Source: Alphaproteobacteria bacterium (GTDB lineage Bacteria; Pseudomonadota; Alphaproteobacteria; GCA-2731375). From it: a stretch of DNA of 64,000 nt. The stretch is taken from assembly GCA_965232515.1 (NCBI GenBank), contig CBDDPY010000002.1, positions 5,408,001 to 5,472,000 on the forward strand, written 5' to 3'. The notes below the pieces were generated by a model. It was given only the letters and a program-made list of their open reading frames with translations, did no database searches and was not told where the DNA came from. This document shows, one piece after another, positions 1 to 64,000 of this stretch (position 1 is the first letter of the stretch; every line of letters begins with the position of its first letter). The position numbers were made by a program, and so were the translations under genes.

Positions 1-2
1 CG

Positions 3-806
3 TCAGGCAATAACCCGAATGACGCGGCTGTCGGGATGCAGCAGGATCTCGCTGAAACCGTAGTCGGCGGCGGCCGGGATGCGCATGACGCGGCCCTCGT
101 CGTGCGGTGTGATTTGTGGCTGGACGGTAACGACGGTCGCATCCGCCGCCGCCGCCATCGCCGACGCAGTGTCCCGCGAGCGGGCCAGCTTGCCGAGGTT
201 CGTGCGGGTCGGAAAGACGATTGAGCGGCGGCCGGCATCGGCTTCGGTGAGCGCTTGCGCCGGCGCGATCCACTCCGACTCCAGCGTCTCTTCGCCGTCG
301 TGAAGTGCTACCTGGTCCGGCGGCGCGGCGGCCAGGAAGAACTGCGTATCGAAGATCTTCGGCTGCTGCTTCGGCGTAATCCAGTGCGCGAAGCGGACCA
401 GGCGGTCGCAGGCGAGATGCAGATTTTCGCGCCGGCACAGCTCGGCCAAAGTCGTCTCGCCGGCGACCAGCGGCTTGCGCAAGGCATCGAGCGCCTCGAC
501 GCGGGCGGCGGGCAGCAGCTCGGTCTCGCCGTCGGCCCGGGCCAGCAGCACGCCGGCCTCCTCGAAGGCCTCGCGGATCGCGGCGACGCGAAACTGCAGC
601 TCGACATCGCCCAGGCCGTCGGCGCCGTCACAGAATTCGCGCAGCTCGGGCGCGGCGTCGTTTGCGTCGACCTTGCCGCCGGGGAACACCAGCGCGCCCG
701 AGAACGAGTCGATCTCGTAGTGCCTGCGCACCATGAAGACTTCCAGGCCGTCGTCGCCGTCGCGCAGCAGCAGCACGGTGGCCGCGGGAATGACAGGTGC
801 GGTCAT
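3..806 (-). CDS. NUDIX hydrolase (NUDT19-like, putative acyl-CoA diphosphatase)
   Basis: PAATVLLLRD, VFPGGKVD, AAIREAFEEAG Nudix box, HWITP and FDTQFF motifs; starts 10 nt after the LLM gene stop. Confidence 0.85.
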   Translation of the reverse strand: MTAPVIPAATVLLLRDGDDGLEVFMVRRHYEIDSFSGALVFPGGKVDANDAAPELREFCDGADGLGDVELQFRVAAIREAFEEAGVLLARADGETELLPAARVEALDALRKPLVAGETTLAELCRRENLHLACDRLVRFAHWITPKQQPKIFDTQFFLAAAPPDQVALHDGEETLESEWIAPAQALTEADAGRRSIVFPTRTNLGKLARSRDTASAMAAAADATVVTVQPQITPHDEGRVMRIPAAADYGFSEILLHPDSRVIRVIA

Positions 807-816
807 GTGCGGACAG

Positions 817-1911
817 TCAGGCGACCTGGCGGGCGCGTTCGGCCGCCGGCGCGGCGCGCTTCAGCTCCGGCATGACTTGGTCGGCGAACAGGCGCATGTT
901 GCGCTCCGCTTCGTCCGCCGGCATGCCGGCATAGCTGAACACGCCCACGAAATGGTCGGCGCCGGTGCGGTCCGAGACCTCCATGATCTTCTCGTAGCAC
1001 ATCTCGGGCGTGCCCCAGACCTGCAGGTTCATGAAGAATTCGATCGCCGCTTCGTCGCCGTACTTCTCCAGCTTATCGGCAAACTTGCCGTAATACTCAT
1101 AGCCCTTCGTGGTGCGCAGGTGGCCCTTGCCGAACTGGTAATGGTCCAGCACGGTCATCCAGTAGCCGCCGATATAGCGCCGCGCCATCTCGTAGGCGCG
1201 TTCGGGATCCTCGTCGCAGAAGGTCCAGCCGGCCGAGATCGGCGGCGGCGCCTCGGCGCCGTTCACCCGACGGAAGACCTGGCGGTAATTGTCCAGTTCC
1301 TTCTTCACCTCGTCCCAGGGCTTTTGCGGGATGATCAAGATGCCGATGCCGAGCTCGGCCATGATCTGCGAGGATTCCGGCGACACCGCCGCGGCGTAGG
1401 TGCGGCCGCGAAAGCTCTTGAATGGCGCCGGACGGATGTCGGCGCGGGCCTGCTGGACGAACGTGCCGTCATATTCGCAATAGCCCTGCTCAAGTCCCTT
1501 CAGCACCATCTCGGCGCATTCGACGAAGCGCGCCCGGCTCTCCTCCATGGGGATGCCGAAGCCGTCGAACTCGACCTTGCCGGCGCCGCGGCCGAGCCCC
1601 AGGATCACCCGGCCGTTGGAGATGTTATCGAGCATGGAGATCTCTTCGGCCGCCCGCATGGGGTCGTGCCAGGGCAGCACGATGACCATGGAGCCGAGCT
1701 GCGCCGTCTCGGTGCGGCCCGCCATGTAGGTCAGGAACTGATAGACATCGGGGCACATGGTGTAGTCGGTGAAATGGTGCTCGACGCCCCAGATCGACTG
1801 GAACCCCAGCGGCTCGGCCAGATCGGCCAGCTTCAGGTCGCTCTGATAGACCTCCAAGTCGCTCCGTTCACGGTGCGGATTCTGGAAAATCGCCGCCATT
1901 CCCACATGCAT
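817..1911 (-). CDS. LLM-class flavin-dependent oxidoreductase (luciferase-like monooxygenase)
   Basis: GFQSIWGVEHHF, LPWHDPMRAAEEISMLD, GRVILGLGRG; start moved to ATG 1911 (MHVG) with GAGGAG upstream. Confidence 0.88.
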   Translation of the reverse strand: MHVGMAAIFQNPHRERSDLEVYQSDLKLADLAEPLGFQSIWGVEHHFTDYTMCPDVYQFLTYMAGRTETAQLGSMVIVLPWHDPMRAAEEISMLDNISNGRVILGLGRGAGKVEFDGFGIPMEESRARFVECAEMVLKGLEQGYCEYDGTFVQQARADIRPAPFKSFRGRTYAAAVSPESSQIMAELGIGILIIPQKPWDEVKKELDNYRQVFRRVNGAEAPPPISAGWTFCDEDPERAYEMARRYIGGYWMTVLDHYQFGKGHLRTTKGYEYYGKFADKLEKYGDEAAIEFFMNLQVWGTPEMCYEKIMEVSDRTGADHFVGVFSYAGMPADEAERNMRLFADQVMPELKRAAPAAERARQVA

Positions 1912-1987
1912 GCCGCTCTGCGCTCCTCGTGCCCCGTATCGTCGTTTGCTGGATCCGCGGTCAGGATGCCATAGGGCCTCTCGCGCG

Positions 1988-2001
1988 AACAAATGTTTGT
2001 T
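1988..2001. promoter_or_regulatory. Palindromic operator candidate AACAAA-TG-TTTGTT
   Basis: AT-rich 14-bp inverted repeat upstream of the LLM gene; near-identical copy at 58468-58481. Confidence 0.55.
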
Positions 2002-2054
2002 TCTCGAACCCCCGAGAGCGTCGGTTGCGGCTGTCACAAGGTCGTGAAGATTCG

Positions 2055-2069
2055 TTAACCATATATTCA
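2055..2069 (+). promoter_or_regulatory. CtrA-like box TTAA-N7-TTCA
   Basis: TTAAccatataTTCA, 1 mismatch to TTAA-N7-TTAA, includes TTAACCAT; adjacent GANTC at 2049-2053; upstream of a PleC/DivJ-type kinase. Confidence 0.55.
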
Positions 2070-2113
2070 AGGTCGCTTGTATAGCGTTAAGAGGCTGAAT
2101 TTATTGAGGAAAA

Positions 2114-4006
2114 ATGTCCTCGACCGCATTCCGCCGTTGGCTGCAGCTGGTGCCGGCATCCCTGCAATGCCGCATCTGCCGCCGAGTCGCGTTGCTGGTC
2201 TTCCTCAGCATCGTCGCCATCGAGGCGGCGATCCTGGTGCCGTCCTATCGAAATTACGAGCGCGATCTGCTGCAGCGGCTCGAGGACACCAGCCATGCCG
2301 CGATCCTGGCGGCGTTCAACCTGCACGGCCACGCGCGTCACCGGGATCTGCTGATCCTGGGACGCGCGCTCACGCGGATGACTGATATCCGTGGCGGCGC
2401 CCTCTACACGGCCGAAGGCGACGAGATCGGCAAGTTCGGCGAGACGCCGATGCTGACCTTGGCCGACCCTGGCGCCGCGGGAATCGGCCGTCGGCACCTG
2501 CGCAGCGCACGGCGCTACGAGGTGGCCTGGCCGGCGGCCGGCGGGTCGTTGCCCGTCGGCGTCGTCGTCCGCTTGGACAGCGCCTGGGTCGCCGACGAGC
2601 TGGTCAGTTTCGTCTGGCGCATTGGCGGCCTGGTGCTGTTGATTTCGGTCGTCGTCTGCGGCGGCGCCATGCTGGTGCTCAGCCGCACGGTGCTGGGGCC
2701 CATGCTCGACTTGCGCACGGCCCTGATGGCGGCCGGCGAGCGTCCCGCGGAGTCCGAGCGGCACATGCTGACGGTCGCACGACAGGACGAGCTTGGCGAT
2801 GTCGTCGATGCCGTGAACAAGCTGCTGTACCGGGTCTCGCGCACATTTCGGGAAGAGCTCGCGACCATGTTCGCCATGGTCGACGAGGCGAACGACGCGA
2901 TCCTGGCCTATGACGGCGGCGGACGCCTGATCTACGCCAACCATGCGGCCCTTGCGCTCTGCGGCTGTGAAAGCCTCGATGACCTTGTCGCAGCCGATCT
3001 GCCGCGGTTCCTTGAACACGATGACGACGCGGCCTGCACACTGACGGCGCTGTTGGCCGATGGCGCTTATGCCGGCGAGGTTACGCTGGTGGCGGCCGGC
3101 GGCCGGACGGTGCCCTGTCTCGTGAACGCGGCCACGCTCAGGGACGAGGAGGGCGCGCCGCTGCGCTATTTCACATCGATCCTCGACATTTCCGAGATCC
3201 GCGACGCGCGCGAGCAGCTGCAACAGCAGAACCTGGAACTGGCCACCGCCGACCGGGCCAAGTCCGAGTTCCTGGCGAATATGAGCCACGAGCTGCGGAC
3301 GCCGCTCAACGCCATCATCGGCTTTTCCGAGATTATGACCGAGAGCGCGCGGGCCGGCGCGCCGCCGGACAAGATCGGCGAGTATGCCCGGGACATCAAC
3401 AACGCCGGCACGCATCTGCTGGGCATCATCAACGATATCCTCGATCTCTCGAAGATCGAGGCCGGCCGCATGAAGCTGCATTGCGAACCGGTGACACTGC
3501 CGGAGACGGCGGCGGCGAGTGTCGCGCTGATCCGCGGACGGGCCGAGGCGGCGGGCGTCGATGTCAGGCTCGATCTGCCGGCGACACTGCGGCCGCTTAC
3601 CGCCGATCCGGTGAAGTTGAAACAGATTCTGCTGAACCTGTTGTCCAATGCCGTGAAGTTCACCGAGACCGGGGGCTCCGTGACGTTGTCGGCGCGGGCC
3701 GAAGCCGACGGCCTGGCCGTTGAGGTGACCGATACCGGCATCGGCATCGCATCCCACGACATCCCCAAGGCCATGGCGCCGTTCAGTCAGGTCGACAACG
3801 CCATGTCCCGCCGCTTCGAGGGCACGGGCCTGGGATTGCCGTTATCGAAGGCGCTGGTCGACCTGCATGGCGGATCGCTCGAGCTGGAGAGTGAGCCGGG
3901 GCGCGGCACGACGGTGCGGATCTGGCTGCCCAGCGACGGTGCGGCCCGGCAGATCGGCGATCAGGCGTTGAAGTCGCCCGGCTCCAGCAGCCGCGACGCG
4001 GCATAG
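2114..4006 (+). CDS. Membrane sensor histidine kinase (TM-HAMP-PAS-HisKA-HATPase), PleC/DivJ-like H-box
   Basis: AKSEFLANMSHELRTPLNAIIGFSE, NLLSNAVKFT, DTGIG, GTGLGL; two hydrophobic segments; QDELG HAMP motif; PAS region. Confidence 0.92.
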   Translation: MSSTAFRRWLQLVPASLQCRICRRVALLVFLSIVAIEAAILVPSYRNYERDLLQRLEDTSHAAILAAFNLHGHARHRDLLILGRALTRMTDIRGGALYTAEGDEIGKFGETPMLTLADPGAAGIGRRHLRSARRYEVAWPAAGGSLPVGVVVRLDSAWVADELVSFVWRIGGLVLLISVVVCGGAMLVLSRTVLGPMLDLRTALMAAGERPAESERHMLTVARQDELGDVVDAVNKLLYRVSRTFREELATMFAMVDEANDAILAYDGGGRLIYANHAALALCGCESLDDLVAADLPRFLEHDDDAACTLTALLADGAYAGEVTLVAAGGRTVPCLVNAATLRDEEGAPLRYFTSILDISEIRDAREQLQQQNLELATADRAKSEFLANMSHELRTPLNAIIGFSEIMTESARAGAPPDKIGEYARDINNAGTHLLGIINDILDLSKIEAGRMKLHCEPVTLPETAAASVALIRGRAEAAGVDVRLDLPATLRPLTADPVKLKQILLNLLSNAVKFTETGGSVTLSARAEADGLAVEVTDTGIGIASHDIPKAMAPFSQVDNAMSRRFEGTGLGLPLSKALVDLHGGSLELESEPGRGTTVRIWLPSDGAARQIGDQALKSPGSSSRDAA

Positions 4007-5181
4007 CCGAACACCAGGCCCCAGAAAGCGGCGCCGATATTGAAGATGGTCACGTCGGAGATCGTGACCAGGAAGGTGACCAGCGCGCCGAGTCGGAACG
4101 ATCCGCCAAACGCCGTTGTAAAGGCGCTCTGCAGCACGCCGAGCAGGGCGAGACCGCCCAGCATGCCGATAAAGGCGGCCGGTACGGCCAGGCCCAGGCT
4201 GGCCGTGACCGGCGCGAACACGCCGAACAGCAGCATCAACAGGCCGAACGTGATCCCGCCGACATAGCGTCGTTCCGGCGCGCCGGACGCGTTCAGGATG
4301 GCGTTCGACGGCCCGGTGACGCAGGCCGGCACCGAACCGAGCAGACCGAAGAAGAAGCTGCCGACGCCCGACGCCAGCGTCAGCATGTTCTGCGGCGGCC
4401 GATAGCCGGCGTCGCGCAGGATCACGAAGCCTTGCGCGTTCTGGATGCCGACGACGGTGATGGTCAGCGGCAGCACCAGCTCGGCCAACGCGGCCCAGGA
4501 AAACTCCGGCCGGAAAAGGATCGGCTGCGCCAGGGTGAAGCTGATCGGCCGGTCCGGCGACAGGCCGCCGGAGACCGCGATCACGACGCTGCCGGCCAGC
4601 AGCGCCACCAGCACCGGCGGCACGATCTGCGCGAGGCGCCCGGCCGCCGACATCAGTACGAAACCGGCCAGCATGGCGAGCGCGATCCACCAGGCCTGTT
4701 GGAAGGCGGTGATGATGTTCAGCCCCAGAGGCAGGAACACGCCGGCGACCATGGCCATGACGATGGGCAGCGGAAACAGCGCCATGACGCGCGCGACCCA
4801 GCCGGTGACGCCGAGGAGCGTGATCAGCGCCGCCGTCGCCATGTAGGCGAAGACGATTTCGTTCAGACTGAGATGCTCGAGCGCCGGCCCCAGCAGCACG
4901 GTGCCGGGGATGGTCCAGGCCATGGCGATCGGCATGCGGTAGAGCAGGCTGAACAGCACCGACATGACGCCGCCGATGCCGTAGGCGGCGAAGATCCAGG
5001 AGCCGATCTCGGCCTCGCGCAGTCCGCCCTCGCTGGCGACGGTCAGGATGATCGCGAGCGGACCGGTGGTCGCGAACAGAAAGGCGACGAAGCCGTTCAC
5101 CAGGCCATGATGATTGATGTCGCGGAGGAGTTCGCCGACTCGCGGCGCCGGCGCTTCCGCGGGTTCCAGTCTGCCTTTCAC
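3961..5181 (-). CDS. Benzoate/H+ symporter BenE family transporter
   Basis: Polytopic hydrophobic protein with YRMPIAMAWTIPG, AMVAGVFL, QNAQG, IGAAFWGL; 3' end overlaps the kinase gene by 46 bp. Confidence 0.85.
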   Translation of the reverse strand: MKGRLEPAEAPAPRVGELLRDINHHGLVNGFVAFLFATTGPLAIILTVASEGGLREAEIGSWIFAAYGIGGVMSVLFSLLYRMPIAMAWTIPGTVLLGPALEHLSLNEIVFAYMATAALITLLGVTGWVARVMALFPLPIVMAMVAGVFLPLGLNIITAFQQAWWIALAMLAGFVLMSAAGRLAQIVPPVLVALLAGSVVIAVSGGLSPDRPISFTLAQPILFRPEFSWAALAELVLPLTITVVGIQNAQGFVILRDAGYRPPQNMLTLASGVGSFFFGLLGSVPACVTGPSNAILNASGAPERRYVGGITFGLLMLLFGVFAPVTASLGLAVPAAFIGMLGGLALLGVLQSAFTTAFGGSFRLGALVTFLVTISDVTIFNIGAAFWGLVFGYAASRLLEPGDFNA

Positions 5182-5408
5182 CGTCGGCGTCTCGCCTTCC
5201 CCCCAAATGCGGCCGGCGTCGACAACCGGCCCAGCGAGACCGAATCGGCCTCCGAGACGAGGCTAACATGCTGAATCTCAGGCGCAAATTCGTTGTCTGT
5301 GACCTATTTCACAGCCCCGCGAAATAGATCGGTTAATACTGATGAAGCTTGTCCCGATGTCGGAAAGGGCAGGCGTTGGAGGTCACCGGTCGGAGGGGGG
5401 GAAAGACG

Positions 5409-5777
5409 ATGACGGACCTCAAAACCAAGGTCAAAGCCAATCTCAACGCGGATCTGAACGACGTATCGTTCGAGGTGCTGTTGCGCGACGACACCGAACG
5501 CGCAAAGCGCGCCGGCGATATGGCGGACAAGAAGGTCGAGCTCGAAGATCTCCGCCAGTGTTTGAACTGGTTCGCTGCCCGCGGCATTACTGTCAAGGCG
5601 ACGCGTTCCGGACTGCACTGCGAGACACCCCGGGAAATGTTCGAGTTCCTGTTCGGCGTGACGCTGCACCGTCGCGTGTCGGCCGCGGGTTCGCCGGTCT
5701 TCGAGATCGACGGCACACTCAAGTTGCCGCGCGAGCTCGCGTCTTTGATCGACCGGATCTGCCTGCAGCCGAACTGA
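5409..5777 (+). CDS. Hypothetical protein resembling a peptidase S53/S8 prodomain
   Basis: GGAGG RBS then ATG 5409; pattern WFAARGITV...FEFLFGVTL...LKLPRELASLID. Confidence 0.6.
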   Translation: MTDLKTKVKANLNADLNDVSFEVLLRDDTERAKRAGDMADKKVELEDLRQCLNWFAARGITVKATRSGLHCETPREMFEFLFGVTLHRRVSAAGSPVFEIDGTLKLPRELASLIDRICLQPN

Positions 5778-5957
5778 CCTCCGGACCCGGCCGGCGGCCG
5801 ACCGCCGTAGGATCGCGACACGAAACCTGCGCGACGGTTGCTCGACCGGCCGCGAGTGCCGTGCTAGTGCCATGCAAATGCCACGAATGTTGACGGGGAT
5901 TGCCGGTACAACAGGCAACGTGCGCCACGATCGAAGCATCCGTTTCGGAGCGAAAAC

Positions 5958-6740
5958 ATGTTCAAGGACAAGGTCGCCATCGTCACCGGCTCGACCAGCG
6001 GCATCGGCTTGGGCATTGCCCGGTCGCTGGCCGCGGAGGGCTGCAAGGTGGTGCTGAACGGGCGTAAGTCGACGCCCGAGAATGACCGGCTCTGCGCCGA
6101 GCTGGCCGATGAAACAGGCGCCGAAATCGTATTCGGCGCGGCCGACATGGGCGAGCCGGCACAGATCGCCGATATGATCTCGACGGTGACGGTGCGTTTC
6201 GGCGGCTGCGATATCCTTATCAACAACGCCGGTATCCAGCACGTCGCGCCGATTGACGAATTCCCCGACGACCGCTGGGATCTGGTCATCGCCACCAATC
6301 TCAGCGCCGCGTTCCACACCACCAAGGCCGTGCTGCCGGGCATGCGCGACAAGGGCTGGGGCCGGATCATCAACATCGCCTCGGCGCACGGCCTGGTCGC
6401 CTCGGCCTATAAATCTGCCTACGTCGCCGCCAAACACGGCATTGTCGGCCTGACCAAGGTGACCGCGCTCGAGGTCGCCGAGCAGGGCGTGACGGCGAAC
6501 GCGATCTGTCCCGGCTATGTCTGGACGCCGCTGGTAGAGAAGCAGATCCCCGATCAGGCGAAGACGCACGACATGTCCGAGGCGGATGTGATCCGGAACG
6601 TTCTGCTGTCGAACCAGCCGAACAAGAAATTCGCCACCGTCGAGGAGGTCGGGGCGCTCGCCGTGTTCCTGGCCTCGGACGCCGCTGCCTCGATTACCGG
6701 TACGGCGCTGCCGGTCGACGGCGGCTGGACGGCGCACTGA
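5958..6740 (+). CDS. bdhA: 3-hydroxybutyrate dehydrogenase (SDR)
   Basis: TGSTSGIG, NNAGIQHVAPI, SAHGLVAS.YKSAYVAAKHG, ICPGYVWTPLV, DGGWTA. Confidence 0.95.
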   Translation: MFKDKVAIVTGSTSGIGLGIARSLAAEGCKVVLNGRKSTPENDRLCAELADETGAEIVFGAADMGEPAQIADMISTVTVRFGGCDILINNAGIQHVAPIDEFPDDRWDLVIATNLSAAFHTTKAVLPGMRDKGWGRIINIASAHGLVASAYKSAYVAAKHGIVGLTKVTALEVAEQGVTANAICPGYVWTPLVEKQIPDQAKTHDMSEADVIRNVLLSNQPNKKFATVEEVGALAVFLASDAAASITGTALPVDGGWTAH

Positions 6741-6763
6741 CGCGGCGCGCCGGAGACCGGCAC

Positions 6764-7834
6764 ATGTCAGGCAAGCAAGCGGCGGCGGGATCGCGCAACG
6801 GCCGGGCCGGCCGGACGTCGCGCAAAAGAAAGCCGATCAATCTCGCCCTGCAGGGCGGCGGCGCGCACGGCGCCTTCGCCTGGGGCGTGATCGACATGCT
6901 CTTGCAGGAGGACTGCCTCGATATCGAGGCCATTGTCGGCACCTCGGCCGGCGCCATGAATGCCGCGGTCACGGCCTGCGGTCTGTATCAGGGAGGGCCC
7001 GAGGGCGCGCGCGAGCGGCTGCGGGAATTTTGGACGCTGGTCTCGAAGTCCGCCAAGCTGTCGCCGCTGCAGCCGACGCCATGGGACAAGCTGTTCGGCA
7101 ACGGTAACCTGGAATTCTCGCCGGGCTACCAGGCGTTCGACGCCATCTCGCGCATGCTTTCGCCGTACCAGCTCAATCCCCTGAACTACAATCCGGTCAA
7201 GGAAGTCCTGGAAACGGTTATCGATTGCAATCGCCTGCACGGGCAGAACCGGGTCAAGCTGTTCATCTGCGCCACCAACGTGTTGAGCGGCAAGATCCGG
7301 GTTTTCGACAACGACGACGTGACGACCGATGCCGTGCTGGCGTCGGCCTGCCTGCCGTACATGTTCCAAGCCGTGGAGATCGACGGCGAGTACTATTGGG
7401 ACGGCGGTTACATGGGCAACCCGCCGATCTATCCGCTGATCTACGACGCCGCCTGCCGCGATGTCCTGATCATCCAGATCAATCCCATCAAGATACCGGA
7501 GCTGCCGACGACCGCGCAGGCGATCCTCGATCGCATCAACACGCTCAGCTTCAATTCCAGCCTGATGCGCGAGATGCGCGCCATCAACTTCGTCACCAGG
7601 CTGATCGACGCCGGCTTCGACGACGGCGGCCGGCTGAAGCGCATGCTGCTGCATACCGTTGATGCCGAGGACGTGCTGTCGAAGATGGGCGTCTCGTCCA
7701 AGCTCAACGCCGATTGGGATTTCCTCATGCACCTGTTCGAGCTCGGCCGAGAGCGCGGCATGCAGTTTCTGGACAGGCACTACGACAAGATCGGGAAGGA
7801 ATCGTCAACCGACATCGCCGAGAGGTTTTTGTGA
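6764..7834 (+). CDS. Patatin-like phospholipase/esterase (possible PHB depolymerase)
   Basis: LALQGGGAHGAF oxyanion motif, GTSAG catalytic Ser, WDGG catalytic Asp. Confidence 0.9.
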   Translation: MSGKQAAAGSRNGRAGRTSRKRKPINLALQGGGAHGAFAWGVIDMLLQEDCLDIEAIVGTSAGAMNAAVTACGLYQGGPEGARERLREFWTLVSKSAKLSPLQPTPWDKLFGNGNLEFSPGYQAFDAISRMLSPYQLNPLNYNPVKEVLETVIDCNRLHGQNRVKLFICATNVLSGKIRVFDNDDVTTDAVLASACLPYMFQAVEIDGEYYWDGGYMGNPPIYPLIYDAACRDVLIIQINPIKIPELPTTAQAILDRINTLSFNSSLMREMRAINFVTRLIDAGFDDGGRLKRMLLHTVDAEDVLSKMGVSSKLNADWDFLMHLFELGRERGMQFLDRHYDKIGKESSTDIAERFL

Positions 7835-7948
7835 AGCCGGACGGTGCGGCCGGAACGTCGGGTGAGGTCCCAGTCTACCCGCCGTCCCGGCCGGCTGTAC
7901 GGCCATGGTCGTGAGACCGCGGCCGTTTCCAGGCGATCTTGGTAACCG

Positions 7949-8824
7949 TCAGGGCTTCTTGTAGGGCGGGTCGCTGGCGTGGACCGTGATGAAGTCATCC
8001 AGCGCTTCCGTCAGAATGCTCTGACACGAACGGTGCAGGCGGTCGGAGATGTCCCGCAGCCGGTGATGCCGATCGGGATCGAGGCGCAGTGTCATCGCGC
8101 GCCGCCGCGATTTCGACCGACGCGGACGTCGTTTCAGGATCTGGGCGGCGACGGCTTCCCGCGCGCCGGCCAATGACAGCGTCGGCGCCTTGCCGGCCGA
8201 TGCCGGTGCCGGTGCCTCCGGCGTGGGCGGCGGCGCGACTTCCGAAGCCGGGGTCGGCATCGAAGTTTCGGCTGCCGGCGTCTCCGGTCGCGACGTCTCC
8301 GGCGCCGTTGACTGCGGCGCCGGCGGCTCCGGCGGGGTCGGCGCGGCCTCCTCTGGCGAGGGCGGCCGGTTGCGGCGGCCGAAAATCTTACCGTAGGCCA
8401 GCGGCGGCACCTTGCGTCCCGCCGGCCCGCGGGTGTTCGTCGCCGGTGGCCGCTCGGTGCTGGGCGCCGCGACGGTCGGTTCCGCGTCGGCCGGACCGTC
8501 TTGATCGGCGGCCGGCGAAAGCGGTTGCAACGGCGCGACGCTCGGCACCAGCGGATGGCTCGGCGTCGCCGTCGACCGCGTCATCGGCGCGGTGGTCAAC
8601 GCATCAGCCGTGTCCTTCGTCATGACCGGCGGCGCGACGCTGGGCGCCTCGGCCTCGGTTTCGGCCTCGACGGTCGTCGTGGCAGCCGGCGCCGGCGATG
8701 GCGGGCTCGGATCGCCCCCCATGTGACCGTCGGGTTGATTCATATCGACGTCGTCGTCGAGGTTCGAGCCACGTTCACGCAGCAGGAGGCCAGCGTGAAG
8801 GGTGGCAAATTTGACTTTGCCCAT
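7949..8824 (-). CDS. ParA partner: Pro/Ala/Thr-rich disordered protein with C-terminal ribbon-helix-helix domain
   Basis: C-terminal RRAMTLRLDPDRHHRLR...SCQSILTEALDDF; directly downstream of parA with GAAGGGG RBS. Confidence 0.7.
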   Translation of the reverse strand: MGKVKFATLHAGLLLRERGSNLDDDVDMNQPDGHMGGDPSPPSPAPAATTTVEAETEAEAPSVAPPVMTKDTADALTTAPMTRSTATPSHPLVPSVAPLQPLSPAADQDGPADAEPTVAAPSTERPPATNTRGPAGRKVPPLAYGKIFGRRNRPPSPEEAAPTPPEPPAPQSTAPETSRPETPAAETSMPTPASEVAPPPTPEAPAPASAGKAPTLSLAGAREAVAAQILKRRPRRSKSRRRAMTLRLDPDRHHRLRDISDRLHRSCQSILTEALDDFITVHASDPPYKKP

Positions 8825-8850
8825 GATCGTCTACCCCTTCGCTCGCGCAG

Positions 8851-9606
8851 TTAGCCGATCACCCGGCGTCCGAATGCGGCCGGCGCCTGGCGTCGAAGCA
8901 GTCCGCCTTCCTGGTTGCTCGCGGCCAGGCCGACACGCGGTACCTCGGATGACTGCTGCTGCTGGTGCGCATGCGCCAGCTTCTGGAGGCGTTCGTGGAT
9001 GTAGTTCCAGAGATCGGAGATCTCGGTGGCCGATTGCGACGATGGATTGACCTCCATCACCGTCCGACCGTCGATCATGCTGGCAGCGTAGTCGATCCGG
9101 TGATGCAGCGTCACCGGCGCGACGGTGCCGTGTTGCGAGAGCGCGACGGCGGCGTCCGATGTGATCCGAGCCCGCCGGGTCGCCGCGTTGACCACGAAGA
9201 TCATGGCCTTGCGGCGCTGCTCCACCAGGTCGACGGTGGCGCCGACGGCGCGCAGGTCGTGCGGGCTCGGCCGGGTCGGGATAACGACAAGATCCGCGAA
9301 ACGAACCACGTTGCCGATGGCGGTGGTCGCCGCCGGCGGCGTGTCGATCACGATCAGCTTGGCGCCGCGATTGCGCATCTCGAAGATGTGGCCGTCCAGA
9401 TCCTCGACACTGCTCTTCTGGAACAGCGGCGTGTCGGCGGCGCGCGCTTTCGCCCAGCCCGCCAGGCTCGCCTGGCGGTCGGTGTCGATCAGGCCGACCG
9501 GCCCGGCGCCGCAAAGGCCCGCCTGCACGGCGATATGTCCGGAAAGCGTCGACTTTCCGGAGCCGCCTTTCTGCGAGGCGAACACGATGACTTGGGCGGT
9601 ATCCAT
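8851..9606 (-). CDS. ParA family ATPase (orphan, ParF/CbiA-like)
   Basis: Deviant Walker A SQKGGSGKST, IDTDRQAS, VIDTPP, VIPTRPSPHDL; GAGGAG RBS. Confidence 0.92.
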   Translation of the reverse strand: MDTAQVIVFASQKGGSGKSTLSGHIAVQAGLCGAGPVGLIDTDRQASLAGWAKARAADTPLFQKSSVEDLDGHIFEMRNRGAKLIVIDTPPAATTAIGNVVRFADLVVIPTRPSPHDLRAVGATVDLVEQRRKAMIFVVNAATRRARITSDAAVALSQHGTVAPVTLHHRIDYAASMIDGRTVMEVNPSSQSATEISDLWNYIHERLQKLAHAHQQQQSSEVPRVGLAASNQEGGLLRRQAPAAFGRRVIG

Positions 9607-9978
9607 TGTCTTCTCCTCAAAGCCCCCACGGACACGAACCTCGGCCCGCGAAATCCATTCCCGATGTCGTTCCTCGTCCCCGGCCGGCGGTCATTGCCGC
9701 CGGCATACGCCATCTACCGGGCGCGGCCGTTCGGCGCCTTGGGCGGGCGTGACGCGTTCATGGAGGGATGGCGGATTCGGCGTTGTCGCCGTCATGCCGG
9801 TCGTCTCCATTCGACAGCCCCGCTACCAGTCCCATGCAAACAGCCGCATGGGGGCAGGCCGGTGGCTTTGCGCCCCGCCGTTTCCGGCGGTTTGCCCCTT
9901 CGTGGACCCAACGCACCGGACGTAGCCGCTCAAGGCAACGCCCAGATATTTGGCGTTAACAGCCTAGCCCCGAACCAC

Positions 9979-9993
9979 TTAAGAATTGGTGAA
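9979..9993 (-). promoter_or_regulatory. CtrA-like box (TTCA-N7-TTAA on the - strand)
   Basis: TTAAgaattggTGAA, extra TTAAC half-site at 9956-9960; lies upstream of parA. Confidence 0.45.
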
Positions 9994-10093
9994 ACGGCGG
10001 AAACACGCGGGTTTTCCGCTTTTCCGCCGCCCCGGTCGGTTTGACGTCAAGGCGACGTCATGCTGCCTGAAGCGATCGGGCTAGGTTCCCCGG

Positions 10094-11086
10094 CTAGTCG
10101 ACCGGGCCGTTCGGCGTGACCAGGATTTTGCCGCTCCGGCCTTCGCGGCCGGCATGCTCGAGCGCCGCCTTGATATCCTCGATGGCGTAGGTCTGCTCGA
10201 CCGGCGCGTGCAGCGCGCCGTCGCGGATGCGGCCGGCGAGATCGCCATAGAGGGTCTCCAGGTCGGGCCGCGGCATCGCGCGCAGCGCCGCGGCGAGCCA
10301 GAAGCCGGTGAGCGTCAAGCCCCGGAACACGAGCTGATGCGAGGTCATCACGCAGGGCTCGCCGCTCAACAGGCCGTAGTTCACCATGGTGCCGCCGTCG
10401 GCGAGGCAGTCGGCCATGCGCCGGACCATATCGCCGCCGATGGCGTCGATGCCGAGACGGATGGCGCCGCCGCCGGTTTCTGCGGCGACACGTTCGGCCA
10501 GGCCGTCGCCGTCGACGACCACGACGTCGGCGCCGATCGCCTTAAGCGGTTCGATCAGGCTCTCGCGCCGGACGATATTGACCGTGCGGTGGTCGGCCGC
10601 CTTCGCCAGCCTGATCAGGTTGTCGCCGACAGCCGAGTTGGCGGCGTTCTGGATCACCCAGTCGCCCGGCGCCAGGCGCACGAAGTCACGCAGCATCATC
10701 AATGCCGTCGGTGGGTTCACCTTCAGCATCGCCGTCTGCAGCACGTCGATGTCGTCGGGCACCTTCACCACCTGATCGGCCGTGGTCTGTTTGATTTGGC
10801 AGAAGTTCTCGCGGTCCAGCATTATCACCCGGTCGCCCACCTGCACGTCGGTGACATCGGCCCCGATCGCCGTCACCCGTCCACAGCCCTCGGCGCCCGG
10901 CGTCGCCGGGAACTCGGGCAGGGCGGCGTAGCGGCCCTCGATCATCAGCAGGTCGGCGGGATTGATCGGAAAGGCCTCGATCTCGACGGTCACGCCGTTG
11001 CCGCCGGGCGCCGGCGGATCGGGAAGCTCGACGCATTCGCAGACCTCCTGCGGCGCCCCGGTGGCGTTGAACTGAACGACTTTCAT
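10094..11086 (-). CDS. MDR-family NADPH oxidoreductase (trans-2-enoyl-CoA reductase ETR1/MECR-like)
   Basis: PINPADL, PGAEGCG, VNPPTA, WVIQNAANSAVG, YGLLSG, GFWL. Confidence 0.88.
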   Translation of the reverse strand: MKVVQFNATGAPQEVCECVELPDPPAPGGNGVTVEIEAFPINPADLLMIEGRYAALPEFPATPGAEGCGRVTAIGADVTDVQVGDRVIMLDRENFCQIKQTTADQVVKVPDDIDVLQTAMLKVNPPTALMMLRDFVRLAPGDWVIQNAANSAVGDNLIRLAKAADHRTVNIVRRESLIEPLKAIGADVVVVDGDGLAERVAAETGGGAIRLGIDAIGGDMVRRMADCLADGGTMVNYGLLSGEPCVMTSHQLVFRGLTLTGFWLAAALRAMPRPDLETLYGDLAGRIRDGALHAPVEQTYAIEDIKAALEHAGREGRSGKILVTPNGPVD

Positions 11087-11210
11087 GCGGCTGGCCCCTC
11101 TAACGGCTGTCGGTATTGCGGACGATCCTAGCGCGAAATCGACATCGGTTGCCGATTGCGTGGCGCTGGATCAGAATCAATTGCGAAACAACGGATGACG
11201 GGAGGCGGAG

Positions 11211-12821
11211 ATGACGGCGCGGCGGTTGAAGTTCTGGGGCTGGGGCTACGACGACGAGCGGCTGAGCGAGGCCGAGGAGCAGATGGCCATGCGCCGCTAT
11301 GCCGAACGCTTCGGCGTCGACGAGTTCGCGCGCCTGCCCAATCCGACGGTCGAGGACGTGTCGCTGGCGACGCCGGCCGTGAGCCCGCCGGCGAACCTGA
11401 ATGACATCTGCAGCACCGACGCGCACGACCGTCTGGTGCACACCTACGGCCGGTCGTTCCCCGACTATGTGCGAATTTTCGACCGGGACTTCACGAACGC
11501 GCCCGACGTCGTTGCCTTCGCCAGGTCGGAGGATGACGTGATCGCCGTGCTCGACTGGGCCGCCGGCGCCAATGTCGCCGTGATCCCGTTCGGCGGCGGC
11601 ACCAGCGTGGTCGGCGGCGTTGAAGCCGCGGTCGGCGACGGCTATGCCGGCGTCGTCAGCCTCGACCTCACCGGCCTCGACGGCGTCGTGGAAGTCGACG
11701 ATGTCAGCCGCACGGCGCGCATCCGCGGCGGCATGCGCGTGCCGGCGCTCGAGGCGGCGCTGAAACCGTCGGGCCTGACGCTGCGGCACTTCCCGCAGAG
11801 CTTCGAGCTCGCGACCGTGGGCGGCATGATCGCCACGCGTTCGGGCGGACATTTCGCCACGCTCTACACGCATATAGACGACTTCGTCGAATCCACGCGC
11901 ACGGTAACGCCGACCGGCGTGATGGAAAGCCGGCGGCTGCCGGGCTCCGGCGCCGGGCCGAGCCCGGACCGGCTGATGCTGGGCTCGGAAGGCGCGCTCG
12001 GCATCATCACCGAGGCCTGGCTGCGGCTGCAGAACAGGCCGACCTACCGGGCCGGCGGCGCGCTGATGTTCGACGACATCTACAAGGGCGCGGAAGCCGT
12101 GCGGGTGATCAGCCAGGCCGGCCTCTACCCTTCGAACGTGCGCCTCCTGGACGCTGCCGAGGCCGCGATGAACGGATTCGGCGATGGCCAGGAGGCCGTC
12201 ATGGTGTTGGCCTTTGAGTCGGCCGATCATCCGGTCGATCCCTGGATGGCGCGAGCGTCAGATATCGCCATCGAGCTCGGCGGCCGGCCCGAGGGAAGGG
12301 ATGCCGGATCGTCCGAAGGCCACACCGAGGGTGCTGCCGGCGCTTGGCGTCAGGCCTTCATGCGCATGCCCTATTTTCGCGAGCTGCTGACGCCCATCGG
12401 CGTCCTCAACGACACCTTCGAGACGGCGATTACCTGGGATCGGTTCAGCACGTTCCACGACAACGTCAAGGCAGCGACGGCGACTGCCATCGAGGAGGCG
12501 ACCGGTGCGCCCGGCATCGTCACCTGCCGTTTCACGCACAGCTATCCCGACGGTCCCGCGCCCTATTTCACCTTCCACTGTATGGGCCGGCAGGGCGGCA
12601 TGATGGAGCAGTGGCGGCACATCAAGGAAAAGGCGTCGGACGCCGTGATCGAGAACGGCGGCACCATCACCCACCACCACGCCGTCGGGCGCGATCACAT
12701 GCCGTGGTACACGCGGCAGCGGCCGGACGCTTTCGGCACGGCGCTCAAGGCCGCCAAGGACGCGCTCGATCCGGCCGGGATCTTGAATCCGGGCGTCATC
12801 GTCCCGCTACCGGGCGCATGA
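11211..12821 (+). CDS. FAD-binding oxidoreductase, alkyl-DHAP synthase (AgpS)-like
   Basis: IPFGGGTSVVGG, RHFPQSFE.ATVGG, GSEGALGIITE, ITHHHAVG, DPAGILNPG. Confidence 0.88.
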   Translation: MTARRLKFWGWGYDDERLSEAEEQMAMRRYAERFGVDEFARLPNPTVEDVSLATPAVSPPANLNDICSTDAHDRLVHTYGRSFPDYVRIFDRDFTNAPDVVAFARSEDDVIAVLDWAAGANVAVIPFGGGTSVVGGVEAAVGDGYAGVVSLDLTGLDGVVEVDDVSRTARIRGGMRVPALEAALKPSGLTLRHFPQSFELATVGGMIATRSGGHFATLYTHIDDFVESTRTVTPTGVMESRRLPGSGAGPSPDRLMLGSEGALGIITEAWLRLQNRPTYRAGGALMFDDIYKGAEAVRVISQAGLYPSNVRLLDAAEAAMNGFGDGQEAVMVLAFESADHPVDPWMARASDIAIELGGRPEGRDAGSSEGHTEGAAGAWRQAFMRMPYFRELLTPIGVLNDTFETAITWDRFSTFHDNVKAATATAIEEATGAPGIVTCRFTHSYPDGPAPYFTFHCMGRQGGMMEQWRHIKEKASDAVIENGGTITHHHAVGRDHMPWYTRQRPDAFGTALKAAKDALDPAGILNPGVIVPLPGA

Positions 12822-13762
12822 AGGCGGTCTTCCATTATGCCGTGAGCCCCGGCATGACGGCGCGGTTGCAGGCGGCGGCGCCGGATTGGCTGGAGATAGA
12901 CGCCTGCCCGGAGTCGGACGACCGGCGGCTGTTCGCGCTGCTGGCCGAGACCGACTTTCTGCTGCATGTGCTGAAACCGGCAACGGCGGAGGTGATCGAC
13001 GCGGCCCCTGACCTGAAGCTGATCCAGAAGATCGGCGTCGGCGTCAACACGATCGATCTCGATCGTGCCAAGGCGCGTGGCATTCCGGTCTGCAACATGC
13101 CCGGCACCAACAGCCGCGCCGTCGCCGAGGCGACCCTGATGCTGATGCTGGCGGCGCTGCGCCGCGCGCGGGCCTTCGACAGCGCCACGCGGGCCGGCCG
13201 GGGCTGGGCGCTCGATGCGGCCGACTTCGACCGGGTCGGCGAGATCGGCGGGCGCACGGTCGGTCTGGTCGGCTATGGCGCGGTGGCGCGTCTGCTGACG
13301 CCGGTGCTAACCGCGCTCGGCGCGCGCGTGCTCTATACGGCGACGAGCGAAAAGCCCGACGTGGCGGCCGAGTGGCGCGATCTGGGTGCCCTGCTGGCCG
13401 AATCCGACGTGGTCTCGCTGCATCTGCCGTTGACGCCGGACACCGAAAGTATGCTCGACAGCGCCGCCTTCGCCCGCATGAAACAGGGCGCTGTGCTGGT
13501 CAACACGGCCCGTGGCGGCTTGGTCGGCGAGGCGGCGTTGATCGCGGCGCTGGACGAGGGGCGGCTGCTGGCCGCGGGCCTGGATGTTTTCGCCGAGGAG
13601 CCGGTCGCGGTCGACAATCCGTTGCTTCGGCGCGATGACGTTGTGATGATGCCGCATGTGGCCTGGCTGACGCCCGAGACCATCGACCGCAGCCTGGCGA
13701 TCGCCTTTGAAAACTGCCGTCGGGTGCGCGACGGGGAACCGCTGGTTCACCGCGTGGTCTGA
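12818..13762 (+). CDS. D-2-hydroxyacid dehydrogenase family protein
   Basis: ATGA overlap with the upstream gene; NMPGTNS.AVAE, GLVGYGAV, LVNTARGG, LDVFAEEP, PHVAW. Confidence 0.9.
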   Translation: MKAVFHYAVSPGMTARLQAAAPDWLEIDACPESDDRRLFALLAETDFLLHVLKPATAEVIDAAPDLKLIQKIGVGVNTIDLDRAKARGIPVCNMPGTNSRAVAEATLMLMLAALRRARAFDSATRAGRGWALDAADFDRVGEIGGRTVGLVGYGAVARLLTPVLTALGARVLYTATSEKPDVAAEWRDLGALLAESDVVSLHLPLTPDTESMLDSAAFARMKQGAVLVNTARGGLVGEAALIAALDEGRLLAAGLDVFAEEPVAVDNPLLRRDDVVMMPHVAWLTPETIDRSLAIAFENCRRVRDGEPLVHRVV

Positions 13763-13782
13763 CGAGGGAGAGACGGACCGAG

Positions 13783-15213
13783 ATGACGACGACCTGCATC
13801 CGCAACGCCGACTGGGTGATCGCCTGGGACGGGACGCGCCATGCCTTTCTGAACGGCGCCGACGTCGCCTTCACCGGCAACGAGATCGTGCATGTGGGGC
13901 CGGGCTATGACGGCGCCGTCGACGACGAGGTCGACGGCCGTGGCCTGATGGTCATGCCGGGCCTGGTCGACATCCACTCGCATCCGATGTCCGAGCCCAT
14001 GAACAAGGGCATCACGGACGAGCTCGGCAGCCCGCGCCTCGGCATGAGCGGCCTCTACGAATACATGCCGGTGTTCCGCCCCGACGAAGACGGCGTCGCC
14101 GCCTGCGCCGAGCAGGCCTATGCCGAGCTGCTGCTGAGCGGCGTTACGACATTGGTCGATCTGTCGGTGGCTTGGCCCGGTTGGCTGGACCTGCTGGCCA
14201 AGAGCGGTCTGCGCGGCGTCGTCGCGCCAATGTACCGCTCGGCGCGTTGGTACACGCCCAACGGCCATGTGGTGGAATACGAATGGGACGAGGCGGCCGG
14301 CCGAGACGGTCTTGACAAGGCGGTCCGGCTGATCGATCTGGCGCGCCAGCATCCCTCGGGCCGCCTCGACGGCATGCTGTCGCCCTCGCAGATCGATACC
14401 TGCACGCAAGAACTGTTGCGCGACAGCGTGGCGGCCGCCAGGGAGCGCAGCGCGCCGATCCAGATCCACGCCTCGCAGAGCGTCGTCGAGTTCAACGAGA
14501 TGACGCGGCGGCACGGCGTGACGCCGGTGCAGTGGCTGAACGAGATCGGCTTCTTAGGCGATCGCTCGATCGTCGCCCATTGCATCTTCGTCGACCATCA
14601 CTCCTGGGTGCGCTGGCACACGCGCGACGATGTCGGGCTCCTGGCCGAGACCGGCACAAGCGTCGCGCATTGCCCTAATGTGTTCGTGCGCCGCGGCATC
14701 ACGCTCGAAAGCTTGGGCGGCTATCTCCGGGCCGGCATCAATGTCGGCCTCGGCACCGACACCTTCCCGCACAATTTGCTGGAGGAGATGCGGTGGGCCG
14801 CGACCTTGAGCCGTGTCGCCGCGAAGAACGTGAACGACCTCGGCACGTCAGATGTGCTGACGGCGGCCACCATCGGCGGTGCCAACGCGCTCGGCCGTGA
14901 CGACATCGGCCGGCTCAGCCCCGGCGCCAAGGCCGATGTCGTGCTGATCGACACCGAGCTGCCGGGCATGAAGCCGCTGCGCGACCCCTTGCGCAGCCTG
15001 ATCTATTCGAATGCCGAGCGTGCCGTGCGCGACGTCTACGTGGACGGTGTCAAGGTCGTCGCCGACCGCAAGGTGTTGACATTGGATCCGGCGGACGCCG
15101 CCGCCCGCGTGCACGAGGCGCAGAAGCGGGCCGAGGTCGTCGTGCCCGATCTCGATTACGCCAAACGACCGGCCCGCGAGCTGGCGCCGCTCAGCCTGCC
15201 GATGGGCGAATGA
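13783..15213 (+). CDS. Amidohydrolase (Atz/Trz/MTA-SAH deaminase family)
   Basis: MPGLVDIHSH, QIHASQS, VAHC, GLGTDT, GAKADVV. Confidence 0.88.
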   Translation: MTTTCIRNADWVIAWDGTRHAFLNGADVAFTGNEIVHVGPGYDGAVDDEVDGRGLMVMPGLVDIHSHPMSEPMNKGITDELGSPRLGMSGLYEYMPVFRPDEDGVAACAEQAYAELLLSGVTTLVDLSVAWPGWLDLLAKSGLRGVVAPMYRSARWYTPNGHVVEYEWDEAAGRDGLDKAVRLIDLARQHPSGRLDGMLSPSQIDTCTQELLRDSVAAARERSAPIQIHASQSVVEFNEMTRRHGVTPVQWLNEIGFLGDRSIVAHCIFVDHHSWVRWHTRDDVGLLAETGTSVAHCPNVFVRRGITLESLGGYLRAGINVGLGTDTFPHNLLEEMRWAATLSRVAAKNVNDLGTSDVLTAATIGGANALGRDDIGRLSPGAKADVVLIDTELPGMKPLRDPLRSLIYSNAERAVRDVYVDGVKVVADRKVLTLDPADAAARVHEAQKRAEVVVPDLDYAKRPARELAPLSLPMGE

Positions 15214-15227
15214 TTGGAGAACCCCAG

Positions 15228-16259
15228 ATGACCGCGAATTTGATCGATCTTTACAGCGACACCGTCAGCCGGCCGTCGCCGGGCATGCGCCAGGCCATAG
15301 CCGAGGCCGAGGTCGGCAACGAGCAAGCCGGCGAGGACCCGACCACCAACCGGCTGCAGGAGATGGCGGCCGAACTGTTGGGCAAGGAGGCGGCGCTGCT
15401 GCTGCCGTCGGGCACCATGTGTAACCAGATCGCCTTCCGCGCGGTCTGCGAGCCGGGCGACGAGATCCTGCTCGACAAAACCGCGCACCCGCTGCACTAC
15501 GAGACCGGCGGCCCGGCGGCGCTGTCGGGCGCCATGACCCGCGCGCTCGACGGTGAGCGCGGGATCTTCAATGCCGACCAGGTGCGCGACGCCATCCGCA
15601 CCCGCGGCGGCCACTACCCGATCTCCAAGGTGCTGTCGGTCGAGAATACGTCGAACGGCGGCGGCGGCTCGGTCTGGCCGCTTGAGCAAATCGACGAAGT
15701 GACCGACGCCGCGCACGAAAAGGGCCTGAAAACGCATATGGACGGCGCGCGTCTGTTGAACGCCGTCGTCGCCAGCGGCATCCCGGCCGCCACATATGCG
15801 AAGAACTTCGATTCCTTATGGATCTGCCTGAGCAAGGGCCTTGGCTGTCCGATGGGTGGCGTGCTGGCCGGCTCGCGCGATTTCATCGACCGCGCCTGGC
15901 GCTTCAAGCATCAGTTCGGCGGCGCCATGCGGCAGTCCGGGATCTTCGCCGCCGCCGGCATCTACGCGCTGGAGAACAATGTCGACCGCTTGGCGGACGA
16001 TCACGCCAACGCCAAGCACCTGGCCATGCTGATCGCCGACATCCCCGGCATCGCCGTCGAGCCGGTCGAGACCAATATGGTCTTCTTCGACGTCGCCGGT
16101 ACCGGCAAGACGGCAGGCGAAGTCTCCGAGGCCCTGCTGTCGCATGGCGTCCGCATTGGCGCGAACGCCGAGACCCGCATGCGCGCCGTTGCGCATATCG
16201 ACGTCGACCGTACCGGCATCGAGACCGCTGCCGCGGCGTTGCGCGAGGTGGTCGGCTGA
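15228..16259 (+). CDS. ltaE: Low-specificity L-threonine aldolase (PLP)
   Basis: DLYSDTV, EDPTTN, PSGTMCN, ENTSN, HMDGARL, CLSKGLG PLP lysine, GGAMRQSG. Confidence 0.88.
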   Translation: MTANLIDLYSDTVSRPSPGMRQAIAEAEVGNEQAGEDPTTNRLQEMAAELLGKEAALLLPSGTMCNQIAFRAVCEPGDEILLDKTAHPLHYETGGPAALSGAMTRALDGERGIFNADQVRDAIRTRGGHYPISKVLSVENTSNGGGGSVWPLEQIDEVTDAAHEKGLKTHMDGARLLNAVVASGIPAATYAKNFDSLWICLSKGLGCPMGGVLAGSRDFIDRAWRFKHQFGGAMRQSGIFAAAGIYALENNVDRLADDHANAKHLAMLIADIPGIAVEPVETNMVFFDVAGTGKTAGEVSEALLSHGVRIGANAETRMRAVAHIDVDRTGIETAAAALREVVG

Positions 16260-16266
16260 ACGCCGG

Positions 16267-17211
16267 CTATAGCTGTTTCAGGATCCAGTCCTGCACCAGC
16301 GTGGCCAGCGCGTCGCTGTTGTCGTCCATCATGAGCATGTGCGAGTTGCCGGTGATGTCGTGTTCTGCGAGTGCCAGGTATTCCGATTTGGCGCCGCGTT
16401 CTGCCAACGCTGTGGCCGTTTCGCGGATACGCGCCGTCAGGTCGACCCATAGCGGCGTCGCATCGAGATAGTCGCCCATCAGGAACAGGAACGACCGGCC
16501 GTCGACGTCGAGGCCCTCGATGTTCTCGGGCAGGCCCGAGGGTTCGGCGAAGACGGCGACGGGCACGTGCTCGGGCATGTCGAGCACGGCCTTCTGGGCC
16601 AGATCGCCGCCTTGGCTGTGGCCGATCACCACGCAGCGGCCGATCCGCGCGATCGCCGCTTTCAAGGCCGCGACCTGCAGCGGCGGCGTGCTGGTCCAGC
16701 GCGGCACATGACGCGCGTTCATCGCTTCGAAAGCGGCAAGCGGGAAGCGCTGGCCGGGAAACGGCGTCCGGCTGTCGTAGTTTTCGGCGGCGCCGATGCG
16801 GTAGAGCCACCAGGCCTCCTGCCAGGAGCGGATCACCGGCTTGCCCGGCCATTCATCGTCGAGCGCACACCAGCCGGCGCGGCCGCGTTCGACGTTGTCG
16901 ATGACATAGACGGCGAAACCGGCGCGCAGGAAGTGATGCAGCCAGCCCGGCCGCCCGTCGGGCGTGGTCTCCCAGGACGCGCCGGTCAGGCCGCCGCCGT
17001 GCTGCAGCAGCACCGGCAGGTCCGAGACGCGCTTCGCCGGAATGAAATACTGCACATAGGCCTGCTCGACGGTGAAATCGCCGTTCGGGTCGTAGGCGAA
17101 GTCGGGCAGGTCCTGCGTCACCCAGATATGCTCGATGTCGCGCCCGCGCACCTCGACATCGCGGCCGCCGACGTAGAAGCTGCCCATGTCTTCCAGAACG
17201 ATGTTCGTCAC
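16267..17211 (-). CDS. Alpha/beta-hydrolase fold esterase
   Basis: GSFYVGG, HGGGLTGASWETTPDGRPGW, GHSQGG nucleophile elbow, GNSHMLMMD; GTG start after GGAGG. Confidence 0.82.
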   Translation of the reverse strand: MTNIVLEDMGSFYVGGRDVEVRGRDIEHIWVTQDLPDFAYDPNGDFTVEQAYVQYFIPAKRVSDLPVLLQHGGGLTGASWETTPDGRPGWLHHFLRAGFAVYVIDNVERGRAGWCALDDEWPGKPVIRSWQEAWWLYRIGAAENYDSRTPFPGQRFPLAAFEAMNARHVPRWTSTPPLQVAALKAAIARIGRCVVIGHSQGGDLAQKAVLDMPEHVPVAVFAEPSGLPENIEGLDVDGRSFLFLMGDYLDATPLWVDLTARIRETATALAERGAKSEYLALAEHDITGNSHMLMMDDNSDALATLVQDWILKQL

Positions 17212-17312
17212 CGCCGAACCTCCCATTGCCGTGGGCGGCCAACCTATCTCGAACGCCAGCCCGGCGACAGGCGGCGTTTGCGGCGAACGCGGGCGAGAGG
17301 CATACTGAGCCG

Positions 17313-18455
17313 ATGGCGGCAGGCACGACATCGGACCGGCGCGACACGTTTGTGGCCGCGCACACCGCCGCGGACGATTGGCGCACGGCCAGCGCCGAGT
17401 GCCTTGCTCAGCTCGGTCAAACCAAAAGCCGCGCCAATATCGGTTTTCTCTATGTTTCCGACCGGCTGGCCGACAACTACGGCGATATTCTGGAGTTCCT
17501 GGGCGCCCGCACCGGGGTCAAGAGCTGGGTCGGCACGGTGGGCATCGGCGTCTGCGCGACGGGCACGGAATACTTCGACCGGCCGGCGGTGACGGCGATG
17601 ATCGGCGAGTTGCCGGACGACGGCTTCGCGCTGTTCGACTCCAGCGGCGAGGACCTGGTCGAGATCATTCGCCAGAACCGGGCCCTGTTGGCGCGCGGCG
17701 ACAGCACCTTCGGCGTCGTGCATCTCGACCCGCAGAACCAGGAAGCCTTCAGCCTGATCCCGGTTTTTGCCGAGGCAGCGAACGGCTTCCTCGTCGGCGC
17801 ATTGACCTCGTCGCGCGGCGCCGCGGTGCAGGCGGCGGGCAGCGTCACCGGCGGCGGCATGTCGGGCGTGCTGATGGCCGGCGACATCGCCGTCGCCACG
17901 GGTCTGACGCAAGGCTGCAGCCCGATCGGCACGCCGCACGAGGTTACGGCGGCCGAGGGGAACGTCGTCATCGAGCTCGACGGCCGGCCGGCGTTAGATG
18001 TCTTCAAGCAGGATATCGGCGAGCTGCTGGCCCGCGATCTGCGAAAGGTGGCGGGCTATATCTTCGCCGCGATGCCGGTGGCCGGCACCGATTGGGGCGA
18101 CTATCTGGTGCGTAACCTGACCGGCATCGACGAGCAGCAGGGCCTGGTTGCCATCGCCGACCGGGTCGAGAGCGGCCAGTCGCTGATGTTTTGCCGTCGC
18201 GACCGCGAGGCGGCGGAAAAAGACCTGCGCCGTATGCTCGCCAATCTGAAAAGCCGGATCGACCGGCCGCCGCGCGGCGCGCTCTACCACACCTGCCTGG
18301 CGCGCGGCCCGAACATGTTCGAGGGCGAGTCGGCCGAGCTCGGCATCATCGCCGAGGAGCTCGGCGACGTGCCATTGGTCGGGTTCTTCGGCAACGGCGA
18401 AATCTCCAACAACCGCCTCTACGCCTACACCGGCGTCCTGACGTTGTTCCTTTAG
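17313..18455 (+). CDS. FIST signal-transduction domain protein (FIST_N + FIST_C)
   Basis: TQGCSPIG, ELDGRPAL, DYLVRNL.GID, YHTCLARG, GFFGNGEI, YAYTGVL. Confidence 0.88.
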   Translation: MAAGTTSDRRDTFVAAHTAADDWRTASAECLAQLGQTKSRANIGFLYVSDRLADNYGDILEFLGARTGVKSWVGTVGIGVCATGTEYFDRPAVTAMIGELPDDGFALFDSSGEDLVEIIRQNRALLARGDSTFGVVHLDPQNQEAFSLIPVFAEAANGFLVGALTSSRGAAVQAAGSVTGGGMSGVLMAGDIAVATGLTQGCSPIGTPHEVTAAEGNVVIELDGRPALDVFKQDIGELLARDLRKVAGYIFAAMPVAGTDWGDYLVRNLTGIDEQQGLVAIADRVESGQSLMFCRRDREAAEKDLRRMLANLKSRIDRPPRGALYHTCLARGPNMFEGESAELGIIAEELGDVPLVGFFGNGEISNNRLYAYTGVLTLFL

Positions 18456-19297
18456 GGCATCGTCGGTCGGCGCAGCGCGTCGACGATGGCGAGGTAGCCG
18501 GGGTCATCGGGACCGATCAGGCCGTGGCGGATGAAGAAGTCGATCAGCGTCAGGTTGATGTTGAACTTGAAGTCCGTCGTCGTGCGCACGGTCTCCATCA
18601 CCCGGTCGACCGGCCAGAGCATGAACTCGGCGACCTCGCCGTCGGAATTCTGCGGCCGGAAGTCGGCCGGCAGCTCCAGGTCGAAGGTGAATTCGACGTC
18701 CGGCTCCAAGCCGGCCGGCGTTTCGCGGCAGCAGGCGACGGTGCCCACGGGTCGCGCCATTGCGATCAGCTCCGGGGCGACGCCGGCCTCCTCTCGGGCC
18801 TCCTTCATCAAATTTTCCATGACGCCGATGCCGACGGGCTGGCCGCCGCCGATCATGGAATCGAGCTTGCCGGGATCGGTTTGCTTGTCGGCGCTGCGCC
18901 GCGCGACCCAGAGCGACAGGCCGTCCGCCGCTCGGACATAGCCGTTGACCTGCACGCCATAGGCCGTGAAGCCGAAATGCGGCGCGGCCGCGCGTTCGAT
19001 GCCGAGCAGCGACTCCGCGTCGAAAGCCGTCGCCACCGGATACATCTCGTCGCGCCAGCCCGGCAGGTCGAACTGCCGCAGCACCGTGTCGACCGCGGCC
19101 GTCCGGGCGGCATAGTCCGTCAGGTCGGGCGAGAGGCGAACGCCGCCGGCATCGACCGTGAACACATCCGCATGACCGGCGAGCCGCTCGGCGAAGGCCG
19201 GCCGGATCCAGCCGACCCTGTTGTCGCCGACCGCGAACGGCCGGAAGCCGCTCAGGTCGTAGCGGTTGGCCTCGGCGATCCGGTCGAGGAAGCTCAA
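18452..19297 (-). CDS. DUF4743-containing NUDIX hydrolase (Tnr3/YJR142W-like)
   Basis: GWRDEMYPV, ERAAAPHFG, GVQVNGYV, LWVARRS..KQTDPGKLD, KEAREEAG, DGEV, FKFN; TTG start overlapping the upstream TGA. Confidence 0.85.
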   Translation of the reverse strand: MSFLDRIAEANRYDLSGFRPFAVGDNRVGWIRPAFAERLAGHADVFTVDAGGVRLSPDLTDYAARTAAVDTVLRQFDLPGWRDEMYPVATAFDAESLLGIERAAAPHFGFTAYGVQVNGYVRAADGLSLWVARRSADKQTDPGKLDSMIGGGQPVGIGVMENLMKEAREEAGVAPELIAMARPVGTVACCRETPAGLEPDVEFTFDLELPADFRPQNSDGEVAEFMLWPVDRVMETVRTTTDFKFNINLTLIDFFIRHGLIGPDDPGYLAIVDALRRPTMP

Positions 19298-21048
19298 GCG
19301 ATCCGGTCGCCCTTCTTGGCTTGCACGGCCCGGTTGTCGACGCCGGGCAGCATCTTGGTCGGATCGCGCGTGACCACGACGTCGATGATCGTCGGCAGGT
19401 TGCGCTCGGCCATGCCGTCGCGCAGCGCGCCGGCCAGCGCCCCCGGTTCCTCGACCCGGATGCCGTGGCAGCCGAAGGCGTTGGCGATCTCGGCATAGTT
19501 CAGTTCGTTCAGGTCGCTCGACTGGAACTGGCCGCCGAACAGCGCCTGCTGCAACGCCTTCACGTAGCCCGAGGCGGCGTTGTTGACGATGATCAGCGTG
19601 AAGGCGGTGCCCAGACGCTTCGCCGTCTCCATCTCGCCCATCACCATGTTGAAGCCGGCGTCGCCCGTCAGCCCGACCACCGGCCGGTCCGGCGCCGCGA
19701 GCTGCGCGCCCATGGAGCCCGGCATGCCGTAGCCGATCGAGGCGAAGCCGCGATTGGCGATGATGCCGCGTCCGGCCCGCTTGGTGTCGTAGAGCAGGCC
19801 GGTCCAGTGCGCCGCGAAGCCGCCGTCGGTGACGACGATGGCGTCCTCCGGCAGTTCGTTGTTCAGCTCCTGGCACATCCGGGCCATGTTGACCGGCGTC
19901 TCGTCGGAGGTCAGCCGCGGCGTCACTTCCTCGCGCCACGTCGCCATGCGGGACCCGACCTCGGCGGCATAGTCGGCGCGGGCCTGGCGCGCGCCGGCCG
20001 AGCCGTCCGACAGCTCGGCGTGCAGGTCTGATATGCCGGCGCCGACGTCGCCCCACAGCGCCACATCGGTTCGGGCGCAGCGGCCGATCTCCTCGGCGAC
20101 GATGTCGAGATGGATCAGCGGCACGTCCTGCGGCGGCAGGGTGTAGCGCTTGGTGGCGATTTCGCCCAGCTTGCAGCCAACCACGAGAATACAGTCGGCC
20201 GCCTCCAGCAGGTCGTTGGCGATGCGCGAATAGCGGCCGAACAGGCCGGCCGACAGCGGGTGCGTGCAGGGGATGGCGCCCTTGCCGCTCATGGTGTGCG
20301 CGACCGGAATGGCGAAGACGTCGGCGAAGCCGGTCAGCACTTCCTGCGCGCCGCTTAGGTGGACACCGCCGCCGGCAAGGATGACCGGCCGCTTGGCGCC
20401 GGCCAGCAGCTCGGCCGCGCGCTTGACCTCGGCGGCGTCGGGCCGAATGCGGCGGGCCGGGATCGAGATCGTCGCCGGATCGGCGTAGAGATCGTCCTCG
20501 GGGAAGTCGAACTCGCCATGGGCGATGTCTTCCGGCACGTCCAGCAGTACGGGGCCCGGCCGGCCCGACGTCGCCACGGCATAGGCGCGGCGGACATGTT
20601 CCGGAATGCGCTGGATACGTTCGACACGGATCACTTCCTTGACGGTGGGCGCCAGGATCTCGGTCTGCCGCGCCTCTTGCGTCATGTTCTTCCAGGAATA
20701 GTCGCGGTTGGTGTTGCCGGCGAACGCGATCATCGGCACGCCGGCATTCAGCGACTCGACGAGACCCGTCGTCAGGTTGGTGGCGCCCGGCCCGAGCGTG
20801 CCGTCGCACAGGCCCGGCCGGCCGGTGATCCGCGCCCAGGCGTCCGCGGCGAAGGCGCCGCAGCGCTCGTCGTTGATCAGGGTGTGGCTGAGGCCGACCT
20901 GACCGACGGCGTGATAGAACGGCAGCAGTTGAAAGCCGCCCATGCCGAACATCGGCGCGGCCTCGTGCAGCTTCAGCATTTCGGCCAGCGCCCGCCCGCC
21001 GCTCATATTGCGGTGGGGACGGTTCGAAAGGGCGGGGGCGTCAGACAT
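19294..21048 (-). CDS. Thiamine-diphosphate-binding enzyme (acetolactate synthase-like)
   Basis: NDERCGAFAADAWAR, GPGATN, SGRPGPV, GDAGFNM...NN ThDP motif. Confidence 0.9.
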   Translation of the reverse strand: MSDAPALSNRPHRNMSGGRALAEMLKLHEAAPMFGMGGFQLLPFYHAVGQVGLSHTLINDERCGAFAADAWARITGRPGLCDGTLGPGATNLTTGLVESLNAGVPMIAFAGNTNRDYSWKNMTQEARQTEILAPTVKEVIRVERIQRIPEHVRRAYAVATSGRPGPVLLDVPEDIAHGEFDFPEDDLYADPATISIPARRIRPDAAEVKRAAELLAGAKRPVILAGGGVHLSGAQEVLTGFADVFAIPVAHTMSGKGAIPCTHPLSAGLFGRYSRIANDLLEAADCILVVGCKLGEIATKRYTLPPQDVPLIHLDIVAEEIGRCARTDVALWGDVGAGISDLHAELSDGSAGARQARADYAAEVGSRMATWREEVTPRLTSDETPVNMARMCQELNNELPEDAIVVTDGGFAAHWTGLLYDTKRAGRGIIANRGFASIGYGMPGSMGAQLAAPDRPVVGLTGDAGFNMVMGEMETAKRLGTAFTLIIVNNAASGYVKALQQALFGGQFQSSDLNELNYAEIANAFGCHGIRVEEPGALAGALRDGMAERNLPTIIDVVVTRDPTKMLPGVDNRAVQAKKGDRIA

Positions 21049-21883
21049 CGTTGGGGGCTCCTTGACCGGTTACATGGCGGATCACGCGATCCGCGAACGC
21101 TTTTGTTGTCATGCCGACCGCGGCGCCCATGGCCGCGGCGGTGTCGTTGATATGGCTGATGACGCCGGTTTCCCAGACCGAGCGCGCATCGCCGATGCGG
21201 GCGGTGTTGCAATCGACCGTGGCGCCGGCGATGCCGCGCGCGTCCATGACCGGCAGCCGGGTGATGCCGACGCCGTCCTTGCCGACGCCCGCGTCCGAGA
21301 ACACGGCGGCCAGCGCGTCGACCTTGATGGCGGTCTTGGGATCGCCACCCAGCAGGCCGCCGTGGCTGGCGGCAATGACGATCTGGCCGGCGTCATCGGC
21401 GCGCACCAGCGAGACGGAGTCGATGCCCCAGACCTCGGGGCCGCCATCGCTGTCGCGCAGCAGGAAGCGGGACTCCTCGTAAACCGGCGGCTCGCCCTTC
21501 GGCGCTTTCGCGGCCAGCATGGCGCGGGCGCAGTCCATCGCGGATTGGCCGGCTTGGCAGCCGACCCCGGCGGCGGTCTCGTTCACCCGGCTGATCCGGC
21601 CGTTCGCCGCCATGTCGTCGCCGTCGCCAATCCGGGCCGACCGGCAGTCGATGGTGGCGGCCGCGATGCCGATGGCATCCAGGAACGTCAGCGAGCCGCA
21701 GCCCGCCTCGTCCTTGCCGATGCCGGCATCGTTGAGGATCACCGCCCGGGCGCCGGCCTTGGCGGCGAGATAGCCGGCATAGACGCCGCCATGGCTGCCG
21801 CCGATCAGCACCTTGCCGCGATGCTCGGGCCCCAGCTTGGTGACGCTGTCGGCGATGGCGATATCGGGATGGCTCTCGGTCAT
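21041..21883 (-). CDS. Hypothetical protein made of two tandem homologous domains
   Basis: Repeat motifs DSV..SHGG..DAG(I/V)GKD..G..T(I/V)DC..ARIGD..G.IS..N.TAA..G occur twice; overlaps the ThDP gene start by 8 bp. Confidence 0.8.
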   Translation of the reverse strand: MTESHPDIAIADSVTKLGPEHRGKVLIGGSHGGVYAGYLAAKAGARAVILNDAGIGKDEAGCGSLTFLDAIGIAAATIDCRSARIGDGDDMAANGRISRVNETAAGVGCQAGQSAMDCARAMLAAKAPKGEPPVYEESRFLLRDSDGGPEVWGIDSVSLVRADDAGQIVIAASHGGLLGGDPKTAIKVDALAAVFSDAGVGKDGVGITRLPVMDARGIAGATVDCNTARIGDARSVWETGVISHINDTAAAMGAAVGMTTKAFADRVIRHVTGQGAPNDV

Positions 21884-21993
21884 GGTCGGCGGGGCGGTCT
21901 TCAATGGCGGGAGAAAACCTTATACAACATCGGCGGGGTAAGCCATCGGCCGGCGTTGTCGATCGGTCGTGATTTGGTATGGGAGGACGCGTT

Positions 21994-22980
21994 TTGGCCG
22001 AACGGCATCATAATGTCGACGTCGATCGACTGACCCGGCACTACCAGGCGATGTGCCGCATCCGGGCCTTCGAGACCGCGGCGGAGCAGGCCCAGGCCGA
22101 CGGAAAGGTCGGCGGCGCCATTCACCTGTCGATTGGCCAGGAGGCCATCGCCGCCGGGGTCTGCGGCAACCTGCGCACCTCGGACCAGATCACCACCACG
22201 CACCGCGGCCACGGCCACTGCATCGCCAAGGGCACCGATCCGGAAGCGATGATGCTGGAGCTGTTCGGCCGCGACGGCGGCACCTGCGGCGGCAAGGGCG
22301 GCTCCATGCATATCGCCGATTTCTCGGTCGGCATGCTGGGCGCCAACGGCGTTGTCGCCGCCGGTATTCCCATCGCCGTCGGCGCCGCGCACGGCGCCAA
22401 GTTGAAGGGCGAGGACAAGGTCGTGGTCTGCTTTTTCGGCGACGGCGCGGTCAACCGGGGACCGTTTCTGGAAGGGCTGAACTGGGCCAAGGTCTTCGAT
22501 CTGCCAGTGCTGTTCGTCTGTGAGGCGAATTCCTTTGCCTCGACGACCCGCAGCGAGGACGTCACGGCCGGTCCCGGGCCGTCGGCGCGAGCCGAGAGCC
22601 TGGGGATCGAGGCGTTCGATGTGGACGGCAACGACATCGTCGCCGTCGACGATCTCGCCGGCGAGCTCGTGCGCCGCATTCGGGCGGGCGAGGGGCCGAA
22701 ATTCGTCACCGCCCGGACCTACCGGTTGAAAGGTCATACCGCGTCCGATACCGCGCCCTACCGTGAGGCGGCCGAGGTCGAGGCCCGCTGGCAGGAGGAT
22801 CCCATCGCCCGTTGCGCGGCGCTGTTGGCCGATGCCGGCGTGTCGGCGGCCGAGCTGGCGACGATCCGCTCGGACGCCGACGCCGAGATGGCGGCGGCGG
22901 TCGGGACGGCCGAAGCCGCGCCATACCCGCCGATCGCGCACGCCTTCGACGATATCCAGGACGTGGGGGCGCCGGCATGA
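21994..22980 (+). CDS. ThDP-dependent dehydrogenase E1 alpha subunit (AcoA/PdhA-like)
   Basis: HLSIGQEA, THRGHGH, GKGGSMH, FFGDGA, YRLKGH; TTG 21994 after GGAGG (ATG 21979 is an alternative). Confidence 0.92.
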   Translation: MAERHHNVDVDRLTRHYQAMCRIRAFETAAEQAQADGKVGGAIHLSIGQEAIAAGVCGNLRTSDQITTTHRGHGHCIAKGTDPEAMMLELFGRDGGTCGGKGGSMHIADFSVGMLGANGVVAAGIPIAVGAAHGAKLKGEDKVVVCFFGDGAVNRGPFLEGLNWAKVFDLPVLFVCEANSFASTTRSEDVTAGPGPSARAESLGIEAFDVDGNDIVAVDDLAGELVRRIRAGEGPKFVTARTYRLKGHTASDTAPYREAAEVEARWQEDPIARCAALLADAGVSAAELATIRSDADAEMAAAVGTAEAAPYPPIAHAFDDIQDVGAPA

Positions 22981-23954
22981 GCGAGATGACCTATGCCGGC
23001 GCGGCGATGGCGGCGCTGGCCGAAGAAATGCGGCGCGATCCCGCCGTCTGGGCGCTGGGCGAGGATCTGGGGCGCGGCGGCGTCTTCGGTCAGTACAAGG
23101 GCCTGGCCGAGGAATTCGGCCATGACCGCATCGCCTCGACCCCGATTTCCGAGGCTACGATCATGGGCGCCGCGGTCGGCGCAGCCATGGTGGGCACCCG
23201 GCCCGTGGTCGAGATGCGGTTTTCCGACTTCGCGCTCTGCGCGGTCGACGAGATGGTGAACCAGGCCGCCAAGGCGCGGTTCATGTTCGGCGGCCAGGCC
23301 CGCGTGCCGGTGGTGATTCGTCAGCCAAGCGGCATGTGGCGGTCGTCGGCGGCCCAGCACTCGCAGTCGCTCGAGGCCTGGTATGTCCACATCCCGGGCC
23401 TGGTGGTGGTGACCCCGGCAACGCCAGCCGACAACAAGGGCCTGCTGACCGCGTCGATCCGTTGTGACGATCCGGTCATTTACATGGAGCACAAGGGGCT
23501 GTGGGGCGCGACCGGCGAGGTGCCGGACGATGCCGACTTCGAGGTGCCGTTGGGCAGCGCCCGAATCGCCCGCGCCGGCAGCGACATCACCGTGGTCGCC
23601 TGGTCGGCCATGGTGCATGAGGCGATGGCCGCGGCCGATCTTGCCGCCGAAATTGGGCTCGATATTGAGGTGATCGACCTGCGCACGCTCTGGCCCTGGG
23701 ACCGCGCGGCGGTGTGCCAGTCGGTGGCCAGGACCGGCCGGCTGATCGTTGCCCAGGAAGCCGTACAGGTCGGCGGATTCGGCGCCGAAATCGCGGCCAG
23801 CGTGGCCGAAGAGCTGGCTGGCGACCTGAAGACGCCGGTCCGGCGCATGGGTGCGCCGCGGGCGCCGATTTCCTATTCCAAGCCGCTGGAGGACCGGTTG
23901 CGCGTCACCGCGGCGCAAATTGCCGAAACCGCCAAGGAACTCTTGGCGGCTTAA
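22977..23954 (+). CDS. ThDP-dependent dehydrogenase E1 beta subunit
   Basis: LGEDLG, TPISEA, AQHSQS, EHK.L, IDLRTL.PWD, GFGAEI; ATGA overlap. Confidence 0.92.
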   Translation: MSEMTYAGAAMAALAEEMRRDPAVWALGEDLGRGGVFGQYKGLAEEFGHDRIASTPISEATIMGAAVGAAMVGTRPVVEMRFSDFALCAVDEMVNQAAKARFMFGGQARVPVVIRQPSGMWRSSAAQHSQSLEAWYVHIPGLVVVTPATPADNKGLLTASIRCDDPVIYMEHKGLWGATGEVPDDADFEVPLGSARIARAGSDITVVAWSAMVHEAMAAADLAAEIGLDIEVIDLRTLWPWDRAAVCQSVARTGRLIVAQEAVQVGGFGAEIAASVAEELAGDLKTPVRRMGAPRAPISYSKPLEDRLRVTAAQIAETAKELLAA

Positions 23955-24044
23955 CGATTTTGTTGGTTAATTGATCCACTTTACCGAATCGCCAGCGGCG
24001 CGTAGGTTGGAGCCCTACTTGCCGCCCTACTCTGGAGGATGGCG

Positions 24045-25811
24045 ATGAAACCGGGTCTACCCTGGAGCGTGAAGGGGGTCGAACCGGACGCGCGTGAAGC
24101 CGCCAAGGCGGCGGCGCGCCGTGACGGCGTGACGCTCGGCGTCTGGCTTAACCGCACGATCTATGCGAACAGCGCCGAGGATGCGGCGTCGTCTGAGAAC
24201 GCGGATGTATCGTCGAAGCCGGCGGCAGCGGCGCCGACCGCCGATCCGACGGCCGTTACCGCCGCCGATCTGCAGCGGCTCAACGCGCCGCTGATCGCCG
24301 CCGTCCGCAACATCGAGCAGGCGACCTCGCAACTGACCGATCGATTGACCGCGCTGGAGAAGTCCCAGCAGGAAATCACACTGGCGGCGATGCGCGATAT
24401 CGCCAGCGAAGCCGCCCGCGTGGCGGCGGAAGCGGTCGGCCAGCCGGCCGCCGAAAAGCCGGAGCGCGCGCCGGCGGCAAAGGAAGCCGCCCCCAAGGCG
24501 CCGCCACCGCCACCGCCGTCCCCGAGCCCGGCGCCCCGGCATCGCCCGCCCGCGAACGACGATGCCGAGGCCGCCAACGATGCGGCGAAAACGAAGGCTG
24601 GCGACAAAGACAAAAAACCGATGGTGGAACGGGCGGCGAAGGACCTGCCAATGCCCGTCGCGGCCGCCGAGGCCGAAGCGGAGACCGATAAGGATACGGA
24701 GAAGCCGGCGCGGCCATCCGCGATGCGCCGTTTTGCCGTCTGGACCTTCGCGACGGCCGTGCTGGTCGCGGCGCTGCTCTACGGCTACAACACGCTCTTC
24801 CCGGAATGGGCGGTACAGATCTGGCCGGCGCAGGAGCGCATGGCCGCGACCGACGCGCCGCCGGCGACGTCGTCCGCCCCACCGCCGCCGGCGACGACCG
24901 ACGAGAAGGTTGCCGACGTGCCGCCGCCGGCGCCCCTCGATACGGCGGAAAATGAAACGGCATCCGCCGACGCCACGCCGCTCGATCCCGAGGACGTGGC
25001 GCTCGCCAATTCTTACCGCAGCGAGGCCGAGGCCGGGTCGGCGATCGCACAATACAACCTCGCCAACCTCTATGCCGACGGCAAGGGCGTGCCGCAGGAC
25101 GACGACGAGGCGGCGAAATGGTACCTGGCGGCGGCCGAGCAGGATCTGCCGGAGGCGCAGTACAATCTCGGTGTGCTCTACCAGCTCGGCCGCGGCGTGC
25201 CGCAGGATTCGGCGCAGACGCTGCGCTGGTTCTTCAAGGCCGCCGACGAGGGCAACCATATCGGCGCCCAGCACGGCCTTGCCGTGATGTACGCCACCGG
25301 CCGTGGCGTCACACGCGACTACGCTCAGGCAGCGAAGTGGTTCAAGCGCGCCGCCGTCCAGGACCATATGGATTCGAAATACAATCTCGGCATCCTTTAC
25401 GCCCAGGGCCTGGGCGTGCAGGCCGACCCCAGCACCGCTTATGTCTGGTTCAGCCTCGCCGCCAAGCAGGGTGACGAGGAGGCCGGGCGGCGAAGTGACG
25501 ACCTGAAGGCGACGCTGGCCTCGGCCGATGTTGCAGCGGCCGACACGTTCGTCGACAACTGGCGGCCGGGGGCCGACGTCACGGCGGCCGCGCTCGCGCC
25601 GGCAGAACCGGAAGAGCCGACACGCGATGCGGTGCGGCAGGCGCAGCGTCTGCTGTCGCGGCTCGGCTTCGAGCCGGGTCCGGCCGACGGCGTTATCGGC
25701 TCGCGCACCGAGCGTTCGGTGCGCCAGTTCCAGGAGCGCGAGGGTCTGCCGACCGACGGCCGCATTTCGGCCACCCTGCTCGACCGCCTGAAGCAGGCCG
25801 CGGAAAGCTAG
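24045..25811 (+). CDS. podJ: PodJ-like polar organelle development protein (short form; TM, Sel1 repeats, PG-binding domain)
   Basis: N-terminal PWSVKGVEPDAREAAKAAARRDGVTLGVWLN typical of PodJ; one TM; AQYNL Sel1 repeats; C-terminal LGFEPGPADGVIG..T...FQ. Confidence 0.75.
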   Translation: MKPGLPWSVKGVEPDAREAAKAAARRDGVTLGVWLNRTIYANSAEDAASSENADVSSKPAAAAPTADPTAVTAADLQRLNAPLIAAVRNIEQATSQLTDRLTALEKSQQEITLAAMRDIASEAARVAAEAVGQPAAEKPERAPAAKEAAPKAPPPPPPSPSPAPRHRPPANDDAEAANDAAKTKAGDKDKKPMVERAAKDLPMPVAAAEAEAETDKDTEKPARPSAMRRFAVWTFATAVLVAALLYGYNTLFPEWAVQIWPAQERMAATDAPPATSSAPPPPATTDEKVADVPPPAPLDTAENETASADATPLDPEDVALANSYRSEAEAGSAIAQYNLANLYADGKGVPQDDDEAAKWYLAAAEQDLPEAQYNLGVLYQLGRGVPQDSAQTLRWFFKAADEGNHIGAQHGLAVMYATGRGVTRDYAQAAKWFKRAAVQDHMDSKYNLGILYAQGLGVQADPSTAYVWFSLAAKQGDEEAGRRSDDLKATLASADVAAADTFVDNWRPGADVTAAALAPAEPEEPTRDAVRQAQRLLSRLGFEPGPADGVIGSRTERSVRQFQEREGLPTDGRISATLLDRLKQAAES

Positions 25812-26509
25812 ATTTCGACCAACCGTCGAGAGGCGACGCGGTGAATGGCGCCGCGGCCGAGCATGTGCGCGTGGAAAGCGCTGGGGAACAGCCCGTGAAA
25901 GGCCGTGTCGAGGACGTCGAGGCCGCCCGTGAAGGCGCCGAACGACGGCAGGATCAGGCGCAGGCCGTCGGTCACGAAGCAGCGCCGCACCATGCGCCGG
26001 CCGCGCACCCGCACCGCCGCCTTCGGGTGCAGATGCCCGGCCACTTCACCCGGCGCCGGGGCCGGCTGCGGCTCGTGCCGCAGCAGCAGCGGACCGCGGC
26101 GGTATTCCTCCAGCACCCGGCCGCCGAGATGCGCCGGCGGTTCGGGATCGTGATTGCCGGCGATCCAGATCCAGTCGCGGCCCTCGCGCAGGGCTTTGAG
26201 CCGAATCACGTCTTCCCGGGCCAGCCGCTCGCCGGCCCGGCGGTCGTGAAAGCTGTCGCCGAGACAGACGACGGTCTGGGGTTGGTGCCGTTCGATCAGA
26301 TCCGCGAGATCGTCCAACGTCGCCGGCGTGTCATAGGGCGGCAACGGCACGCCGCGCTCGGCATAGGCCGAGCCCTTCTCGAAATGCAGGTCGGCCGCGA
26401 TCAGCAGCGACTCCGCCGGCCAGAACAGGCCGCCGGACAGGTCGGGCTCAAGACGCGCGCCGTTGACGATCATGGCGAATCTTCTAGCCGCGCCGTTTGG
26501 CGAGGGCAA
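25808..26509 (-). CDS. pdeM: Ligase-associated DNA damage response metallophosphoesterase
   Basis: ADLHFEKGS, PPYDT, LGDSFHD, GNHD, HEP, GHLHP, PSFGAFTGG; start may be ATG 26473. Confidence 0.9.
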   Translation of the reverse strand: MPSPNGAARRFAMIVNGARLEPDLSGGLFWPAESLLIAADLHFEKGSAYAERGVPLPPYDTPATLDDLADLIERHQPQTVVCLGDSFHDRRAGERLAREDVIRLKALREGRDWIWIAGNHDPEPPAHLGGRVLEEYRRGPLLLRHEPQPAPAPGEVAGHLHPKAAVRVRGRRMVRRCFVTDGLRLILPSFGAFTGGLDVLDTAFHGLFPSAFHAHMLGRGAIHRVASRRLVEI

Positions 26510-26528
26510 TGTTGTTCGAAAACGCTAA

Positions 26529-28961
26529 TCAAATCAGCCGCGTCGCTTCGTCGATAAGGTCTTCTGCAGCCTCGCCCAACAGGTCTTCCATGGCCTGCCC
26601 GTAGACCGGTTCCTTGCCGATCTCCAGCATCAGCGGCACCGCCAGCGGCGACACCCGGTCGAGGCGCCGGTGCTCGATTCGCCCCTGAATCCGGGCCAGC
26701 ATGTCGGCAACGCGGCGGATGTCGAGCAGGCCCGTCGCCGCGTCGGCATAAGTCGCGCGCAGCAGCACATGGTCCGGCTGATAGCGCCGCAGGACGTCGT
26801 AGATCAGATCAGAGCTGAAGGTCACCTGCCGGCCTGACTTCTCCTGGCCGGGATAGCGGCGGTCGATCAGGCCGGCGATCACCGCGACGTTGCGGAACGT
26901 GCGCTTCATCAGATTCGATTCGGCCAACCAGGTTTCCAAGTCGTCGCCCAGCATGTCCTCCTCGAACAGCGCGTCCAGGCCGTCCGGCTCGCGCAGGCTC
27001 CAGACGGCGAGCGCGTATTCGCTGGCAACGAATCCCAACGGCCCGTGGCCGGCGCGCTCCATGCGCCGCGTCAGCAGCATGCCCAGCGTCTGGTGCGCCA
27101 GACGGCCCTCGAACGGATAGGCGACGAGATAATGCTTGTTGCCGCGCGGAAAGGTCTCGACCAGCAGACCGTCGGCCGCCGGCAGCACCGAACGCCAACG
27201 CTGGAACTTCAGCCACTCCCGCACCTGCGGCGGCAGGCGGCGCTGCCGCTTCGGCTCGGCCAGCATCTCGCGCACGCGGGCCGCCAGATAGGTCGATAAG
27301 GGAAACTTGCCGCCGTAGTAGGACGGGATCTTGGCATCCGTGCCGGTGGCGCGGCTGACGATCGCGGTCATCTCGCGCAAGCCCTCGAACCGCAGTACTT
27401 CGCCCGAGAAGATGAAGGTGTCGCCGACCGTCAGCTGCTCGATGAACCATTCCTCGATCTGGCCCAGTTCGCGGCCGCGCCGCAGCCGCACCTTCAGCAT
27501 CGGCTCGGCGACGATGGCGCCGGCATTCATGCGGTACTGCCGCGCCACCAGGCCGTTGGCGACGGTGTAGCAGCCGTCGGCGTCCTGCTTCAGCCGGTGG
27601 TAGCGCTCGTAGCGCCGGAGCGCGTAGCCGCCGGTGGCGACGAAATCGACCACGTCGTCGAAGGTCTCGCGCGGCAGGCCGGCATAGGGTTGCGCCCGGC
27701 GCACCTCGTCGTAGAGGGCGTCCGCGTGGAACGGCGCCGCGCAGGCCGCGCCCAGAATTTGCTGCGCCAGCACGTCGAGCGTGCCGGGCCGCGGCGCGTC
27801 GCCGTCGAGCTCGCCCACCATCACGGCCTCGGCCGCCGCCTGGCATTCCAGCACCTCGAAGCGGTTCGACGGCACCAGCAGCGCCCGGCTCGGTGCATCG
27901 AGCCGGTGGTTGGCACGGCCGATGCGCTGGACCAGCCGGCTCAGGCCCTTCGGCGCGCCGATCTGGATCACCAGATCGACGGCGCCCCAGTCGATGCCCA
28001 GGTCCAGCGTGGAGGTGCAGACGACGGCCCGCAGGTCGCCGCGCGTCATCGCCGCTTCGACCTTGCGGCGCTGTTCCGGCGACAGCGAGCCGTGGTGCAG
28101 CGCGATCGCCAGGTTGTCCTGGTTCAGCCGCCACAGCTCCTGGAAGACGAATTCGGCCTGGGCCCGGGTGTTGACGAACACCAGCGAGGTCTTGTGCTTG
28201 TCGATGGCTTCCATGACCTCGGGCAGGGCATGCTTCGCCATGTGCCCGGCCCAGGGCACGCGCGTTTGCGACGACAGGATGCCGATCTCGGGGCGTGGCC
28301 CCGGCCCGCCCGAGATCAGCCGCGCCGTCGCGCCGCAACCGATATAGCGGGTCAGCGCCTCCGGCTGCGCCACCGTCGCCGAGAGACCGATGCGGGTGGC
28401 GCGCGGCGCCAGTGTCGTCAGCCGTGCCAGACCCAGTGCCAGCAGGTCGCCGCGCTTCACGCCGGCCAGCGCGTGCAGCTCGTCGATCACCACATAGCGC
28501 AGGTGCGCGAAGAACCTGTCCGCATCGCGGTAGGAGAGCATCAGCGACAGCTGCTCGGGTGTGGTCAGCAGAATGTCGGGCGGGTTGTTGCGCTGGCGCT
28601 GCCGGCGTGCCTGCGGCGTGTCGCCGGTGCGGGTCTCGATACGGATCGGCAGACCCATTTCCGTGACCGGCGTTTCCAGGTTGCGGCGGATATCGATCGC
28701 CAGCGCTTTCAATGGCGACAGATAGAGCGTGTGTAGGCGCGCCTTGCGGTCGGCCGGTAGTTCCGCCAGATCCAGCAGGCTCGGCAGGAAACCGGCCAGC
28801 GTCTTGCCGCCGCCGGTCGGCGCCGTCAGCAGCACATGCTCGCTCGCCCGCGCCGCCGCCAGCACCGCGAGCTGATGCGACCGCGGTTCCCAGCCGCGCT
28901 GCGCGAACCAGTCGTCGAAGGCCGGCAGCAGCGCCGGCGATTGCGGTGCGATGACGTCCAT
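26529..28961 (-). CDS. Ligase-associated DNA damage response DEXH helicase (Lhr-core)
   Basis: APTGGGKT, SPLKAL, RTGDT, TTPE, DELH, SAT, HHGSL, LDLGID, QRIGRANH. Confidence 0.93.
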   Translation of the reverse strand: MDVIAPQSPALLPAFDDWFAQRGWEPRSHQLAVLAAARASEHVLLTAPTGGGKTLAGFLPSLLDLAELPADRKARLHTLYLSPLKALAIDIRRNLETPVTEMGLPIRIETRTGDTPQARRQRQRNNPPDILLTTPEQLSLMLSYRDADRFFAHLRYVVIDELHALAGVKRGDLLALGLARLTTLAPRATRIGLSATVAQPEALTRYIGCGATARLISGGPGPRPEIGILSSQTRVPWAGHMAKHALPEVMEAIDKHKTSLVFVNTRAQAEFVFQELWRLNQDNLAIALHHGSLSPEQRRKVEAAMTRGDLRAVVCTSTLDLGIDWGAVDLVIQIGAPKGLSRLVQRIGRANHRLDAPSRALLVPSNRFEVLECQAAAEAVMVGELDGDAPRPGTLDVLAQQILGAACAAPFHADALYDEVRRAQPYAGLPRETFDDVVDFVATGGYALRRYERYHRLKQDADGCYTVANGLVARQYRMNAGAIVAEPMLKVRLRRGRELGQIEEWFIEQLTVGDTFIFSGEVLRFEGLREMTAIVSRATGTDAKIPSYYGGKFPLSTYLAARVREMLAEPKRQRRLPPQVREWLKFQRWRSVLPAADGLLVETFPRGNKHYLVAYPFEGRLAHQTLGMLLTRRMERAGHGPLGFVASEYALAVWSLREPDGLDALFEEDMLGDDLETWLAESNLMKRTFRNVAVIAGLIDRRYPGQEKSGRQVTFSSDLIYDVLRRYQPDHVLLRATYADAATGLLDIRRVADMLARIQGRIEHRRLDRVSPLAVPLMLEIGKEPVYGQAMEDLLGEAAEDLIDEATRLI

Positions 28962-29012
28962 GCCACCCTATATAACCCGTTCGCCAGGCATCCGTACCTT
29001 CCCGAAGCCGGC

Positions 29013-29048
29013 GTTCCCGCACCGTCCGGAGTCGTTACCCGCATGTTC
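29013..29048. promoter_or_regulatory. Two imperfect alphaproteobacterial LexA-like boxes
   Basis: GTTC-ccgcacc-GTCC (29013-29027) and GTTA-cccgcat-GTTC (29034-29048) vs consensus GTTC-N7-GTTC, between divergent DNA-repair units. Confidence 0.3.
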
Positions 29049-30305
29049 GCCGGCCGCGCCATGCTGATCTTTGTCCTGTTCGCGATGCTCTATGGCGTCG
29101 GTCAATTCCATCGCGTGGCGACGGGCGTTGTGGTGACAGAGATCGAGCGCGAGCTGGCCTTCAGCGCCGATACGCTGGCCACGATCAGCGCCGTCCTGTT
29201 CCTGGCGGCGGCGCTTGTCCAGGTGCCGGTGGGCGTCGCGCTCGACCGCTACGGTCCGCGGCGTACCGTGCCGGCACTGCTGGTGCTGGCCGTGATCGGT
29301 ACGCTGACCTTCGCTTTGGCGCATACGGCGCCGGGCCTGATAATCGGCCGAATTCTATTGGGCGTCGGCTACGGCGCGGTGCTGATGGGCGGCTTCGTGA
29401 TCTTCGCCCGTTGGGTGCCGCCCGAACGTTTCGCGACCGCTACGGCCATGATGATCGCCTGCGGCAGCTTCGGCGGTTTGCTGGCGACGTCACCGCTTGC
29501 CGCGCTTGTCGAGCTGGTCGGCTGGCGATCGACCTTCGTTGGCGTCGCCGCGCTGACCGGCCTTCTGGCCGTCCTGGTCGCAACGTTTGTGCGCGATGCG
29601 CCGCCCGGCTATCGCGAGACCGGCGCCCGGCCGACGACACTGGCGGCTAGTCTGCGCGGCTTGGCCGACGTGCTGCGCAAGCGTCAGATGCGCTACATCC
29701 TGGCCATGGCGCTGGTCGGCTACGGTTCCGGCATGACCGTGCTGGGGCTTTGGGGCGGGCCGTTTTTGAGCGACTTGTTCGGCCTCGATGCCATCGCGCG
29801 CGGCCACGTGCTGTTCGCCATGGCGCTCGCTGGTCCGCTGTCGGTCGCCGTCGTCGGCCCGCTCGACCACCGCTTCAATACGCGAAAACGGATCGTCCTG
29901 GCGCTCGGCATCGGCCAGGTGCTGGTGCTGGCGGCGCTGGCGCTTTTCGGTAGCGCCAGCCTGGCCGTGGCCATTGTCGGCCTGGTGCTGATCATGGTGA
30001 CCCAGGCCTTCAACGTCACGCTCGCCGCCCATTGCCGCGCGGTGTTTCCGGACCATCTTGTCGGCAGGGCGAACACCATGGTGAACATGGCGGCAATTCT
30101 GGGCGTGGCGATCATGCAGTTTACGACCGGGCTGATTATCGAGGCGTTTCCGGCCGAGACCGGGATCGCCGATCCGTTGGCCTACCGGCTGTTGTTCGGC
30201 ATGCTGGCGCTGATGGTTGCGGCGGCCGCGCTCGTCTATGCTCGTGTCGAGGACGCGCCGCCGTTCGCCGATCGCGAACGCCTGCGTGGCGCGGAACAGA
30301 CCTGA
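29043..30305 (+). CDS. MFS transporter
   Basis: About 12 hydrophobic segments, GVALDRYGPRR motif A, GWR; start ATG 29043 or 29061. Confidence 0.88.
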   Translation: MFAGRAMLIFVLFAMLYGVGQFHRVATGVVVTEIERELAFSADTLATISAVLFLAAALVQVPVGVALDRYGPRRTVPALLVLAVIGTLTFALAHTAPGLIIGRILLGVGYGAVLMGGFVIFARWVPPERFATATAMMIACGSFGGLLATSPLAALVELVGWRSTFVGVAALTGLLAVLVATFVRDAPPGYRETGARPTTLAASLRGLADVLRKRQMRYILAMALVGYGSGMTVLGLWGGPFLSDLFGLDAIARGHVLFAMALAGPLSVAVVGPLDHRFNTRKRIVLALGIGQVLVLAALALFGSASLAVAIVGLVLIMVTQAFNVTLAAHCRAVFPDHLVGRANTMVNMAAILGVAIMQFTTGLIIEAFPAETGIADPLAYRLLFGMLALMVAAAALVYARVEDAPPFADRERLRGAEQT

Positions 30306-30318
30306 GGTCCGCCGGATC

Positions 30319-31326
30319 ATGATCAAGCCACAGGATCTGCTGCGGCCGACAGCCGCCGGCCTTTATTGCCCGCCCGGCGACTTCTATATCGATCCGGTGC
30401 AGCCGGTCGCGCGCGCCATCGTCACGCACGGCCATGCCGATCATGCGCGGCCCGGCCACGGCGCCGTGCTGGCGACGCCGGCGACGCTCGACATCATGGC
30501 GCTCCGCATGGGCGACGATGCCGGCCGAGAACGCCAGCCGCTGGACTACGGCGACCGCATCAAGCTGAACGGCGTCGACGTCTGGCTCGCGCCGGCCGGC
30601 CACGTGCTCGGCAGTGCTCAGGTCGCAGTCGAGCACGGCGGCTGCCGCATTGTCGTCTCGGGCGACTACAAGCGCCGGCCGGACCCGACCTGCGCCGGCT
30701 TCGAGCCCGTGCCCTGCGATGTCTTCGTCAGCGAGGCGACATTCGCGCTGCCGGTGTTCCGCCATCCGCCGGATGCGGACGAGATCGACAAGCTGCTGGC
30801 CTCGATGCGCCTGTTTCCCGAACGCTGCCACCTGCTTGGCGTCTATGCGCTGGGCAAGGCGCAGCGCGTGCTGGCGGTGTTGCGGCAAGCCGGGTACGAC
30901 GCGCCGATCTATCTGCACGGCGCGCTGACCGCCATGTGCGAGCTCTACCGCCGCCATGGCATCGACCTCGGCGAGCTGCGGCTGGTGGCCGACACCGACA
31001 AGGCCGATCTCGCCGGCCAGTTGGTGCTGGCGCCGCCGTCCGCGCTGCAGGACCGCTGGACCCGGCGTCTGCCCGACCCGCTGCCGGCCTTCGCCTCGGG
31101 CTGGATGGGCGTGCGCGCACGGGCCCGGCAGCGCGCCGTCGAGCTGCCGCTGATCATCTCCGACCACGCCGACTGGGATGAGTTGACCGCGACGACGGAC
31201 GAGCTGGCGCCGGCCGAGATCTGGGTCACGCACGGGCGTGAAGAGGCGCTGGTGCATTATGCCCGGAGCCGGGGCCAGCGGGCGCAGGCCCTGGCGCTCG
31301 TCGGCTATGACGAGGACGCGGCGTGA
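30319..31326 (+). CDS. Ligase-associated DNA damage response exonuclease (MBL/beta-CASP)
   Basis: GLYC..GDFYIDP, THGHADH, PAGHVLGSAQ, SGDYK, EATFALP, SDHADW, THG. Confidence 0.93.
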   Translation: MIKPQDLLRPTAAGLYCPPGDFYIDPVQPVARAIVTHGHADHARPGHGAVLATPATLDIMALRMGDDAGRERQPLDYGDRIKLNGVDVWLAPAGHVLGSAQVAVEHGGCRIVVSGDYKRRPDPTCAGFEPVPCDVFVSEATFALPVFRHPPDADEIDKLLASMRLFPERCHLLGVYALGKAQRVLAVLRQAGYDAPIYLHGALTAMCELYRRHGIDLGELRLVADTDKADLAGQLVLAPPSALQDRWTRRLPDPLPAFASGWMGVRARARQRAVELPLIISDHADWDELTATTDELAPAEIWVTHGREEALVHYARSRGQRAQALALVGYDEDAA

Positions 31327-32894
31327 AGGCCTTCGCCGGCCTGCTCGACCGCCTGTCGTTTCAGCCTCAGCGCCTCGGCAAGCTGCGGCTGATCGAGGAC
31401 TACTTCGCCGCGACGCCGGACCCCGACCGCGGTTACGCGCTGGCCGCGATGACCCGCGGCCTGACGTTCCGGCATGCCAAGCCGGCGCTGATCCGTGGGT
31501 TGGTGGCGGAGCGGGTCGATCCCGTGCTGTTCGAGCTGTCCTACGACTATGTCGGCGATCTGGCCGAGACCGTCGCCTTGATCTGGCCCGCCCCGACCGT
31601 AGAGACCGCGCCGCCGCCATCGCTCGCCGAGGTCGTCACGCGGCTACAGGACACCGGAAAGACAGCGCTGCCGGGGCTTCTGGCCGGCTGGCTGGATGCG
31701 CTCGACGTCACGGGGCGCTGGGCGCTGATCAAGCTGATGACCGGCGGCTTGCGGATCGGCGTTTCGGCGCGGCTTGCCAAGACCGCGCTCGCCGGCTTCG
31801 GCAATCTCTCCGTGGACGATGTCGAGGAGGTCTGGCACGGCCAGGTGCCGCCCTACGAGGCGCTGTTCGCCTGGGCCGAGGGCCGTGGCGACCGGCCCGT
31901 GGTGCGCGCAGCCGGCGGCTTCCGGCCGGTGATGCTGGCGCAGCCGTTGGATGAGGCGGCGCTTTCGGGCCTTGATGCCTCCGCCTATCTCGCCGAGTGG
32001 AAATGGGACGGTATCCGGGTGCAACTGTCGTCCGGCGACGGGGTCGTCCGGCTGTACTCGCGCACCGGCGAGGATATCGGCGGCAGCTTCCCCGACCTGC
32101 TGTCGGGAGTCGATTTCGGCGCGGTGCTGGATGGCGAGCTGCTGGTCATTCGCGATGGCGCCGTGGCGCCGTTCGCCGATTTGCAGAAGCGGCTGAACCG
32201 CAAGACGGTCAGCGGCAAGCTGCAACGCGAGTATCCCGTCGGCGTCCGGCTCTACGACATCCTGTTCGACGATGGCGACGACCTGCGCGCGCTGCCGCTC
32301 GACGACCGGCGCGGCCGCCTGGAAGCCTGGTTCTCGGCGCGCCGGCCGGCCGGCCTCGACCTGTCGCCGCTGGTATCCTTCGACGACTGGCCGATGCTGG
32401 CCGAACTGCGCCGCGCGCCGCCGCTCGACGGCGTCGAGGGATTGATGCTGAAACGCCGTGACAGCGCCTACGTCGCCGGCCGGCCGAAGGGGCCCTGGAT
32501 TAAATGGAAGCGCGATCCGCTGCTGGCGGATGCTGTTCTAATGTACGCGCAGCGCGGCCACGGCAAGCGCTCATCCTACTATTCCGATTATACCTTCGGG
32601 GTCTGGCGCGGCGATGAACTGGTTCCGGTGGGCAAGGCCTATTTCGGTTTCACGGATGCCGAGCTGGTCGAACTGGACCGTTGGGTCCGCAATCACACGA
32701 CCAACAGGTTCGGCCCGGTGCGCGAGGTGTCGCGGGGCCTCGTTCTCGAAGTGGCTTTCGACGGCGTGCAGAAATCCGGTCGTCACAAGTCCGGGTTGGC
32801 CATGCGGTTCCCCCGCATCAGCCGGATACGCTGGGATAAGCCGGTTGTCGAAGCCGACGCCATCGAGGCGCTGTTGGCACACTTGCCGCGCTAG
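31323..32894 (+). CDS. ATP-dependent DNA ligase (cisplatin damage response type)
   Basis: SYDYVGDLAET, EWKWDGIR adenylation motif, LDGEL, EGLMLK, KWK, YAQRGHGKR, RFPRI; GTGA overlap. Confidence 0.93.
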   Translation: MKAFAGLLDRLSFQPQRLGKLRLIEDYFAATPDPDRGYALAAMTRGLTFRHAKPALIRGLVAERVDPVLFELSYDYVGDLAETVALIWPAPTVETAPPPSLAEVVTRLQDTGKTALPGLLAGWLDALDVTGRWALIKLMTGGLRIGVSARLAKTALAGFGNLSVDDVEEVWHGQVPPYEALFAWAEGRGDRPVVRAAGGFRPVMLAQPLDEAALSGLDASAYLAEWKWDGIRVQLSSGDGVVRLYSRTGEDIGGSFPDLLSGVDFGAVLDGELLVIRDGAVAPFADLQKRLNRKTVSGKLQREYPVGVRLYDILFDDGDDLRALPLDDRRGRLEAWFSARRPAGLDLSPLVSFDDWPMLAELRRAPPLDGVEGLMLKRRDSAYVAGRPKGPWIKWKRDPLLADAVLMYAQRGHGKRSSYYSDYTFGVWRGDELVPVGKAYFGFTDAELVELDRWVRNHTTNRFGPVREVSRGLVLEVAFDGVQKSGRHKSGLAMRFPRISRIRWDKPVVEADAIEALLAHLPR

Positions 32895-32906
32895 TACAGC
32901 ATTTCG

Positions 32907-32921
32907 TTAACGCTTCTTTCA
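32907..32921 (+). promoter_or_regulatory. CtrA-like box TTAA-N7-TTCA
   Basis: TTAAcgcttctTTCA upstream of the Hpt gene. Confidence 0.55.
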
Positions 32922-32993
32922 TCACGGCAATTCACAATCGTAGCGCGTATATCCCGTATTCCGTCGGCGTTTGATCGGCGCCGGCTACGTGGC

Positions 32994-33527
32994 GTGGAAG
33001 TGTCGACCGTGAGCAAAGAAGATAATCAGCGGCAACAGCCGCCGCCTGGCTCGACGCCGGATGCATCGCATTGGCATGAAGTTATCGAAATTCCCAACAC
33101 CTTGAAGGACAAGGTGGGTGGCGCCGGCATCAGCGCCGACCTTTTGCGCGATGCCGAGGTCGCGGTCGCCGGCTTGCAGGACGACTACGAGACCCGGCTG
33201 CAGCAGGAAATCGATCATTTCAGCGCCGACTTCGAAGCCATGCGCGGCGCGGGCGCATTCGATCCGAAGCGGCTGTTCGCGCTCGCGCATGAGCTCAGGG
33301 GCGAAGCCGGCAGCTACGGCTACCCGCTGATCTCGCGCGCGGCCGACGTGCTCTGCAAGCTGCTGGAAAAGCGGACCGCGCTCGCGCCCACCGATGTCGA
33401 CATCGTCGAAGCGCACCTACGCGCCTTTCGGACGGTGCTCGACAGGCGGATCAAGGGCCACGGCGGGCCGGCCGGCGAACGGCTTATCGATCGGCTGGAG
33501 GCGATTGTCTCGAACGCCATCGGCTAG
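32994..33527 (+). CDS. Hpt (histidine phosphotransfer) domain protein
   Basis: IPNTLKDKV, AHELRGEAGSYGYPLIS..A..LC; start may be GTG 33009. Confidence 0.82.
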   Translation: MEVSTVSKEDNQRQQPPPGSTPDASHWHEVIEIPNTLKDKVGGAGISADLLRDAEVAVAGLQDDYETRLQQEIDHFSADFEAMRGAGAFDPKRLFALAHELRGEAGSYGYPLISRAADVLCKLLEKRTALAPTDVDIVEAHLRAFRTVLDRRIKGHGGPAGERLIDRLEAIVSNAIG

Positions 33528-33540
33528 CGGCGATTTGGGT

Positions 33541-34038
33541 TTACCATCCGCGCGTTCCCGGTCCGCCTTTGAACGGGCCGACGATGTCGCTGGTGATCCA
33601 GCCGCCGTAGAAGTCGCCCTCCTGCGACTGCACGCGTTCGTCGTCCACAAAACAGGCCTCGACGCGTGAGGGATAGAAGGCGAGGTAATCGGTGATGGCG
33701 GTGAAGGCAGGCCAGGGTTCCGGATAGCTCCACGCGACATCGACCGAGACGGTGTCGCCGTCGGTGATCGACCAGTAGCGCGCGATGCCCTTGAATTCAC
33801 AGAGCGTACGGCGTTCTCCGGGGGTCAGGCGCGCCATGTCGATATCGGCCGGCGGCAGGTAGTAGACCGGCGGATGGCTCGTTTCGAGAACGCGGTAGGC
33901 ATTCTGGCTGTCGGCGAGGGACCGGCCGCCGAACTCGATCCGGATCCGCCTGTCCGCGCGTTCGAGGCGCGGCGGCCGGGGATAGTCCCATACGCTCTCG
34001 CGACCGCTGCCGCCGTTGGTTTCGCCTGTCGTCGCCAT
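33541..34038 (-). CDS. DUF427 domain protein
   Basis: ESVWDYPRPP, VLETSHPPVYY, CEFKGIA.YW, WSY, FYGGWIT, GPFKGGPGT.GW. Confidence 0.9.
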   Translation of the reverse strand: MATTGETNGGSGRESVWDYPRPPRLERADRRIRIEFGGRSLADSQNAYRVLETSHPPVYYLPPADIDMARLTPGERRTLCEFKGIARYWSITDGDTVSVDVAWSYPEPWPAFTAITDYLAFYPSRVEACFVDDERVQSQEGDFYGGWITSDIVGPFKGGPGTRGW

Positions 34039-34086
34039 GAGGTGTCACCGTTGCCGTATCGATGGCTATGGAGATATGCTGCGCCC

Positions 34087-34266
34087 ATGCCGCAGACAAT
34101 GGTGCAATTCCCGATCTGGCAACGAGTGACGGTTGCCGCCGCCATCGCGGGCGCGCTCGCCGCCGGCGTGGCCGGCCTTGCGTTGTCCGAGGGCGTGGCC
34201 GCCTTCTGGCACGGTTTCATCTACAACGGGTTTTCCGCGCTGCCGGCCGGTCTGTTCATCTGCTGA
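34087..34266 (+). CDS. Small hypothetical membrane protein
   Basis: 59-aa ORF with one hydrophobic segment, ends in FIC; fills the gap before ybjQ; TATGCT 6 nt before the ATG. Confidence 0.45.
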
Positions 34267-34286
34267 CTTCGCTTAGGAGCGTCATC

Positions 34287-34601
34287 GTGATCGTCACCAC
34301 CACGGACAGTGTCGAGGGTAAGAAGGTCGTCGAGTATCTCGGCGTGGTCAGCGGCGAGGCGGTCTACGGCGCGAACGTGTTCCGCGACATCTTCGCCTCG
34401 ATCCGCGACGTGGTCGGCGGCCGCACCGGCGGCTATGAACAGGTCCTCAAAGACGGCAAGATCGCGGCGCTGGAGGACATGATCGAAGAGGCCCGCGCAC
34501 GCGGCGCCGACGCCGTCATCGGCACCGACCTCGACTATGAGCAGATCGGCCAGAGCATGCTGATGGTCAGCGCCAACGGCACCGCCGTGAAGCTCGGCTA
34601 G
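34287..34601 (+). CDS. YbjQ/UPF0145 family protein
   Basis: [37 protein letters not shown]...[11 protein letters not shown]; AGGAG RBS. Confidence 0.92.
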
Positions 34602-34732
34602 CCATCTGGCCAAACCGCAAGGCGTATCAACCCACAAGGCGTCGGTTTCAGGCCGAGACCGCGGCCCGCCGGCTTATCCGGCGCGCCCGCGCAGGCGCGG
34701 ACCGTCAGGTCCGCAGCCGTGAGCGCAAACAG

Positions 34733-34767
34733 CTAAGCCGCATCCCATTTCATGGGATGCGGCTTAG
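34733..34767. terminator. Perfect 16-bp hairpin between convergent genes
   Basis: CTAAGCCGCATCCCAT-ttc-ATGGGATGCGGCTTAG; includes the stop codon of the - strand gene; only short T runs follow. Confidence 0.55.
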
Positions 34768-36131
34768 AACCGCCGCGAGGCGCCGATCGTGAATGCGGTG
34801 TTGTTGTAAGAGAAATTCCGGAAGTTCGAATCGACGATCGTGCGCTGCACAGTGCCGATCACCGACCAGTCGCGGGTCACGGGCACGCTGGTCAGGAAGC
34901 TGAACCGCCGCTCCTCGTCACTGCGATTGCGGTTCGGGTCGACCGTCGGATCGGGCGCGAAATACTTGGTGTAGATGAAGGTCCCGTTCACTGACGAGGT
35001 CCAGGGCCGGTTCGTCAGCTTGAAGGGCGCGCCGTAGCTCTGCGTGTAGCCCAAAGTCAACTGGAACTCGCGGTTCGAGTGCAGGCTTTCATCGGCATCC
35101 TCGACCTTGATCGAGCTGGCGCCGCTCAGAAAGATGCCGGGCCGCACCTGATAGCGTAGGTCGACGCGGGCCTCGTCCTCGTGACCGTCCTGCTCGTCGG
35201 CGGTCGGGCGCGAGTCGCTCTCGCGGAACTCCTGCACGCGGTGCTCCAGGTTCAGCTCTCCGGCGAAGCTGGGCGTGAACTGGCGCGAGAAGTTGAAGCC
35301 CAGACCGAAGGCGTAGAAGTACGGCGAGTCCTCCAGCCAGACCTGTTCGCCGAAGATGTAGGGGCGCCATTCCACGTCATCGATCATGTCGGGCGAGAAC
35401 GGCCCGCGCGGTCCGAGCTTGATCTCGGTGAAGATCAGGTCGAGCTGCTGCTGCGAGGTGTGCTTCGCGCCATAGACCAGTCCGTCGGCTTCGAACATGT
35501 AGCCGTCCTGACGCTGCGGATCGTAGGTGTAGGTCAGCGAGCCCGAGCCGAAGGCGTTGAGATCGTTCTTGCGCGTGAAATCACCCGGCAGGATGGCGGG
35601 CAGACCGAACACCGTGATATCGGGCCGCTCCGGCGCCGAGTTGGCGTTGTCCTGATAGCGGATGCCGGCATAGATCGAGCCGGTGTAGCGGTGCTTGCTG
35701 GTGCGCTTGTCGATTTCCTCCAGGAAGACCGCCACCCGGGCGCGCACGTCGTCGGGCACGTTGTCGCCTTCGACGGCGCGGGTCAGATAGGCCCGCGCGA
35801 TGGCATAGGATTCGAGCCGGAAATACAGCACGCCCAGCTCCAGCCGCACGCGCGGCAAGTCCGGGTTGAACAGCAGCATGCGCTCCAGCGCGGTGATGGC
35901 GGCCTCGTAATCGCCTGCCTGAATGGCGATCTCGGCATACTGGAAGGTCTTGTCCAGGTTCGCCGGGTCGGACAGCATGTTCTGGAAGGCGCGGTCGAAT
36001 TGTTCTTCGACGCGCGGCGGTGTCGTCGTCTGCGCTAAGGCCGAATCGGCACATACCGCCAACGCGGCGAATACCATCGCCACGGCGTTGCTGCGCGTCA
36101 GTTTCGGCACAAAGTTCCCCCCCTTGCGCAT
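34764..36131 (-). CDS. Exported TPR + beta-barrel outer-membrane protein (Slam/DUF560-like)
   Basis: Signal peptide ending ALA-Q; TPR AITALERMLLFNPDLPRVRLELGVLYF; YQDNANSAP; beta-strand pattern; terminal Phe. Confidence 0.72.
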   Translation of the reverse strand: MRKGGNFVPKLTRSNAVAMVFAALAVCADSALAQTTTPPRVEEQFDRAFQNMLSDPANLDKTFQYAEIAIQAGDYEAAITALERMLLFNPDLPRVRLELGVLYFRLESYAIARAYLTRAVEGDNVPDDVRARVAVFLEEIDKRTSKHRYTGSIYAGIRYQDNANSAPERPDITVFGLPAILPGDFTRKNDLNAFGSGSLTYTYDPQRQDGYMFEADGLVYGAKHTSQQQLDLIFTEIKLGPRGPFSPDMIDDVEWRPYIFGEQVWLEDSPYFYAFGLGFNFSRQFTPSFAGELNLEHRVQEFRESDSRPTADEQDGHEDEARVDLRYQVRPGIFLSGASSIKVEDADESLHSNREFQLTLGYTQSYGAPFKLTNRPWTSSVNGTFIYTKYFAPDPTVDPNRNRSDEERRFSFLTSVPVTRDWSVIGTVQRTIVDSNFRNFSYNNTAFTIGASRRF

Positions 36132-36199
36132 TAACCCTGTCTCACTGAGTGAGGAAGCTAGCGGAAAGATCTTTTCCCATAAAGAGAATTCAGAACTGG

Positions 36200-36214
36200 T
36201 TACCGGCGGTTTAA
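36200..36214 (-). promoter_or_regulatory. CtrA-like box (TTAA-N7-GTAA on the - strand)
   Basis: TTACcggcggtTTAA about 70 bp upstream of the TPR/barrel gene. Confidence 0.45.
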
Positions 36215-36280
36215 CGCGGACTGTGGCATTGCTGCCGCGACCTCACCGGATCGTGACCGGGGAAGCAAATCCGCCATAGG

Positions 36281-36309
36281 TTGACGTTGACGTAAACGTA
36301 AAGTATATT
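36281..36309 (+). promoter_or_regulatory. sigma70 promoter overlapped by tandem LiuR-type operators
   Basis: TTGACG-N17-TATATT; overlapping TTGACGTTGACGTAAA (36281-36296) and TTGACGTAAACGTAAA (36287-36302). Confidence 0.8.
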
Positions 36310-36348
36310 CCGGATTGTTGGCGCGATGAAAAAAGCGAACGTCTGTCC

Positions 36349-36772
36349 ATGTCGATAACGCAGGCCCATCATATAGCGGCGCCGTCGAAGGCCGAAACCT
36401 ACACGATTACAGAGCTTTCCGAGGAATTCGGGATCACGCCGCGGACGATCCGGTTCTACGAGGACAAGGACCTGATCCGGCCCCGGCGCAACGGCATGAA
36501 CCGCGTTTACAGCCGCCGGGACCGGGCGCGGCTCTTGCTGATCCTGCGCGGCAAGCGGCTGGGCTTCAGCCTCGCCGACATCCGCGAAATGCTGGATCTC
36601 TATGACATCGGCGACGGTCAGGTCGAGCAGTTGCGCACCATGTTGCGCAAGAGCCGCGAGCGAATCGCCAGTTTGGAGGCGCAGCGCCGCGACATCGACG
36701 ACGCGATCTCCGAGTTGACCACCGGCTGCGGCCAGATCGAGGCCGTGCTGGTGCGCAAAGGGGTTCCGGTCG

Positions 36773-36783
<11 letters not shown>
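36349..36783 (+). CDS. liuR: MerR-family regulator, LiuR-like
   Basis: YTITELSEEFGITPRTIRFYEDK.L..P.R.G..RVYS.RDRARL.LILRGKRLGFSL.DI.E.LDLY; cognate ACGT-N2-ACGT site upstream. Confidence 0.85.
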
Positions 36784-40596
<3,813 letters not shown>

Positions 40597-40636
40597 GGCG
40601 CGCAACGAACACGGAAAACGAACGGAACCGAGAACG

Positions 40637-41773
40637 ATGAAAAACGTAGTGATCGCGGGCTATGCCCGCTCGCCCTTCACGCCCGCGAAAAGGGGCGAGC
40701 TGGCCCGTGTGCGGCCCGACGAGATGGCGGCCCAGGTGGTCAAAACCATGGTCGAGAGCAGTGGCGTCAACAAGGACGACATCGAAGACCTGATCATGGG
40801 CTGCGCCTTTCCGGAAGGCGAGCAGGGCCTGAACGTCGCCCGCATGGTCGGCTTCCTTGCCGGCCTGCCGCAGACCGTCGGCGGCACCACGGTGAACCGG
40901 TTCTGCGGTTCGTCCATGCAGTCCGTGCACATGGCGGCGGGCGCCATTCAGATGAATGCCGGTGAGGTATTCGTCTGCGCCGGCATCGAGTCGATGACCC
41001 GCATCCCCATGACCGGCTTCAACCCGATGCCGCACCCGGGTCTCTATCAGGAATACCCGCAGGCCTATATCTCCATGGGCATGACGGCCGAGAACCTGGC
41101 CAAGAAATACGACATCAGCCGCGACGCCCAGGAGCAGATGGCGATCGACAGCCACGCCAAGGCCGCGGCCGCCCAGGAGGCCGGCAAGTTCACGGATGAG
41201 ATCGTGCCGATCACCGACGGCAATGCGCGCATCGAATTGGACGGCTGCATCCGCCCCGGCACCGACAAGGCCAGCCTTGGCGGCCTGGACCCGGCTTTTG
41301 ACAAGGACGGTTCGGTCACGGCCGGCACCTCGTCGCCGCTGACCGACGGCGCCTCGGCGACGTTGGTCTGCTCGGAAGACTATGCCGACGCCAACGGCCT
41401 GAAAAAGCTGGCCCGCGTCAAGGGCATCGCGGTCGCCGGCTGCGCGCCCGAGATCATGGGCATCGGCCCGGTTCCGGCCACCAAGAAGGCGCTGGAGCGC
41501 GCCGGCCTGCAGATCGGCGACGTCGACGTGATCGAGCTGAACGAGGCCTTCTCGGCCCAGGCCATTGCCGTCATCCGCGAGTCCGGCATGGACGAAGCGA
41601 AGATCAACCTCGATGGCGGCGCGCTCGCCATGGGCCATCCGCTCGGCGCCACCGGCGCCCGCATCACCGGCAAGACCGCGGCGCTGCTGCAGCGCGAGGG
41701 CAAGCAATTCGGCCTGGCGACGCAGTGCATCGGCGGCGGCCAGGGTATCGCCACCGTGCTGGAGGCCTGCTGA
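40637..41773 (+). CDS. fadA: Acetyl-CoA C-acyltransferase (3-ketoacyl-CoA thiolase)
   Basis: VNRFCGSS, TAGTSSPLTDGA, NEAF, GHPLGATG, CIGGGQG. Confidence 0.93.
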   Translation: MKNVVIAGYARSPFTPAKRGELARVRPDEMAAQVVKTMVESSGVNKDDIEDLIMGCAFPEGEQGLNVARMVGFLAGLPQTVGGTTVNRFCGSSMQSVHMAAGAIQMNAGEVFVCAGIESMTRIPMTGFNPMPHPGLYQEYPQAYISMGMTAENLAKKYDISRDAQEQMAIDSHAKAAAAQEAGKFTDEIVPITDGNARIELDGCIRPGTDKASLGGLDPAFDKDGSVTAGTSSPLTDGASATLVCSEDYADANGLKKLARVKGIAVAGCAPEIMGIGPVPATKKALERAGLQIGDVDVIELNEAFSAQAIAVIRESGMDEAKINLDGGALAMGHPLGATGARITGKTAALLQREGKQFGLATQCIGGGQGIATVLEAC

Positions 41774-44112
41774 TGACCGAGATCAACAAGGTCGCCGTGC
41801 TCGGCGCCGGCGTCATGGGCAGCGGCATCGCCGCCCACGTCGCCAATGCCGGTGTGCCGGTCGTGCTGCTCGACATCGTGCCCGACGGCGCCAACGACCG
41901 CAGCATGCTCGCCAAGGGCGCGGTCGAGCGCATGCTGAAGCAGAAGCCGGCGCCGTTCATGCACAAGAAAAACGCCCGGCTGGTGACGCCCGGCAACCTG
42001 GAGGACGACCTTGACCAGCTGGCGGATGCCGACTGGATCGTCGAGGCCGTGCTCGAGGATCTCGACGTCAAGCACAAGGTCTATGGCGAGATCGAGAAGG
42101 TGCGGAAAGACGGCTCGATCGTCACGTCGAACACCTCGACGATCCCGCTGCAGGACCTGGTCGACGGCCTGCCGGAGCGTTTCGTGCAGGACTTCGCCGT
42201 CACCCACTTCTTCAATCCGCCGCGCTACATGCGGTTGTTGGAGCTGGTCGCGGGCGAGGCGACGCGGGCCGACGCGCTCGACGCGCTCAGCCGTTTCGGT
42301 GATGTGAAACTCGGCAAGGACGTCGTCGTCTGCAAGGACACGCCCGGCTTCATCGCCAACCGCATCGGCATCTATTGGAGCTACGTGGCGATGTCGGAGG
42401 CGATGCGCCTCGGCCTCACCGTTGAGGAGGCGGACTCCATCGTCGGCCGGCCCATGGGCATCCCGAAGACCGGCATCTTCGGCCTGGGCGACCTGACCGG
42501 CATCGATCTGGCGCCGCACGTCAACGCCAGCATGCTGCGGCTGTTGCCGGAGGACGACGCCTTCGTGCAGGCGTTCGACGCCGACGGGCCGCTGCCGGCG
42601 CTGATCGCCGACATGATCGAGAAGGGCCGCACCGGCCGCAAGGGCGGCGGCGGTTTCTATCGCCGCACCAAGGGTGCCGACGGCAAGTCCGTCAAGGAAG
42701 CGCTGGACCTGGAGACGCGGGAATACCGGTCGTCCGTGAAAGCGCGGCTGGACAGCGCCAGGGCAGGCAAGAAGGGTCTGCGGGCAGTGGCCGAGCATCC
42801 CGACAAGGGCGGTGACTATGCCTGGGCCGTGCTGTCGAAAGTGCTGAGCTACGCCGCTTCGCTGGTGCCCGAGATTTCCGACGATATCGTCGCCGTGGAT
42901 CGCGCCATGAAGGCGGGCTACGCCTGGAAATACGGGCCGTTCGAGCAGATCGACCAGCTCGGCACGAAGTGGTTCGCCGAGCGCCTGGCGGCGGACGGCC
43001 TGCCGGTGCCGGAACTGATCGCCAACGCCGGCGACCGGCCGCTCTACAAGCAGGACGACGGCAGCGCCTATCATCTGACCACGGCGGCCGACTATGCCGA
43101 GATCGCCGTGCCGGACGACGCCTGGAAACTTGCTGACAAGAAGCGCGGGCAGAAGCCCATCGCCCGCAACGGATCGGCCAGCATCTGGGATGTCGGCGAT
43201 GGCGTCGCCTGCCTCGAGCTTCACTCGAAGATGAATTCCATCGACGAGGGCACGGTGGCGATGATCGGCCAGGCCGCGAAGCTCGACAAAAAGGGCTACA
43301 AGGCGCTGATCATTGGCGGCGACTACGACAACTTCTCGGTCGGCGCCAATATCGGCGTCGCCCTGTTCGCCGCCAATGCCGCCATGTGGCCGGTGATCGA
43401 CCAGTCGGTCGGCGCCCTGCAGAGCGCGCTCATCGGTCTGAAATACGCGCCGTTCCCGGTGGTCAGCGCCGTCGCCGGCATGGCGCTCGGCGGCGGCTGC
43501 GAGATCGCGCTGCACTCGGACGCGGTGCAGGCGCATGGCGAAAGCTATATGGGCCTGGTCGAGGTCGGCGTCGGTGTGATTCCGGCCGGCGGCGGCACCA
43601 AGGAGCTGCTGGTCCGCTGCACCGCCAACAAGAAGCGACCCGGCGGCCCGATGCCGGCCGTGGCCCAGGCTTTCGAGACCATCAGCACGGCCAAGGTCGG
43701 CACCTCGGCGGCGGAATCGCGGGACCTCATGTTCCTGCGGCCGAGCGATGACGTGACCATGAACCGCGACCGGCTGCTGGCCGACGCCAAGGCCAAAGCA
43801 TTGGCGCTGGCCGACGGCTATCAGCCGCCGGAGAAGCCGGTGCTCAACCTGCCGGGCAAGACGGCCAAGGTGGCGATGCAGATGGCGGTCGAAGGCTTCG
43901 TGCACCAGGGCAAGGCGACGGCGCATGACGCTGTTGTGGCCGAACGGCTCGCCGGCGTGCTGTCTGGCGGCGACACCGATCTCCTGGACGAGGTCAGCGA
44001 GAAGGACCTGTTGAAGCTCGAGCGCGAGGCTTTCGTCGCGCTGATCAAGCAGACGCCGACGCTGGACCGGATCGAACACATGCTCGAGACCGGCCGGCCG
44101 TTGCGCAACTGA
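41773..44112 (+). CDS. 3-hydroxyacyl-CoA dehydrogenase / enoyl-CoA hydratase (FadN-type domain order)
   Basis: GAGVMGSGIA, EAVLE, SNTSTI, HFFNPPRYM, KDTPGFIANRIG; C-terminal ALGGGCE, GLVEVGVG.IPAGGG. Confidence 0.93.
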   Translation: MTEINKVAVLGAGVMGSGIAAHVANAGVPVVLLDIVPDGANDRSMLAKGAVERMLKQKPAPFMHKKNARLVTPGNLEDDLDQLADADWIVEAVLEDLDVKHKVYGEIEKVRKDGSIVTSNTSTIPLQDLVDGLPERFVQDFAVTHFFNPPRYMRLLELVAGEATRADALDALSRFGDVKLGKDVVVCKDTPGFIANRIGIYWSYVAMSEAMRLGLTVEEADSIVGRPMGIPKTGIFGLGDLTGIDLAPHVNASMLRLLPEDDAFVQAFDADGPLPALIADMIEKGRTGRKGGGGFYRRTKGADGKSVKEALDLETREYRSSVKARLDSARAGKKGLRAVAEHPDKGGDYAWAVLSKVLSYAASLVPEISDDIVAVDRAMKAGYAWKYGPFEQIDQLGTKWFAERLAADGLPVPELIANAGDRPLYKQDDGSAYHLTTAADYAEIAVPDDAWKLADKKRGQKPIARNGSASIWDVGDGVACLELHSKMNSIDEGTVAMIGQAAKLDKKGYKALIIGGDYDNFSVGANIGVALFAANAAMWPVIDQSVGALQSALIGLKYAPFPVVSAVAGMALGGGCEIALHSDAVQAHGESYMGLVEVGVGVIPAGGGTKELLVRCTANKKRPGGPMPAVAQAFETISTAKVGTSAAESRDLMFLRPSDDVTMNRDRLLADAKAKALALADGYQPPEKPVLNLPGKTAKVAMQMAVEGFVHQGKATAHDAVVAERLAGVLSGGDTDLLDEVSEKDLLKLEREAFVALIKQTPTLDRIEHMLETGRPLRN

Positions 44113-44129
44113 CGAGAGGGACGACCGAC

Positions 44130-45920
44130 ATGCCCACTTATGACGCGCCGGTGCGCGATTTCCGCTTCGTGCTGCACGATCTCTTGCAGATCGAGAAGTT
44201 CTCCAACATCCCCGGCTTCGAGGAGGCGACGCCCGATCTGGTCGACGCCATCCTGGAGGAGGGCGCCAAGCTGGTCGGCGAGGTCGTCGCGCCCCTGAAC
44301 CAGGTCGGCGACAGCGAAGGCTGCAAGCTGGAGGACGGCGTCGTCACCACGCCGACCGGCTTCAAGGAGGCCTATGCCACCTATTGCGAGGGCGGCTGGG
44401 GCGGCCTGACGGCCGATCCGGACTATGGCGGCCAGGGCCTGCCGCACGTGATCGGTATCGTCATGCAGGAGATGATGTCGGGCGCCAACATGGCCTTCGG
44501 CATGTATCCCGGCCTGACGCACGGCGCCTACGAGGCGATCCACAAGCACGGCACCGACGAGCAGAAGCAGACCTATCTGCCGAAGCTGGTCAGCGGCGAG
44601 TGGACCGGCACCATGAACCTGACCGAGCCGCATTGCGGTACAGACCTCGGGCTCATGCGCACCAAGGCCGAGCCGCAGGACGACGGCAGCTACCGCATCA
44701 CCGGCACCAAGATCTTCATCTCGGCCGGCGAGCACGACATGGCCGAGAACATCATCCATCTGGTGCTGGCCAAGATCCCCGGCGGCCCGGAAGGCGTGAA
44801 AGGCATCAGCCTGTTCATCGTGCCGAAGTTCCATGTGAACGACGACGGCACGCTCGGCGACCGCAACGGCGTCGTCTGCGGCTCGATCGAGCACAAGATG
44901 GGTATCCACGGCAACTCGACCTGCGTGATGAACTATGACGGCGCGGTCGGCTATCTTATCGGCGGCGCGCACCGGGGCTTGCGCGCCATGTTCACGATGA
45001 TGAACGCCGCCCGCCTCGGCGTCGGCATGCAAGGCCTCGGTGTGTCGGAGGCGGCCTACCAGAACGCCGCCATCTACGCGCGCGACCGCATCCAGGGTCG
45101 CTCGATCTCCGGCACCAAGGAGCCCGAGAAAGCCGCCGACCCGATCATCGTGCATCCTGACATCAGGCGCATGCTGATGACCATCCGCGCCTTCAACGAG
45201 GGCGCCCGGGCACTGGCGCTCTGGACCGGCCTCAAGCTCGACATGGCCGAGAAGCATCCCGACGATCGCGCCCGACGTGATGCCGAGGACCTGGTGGCGC
45301 TGATCACGCCGGTGATCAAGGCCTACCTGACCGACGCCGGCTACGAGTCGGCCAACATGGCCATGCAGTGCTATGGCGGCCACGGCTACATCCACGAATG
45401 GGGCATGGAGCAGTTCGTGCGCGACGCCCGCATCGCTCAGATCTACGAGGGCGCGAACGGTATCCAGGCGCTCGATCTGGTCGGCCGTAAGCTGCCCGAG
45501 CATATGGGCCGCTCTCTGCGGCAGTTCTGCCACCCGGTCGACGCCTTCATCCAGGAAAACCTGACCGACCCCGGCCTGAAGGACTTCGTCATGCCGCTCG
45601 CAAAGGCGTTTGCCCGCTTCCAGCAGGCGACCGCGCATGTGGCGCAGGCCGGCATGAAGAACCCCGACGAAGCCGGCGCGGCCTCGAGCGATTACCTGCG
45701 CATGTTCGCGCTGGTGGCGCTCGGCTTCATGTGGGCGCAGATCGCCAAGGTCGCGAACGAGAAGATCACGGCTGCCAACGGCGATGCCGGCTTCTACGAG
45801 AACAAGCTGAAGACAGCGCGCTTCTTCATGGCCCGCATGCTGCCCGACACGTCGAGCCTGCTGTCGAAGGTGACGTCGGGCGCCGAGACCATGATGGCGC
45901 TCGACGCCGACGCGTTCTGA
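44130..45920 (+). CDS. Acyl-CoA dehydrogenase (long, FadE5/DmdC-like)
   Basis: GTMNLTEPHCGTDLG, GTKIFIS, EHKMGIHG, MF.MMN.ARL, YGGHGYI.E, IYEGANGIQALDL. Confidence 0.93.
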   Translation: MPTYDAPVRDFRFVLHDLLQIEKFSNIPGFEEATPDLVDAILEEGAKLVGEVVAPLNQVGDSEGCKLEDGVVTTPTGFKEAYATYCEGGWGGLTADPDYGGQGLPHVIGIVMQEMMSGANMAFGMYPGLTHGAYEAIHKHGTDEQKQTYLPKLVSGEWTGTMNLTEPHCGTDLGLMRTKAEPQDDGSYRITGTKIFISAGEHDMAENIIHLVLAKIPGGPEGVKGISLFIVPKFHVNDDGTLGDRNGVVCGSIEHKMGIHGNSTCVMNYDGAVGYLIGGAHRGLRAMFTMMNAARLGVGMQGLGVSEAAYQNAAIYARDRIQGRSISGTKEPEKAADPIIVHPDIRRMLMTIRAFNEGARALALWTGLKLDMAEKHPDDRARRDAEDLVALITPVIKAYLTDAGYESANMAMQCYGGHGYIHEWGMEQFVRDARIAQIYEGANGIQALDLVGRKLPEHMGRSLRQFCHPVDAFIQENLTDPGLKDFVMPLAKAFARFQQATAHVAQAGMKNPDEAGAASSDYLRMFALVALGFMWAQIAKVANEKITAANGDAGFYENKLKTARFFMARMLPDTSSLLSKVTSGAETMMALDADAF

Positions 45921-45938
45921 GTTAGGGAGTACATCGTC

Positions 45939-47081
45939 ATGACCGTCATGCCGCGCACACTGTTCAGCGACGAGCATCAGATGTTTCGCGACCAGGTTCG
46001 GCGTTTCGCCGAGACCGAGATCGCGCCGCATCACGACGCGTGGGAGAAGGCCGGCCAGGTGCCGCGCGACGTCTGGCGCAAGGCCGGCGAGCTCGGCATG
46101 CTCTGCTCGTCGATGCCGGAGGAATATGGCGGCGGCGGCGTCGACCGGCTCTACAGCGTGATCGTCATGGAGGAGCTGGCCCGCGTCGGCGCCACCGGCC
46201 CCGGATTCGGCCTGCATTCCGAGATCGTCGCGCCCTACATCAACCGCTACGGCTCGGAAGACCAGAAGCGCGACTACCTGCCCAAGATGGCGCGCGGCGA
46301 GATCATCGGCGCCATCGCCATGACCGAGCCCGGCACCGGCAGCGACCTCCAGAGCGTGCGCACCTCGGCCCGCAAGGACGGCAACGAGCTGGTGGTGAAC
46401 GGCAGCAAAACCTTCATCACCAACGGCCAGAACGCCGATCTGGTGATCGTGGTCGCCAAGACCGATCCCGACAAGGGCGCCAAGGGCACCAGCCTGGTGC
46501 TGGTCGAGGCCGGCGCGGAAGGCTTCCGCAAGGGCCGCAACCTGGAAAAGATCGGCCTCAAGGCGCAGGACACGTCGGAACTCTTCTTCGATGACGTCCG
46601 CGTGCCGATGACCAACCTGCTGGGCGAGGAGAACCAGGGCTTCATCTACTTGATGCAGGAGCTCGCCTGGGAGCGTCTGCAGGTCGCCATCTCGGCCGTC
46701 AGCAACGCCGAAGCCGCGCTCGACTGGACAGTCGCCTACACCAAGGAGCGCAAGGCCTTCGGCAAGTCGATCGCCGACTTCCAGAACACCCGCTTCAAGC
46801 TGGCCGAGATCAAGACCGAGGTCACGGTCGCCCGGACGTTCGTCGACCGCTGCCTCGAGATGATGCAGGCGGATCAGCTCGACGCGGCGACCGCGGCCAT
46901 GGCGAAATACTGGTGCTCGGATCTGCAGTGCAAGGCGATCGACGAGTGCCTGCAACTTCACGGCGGCTATGGCTACATGTGGGAATATCCCATCGCCCGC
47001 GCCTGGGCCGACGCCCGCGTGCAGCGGATCTATGCGGGCACGAACGAGATCATGAAAGAAGTCATCGCCCGCACGCTTTAG
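45939..47081 (+). CDS. Acyl-CoA dehydrogenase (LCAD-like)
   Basis: AMTEPGTGSDLQ, GSKTFITNG, QDTSELFF, QLHGGYGYM.EY, IYAGTNEIMK. Confidence 0.93.
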   Translation: MTVMPRTLFSDEHQMFRDQVRRFAETEIAPHHDAWEKAGQVPRDVWRKAGELGMLCSSMPEEYGGGGVDRLYSVIVMEELARVGATGPGFGLHSEIVAPYINRYGSEDQKRDYLPKMARGEIIGAIAMTEPGTGSDLQSVRTSARKDGNELVVNGSKTFITNGQNADLVIVVAKTDPDKGAKGTSLVLVEAGAEGFRKGRNLEKIGLKAQDTSELFFDDVRVPMTNLLGEENQGFIYLMQELAWERLQVAISAVSNAEAALDWTVAYTKERKAFGKSIADFQNTRFKLAEIKTEVTVARTFVDRCLEMMQADQLDAATAAMAKYWCSDLQCKAIDECLQLHGGYGYMWEYPIARAWADARVQRIYAGTNEIMKEVIARTL

Positions 47082-47112
47082 CGACCGCCGGCTTGTCGAG
47101 GGGTCATAATCG

Positions 47113-47445
47113 GTGATTAACGAGCTGCGGATCTACGAGATCTTCAACGACAACAGTCCCGCCTTCCACGCGCGCTTCCGCGACCATGCCGCGCGGCTGA
47201 TGCGCGACCACGGCTTCAACATCCTGGCCATGTGGGAGACGCGCACCGACAAGCGCCTGGAATTCGTTTACCTGCTGGCCTGGCCCGACGAGGCCACACG
47301 CGACGCCGCCTGGGAAAAATTCATGGCTAACGACGAATGGGCCGCTATCAAGCGTGAAACCGCCGCCGAGCACGGCAGCATGGTCGGCGAGATCGAGGGC
47401 CGCATCCTGCGGCCGACGGACTATTCGGCGGCGTTGTCGGGTTAG
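47113..47445 (+). CDS. NIPSNAP family protein
   Basis: ELRIYE, HARFRDH, FVYLL.W.D, AWEKF..D.EW, L.PTDYS. Confidence 0.82.
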   Translation: MINELRIYEIFNDNSPAFHARFRDHAARLMRDHGFNILAMWETRTDKRLEFVYLLAWPDEATRDAAWEKFMANDEWAAIKRETAAEHGSMVGEIEGRILRPTDYSAALSG

Positions 47446-47469
47446 CTGATACCCTGATTAGACCGTTGT

Positions 47470-47539
47470 CGTCACCCTGGCGGAGGCCAGGGTCCATTTG
47501 CGACCGCTGCCGTGGATACTGGCCTTCGCCAGTATGACG
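47470..47539. repeat. CGTC-type REP doublet (inverted pair of 27-nt hairpin units)
   Basis: CGTCACCCTGGCGGAGGCCAGGGTCCA (47470-47496) and reverse-strand CGTCATACTGGCGAAGGCCAGTATCCA (47513-47539); each forms an 8-bp stem. Confidence 0.8.
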
Positions 47540-47554
47540 AGGGGTGTGGTGTCC

Positions 47555-47583
47555 TTGACACACTCCGCTCAATCCCCTATCTC
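47555..47583 (+). promoter_or_regulatory. sigma70 promoter of the leader-thrS transcript (probably leaderless)
   Basis: TTGACA (47555-47560)-N17-TATCTC (47578-47583); ATG at 47591 follows after 7 nt; no SD. Confidence 0.75.
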
Positions 47584-47590
47584 CCGCCAC

Positions 47591-47683
47591 ATGCACGTAT
47601 CGATCGCCATATCGGCTGTCACGACGCAGACGACGACCACGACGACCCGCACCGGCGGGCCGTGGCGGGATCGTGTGCGCTGA
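47591..47683 (+). CDS. Threonine-rich attenuator leader peptide (30 aa)
   Basis: MHVSIAISAVTTQTTTTTTRTGGPWRDRVR; 9 Thr codons (6 ACG, 3 ACC) within 11 codons; directly upstream of a terminator and thrS. Confidence 0.88.
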   Translation: MHVSIAISAVTTQTTTTTTRTGGPWRDRVR

Positions 47684-47710
47684 TCGAACGGCAGACATAA
47701 GCGAAACCCC

Positions 47711-47747
47711 AAGGCCCCGCCGGCGACGGACGGGGCCTTCGCTTTTT
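47711..47747 (+). terminator. Attenuator (intrinsic terminator)
   Basis: AAGGCCCCG-CCG-gcga-CGG-a-CGGGGCCTT followed by CGCTTTTT; 5' arm can alternatively pair with 47652-47661. Confidence 0.85.
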
Positions 47748-47793
47748 CGGCCTGTGCCCGGTCCGTCTCCGCCTTGCAGACATGGAGAATGAG

Positions 47794-48981
47794 ATGGACC
47801 CCCTTGATCACCGCGCCATCGGCAACGAGATGGACCTGTTCCACCAGCAGGAGGAGGGCGCCGGCCAGGTATTCTGGCACCCGCGCGGCTTCGCCCTCTA
47901 TCAGGTCGTGGAGAGCTATATCCGCAAGCGCATGCGGCAGGCCGGCTTTCGCGAGGTGCGCACCCCGCAATTGCTGGCCCGCGGCTTGTGGGAGCGCAGC
48001 GGCCACTGGGAAAAGTTCGGCGAGAATATGTTTGCCCTCGACGACGGCCACCAGACCCTGGCCCTCAAACCCATGAGCTGTCCCGGCCATATCCAGATCT
48101 TCAACAAGCGCGTGCGCTCGTTCCGCGATCTGCCGCTGCGCCTCGCCGAGTTCGGCGCCTGCCACCGCAATGAGCCGTCGGGCGCGTTGCAGGGCCTGAT
48201 GCGCACCCGCGCCTTCGTCCAGGACGACGCGCACGTATTCTGCGCGCCCGAACAGATCGCGCCCGAGGTGGCGCGGTTCTGCGGCCTGTTGCGGCAAATC
48301 TATGCCGACTTCGGCTTCGACGAGATGATCGTCGGTTTCTCGACCCGGCCCGAGGTGCGCGCCGGCGAGGATTCCGTTTGGGATCAGGCCGAGGCGGCGT
48401 TGGAACAAGCGGCGCGGTCGGCCGGTGTCGACCACCGCTTGCAGCCGGGCGAGGGCGCCTTCTACGGGCCGAAGCTCGACTTCTCGCTGCGCGACAACCG
48501 GGGTCGCGAATGGCAGTGCGGCACCGTGCAGGTCGATCTCGTCCTGCCCGAACGGCTCGACGCGGCATATGTCGATTCCGACAACAGCCGGCGCCGGCCC
48601 GTGATCCTGCACCACGCCGTGCTGGGCAGCATCGAGCGCTTCATCGGCGTGCTGCTGGAGCACCATCAGGGCCGCCTGCCGCTCTGGCTTGCGCCCGAGC
48701 AGATCACGATCGCCAGCATCGCCGAGGCGCAGGCGGACTATGCCGCCGCGGTCGCCGACCGTTTCGCCGAGGCTGGCTTCCGTCCCGCCCTCGACGCGCG
48801 CCCGGTCCGCTTGCCGCGAAAGATTGTCGACGCGCATGCCGCTGGCATACCCCTGCTCGCCGCGGTCGGCGCGCGCGAGGCGAAGGCGGACAGCATCGCG
48901 CTGCGTGGCAATGGCGCCGACAATGAGGTGATCGCCATTGACGTCGCCCTCGACCGCCTGCGGCCGGACGCGTTTCGCTGA
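47794..48981 (+). CDS. thrS: Threonine--tRNA ligase, short form lacking N-terminal TGS/editing domains
   Basis: Begins at DHR.IG.EMDLF; SGHW, KPMSCPGH, HRNEPSGAL.GLMR.R.F.QDDAH, GEGAFYGPK, WQCGTVQ, H.A.LGSIERF, LP.WLAP; start ATG 47794 (GGAG) or 47782. Confidence 0.93.
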   Translation: MDPLDHRAIGNEMDLFHQQEEGAGQVFWHPRGFALYQVVESYIRKRMRQAGFREVRTPQLLARGLWERSGHWEKFGENMFALDDGHQTLALKPMSCPGHIQIFNKRVRSFRDLPLRLAEFGACHRNEPSGALQGLMRTRAFVQDDAHVFCAPEQIAPEVARFCGLLRQIYADFGFDEMIVGFSTRPEVRAGEDSVWDQAEAALEQAARSAGVDHRLQPGEGAFYGPKLDFSLRDNRGREWQCGTVQVDLVLPERLDAAYVDSDNSRRRPVILHHAVLGSIERFIGVLLEHHQGRLPLWLAPEQITIASIAEAQADYAAAVADRFAEAGFRPALDARPVRLPRKIVDAHAAGIPLLAAVGAREAKADSIALRGNGADNEVIAIDVALDRLRPDAFR

Positions 48982-49020
48982 CGGTTGTCGCGGGATTCGA
49001 AACCGCGTTAGCCTCGGCGC

Positions 49021-50394
49021 ATGTTGTCGCCGCTCGCCGACCGCACCTATCGCCGACTGTTCACGGCGCAGGTCATCGCGCTCGCCGGCACCGGGCTCTC
49101 GACCGTGGCGCTGGCGCTGCTCGCCTACGAGCTTGCCGGCGGCGCGGCGGGCGCGGTGCTGGGCACGGCGCTGGCGCTGAAGATGGTGGCCTATGTGGGC
49201 ATCGCGCCCGTCGTCGGCGGTTTCGCGCACCGGCTGCCGCGGCGCGGCCTGCTGATCGGGCTCGATATTCTGCGCGCGGGCTGCGTCGCCTGCCTGCCGT
49301 TCGTCACCGAGGTCTGGCAGATCTATCTGCTGATCTTCCTCCTGAACGCCGGCTCCGCCGGTTTCACGCCAACGTTCCAGGCGACGATACCCGACGTGCT
49401 GACCGACGAGGCGCGTTATACCAGGGCGTTGTCGCTGTCGCGCCTCGCCTACGATCTCGAAAACCTGTTGAGCCCGACGCTGGCCGCGGCCGCGCTGCTG
49501 GTGCTGAGCTACGACGCGCTGTTTGCCGCCAACGCGTTGGCATTCCTAGCCTCGGCGGCCTTGGTGTTCTCCGTGCGGCTGCCGTCGCCGGCGCCGCAGG
49601 AGCGCGGTCGCGGCGTCTGGCGCAACCTGACGTTCGGATTGGCGGTCTATCTGAAGACGCCGCGTCTGCGCGGCCTGCTGGCGCTGTCGCTGGCGGTGGC
49701 GTCGGCCGGCGCCATGGTCATCGTCAACACCGTGATCTATGTGCGCGAGGGCTTGAGCGGCGGCGAGAGCGCGACGGCGCTTGCCTTCGCCGCGGCTGGC
49801 GGCGGCTCGATGATCGTGGCCCTGCTGCTGCCGCGGCTGCTCGACCGCCTGCCCGACCGGCCCTTCATGCTGCTGGGCGGCATGCTCCTGGGCCTGGGGT
49901 TGCTCATGGGTTTGGCGAAGCCGGACATGACCGGGCTGCTGGCGGTCTGGTTCGTGCTGGGCGTCGGCATGTCGTTCGTGCAGACGCCGGCCGGCCGGCT
50001 GCTGCGGCGCTCGGCCCATGCCGGCGACCGGCCGGCGGTCTATGCCGCGCAGTTCGCGCTGTCGCACGCCTGCTGGCTGCTGGCCTATCCATTGGCCGGC
50101 TGGCTCGGCGGCACGCTCGGCCTGCCGTTGACCTTCGCCGTGCTGGCCGCTCTCGCCCTGTCGGCAACGGTGCTGGCCGTGCTGCTCTGGCCGGCGACGG
50201 ACCCCGAAGAGCTCATGCACGAGCACGGCGCCATGGCGCACGCGCACCTGCATGTGCACGACGAGCATCATCAGCACGCACATGAAGGCTGGGAAGGACC
50301 GGAACCGCACAGCCACCCGCACCGACACGGGCCGGTGCGGCACCGCCATGCCTATGTGATCGACCTGCACCACCCGGCCTGGCCGGGCCGATGA
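49021..50394 (+). CDS. MFS transporter, NreB-like, with His-rich C-terminal tail
   Basis: YRRLFTAQVIAL.GTGL.TVAL, KMVAYV, FTPTFQATIPD, SRLAYDLE, FALSHACWL; tail HEHGAMAHAHLHVHDEHHQHAH...HSHPHRH...DLHHPAWP. Confidence 0.88.
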   Translation: MLSPLADRTYRRLFTAQVIALAGTGLSTVALALLAYELAGGAAGAVLGTALALKMVAYVGIAPVVGGFAHRLPRRGLLIGLDILRAGCVACLPFVTEVWQIYLLIFLLNAGSAGFTPTFQATIPDVLTDEARYTRALSLSRLAYDLENLLSPTLAAAALLVLSYDALFAANALAFLASAALVFSVRLPSPAPQERGRGVWRNLTFGLAVYLKTPRLRGLLALSLAVASAGAMVIVNTVIYVREGLSGGESATALAFAAAGGGSMIVALLLPRLLDRLPDRPFMLLGGMLLGLGLLMGLAKPDMTGLLAVWFVLGVGMSFVQTPAGRLLRRSAHAGDRPAVYAAQFALSHACWLLAYPLAGWLGGTLGLPLTFAVLAALALSATVLAVLLWPATDPEELMHEHGAMAHAHLHVHDEHHQHAHEGWEGPEPHSHPHRHGPVRHRHAYVIDLHHPAWPGR

Positions 50395-50404
50395 GGCGCG
50401 CTGG

Positions 50405-51796
50405 TCAGGCGCGTTTCTCTTCTTGCGCGGTGTCCGCTTGCGCATCGGAGGTCAGCAGGCGGCTCGCGGGAAAACGGATCTCGACCGTCGTGCCGGCGCC
50501 CAGCTTCGAGTTGATGTGCAGATTGCCGCCCATCATCTCGACGAAGGACTTCGCCAGCGGCAGACCGAGCCCGGTGCCGTCCTGCGTTCGCGCGAACAGG
50601 CTTTCGCCCTGCTCGAACGGCTGCAGCAGCCGCGGCACCTGATCCGCCGCCATGCCGACGCCCTGATCGCTGACCCGCAGCACACAGTCGCCCGTGGCCT
50701 CGATGGCGGCCGTTAGCAGCACGGTGCCGCCAGCTTCCGAATACTTGATCGCATTCGACAGCAGGTTCAGGACCGCCTGCTTCAACAGCCGGCCATCGGC
50801 GCGCAGCCGGGGCAGCTCGGTCGGCCGCGCGGCGCGGATGTTGACGCCGTTCTGGTCGGCGATGGCGCTCACCATCCTGGCCAGGGAATCGACCAGCGCC
50901 GCCAGGTCGACATCCTCCTCGCGCAGGCGCCAGTGCCCGTCCTTGACCTTCGAGAGGTCGAGCAGGTCGTTGACCACCGATAACAGATGCCGGCCGCTGG
51001 CGTGGATCTCCTCGGCGTAGTCGGCGTATTCGCCGCGGCCGACGGGGCCGAACAGCTCGCGCCGGATGGTGTCCGAGAAGCCCAGGATGGCGTGCAGCGG
51101 CGTGCGCAGCTCATGGCTCATATGGGTCAGGAACGCGGACTTGGCCTCGTCGGCGGCCTGCGCCGCGTCCCGCGCCTCGATCAACTCGGCCTCCGCCGCC
51201 TTCGCCGCCGTGACGTCGCGGCCGCTGCCGCGGTAGCCCCGGAAATTGCCGTCGCCATCGAAAATCGGCCTGCCGCTGACGCTGAACCACCGTTGCCGAC
51301 CGTCCGGCAGCTCGATGCCGTAGATCAGGTCGGTGAACGGCTCTCGGGCCTGTACAGTCTCGAGATGCGGCTCGATAAATTCGGCCGTGACGAAGCGGCG
51401 CAGCAGATCGCCGCGGCGGCAGCCGATCAGTTGCGCCGCGTTCGTGCCGTTGACGGTCGTGAAGCGTTCCGAGAGGTGCGTGAAACGATCGTCGGCGTCG
51501 GTCTCCCAGACCCAGTCGGACGCGATATCGGTGATGTCCTTGAAGCGTTGTTCGCTCCGCCGCAGCTCTTCAGTCAGCCGAAATCGGGCCCGGGTTTGTC
51601 GCTTGAGCTCGCGCACCCGGCGAACGGCGAACCAAAGCGATCCGACCAGACAGGCAATCAGCAGCCCGAGCGCCTCGTCGACTTCCCAGGCTTCCTGCGC
51701 CCGCGTGATGTCGTGCCACCACTCGACGAATTCGACCATGTACAGGCCGGTCGCGATGACGGCGGCGATCAGCAGCGCGACCCAGAAATCCCTCAT
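50405..51796 (-). CDS. PAS-domain sensor histidine kinase
   Basis: WEVDE membrane region, ASDWVWETD PAS, GYRGSGRDVT, HMSHELRTPL, NLLSNAIKY, GTGLGL. Confidence 0.9.
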   Translation of the reverse strand: MRDFWVALLIAAVIATGLYMVEFVEWWHDITRAQEAWEVDEALGLLIACLVGSLWFAVRRVRELKRQTRARFRLTEELRRSEQRFKDITDIASDWVWETDADDRFTHLSERFTTVNGTNAAQLIGCRRGDLLRRFVTAEFIEPHLETVQAREPFTDLIYGIELPDGRQRWFSVSGRPIFDGDGNFRGYRGSGRDVTAAKAAEAELIEARDAAQAADEAKSAFLTHMSHELRTPLHAILGFSDTIRRELFGPVGRGEYADYAEEIHASGRHLLSVVNDLLDLSKVKDGHWRLREEDVDLAALVDSLARMVSAIADQNGVNIRAARPTELPRLRADGRLLKQAVLNLLSNAIKYSEAGGTVLLTAAIEATGDCVLRVSDQGVGMAADQVPRLLQPFEQGESLFARTQDGTGLGLPLAKSFVEMMGGNLHINSKLGAGTTVEIRFPASRLLTSDAQADTAQEEKRA

Positions 51797-51985
51797 AACA
51801 CTGTTGCCAGCCAATCGCGACGATGGCGCACGAACGCGCATTTGCCTGCCTCAGTCCGCATCGATCCGGTCCGGACATCGATGCGACCCCCCGGGCCATA
51901 CCCGGCATCGCTTCCAAAGCTAAATATCCACCGGGCGCGCCGAATTGGCAAACGTATTGGCGCCCGCCGTGTTCCGACCGGTGTT

Positions 51986-52486
51986 TCAGTTTGGGACGGT
52001 CAGATCGAGCGTCACCGGCAAGGCGCCTTCTAGTTTTAACAACGCCGCCTTGGTCGGCAGGCCGCCGCCGAAGCCGGTGAGCTTGCCGGTGCTGCCGATG
52101 ACGCGATGGCAGGGGATGACAATCGGCAGCGGATTGGCGCCGTTGGCGGCGCCGACGGCGCGGCTCGCCCTCGGCCGGCCGATGCGGCGGGCGAGCGTTC
52201 CATAGGTCGTGGTCTCGCCATAGGGGATCTTCTGCAAGGTCCGCCACACCTTCAGCTGGAAGGCCGTGCCGCGGGGCGCCAGCGCCAGGTCGAACTCAGT
52301 CAGGCGGCCGCGAAAATAGTCGTCGAGCTGCCGTTTCGCGGCATCGAACGGCGAATCCCGCCGTTCCCAATCGGGTTCGGCCTGCCGGGCCCGGCTGCCG
52401 TCCGGAAAGCTGATCAGCGTCAGGCCGGTCTCGTCGCCGGCCAGCAACAACTGCCCAATCGGGCTATCCATGTGGCTGTAGTACAT
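51986..52486 (-). CDS. ogt: Methylated-DNA--protein-cysteine methyltransferase
   Basis: DSPIG, GTAFQ..VW, IPYGET.TY, RAVGAANG.NP, IPCHRVIG. Confidence 0.95.
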   Translation of the reverse strand: MYYSHMDSPIGQLLLAGDETGLTLISFPDGSRARQAEPDWERRDSPFDAAKRQLDDYFRGRLTEFDLALAPRGTAFQLKVWRTLQKIPYGETTTYGTLARRIGRPRASRAVGAANGANPLPIVIPCHRVIGSTGKLTGFGGGLPTKAALLKLEGALPVTLDLTVPN

Positions 52487-54014
52487 CGTCCTTCGTCTTG
52501 TCCCGTCTTGACGTCGCGGCGGCTTGTATCGCGGCCGATGCGGCGCCGGCATCGCCCTGCCAGAGGTAAATGGCGGCATAGGCGCGCCAGGGCCGCCAGG
52601 CCTCGGCATGGGCGGCAAGCTGTTTCGCGGTCTCGGCAATCCCCAGCGCCTGGGCGGCGCGGATCAAGCCCAGATCGCTCGCCGGGAAGGCGTCGGGCTC
52701 GTGCAGCCAGCGCATGGCCACATATTGCGCCGTCCAGGCGCCGATGCCGGGCAGTTGCGTGAGTTGCCGCTCCAGCTCGGCCGCGTCCAGTGCCGAATCG
52801 AACCGGACCGCGCCGTCGCGCACCGCGGCCGCCAGCGACTGGATCGAGCGCGCCCGGGCCTTCGGCAGGCCGATGCTGGCGACATCGGCGTCGGCCAGCG
52901 CCGCCGGCGTCGGGAACAGCCGCACGGGACCGGCGCCGTTGCCGACGAGCGGTTCACCGAAGGTCTCGGCCAGACGGCCGGCCAATGTCGTTGCGCCCTT
53001 CACCGTTACCTGCTGGCCCAGAATCGCCCGGATCGTCAGCTCGAAACCGTCCCACGCGCCCGGCAGTCGCAGTCCGGGGCGCGCCGCGAGGCGCGGCGCC
53101 ATGGCGGCGTCGCGGCCGAGATGCGCGCCGATCGTCGCCGGATCGCCACCCAGGTCGAACATCTGTCGCACCCGTTCGACGATGCGGAACAGCGCTTTCG
53201 GATCGGGAAAGGCGACGCGCAGCTCCAACTGGTCGGTCTTTACGGCCGGCGACACCGAAACCCGGCCGACCTGACCGTCGAGCCGGATGCTGCGGACATA
53301 GCGGCCTGGCGTCACCTGCTCGACGCCTGGCGTGGCCCGAGCCGTGAGATAGGCCGTGATCGCGTCCCAGTCGTAAGGCGCGCGGTACGGCAGGTTCAGC
53401 ACGAAGTCTTGGTCATCGGCCGTTCGGCCGCGCTGCCGCGCGGCGCGGCGCAGCATGCCCGGCGTGCGCTGATAGGTATCGCGGATCACCGTGTTGAACC
53501 GGCGCAGACTGCCGAAGCCGGCGGACAGCGCCACCTGGGCCAGCGGCAGCTCGGTCTCGTCGATCAGCTTCTTGGCGAACAGCAGCCGCCGGGTTGCGGC
53601 GACGGCGCGCGGCGTGGCGCCGAGATGCCGCCGGAACAGTCGCGTCAGATGCCGCGGCCCGATACCGACCCGCTCGGCGAGCTCGGTGACGTTGCCGTTA
53701 TCCAACGCCCCGTCGGCGATCAGCCGCAGCGCCCGCGAGACCGTCGCCGCCGTCCCGAGCCAGGCTGGCGTGCCCGGCGCCGCCTCAGGCCGGCAGCGCA
53801 GGCAGGGCCGGAATCCGGCTTCTGACGCCGCTGCGGCGGTCGGGAAATACAGCACGTTCTCGGCCTTGGCCGCCCGCACCGGGCAGATCGGCCGGCAGAA
53901 TACGCCCGTCGTCTTGACGCCGATGAAGAACCGCCCATCGAACCGCGGATCGCGCGCCAACCGCGCCCGCTCGCAGACCTCATAGTCAAGCTGTGTCTCG
54001 TGCTGCTCGGCCAT
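52464..54014 (-). CDS. alkA: Ada-AlkA fusion (Ada Zn domain + AraC HTH + 3-methyladenine glycosylase)
   Basis: RDPRFDGRFF.GV.TTGVFCRPIC, GFRPCLRCRP, GFGSLRRFN, RAILGQQV, LPGIGAWTA, DAFP..D, WRPWRAYA. Confidence 0.93.
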   Translation of the reverse strand: MAEQHETQLDYEVCERARLARDPRFDGRFFIGVKTTGVFCRPICPVRAAKAENVLYFPTAAAASEAGFRPCLRCRPEAAPGTPAWLGTAATVSRALRLIADGALDNGNVTELAERVGIGPRHLTRLFRRHLGATPRAVAATRRLLFAKKLIDETELPLAQVALSAGFGSLRRFNTVIRDTYQRTPGMLRRAARQRGRTADDQDFVLNLPYRAPYDWDAITAYLTARATPGVEQVTPGRYVRSIRLDGQVGRVSVSPAVKTDQLELRVAFPDPKALFRIVERVRQMFDLGGDPATIGAHLGRDAAMAPRLAARPGLRLPGAWDGFELTIRAILGQQVTVKGATTLAGRLAETFGEPLVGNGAGPVRLFPTPAALADADVASIGLPKARARSIQSLAAAVRDGAVRFDSALDAAELERQLTQLPGIGAWTAQYVAMRWLHEPDAFPASDLGLIRAAQALGIAETAKQLAAHAEAWRPWRAYAAIYLWQGDAGAASAAIQAAATSRRDKTKDDVLQPHG

Positions 54015-54111
54015 CGCCGCGCGCCACCCTTGGAATCTATCGAATGACGGCCAGCATAGCCCGCGCCGGCAATCCGATCTCGCCGTTTTCGGACCGAGTC
54101 CCCTCGGCCGA

Positions 54112-54906
54112 TTAACGTCCCTTGAAGATCGGCTCGCGCTTTTCGACGAAGGCCTTGGCGGCCTCGCGGTGGTCTTCGGTCATGCCGGTGCGCATGTGGT
54201 GCCAGGCTTCGAGGTCCAGCATCTCGGTCAGGCTGCCGGTCTCGGCCGCGTTCATATTGCGCTTCATGTAGCGATAGGCGACGCGTGGGCCGGCGGCGAG
54301 CTTTGACGCCAGCGCCTGGACCTCGGACGCGAGATCGGCGTCGGGCACGACGCGGTTGACCATGCCGAGGCCGAGCGCCGTCTCGGCGTCGATCAGGTCG
54401 GCGGTGAAATAGAGCTCGCGCGCCTTCGCCGTGCCAACCAGCTGGGTCAGGAAATAGCTGCCGCCGAAATCGCCGGAATAGCCGACGCGCGCGAAGGCGG
54501 TGGTGAATTTGGCGTTGTCCGACGCGATCCGCAAGTCGCACGACAGGCACAATGACAGCCCGGCGCCCGCCGCCGCGCCGCGCACCATGGCGATGGTCGG
54601 CTTCGGCATCTCGTGCAGCCAGCGCGAGGTTTCCATGCGCCGGCGCAGGCCTTGCGCCTTCTCCTCCAGCGAGACGTCGGCGAACTCGGTGCCCTGCGCC
54701 ATGGCCTTGACGTCGCCGCCGGCGCAGAAGGCGTTGCCGGCGCCGGTCAGCACGACCACGCCCACATCAGGGTCATCGGCGAGCCGCGGCAGCGCCTCGC
54801 TCAACGCCGTCAGCATCTCGCCTGACAGCGCGTTACGTCGGTCGGGTCGATTCATGGTCAGCGTGGCGACGCCGTTCTCGATGGTCTCGATCAGGTCTGA
54901 GGTCAT
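54112..54906 (-). CDS. Enoyl-CoA hydratase/isomerase family protein
   Basis: NRPDRRNAL, AFCAGGDV, GAAAGAG, SGDFGGSYFL, DHREA..AF.EKR.P.F.GR. Confidence 0.92.
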   Translation of the reverse strand: MTSDLIETIENGVATLTMNRPDRRNALSGEMLTALSEALPRLADDPDVGVVVLTGAGNAFCAGGDVKAMAQGTEFADVSLEEKAQGLRRRMETSRWLHEMPKPTIAMVRGAAAGAGLSLCLSCDLRIASDNAKFTTAFARVGYSGDFGGSYFLTQLVGTAKARELYFTADLIDAETALGLGMVNRVVPDADLASEVQALASKLAAGPRVAYRYMKRNMNAAETGSLTEMLDLEAWHHMRTGMTEDHREAAKAFVEKREPIFKGR

Positions 54907-54928
54907 GGATGGCTTCCCGTTGATGTCG

Positions 54929-56659
54929 TCAGTCGGCGGCTTGCGGTCCGCGGATCAGCCGGCCCGGCTTGTCGCCGGTGGGCGCGCCGTCCAGATAGGT
55001 CGTCTCGCCGGCGACCACCGTAGCACGGTAACCGTCGGCCCGCTGCAGCAGCCGCCGGCCGCCGGCCGGCAGGTCGCGGACCATCTCGGGCGCGTGCAGG
55101 TGCAGGCGGTCGAAGTCGATGACGTTCAGATCCGCCTTCATGCCGGGCTTCAGCACGCCACGGTCATGCAGGCCATAGGCCCGCGCCGTGTCCTGCGTCT
55201 GCTTCTTCACCGCCTGTTCCAGCCCCAGGCGTGGGCCGCGCGTGCGGTCGCGCACCCAGTGGGTCAGCATGTAGGTCGGCGCGCTGCCGTCGCATATCAG
55301 GCCGCAATGCGCCCCGCCGTCCGACAGGCTGACCAGCGACAGCGGATGCGACAGCATCTCCGACAGCACGCCGAAATCGCCGTCGGCATAATTCAGCAGC
55401 GGGAAATAGATCAGCGCCCGGCCGTCACGCTCCAGCATCCGGTCCAGCAGCTCGGCCTTCGGATCGCGGCCGCCGCGTTGCGCGATGGCGGCGACCGATT
55501 GATCCGGCGTGGGTTCATAGTCCGGCGGATCGCCCAGCGGGAACATGCCGGCATAGTGGCTGAAGACGTAGGATGCGAACTTGCCCGTCATCGTCGTCTG
55601 CTCGGTCAGCAGACGTTCCCGCATCTCCGGTCTCGCCAGTTCGCGCACCCGTTCGGCCAGCGGCCGGTCGGCCAATGCCATATAGGTCGGATGGCCTATG
55701 AAGGGATGGAACGAGGAATCGAAGCCCAGCAGGATGCCGGGCGGTCGCACGCCGACCTGCAGCATCAGGTGGGCGCCGGCGGCGACGGCCTCTTCGGCCC
55801 AATGCGCGATGCGCCGCCATTCCTGCGGGTCCTGCGTCGACTGCGCCAGGATGAAGCTGACGGGCAGGCCGGTCTCGCGCGACAGCTCGCGCATCCAGAT
55901 GACATCATCCTTGAACCGGCCTTCCATGCCGCCGATGCCGAAGTCGGTGGCGATCTCGAAGATGCCGTGGCCGGCGCGCCCGCAGGCGCGACCGATGCCG
56001 ATCAACTCGTCGTGGCCCGCGAACGTACCCGGTACCGGCTCGCCGTCGACGGCCCGGTGCAGCATGGTCCGCGACGACGAAAAGCCGAGCGCGCCGGCTT
56101 TCAGCGCCTGCTCGACAATTCCGGCCATCGCTTCGATATCCGCTTCGCTCGGGTCCTCGTTGCGGGCGCCGCGCTCGCCCATCACGTAGGCGCGGACGGC
56201 GCCGTGCGGCACCTGGGTGCCGACGTCGAGCGCCAGGTCCTTGGCGTCAAGCGCGTCGAGATATTCCGGAAACGACTCCCAGGTCCAGTCGATGCCTTCC
56301 GCCAGCGCCGTGCCGGGAATGTCCTCGACGCCCTCCATCAGACCGATCAGCCAGTCGTGGCGGTCGGGCGCCGCCGGCGCGAAGCCAACGCCGCAATTAC
56401 CCATGACAACGGATGTCACGCCATGCCAGCCGGACGGCGCCAGATACGGGTCCCATGAGACCTGGCCGTCATAATGGGTGTGGATATCGACAAAGCCGGG
56501 CGTCACCAGCAGGCCGTCGGCGTCGATCTCGCGCCGCGCCGGACCGGCCTTGCCGCCGACGTCGACAATCCGGCCATCCCGGATCGCCACATCGCCGTTG
56601 ACTTCAGCCGCGCCGGTGCCGTCGACGATACGCCCCCCGCGGATCACCAGATCGTGCAT
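54929..56659 (-). CDS. N-acyl-D-amino-acid deacylase family amidohydrolase
   Basis: PGFVDIHTHYDGQ, HGVTSVVMGNCGVGFAP, VEDIP, SDGGAH, ADLNVID, DLPAGGRRL. Confidence 0.88.
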   Translation of the reverse strand: MHDLVIRGGRIVDGTGAAEVNGDVAIRDGRIVDVGGKAGPARREIDADGLLVTPGFVDIHTHYDGQVSWDPYLAPSGWHGVTSVVMGNCGVGFAPAAPDRHDWLIGLMEGVEDIPGTALAEGIDWTWESFPEYLDALDAKDLALDVGTQVPHGAVRAYVMGERGARNEDPSEADIEAMAGIVEQALKAGALGFSSSRTMLHRAVDGEPVPGTFAGHDELIGIGRACGRAGHGIFEIATDFGIGGMEGRFKDDVIWMRELSRETGLPVSFILAQSTQDPQEWRRIAHWAEEAVAAGAHLMLQVGVRPPGILLGFDSSFHPFIGHPTYMALADRPLAERVRELARPEMRERLLTEQTTMTGKFASYVFSHYAGMFPLGDPPDYEPTPDQSVAAIAQRGGRDPKAELLDRMLERDGRALIYFPLLNYADGDFGVLSEMLSHPLSLVSLSDGGAHCGLICDGSAPTYMLTHWVRDRTRGPRLGLEQAVKKQTQDTARAYGLHDRGVLKPGMKADLNVIDFDRLHLHAPEMVRDLPAGGRRLLQRADGYRATVVAGETTYLDGAPTGDKPGRLIRGPQAAD

Positions 56660-56682
56660 GACCCCGTCCTTTCGTCAGATAT

Positions 56683-58410
56683 CTATTCCGCTGCCGCGGC
56701 GTAGGCGCTGGCCGCACCGCCATGACGCAGCAGCTGGCCGGAATGCGTCCCGGTCTCGGCGTCGTCCTTGATCGTGACCTGGCCGTTGACCAGCACGTAG
56801 CGATAACCCTTGGCGCGCTGGACCCGCCGCCATTCGCCGCCCGGCAGGTCGTGCACGACCTCGCGCGGCAGAATCTCCAGGTTCTCGTAGTCGTAAACAA
56901 CGATATCGGCCGGCGCGCCGCGCTTAATGACGCCGCGATTCTCGAAACCGGCGACCATGGCCGGCAGCGCGCTCAACCGCCAATGCGCCTCCTCCAGGCT
57001 CAGCATCTCGTGCTCGCGCACGATCTTGGTGATGGTCTCGGTCGGATAGCGGCCGGCGGTCAGGAACTTGGTATGCGCGCCGCCGTCGGAGACGCCGAAC
57101 AGCACATAGGGATCGTTGACGATCTCGCGCAGGTTATCGACCGACACGTTCGGCGGCGCCGCGAAGAACTCGGTCGCGAGACCGTCGGCGACGGCGATGT
57201 CCAGCATGGCGTCCACCGGATGCTTGCCCTGGGCTTCGGCCACCTGGCCGACGGTGTGGTCGCGGTAGGGTTCGGTTTCCGGGGTTCTTGGGCCGGTGAT
57301 GACAATGTCGGCGATCGGCCCGGTCACGGTCATCGGCACCTGGGTGCGGAGCGCCGGTCGCCGCTCGGGATCGGCCAGCTTCGCCAGCTTTTCCTCGATG
57401 GTGCCGACCGTGGCCTCGCGCCAGGCCGGCCGGTCGTCGTAGAGGTTCCAGTCCTCGAAGGTGAAGTCGAAGCCGGCATCCGTGGTCAGGCCCTGGCCAT
57501 AGACGCGGATGCCGCGCCGGCGGCACTCGGCCAGCCAGCGCAGCGCGCCGCGATGCACCTCCGGCTTGTGGTCGAAGGCCTGGACCACGTTCCAGATCAG
57601 AGGCCGGCCGCTGATCGTGGCGTATTCCTCCATGCGCGCCCGGTCGGCCTCGTAGCTGCCGGACGAGATGGTCATCTGCATGAAGCCCTCGTTACGGCGG
57701 CCCAGCACGGCGGCGAAGGCGCGGCAGGTCTCGTCGTGCATCACGTCGGTCGGCATCGGCGTGCCGTCATAGTCGAGCTGCACCGCCGACGGCCCCTCCG
57801 GCATCAGCCGCTGCGCCGACCAGCCGCAGGCCCCGGCGTCCAGCGCCTGCTCCAGCAGCCGGCACATCTCCGCCTCTTCCGCATCGGTCGGCTTGCGCCC
57901 GGCCTTGGCGTCCTCCAGCCCCAGCACCCAAACCAGCAGCGGCCCGACCGGCATGTAGGGCAGCAGGTTGATGCCCTTGGGCGTGCGCTCGACGCTGTCG
58001 AGGAACTCCGGGAAGCTGACCCAGTCCCACGGCATGCCGGCCTTCATGGAGGCCAGCGGGATGGCCTCGACCCGGGTCATCGACAGCATGGCGCGCTCGC
58101 GCATTTCCGGCGCTACCGGCGCGAAGCCGAAGCCGCAATTGCCGATCACGGCTGACGTAATGCCGTGCCAGCCCGAAATCGTGCAGTAGGGGTCCCAGAA
58201 CACCTGCGCGTCGTAGTGTGTGTGCAGGTCGACGAATCCGGGCGCGACATGCAGGCCGTCGGCCTCGATCACCTCCGCCGCCTGTTCGGCGGGCACGTGG
58301 CCGATCTCGGCGATGACGCCGTCCTTGATGGCGATGTCGGCGCGATAGCGCGGTATCCGGCTGCCGTCGAAGATGATGCCGTTCTTGATGACCGTGTCGA
58401 ATGCCGTCAT
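56683..58410 (-). CDS. N-acyl-D-amino-acid deacylase family amidohydrolase (paralog)
   Basis: PGFVDLHTHYDAQ, HGITS..IGNCGFGFAP, VEAIP, SDGGAH, ADIVVYD, DLPGGEWR. Confidence 0.88.
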   Translation of the reverse strand: MTAFDTVIKNGIIFDGSRIPRYRADIAIKDGVIAEIGHVPAEQAAEVIEADGLHVAPGFVDLHTHYDAQVFWDPYCTISGWHGITSAVIGNCGFGFAPVAPEMRERAMLSMTRVEAIPLASMKAGMPWDWVSFPEFLDSVERTPKGINLLPYMPVGPLLVWVLGLEDAKAGRKPTDAEEAEMCRLLEQALDAGACGWSAQRLMPEGPSAVQLDYDGTPMPTDVMHDETCRAFAAVLGRRNEGFMQMTISSGSYEADRARMEEYATISGRPLIWNVVQAFDHKPEVHRGALRWLAECRRRGIRVYGQGLTTDAGFDFTFEDWNLYDDRPAWREATVGTIEEKLAKLADPERRPALRTQVPMTVTGPIADIVITGPRTPETEPYRDHTVGQVAEAQGKHPVDAMLDIAVADGLATEFFAAPPNVSVDNLREIVNDPYVLFGVSDGGAHTKFLTAGRYPTETITKIVREHEMLSLEEAHWRLSALPAMVAGFENRGVIKRGAPADIVVYDYENLEILPREVVHDLPGGEWRRVQRAKGYRYVLVNGQVTIKDDAETGTHSGQLLRHGGAASAYAAAAE

Positions 58411-58459
58411 GCGCTGCCTCCCTCAATCGCCCCAGAATCACCGTTCACCGGCTGTTGGA

Positions 58460-58481
58460 TGTCAAGAAACGAACATTCGTT
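58460..58481 (-). promoter_or_regulatory. -35 element TTGACA with adjacent palindromic operator AACGAA-CA-TTCGTT
   Basis: TTGACA on the - strand at 58460-58465; palindrome 58468-58481; matches the site at 1988-2001. Confidence 0.55.
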
Positions 58482-58518
58482 AGGATAAGTCCCTTCGCGG
58501 CGCGGCGCCAGTGGCGGA

Positions 58519-58947
58519 TCAGCTTTCCAGCTCGACCACGTGCGGCTGCATCTTCTCACGGATGGCGTCCGGGATCGGTAGCGACTCCCGGCGGCGCAGG
58601 TCGAAATAGACCGAGACCACCTCCGACGTCGCGGCCAGCACGCCGGTTTCCGTATTGGTCATCCGGTGAAAGGCGGTCACCGACTTGGTGCCGATGCGGG
58701 TGATGGCGCTCTCGACCTTCACCAGGCTGCCGACCCGCTGCTCCTGCTTGTACTGGATGGTGTGCTGGGCATCGACCAGCGTCTCGCCCTGGTCGTCCAT
58801 GTCGTGAAAGCGGAAGCCGATTTCCGACAGGAAGTGAAAGCCCGCCTGATCGAACATGCCGACATAGTGCTGCACGTTCATATGTCCCAGATGATCGCAG
58901 TGCCAGGGATAAACGACACCGCGAAAACACTCCATCCAGCCACTCAT
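58519..58947 (-). CDS. Acyl-CoA thioesterase (single hotdog, 4HBT-like)
   Basis: VYPWHCDHLGHMNVQHY, IGTKS, FDLRRR.S.PIPD. Confidence 0.85.
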   Translation of the reverse strand: MSGWMECFRGVVYPWHCDHLGHMNVQHYVGMFDQAGFHFLSEIGFRFHDMDDQGETLVDAQHTIQYKQEQRVGSLVKVESAITRIGTKSVTAFHRMTNTETGVLAATSEVVSVYFDLRRRESLPIPDAIREKMQPHVVELES

Positions 58948-58994
58948 GTCGGGGTCCTTTTCAGTTCAATTGCTCGAAAGGGGGTGTGTGTTCA

Positions 58995-59930
58995 TCAATC
59001 CGCCGCCGCCTTCCGCGGGTCCGCCGGCGGCCACGGGATGATCAGCCCTTGCGCCCTCTCCCGCGCGACATCTGGTATCGGAAACGACTTCCGCTTCTCC
59101 AGATCCAGCATGCAGGAAACGATCTCGACGCGCGCGGCGAGACGGCCGGTCTCGGCGTTCTCGATCAGGTGCGCGAAGCGCATGGTCTTGGTACCAACCT
59201 CGACCAGGCCCGACGTCACCCGCACCAGCTCGCCTTCCTTGAGCTCGGCCAGAAAATGCGTGTCGTATTCCAGCCCGGCCGTGCCCCAATGGTTTCGCCG
59301 CGCGGTCTCGCCGATCAGGCCGATGCGGTTTTTCAGGTGGCCGATGGCGTTGGTCACGGCGTCGATATAGAAGCGCGCCGACATATGGCCGAACTCGTCG
59401 CACTGCCAGGGCATCACCGTGCCCAGATAGGTCTGGAACGGTTCGGCATATGTGGCGCCCGGCGGCAGGACGGACGGCTTGCCCGTCGATTGCGGCCGCG
59501 GCGTATCGCGGCGCGGCGTGATCATGCCTTCGATCCGCGCCCGCATGTCGTCAGGCCAGGGGAGGGCGCGGCGCGCGTTGAGATCGAAATGCACCGACGT
59601 GATCTCCATCGTCGCGGCCGCCTCGCCGGTGCCGTCGTTCGTCACCTCGGCGACGATCTCAACGGTCTTGTCGCCGACGGCCTGGAGTGCGGCCGATATC
59701 GACAGGATGTCGCCGGCGCGCAGCTCGCGCAGGTAACGCGTCAGGCTGCGCACCGCCACGAAGGTCCGGCCGGTCTCACGTGTGTAGCCCGGCGTCATGC
59801 CGAAGGCGGCGCGCAGATGGCCCATGCCTTCCGTCGCCTTGCCGGTATAGAACTGCACGTTCAGGTGGCCCATCTGGTCGCATTCCCAGGTCTGGGCCGC
59901 GCCGCGATAGATGTCGAGATAGCCGCTCAT
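58995..59930 (-). CDS. Acyl-CoA thioesterase (double hotdog)
   Basis: WECDQMGHLNVQFY and WQCDEFGHMSARFY halves; ATGA overlap with the crotonase gene. Confidence 0.85.
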   Translation of the reverse strand: MSGYLDIYRGAAQTWECDQMGHLNVQFYTGKATEGMGHLRAAFGMTPGYTRETGRTFVAVRSLTRYLRELRAGDILSISAALQAVGDKTVEIVAEVTNDGTGEAAATMEITSVHFDLNARRALPWPDDMRARIEGMITPRRDTPRPQSTGKPSVLPPGATYAEPFQTYLGTVMPWQCDEFGHMSARFYIDAVTNAIGHLKNRIGLIGETARRNHWGTAGLEYDTHFLAELKEGELVRVTSGLVEVGTKTMRFAHLIENAETGRLAARVEIVSCMLDLEKRKSFPIPDVARERAQGLIIPWPPADPRKAAAD

Positions 59931-60793
59931 GCGTTGCGGCCCGGCAACTCGTCGGGGTGCTCGGGAATCGGCGCGCCGCTGTCGCGTTCCTGCACGGCCT
60001 GGGGGAAGCCGACGTCCTCGGCCCGCTGCTTGAAGGCGAGGCCCGACGGATTGTGCCGGGTGATGCCGTCGAAGACGGTGGCCAGCATCTGGGTGTTGTG
60101 CAGGCCCATATTCTCCAGCGCCTGGTTGACCATCAGCTTCTGCATCATCGCCTGCGCCTTCGGTATCGCGGCGATGCGGTGCGCCAGCGCGTCGACCCGA
60201 GCGTCGAGCTCGGCCGCAGGCACGGCGTCGATCACCAGGCCGAGCCGTTTCGCCTCGGCGCCATCGATCAGGTCGCCCGTCAGCAGCATGCGCTTCGCGC
60301 CCTCGGCGCCCAGCCGGTAGATCCACATGGCCGTGGTCGGACAGCCCCAGACCCGGGCCGGCGGATAGCCGATCTTGGCGTCGTCGGCCATCACCACCAG
60401 GTCGCAGCAGAGCGCGATATCGCTGCCGCCGGCGACGGCATAGCCATGCACCTTGGCGACGGTCGGCTTGTAGGACCGCCACAGGCTCATGAATTTCTGC
60501 GTGTTCGCCATCATCAGCTTGTAGTCGGTCATCGGCTCCCAGGGCATGTCCTGGGTATAGGAATTCGGCCCCTCGGTCTCGGCGAAGACCTTCAGGTCGT
60601 AACCGGCGCAGAAGGCCCGGCCGGCGCCCGCCAGCACGATCACATGCACATCGTCGTCGTCGTTGGCGCGCGCAACGGCGGCCTCGAGGGCGTCGGGCAC
60701 GGCCATGTCGATGGCATTCAGCCGGTCCGGCCGGTTCAGCGTCAGGCGGGCGATGCGCCCGTCCTTCTCGTACAGGACCACCGGGTCCGTCAT
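59927..60793 (-). CDS. Crotonase/enoyl-CoA hydratase family protein
   Basis: LNRPDRLNAI, AFCAGYDL, GYAVAGGSDIAL, GYPPARVWG; GGAGG RBS. Confidence 0.9.
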   Translation of the reverse strand: MTDPVVLYEKDGRIARLTLNRPDRLNAIDMAVPDALEAAVARANDDDDVHVIVLAGAGRAFCAGYDLKVFAETEGPNSYTQDMPWEPMTDYKLMMANTQKFMSLWRSYKPTVAKVHGYAVAGGSDIALCCDLVVMADDAKIGYPPARVWGCPTTAMWIYRLGAEGAKRMLLTGDLIDGAEAKRLGLVIDAVPAAELDARVDALAHRIAAIPKAQAMMQKLMVNQALENMGLHNTQMLATVFDGITRHNPSGLAFKQRAEDVGFPQAVQERDSGAPIPEHPDELPGRNA

Positions 60794-60922
60794 GTTATCT
60801 GCCTCCTGTGCCGCGGGAGCCGCATTATAAGGCCACCGGCCGGGCCCGACATCGCCGACGCGCTTTATCACTCCATTAACCAAACTCCGGAATTCTCAAG
60901 CGACGAAAGGAGCGCGGCGGCG

Positions 60923-61906
60923 ATGAACGATCTCGAGGCCTTTGCGGGCGTCTTCGACGGCATGACGCCCTATTCCGGCATGGTTGAGCCCGGTTTCATC
61001 GTTACCGGCATGGGCCGGATGACGGATGCCCGCTTCCACACGATCTGGGGCGTCGATGCCGCCGAAGAGGGCGGCCAGGCGACGACCTTGCAATTCCCGA
61101 CCGCGACCGACGGCGAGGCCTGGTTCGAGGCGGTGAACTGGGTCGAGGCGGCGCGCGAGGCCCGTGGCGCCTATGTGATGGCGACGCTGGGCGCCTGTTA
61201 CGGCGGTCAGGCCGTCGACGCCTATCTGGCGCTGCAGGCGGTGAACCCGATGCCGGCGACGCTGGTCGCCGTCGACCCGGTGCCGGAGAACATCGCCATG
61301 ACGCGCCAACATTTCCGTGATAACGGCATCGATCCGGACGACCATTGGATCGTCGAAGCGGCTGTCAGCGACAGCAATCAGCCGGTGCTGTTCCCTGTCG
61401 GCGCGCCGGCTTCAGGCACCCAGAACTGCGTCTTCTACAACAGCCCTGCCGGCCGCGCGGCGCTGGCCCTCCGGCTGAAGGACGAAGACCAGGCCGGACA
61501 AGTCGGCTGCAATCTTCTGGCGACCAATGCGACCGGCGTGTCGGTCAATCTGGCGCCCGACCGCGAGGTGCCGTTCGAAGCCGAGCTCCAGTTCGTCAGC
61601 GCCGTCACGGTGGCCGATATGCTCGGGCCGTTCGACCGGGTGGATTTCGTTGAGGCCGACCTGCAGCAGTCCGAAACGATCGTGTTTCCGCCGGCCATCG
61701 AGGTGCTGAACCGCAAGGTGCGGCGGGTGCATCTCGGCACCCATCACCCCAAGGACCACCAGCAGCTCGAAGACATGTTCCGGCAGCATGGCTGGCAGAT
61801 CGTCTTCAGCTTCCTGCCGCATCACACCTACAAGACGCCGGCGGGCGAACTCAGCCTGAACGACGGCGTGCTGACCGCGCTCAATCCCGCTGTCGCCTAC
61901 GGCTGA
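60923..61906 (+). CDS. Hypothetical protein, divergent FkbM-like methyltransferase fold
   Basis: AAGGAG RBS; TLGACYG (motif I-like), AVDPVP, EAAVS, VDFVEADLQQSE, VHLGTH, DGVL..LNP. Confidence 0.6.
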   Translation: MNDLEAFAGVFDGMTPYSGMVEPGFIVTGMGRMTDARFHTIWGVDAAEEGGQATTLQFPTATDGEAWFEAVNWVEAAREARGAYVMATLGACYGGQAVDAYLALQAVNPMPATLVAVDPVPENIAMTRQHFRDNGIDPDDHWIVEAAVSDSNQPVLFPVGAPASGTQNCVFYNSPAGRAALALRLKDEDQAGQVGCNLLATNATGVSVNLAPDREVPFEAELQFVSAVTVADMLGPFDRVDFVEADLQQSETIVFPPAIEVLNRKVRRVHLGTHHPKDHQQLEDMFRQHGWQIVFSFLPHHTYKTPAGELSLNDGVLTALNPAVAYG

Positions 61907-61919
61907 TCCGCTCGGACGC

Positions 61920-63077
61920 TTACCAGCCCATCTGACGGGCGGCGAGGTCCTTCATGATCTCGATTGAGCCGCCGCCGATGCTCATGACCTTGGTTTCGCG
62001 GTAAATACGTTCGACCTTGCTGCCGCGCAGATAGCCGGCGCCGCCGAAGATCTGCATCGCCTCATTGGCGCAGAATTCCATGGTCGTCGTCGCCGCGTTC
62101 TTCAGCATGGCGATCTCGGGCACCGGGCTTTCGCCCCGGTCGACGCGCCAGCACAATACTTCCAGCCAGGCCTGAGTCGCATTCAGGCGCGTCGTCATGT
62201 CGACCAGCTTGTGCTTAATGACCTGGTTGTCGATCAGCGGCCGGCCGAATGTATGGCGCTCACGCGCGTAGTCCAGGGCCTCGTCGATGCAGAGGCGGGC
62301 GAAGCCGAGCGCGCCCGCGGCCAGGAAAATGCGCTCCGCGTTGAAGTTGACCATGATGCCGCGGAAGCCGTCATTCTCGGTCCCGATCAGGTCGTCGGCC
62401 GGCACCCGCGCATCCTCGAAATAGAGCGTCGCCGTATCGGACGCCCACCAGCCCATCTTCTTCAGCGGCGTGCGTTGGAAGCCGGGCGTATCGCGTTCGA
62501 TCAGCAGCAGTGAGATGCCGTCCTTGCCCGGGCCGCCGGTCCGCACCGCGACCGTGTAGTAGTCGGCGCGCATGCCCGACGTGATGAAGGTCTTCTGGCC
62601 GTTGACGACATAAACATCACCGTCGCGCCGGGCCGAGGTCTTCAGGTTGGCGACATCCGAACCGCCCGAGGGCTCGGTGATGGCCAGCGCCGAGATCTTC
62701 TCGCCCGCCAGGATCTGCGGCACGACACGGCGCTTCAGGGCATCGCTGCCCAGCGCGACGATCGGCGGCGTGCCGATCGAATGGCTCATCAGGCTCGCCG
62801 ACACCCCGCCGCAGCCGGCGCGGGCCAGCTCCTGCGCGATGATCACGAGGTAGAAGAGGTCGGCCTCGATGCCGCCCAAATCTTCCGGATAGCCGGCCGC
62901 CAGCATGCCGACCTCGGCCGCCCGGCGGTAAAGCTCGCGCGGGAATTCGCCGGCCTCGTCCCATTCATCGACAAATGGCGCGATCTCGGCCTCGACGAAA
63001 CGCCGCAGGCTGTCCCGAAAAGCCTCGTGCTCGGCCGTGTAGTAGGGACTGGCCTGCGCGTTTCGGCGCTCGGTCAT
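61920..63077 (-). CDS. Acyl-CoA dehydrogenase (AtuD/citronellyl-CoA DH-like)
   Basis: LAITEPSGGSDVA, KTFITSG.RAD, KMGWWASDTA, FGGAGY, IGGGS.EIM. Confidence 0.9.
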   Translation of the reverse strand: MTERRNAQASPYYTAEHEAFRDSLRRFVEAEIAPFVDEWDEAGEFPRELYRRAAEVGMLAAGYPEDLGGIEADLFYLVIIAQELARAGCGGVSASLMSHSIGTPPIVALGSDALKRRVVPQILAGEKISALAITEPSGGSDVANLKTSARRDGDVYVVNGQKTFITSGMRADYYTVAVRTGGPGKDGISLLLIERDTPGFQRTPLKKMGWWASDTATLYFEDARVPADDLIGTENDGFRGIMVNFNAERIFLAAGALGFARLCIDEALDYARERHTFGRPLIDNQVIKHKLVDMTTRLNATQAWLEVLCWRVDRGESPVPEIAMLKNAATTTMEFCANEAMQIFGGAGYLRGSKVERIYRETKVMSIGGGSIEIMKDLAARQMGW

Positions 63078-63078
63078 G

Positions 63079-64000
63079 TCAGGCCGTGCCCTCAGCCGCC
63101 TCGACCACGGCCAGAAGCTGCCGCGCGTCGACCTGCTGGTTGTCGGCGACGGCGATCTCGGCGACCGTACCGTCGGCCGGCGCCTTGATCTCGTGCTCCA
63201 TCTTCATGGCTTCCAGCACCACGACGATGTCGCCGCGCGCGACCGTCGCGCCGGCCGCGGCGTGGACCGCGACGATGCGGCCGGCCATGGGCGCCAGGAG
63301 CCGGCCGTCGCCGATGCCGGCCGCGCGCCCGCCCGCTGTCGCGGTCTGTTCGGCGAACCGCCACGTCTGGCCGCCGACATCGAGATGCAGAACCGCATCG
63401 TCGAACGCGACATGCGCCCACCGGCCGATGCCGTCCAGGCCGTAGCGCAGCCGGTTGTCATCGGTCGCTTGGATGTCGATTGCCATGTCGCGTTCGCCGA
63501 CGGTGAGGCGAAAGCGGTCGTTCATCTCGTGCTGCAGGATGCAGTTGGCCGTTTCGTCGCCGCACAGTAACGTCATCGTCGTCGGCGGCAGGGCCGAACT
63601 GCGCCAGGCATCGCCCTGCCGGGCGCTCCGTCGATAGAGCAGGATGGCGGCCAGTGCGATGGCCTCGTCCGTCGGCGTTTGCGCGGTCGGCGCGGCGTGC
63701 TGCTCGATGAAGGCGGTGGTGGCCGCGCCGCCAGCGAAGACTTCGTGCGACAGCACCTCGATCAGAAACGATTTGTTGCTGGCGACGCCCAGCAGGCCGG
63801 TTCGGTCGAGGGCGCGCAGCAGGCGCCGCCGGGCTTCCTCGCGGCTGGCGCCGTGGGCGATCACCTTGGCCAGCATGGGGTCGTAGAAGGGCGTCACGTC
63901 CTGCCCCTCCGCGATGCCGTGGTCGACCCGCAGGCCCGGCCCGTCGGCCGGCTGCCAGCCCACGATACGCCCGGTCTGCGGCAGGAAGCCGGCGGCCGGA
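63079..64000 (-). CDS. Acyl-CoA carboxylase alpha subunit (biotin carboxylase C-terminus + BCCP), 5' part outside the window
   Basis: RVDHG, FYDPMLAKVIAHG, APMAG, EAMKMEH biotinylation motif. Confidence 0.9.
   Translation of the reverse strand, partial: PAAGFLPQTGRIVGWQPADGPGLRVDHGIAEGQDVTPFYDPMLAKVIAHGASREEARRRLLRALDRTGLLGVASNKSFLIEVLSHEVFAGGAATTAFIEQHAAPTAQTPTDEAIALAAILLYRRSARQGDAWRSSALPPTTMTLLCGDETANCILQHEMNDRFRLTVGERDMAIDIQATDDNRLRYGLDGIGRWAHVAFDDAVLHLDVGGQTWRFAEQTATAGGRAAGIGDGRLLAPMAGRIVAVHAAAGATVARGDIVVVLEAMKMEHEIKAPADGTVAEIAVADNQQVDARQLLAVVEAAEGTA

Follow-up and report, generated by a model that had tools for sequence, protein, structure and literature searches.

The attenuator logic by which an aminoacyl-tRNA synthetase (aaRS) gene responds to the charging of its own tRNA is already known from Bacillus subtilis thrZ, E. 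coli pheST, and the Streptomyces aaRS leaders. ThrZ is a full-length, second threonyl-tRNA synthetase (ThrRS) that is silent until ThrS or Thr becomes limiting. The E. coli pheST genes are attenuated through a leader peptide with cognate codons (pheM), as is proposed below for a short thrS. The E. coli thr operon leader thrL (Rfam family Thr_leader) also has a leader peptide whose Thr-codon run is coupled to the pairing of a terminator and an antiterminator, but it controls biosynthetic genes and its start is led by a Shine-Dalgarno sequence. E. coli thrS itself is controlled by ThrS bound to an operator mimic. To our knowledge, thrS control has been little studied in Alpha- and Betaproteobacteria. 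The thrZ gene is described as lying behind multiple T-boxes (PMC3997798, PMC2494555). The locus reported here resembles it in having an auxiliary ThrRS gene behind a leader terminator that would read tRNA-Thr charging, but the predicted sensor is a translated codon run with no T-box match, not a tRNA-binding T-box RNA. The leader peptides of Streptomyces trpS, leuS, alaS, and thrS are reported to be leaderless and to contain cognate codons (PMC8079986; PMC1262725), and a leaderless thrL has been proposed upstream of thrS in Streptomyces lividans (PMC8079986). As presented in that paper, S. lividans thrL lies upstream of that paper's thrS, contains 2 Thr codons, and lacks a clear terminator. 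The homologous leaders described here differ in having 4-9 Thr codons and a terminator that covaries, and they precede a truncated paralogue in Alpha- and Betaproteobacteria.

The enzyme also has described relatives. Anabaena T2 (thrS2) is a second ThrRS whose editing is impaired; it is made only under stress, alongside an accurate housekeeping enzyme able to edit in trans, and its delta-N mutant is null for editing (PMC4787780). As that source describes it, a degenerate editing domain persists at the N terminus of T2, and zinc-responsive repression is exerted by Zur, whereas the present enzyme lacks the domain entirely and would be controlled by a Thr-codon leader. ObaO is another second copy with which the cell survives failure of the housekeeping enzyme; it is a full-length protein from a biosynthetic cluster (the construct spans residues 241-637), and its resistance is attributed to G463S, with L489M also present (PMC11252418). 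The architecture also matches that of delta-N ThrRS, made in the laboratory from E. coli residues 242-642 (PDB 1EVK, 1EVL, and others). It is an engineered fragment, whereas the short ThrRS is a natural, conserved gene clade with predicted regulation.

The short gene lies in a 64,000-nt stretch of an alphaproteobacterial genome ("the window"), at 47794..48981 on the forward strand, and encodes a 395-aa ThrRS with only the catalytic and anticodon-binding domains. The open frame, 47782-48981 (399 aa), would allow a start at 47782, but the true start is likely 47794. A Shine-Dalgarno sequence read from the DNA, GGAGAA (47784..47789, forward strand), lies 4 nt upstream of it, and gene callers and homologues begin there. 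Pfam finds only tRNA-synt_2b (PF00587) and HGTP_anticodon (PF03129) in the protein, which scores 450.9 bits against the TIGR00418 equivalog (cut-off, 383.65) over model positions 167-562. The TGS and editing (tRNA_SAD) domains are absent, the match beginning only at model position 167, and the DNA 5' of the gene is leader, not coding sequence. The motifs of the three zinc ligands, CPGH, DDAH, and LHHA, are present, and the short-form clade shows specific substitutions adjoining two of these ligands. Solved ThrRS structures are matched at E 1e-122 or better, and residues 5-389 align with residues 243-628 of 1qf6 (E 1e-121), i.e. with exactly the delta-N construct.

A second, full-length thrS, which the earlier note had suggested looking for, is present in the same genome at C2:3849506-3850660 as a 664-aa open frame with 57% identity, which supports the reading of the window's thrS as an auxiliary copy. 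The tRNA_SAD domain is found in the genome only in this frame and in two others, one of 888 aa (read as AlaRS) and one of 309 aa. The earlier reading of the gene as an auxiliary ThrRS is therefore supported; the idea of an inhibitor bypass has no direct support. At the positions of E. coli Gly463 and Leu489, which differ in ObaO, the window protein is unchanged and FYGPK and LVLP are retained, and an ObaO-type inhibitor-resistant ThrRS, with Ser and Met at the two sites, was rejected. A gene for an MFS transporter with a His-rich C-terminal tail (49021..50394, forward strand) begins 39 nt past the thrS stop and is possibly co-transcribed with it, in this genus only. A conserved operon partner was rejected: the MFS, NIPSNAP, and acyl-CoA dehydrogenase neighbours are shared with the sister species alone. 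Ten ORFs flanking other loci are heterogeneous and include SIMPL, FUSC, MerR/TipAS, MFS, HSP90, and a glutamine amidotransferase-transglutaminase fusion, with four familyless, and by Pfam no biosynthetic cluster was found among these ten.

The leader is ~155 nt long. Its promoter, as read from the sequence, spans 47555..47583 (forward strand), with a -35 box TTGACA (47555-47560), a 17-nt spacer, and a -10 box TATCTC (47578-47583). An ATG at 47591, 7 nt past the -10 hexamer, begins a short ORF (sORF) of 30 codons plus TGA (47591..47683, forward strand), whose product would be MHVSIAISAVTTQTTTTTTRTGGPWRDRVR. Nine of its codons are for Thr (ACG x6, ACC x3), and they fall within 11 codons at 47621..47653 (forward strand), the predicted regulatory run. 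The sequence therefore bears out two claims made earlier, namely a TTGACA-N17-TATCTC promoter just 5' of the sORF ATG and an sORF with nine Thr codons. The sORF is probably leaderless because the ATG is so close to the -10 box that a Shine-Dalgarno sequence would not fit. Both features recur: TTGAC is invariant across alignment A2 (26 sequences), a TTGAC-N16-19-TAnnnT-like promoter match ends 5-10 nt 5' of the sORF ATG in 26/27 loci, and in every homologous leader the Thr run shares its frame with the first ATG past the -10 box. The Thr codons of 27 leaders vary at the third base (ACC 82, ACG 63, ACA 5, ACT 5), a choice like the ordinary usage in five window genes.

An intrinsic terminator occupies 47700..47747 (forward strand). 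It consists of an outer stem (47700-05/47738-43), a main stem of 11 pairs between 47712 and 47738 (47712-22/47727-38) with a GCGA loop and a bulged A47730, and a T-run (47743-47747) that is interrupted (TTCGCTTTTT). A consensus scan of 47000-49500 returned 0 promoter-like and 0 terminator-like sites; it missed both signals because the -10 box departs from TATAAT, the stem is bulged, and the T-run is interrupted. The minimum free energy (MFE) fold of 47585-47790 (-88.4 kcal/mol, z -1.91; 7/200 shuffles are equally stable) contains the terminator together with a 1:2 hairpin over the Thr run. Across homologues, 92.6% of the terminator cells are paired and 6/11 pairs change on both sides in a compensatory manner. 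None of 500 shuffles matches this, slid controls reach 60% or less, and RNAalifold independently recovers the terminator as its sole de novo consensus structure. By this comparison, no other structure of the leader is as well conserved, and the terminator alone covaries.

The other two pairings predicted in the earlier note fared less well. The putative 5' strand of the antiterminator, region 2 (47652..47661, forward strand; CCGGCGGGCC), can form 10 pairs with one bulge with 47713-47723 (duplexfold, -25.9 kcal/mol, reached by 5/200 shuffles). Its complementarity is conserved, 83.1% of cells being paired in A2 vs 31-56% with slid partners, but covariation is virtually lacking, with only 1 compensatory pair and shuffles performing equally well. 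The duplex averages -22.1 kcal/mol vs -22.3 for the terminator hairpin and outdoes 95% of composition-matched shuffles in just 11/26 loci (mean z -1.7). In one locus, L167, three strands are altered in concert (GGTGGG, CCCACC, GAATGGGG). The nucleotide motif of region 2 is preserved across three coding readings (G-G, R-R, G-R), and also beside an early stop in L148, while the peptide past the Thr run shows no conservation at the protein level. Since GGCGG is kept across reading frames and the Thr codons vary synonymously, the constraint appears to act on the RNA in region 2 and on the codons in the Thr run. The 1:2 "protector" hairpin (apical part, 47637..47668, forward strand, with a CCCGC/GCGGG core; full MFE helix, 47612-47687) is present in the window's own fold, but in the homologues just 61% of its cells are paired, compared with 50% after a -3 slide, and it is absent from the RNAalifold consensus. 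It finds no support as a conserved structure.

The same layout is found upstream of other short thrS genes. A Thr-run sORF, defined as at least 4 Thr in 8 codons within 465 nt upstream, precedes 25/29 non-duplicate short-form loci vs 2/169 full-length thrS loci, the latter being the full-length genes among the matches listed in genome and metagenome contig scans, most of which are full-length. A stricter cut-off of at least 5 Thr gives 21/29 vs 1/169 among the same listed matches. The four misses are varied: L036 is cut by the contig end with the run still visible; L116 and L120 have a leader that mixes Thr, Val, and Ile, a trait reminiscent of E. coli thrL; and L178, on a 2-kb contig, was rejected as a short form lacking the leader because the tree places it among full-length genes. 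One clade of the phylogeny unites 27/28 short forms. Leader and terminator were also found with 4/4 further short forms from another class of the same phylum (a Burkholderia sp. M701 plasmid, a Caballeronia SBC2 plasmid, G490, and G754), bringing the arrangement to 29/33 loci of the short thrS clade, in two classes and including plasmids. A covariance model (R1) recovered 10/10 held-out short loci at 60-99 bits, four of them near-copies of training rows, and 1/90 full-length loci at E <0.01. The upstream scan of ~400-aa ThrRS homologues suggested in the earlier note was thus positive for both the Thr-rich sORF and the terminator, and because homologues, but not full-length thrS genes, are preceded by this layout, the arrangement is confirmed at the sequence level as more than chance. 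The short form occurs in 10/401 sampled genomes of the class, all 10 of which have two thrS matches (the tally takes in G270 and G071, with one match each), and at least 120 clusters at 90% identity, comprising all the best protein matches listed, share the short ThrRS length. Because the Burkholderia sp. M701 cassette is carried by a conjugative plasmid and the distribution is this patchy, the cassette appears to behave as an accessory, transferable trait.

In our judgment, the leader is most likely a transcription attenuator of the ribosome-mediated (leader-peptide) type, sensing how far Thr-tRNA is charged and driving an auxiliary ThrRS without an editing domain. In the proposed mechanism, transcription would start at or next to the ATG of the leaderless sORF. 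When Thr-tRNA-Thr is plentiful, the ribosome would pass the Thr codons and reach the stop, where region 2 would be masked or re-paired with the Thr-codon region; the GC-rich hairpin at 47712-47738 and the T-run would then halt RNA polymerase ~45 nt 5' of thrS. When charging drops, because Thr is short or because the housekeeping ThrRS fails or is inhibited, the ribosome would stall on the early Thr codons, leaving region 2 (47652-61) free to pair with the emerging 5' arm of the terminator and permitting read-through into thrS. The short enzyme should charge tRNA-Thr, but with only its catalytic and anticodon-binding domains it would be unable to proofread Ser-tRNA-Thr.

Folding tests reproduced this switch in part. 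At equilibrium, with both arms present, the terminator prevails even with a stalled ribosome (mean minimum probability 0.77), and its probability falls below 0.2 in only 2/26 loci. Before the 3' arm exists, pairing of the terminator 5' arm averages 0.77 when the first Thr codon is occupied by a ribosome, as against 0.55 in the ribosome-free leader and 0.58 when the ribosome has reached the stop. The window's own leader shows no discrimination in this pre-terminator fold (0.79 free, 0.83 stalled, 0.82 at the stop). A thermodynamic switch was therefore not reproduced at equilibrium and was partly reproduced only before the 3' arm exists, and since the test does not discriminate for the window's leader, the switch would need to be kinetic.

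A bolder extension, which we consider unlikely, is that the cassette is a mobile, self-sensing bypass of Thr-charging failure with a deliberately error-prone enzyme, i.e. regulated Thr-to-Ser mistranslation as a response to starvation or inhibitors. The proofreading-less ThrRS, induced as Thr-tRNA falls, would charge tRNA-Thr with Thr or, where Thr is scarce, with Ser. Ribosomes would be kept moving, and fidelity would be restored only insofar as the housekeeping enzyme edits in trans. On this reading, the clade-specific substitutions adjoining two zinc ligands could further adapt the enzyme to conditions that disable the housekeeping ThrRS, such as low zinc or inhibitors, and a related leader that precedes a secondary dapA hints at a wider set of leaderless attenuators driving back-up paralogues.

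The most durable of the rival explanations, though an improbable one, places the control mainly at translation, or at both levels: the position of the ribosome on the sORF would shift pairings that hide or free the thrS Shine-Dalgarno sequence, termination being secondary. That sequence is predicted to be paired (P unpaired <0.3) in 25/25 loci, and when the terminator 5' arm is blocked, it becomes more accessible by over 0.1 in 10/25 loci and less accessible in none; the predicted release is nevertheless 0.1 or less in the other 15/25, GC-rich RNA pairs easily, and the accessibility figures come from the native short-thrS loci alone. Past the terminator lies a recurrent CTCCGTC-like element, in the window TCCGTCTCC (47762..47770, forward strand), that has complementarity to two sites, the terminator 3' arm (GGACGG) and the ACGGAG Shine-Dalgarno region. 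Its role is conjectural, and some loci (L061, L064) have no obvious anti-Shine-Dalgarno match. Transcription attenuation is favored over this scheme by the hairpin and T-run, the best conserved and only covarying structure.

A transcription attenuator also explains the linkage to thrS better than does the very improbable alternative that the sORF and hairpin are a separate small gene or small RNA with its own terminator, thrS being expressed from its own promoter and the Thr run being a property of the small protein. Leader peptides are reported to act in trans (peTrpL of Sinorhizobium), and the terminator does dominate at equilibrium; but the layout is fixed beside a single gene clade in those 29 loci of two classes and of plasmids, the gap from terminator to thrS start is only about 45-60 nt, and past the Thr run it is the RNA motif, not the peptide, that is conserved. 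RNA-library contigs from three studies bridge the terminator, spanning leader and thrS, although such contigs cannot show transcript starts, ends, or levels and DNA was possibly present in the libraries. That something besides the ribosome reads the leader, be it tRNA-Thr at a T-box, known for thrS and thrZ elsewhere (PMC3997798, PMC2494555), ThrS on an operator mimic as in E. coli, or a small molecule at a riboswitch, is scarcely credible given that cmscan with 4227 Rfam families (E up to 10) over 47000-49500 found nothing relevant, with no T-box, riboswitch, or leader match and only a weak sX6 match on the terminator, that de novo consensus folding yields the terminator alone, and that what is conserved is a series of synonymous Thr codons in frame with a preceding start codon.

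No description of a cassette of Thr-codon leader and short thrS was found in Rfam or the literature, in which the supplementary alignments of PMC11252418 and PMC4787780 may list short forms. A claim of complete novelty is tempered by Bacillus thrZ, which is induced by uncharged tRNA-Thr through its T-boxes, and by the leaderless thrL proposed in S. lividans. The attenuator favored here would clearly exemplify classical attenuation by a codon run, applied to an aaRS in Alpha- and Betaproteobacteria, and its compact leader could act as a sensor of Thr-tRNA charging. The short forms define a natural ThrRS clade without an editing domain. Its proposed silence unless charging fails makes a trade-off between fidelity and continuity under amino-acid stress testable.

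A genome-wide scan for Thr-run leaders with terminators gave 7 candidates, the window's included, and the two others examined lie inside longer coding frames.

The leader upstream of the short thrS, which encodes a ~395-aa threonyl-tRNA synthetase (ThrRS) lacking the editing domain, appears to be a classical attenuator on an aminoacyl-tRNA synthetase (aaRS) gene; its reading as a sensor of Thr-tRNA charging is supported by comparative evidence. Of greater interest is what it regulates, a ThrRS clade that is natural, apparently mobile and devoid of an editing domain. In the window, the promoter consists of a -35 TTGACA (47555-47560) and, after a 17-nt spacer, a -10 TATCTC (47578-47583). The ATG of a small open reading frame (sORF) follows at 47591, 7 nt past the -10 hexamer and at or near the predicted start of transcription. 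The sORF runs for 30 codons to a TGA stop (47681-47683) and encodes MHVSIAISAVTTQTTTTTTRTGGPWRDRVR, with nine Thr codons (six ACG and three ACC). The minimum free energy (MFE) fold of 47585-47790 has -88.4 kcal/mol (z -1.91; equalled by 7/200 shuffles). It contains a terminator hairpin at 47712-47738 with 11 pairs, a GCGA loop and a bulged A47730, extended by an outer stem (47700-05 with 47738-43) and followed by TTTTT (47743-47747). Region 2, the 5' strand of the antiterminator (CCGGCGGGCC, 47652-61), is complementary to the terminator 5' arm over 10 pairs with one bulge; the duplexfold energy, -25.9 kcal/mol, is attained by 5/200 shuffles. These four elements (promoter, 30-aa Thr-rich peptide, terminator and antiterminator) are as the earlier note had described them. 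A simple consensus scan lists neither the window promoter nor the terminator because both deviate from its rules. Directly upstream of the promoter, a 95-nt palindromic stretch (47458-47552) is identical in the sister species, with variable flanks. The genome contains 28 matches to it, ~12 being nearly full-length (72-89% identity), and it resembles a dispersed repeat of the REP or MITE type.

The leader is linked to the short form of the enzyme. Loci were gathered by protein first, and the open frame preceding the match then decided their class, giving 31 short, 184 long and 7 that are unclassifiable at contig ends. Scanning 465 nt upstream of each thrS locus (29 short and 169 full-length when non-duplicate) found sORFs with four or more Thr per 8 codons at 25/29 short-form versus 2/169 full-length loci, and with five or more at 21/29 versus 1/169. 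Four further short forms outside the class, from Burkholderia sp. M701 (pM7012), Caballeronia sp. SBC2 (pSBC2-1; the two plasmid records being 2 of the 4 best plasmid matches) and two f244-family genomes, share the terminator and have a Thr-run leader in 4/4 cases. The Thr-rich sORF and terminator that the earlier note proposed to seek upstream of homologues are therefore regular companions of the short gene. On pM7012, a 582-kb plasmid typed conjugative (MOBF), the whole cassette lies at 2750-4209 of locus L225 (NC_022995.1); the annotation says only thrS, and a TonB-dependent siderophore receptor is found 1.6 kb downstream.

Of the four short loci missed, L036 is on a contig that begins partway through the leader, where its Thr run can still be seen; L116 (G416) and L120 (G301) have leaders MQSIILTVVTIKVTAT... 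and MQNVILTVVTIKVAAA..., in which Thr is mixed with Val and Ile codons; and L178 is placed among full-length genes by the tree. One of the two control matches, L133, is a true full-length thrS and the sole thrS match of its genome. At 598-722 (G104:C1) its thrS is preceded by a promoter of its own, by a leaderless sORF rich in Thr (MIRPTTLTGTTTATRCGGP) and by a terminator that differs. The maximum-likelihood tree comprises 28 short rows (L147 was left out, having a stop within its match) and 60 full-length rows (L002, L133 and 58 random picks from the 169). L133 is nested among ordinary full-length genes, and a single clade with SH-aLRT 100 holds 27/28 short forms, which argues that promoter, leader, terminator and short thrS arose once as a cassette and travel together.

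In 26/27 loci the end of a TTGAC-N16-19-TAnnnT-like match is 5-10 nt ahead of the sORF's first in-frame ATG, and TTGAC and ATG are among the few invariant upstream columns. Since a Shine-Dalgarno sequence has no space, the mRNA is most likely leaderless where the leader peptide is translated. Leaderless leaders are reported for Streptomyces lividans (PMC8079986), and mycobacterial Cys attenuators are described likewise (bioRxiv 10.1101/834739).

The RNA structures were compared on an alignment of 26 leader sequences. The terminator is paired in 92.6% of cells, with both-side changes in 6/11 pairs; 0/500 shuffles are as good, and with slid partners no more than 60% of cells pair. It is also the only structure that RNAalifold returns from the 22 less redundant sequences. 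The antiterminator is paired in 83.1% of cells versus 31-56% when slid; it has one compensatory pair, which shuffles equal, covariation being scarce because both strands are almost invariant. Its mean duplex energy is -22.1 kcal/mol versus -22.3 for the terminator hairpin (mean z -1.7 against shuffles; 11/26 loci above 95% of their own shuffles). In L167 all three strands are altered together. Depending on the locus, the GGCGG core of region 2 encodes Gly-Gly, Arg-Arg or Gly-Arg, and in L148 the stop comes directly after it; thus the core is conserved as RNA. The Thr run, on the other hand, is conserved as codons, since its third bases (ACC 82, ACG 63, ACA 5, ACT 5) vary in proportion to ordinary usage (five window genes have 64, 43, 4 and 1, respectively). 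For the proposed protector, a hairpin over the Thr run, the window MFE fold has a long imperfect hairpin between the Thr-codon stretch and the 3' portion of the sORF, but across homologues only 61% of cells are paired and RNAalifold does not return it. A slide of -3 still pairs 50%, because ACG/ACC repeats permit slipped pairings.

Switching was simulated in two ways. When 28 nt around the stalled A site were blocked in the full leader of 26 loci, the stalled ribosome mostly left the terminator formed: without a ribosome it has a mean probability of 0.97, and the mean per-locus minimum over the Thr codons is 0.77, with values <0.2 in only 2/26 loci. The second test limited the fold to RNA existing before the 3' arm and read out the mean paired probability of the 5' arm. 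This is 0.77 with the ribosome at the first Thr codon, 0.75 at the middle one, 0.55 at the last, 0.55 with no ribosome and 0.58 at the stop codon. The direction is as the model predicts, but the gain exceeds 0.2 in only 12/26 loci, and the window's own leader, which has a second GGCGGG at 47664-69, gives no discrimination (0.79, 0.83, 0.82). On these models the attenuation decision would have to be kinetic, as it is in the E. coli trp leader. A second control layer is possible. Many loci have a CTCCGTC-like element after the terminator (47762-47770 in the window), complementary to the terminator 3' arm as well as the ACGGAG Shine-Dalgarno region. The thrS Shine-Dalgarno is predicted to be paired in 25/25 loci and, with the 5' arm blocked, to be partly freed in 10/25 and never more paired.

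The gene itself (ORF 47782-48981) matches TIGR00418, threonine--tRNA ligase, with 450.9 bits (cut-off 383.65) over model positions 167-562 only, and Pfam finds the class II core, the anticodon-binding domain and nothing else. Gene callers and homologues start at the second ATG, 47794 (395 aa), with GGAGAA just 5'. Residues 5-389 align with E. coli ThrRS (1qf6) 243-628 (E 1e-121), the span of an engineered delta-N fragment from crystallography, and sequence motifs are present at all three zinc ligands (numbered Cys334, His385 and His511). Given this core and these motifs, the short ThrRS should charge tRNA-Thr, without an editing domain. Two clade-specific substitutions each adjoin a zinc ligand: residue 95, before the Cys ligand, is Ser in 27/27 short rows versus Asn in 60/60 full-length rows, and residue 274, after the third ligand, is His in 24/27 versus Arg in 60/60.

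The short thrS is an auxiliary copy in its own genome (7.39 Mb, 4 contigs). The second, full-length thrS that the earlier note had suggested looking for is there, a match at C2:3849506-3850660 (57% identity) within a 664-aa open frame. Of 33 genomes searched in the family, the short gene is present in only two, this one and that of its congener G024. Two thrS matches occur in 10/401 class genomes searched, one of each pair in a 399-547-aa open frame; in the five of the ten with the second match listed (G000, the window's own genome, and G067, G238, G243 and G301) the other lies in a 643-683-aa frame. The best 120 protein-database clusters are all 371-426 aa and 65-100% identical to the short ThrRS, with source names including Ferrovibrio, Azospirillum, Kiloniellales, Stellaceae and Minwuiales.

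Among aaRS genes, codon-run attenuation has been established or predicted for E. coli pheST, for Streptomyces trpS and leuS (PMC1262725) and for S. lividans alaS, leuS, trpS and thrS (PMC8079986). Bacillus thrZ is likewise an auxiliary ThrRS gene behind a charging-sensing leader terminator, but it uses T-boxes (PMC3997798, PMC2494555). Anabaena has a stress-induced ThrRS with impaired editing, and a mutant of its second ThrRS, T2, without N1 and N2 is editing null (PMC4787780). T2 is the only bacterial ThrRS duplicate given in a 2022 review of duplicated aaRSs, where "attenuat-", "leader peptide" and "T-box" are all absent (PMC9437257). Searches of open-access full text and of Rfam 15 turned up no account of a truncated bacterial ThrRS under a Thr-leader attenuator.

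For the enzyme, general back-up charging when Thr-tRNA falls would be the first-ranked role, with bypass of natural ThrRS inhibitors second and a low-zinc isozyme third. The residues matching E. coli Gly463 and Leu489 are unaltered in the short ThrRS; both are replaced in ObaO, the obafluorin self-resistance ThrRS, and G463S gives obafluorin and borrelidin resistance (PMC11252418). Own-genome tRNA_SAD frames are a free-standing one of 309 aa, one of 888 aa (read as AlaRS) and the full-length ThrRS. Neighbour genes of the short thrS vary by locus. In the window, an MFS transporter (49021-50394; TIGR00900-like, MFS_1 and MFS_3) whose C-terminal tail is rich in His begins 39 nt past the thrS stop with no obvious terminator in the gap, which is ~610 nt in the sister species. 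The efflux-like neighbours, this gene and the FUSC, MerR/TipAS and MFS genes elsewhere, are anecdotal. Related sequence, ~90-99% alike, is present in four RNA-library runs belonging to three studies, in contigs spanning 47300-48008, 47620-47804 and 47613-47813 that bridge the terminator into thrS. They give a weak hint that leader and thrS are co-transcribed, the contigs showing no ends and the libraries possibly containing DNA.

A covariance model of the leader (114 positions, 22 training sequences) found 10/10 held-out short loci at 60-99 bits, four being near-copies of training rows; among 90 full-length loci only L133 scored at E <0.01 (24.6 bits). In the own genome it found one further element, C2:3424840-3424951 (-), with 44.4 bits (L231/L239). 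Its build is alike: a promoter, MRYRPATTLKLKTFLIPGTEGFCAR as leaderless sORF, and the terminator motif of the short thrS leader, which the genome has only twice. Downstream is a secondary dapA paralogue with 228 bits; of the genome's dapA matches three exceed the cut-off, the best with 325 bits. The sister species retains the element with LKLK (AAA codons) unchanged, and it may be a Lys-sensing leader. A related terminator (AGCCCCGCCGGCAACGGACGGGGCT) with upstream conserved RNA occurs twice (L234 and L238) in G029, a genome without short thrS; one copy precedes an ORF whose start we take to be methyltransferase-like.
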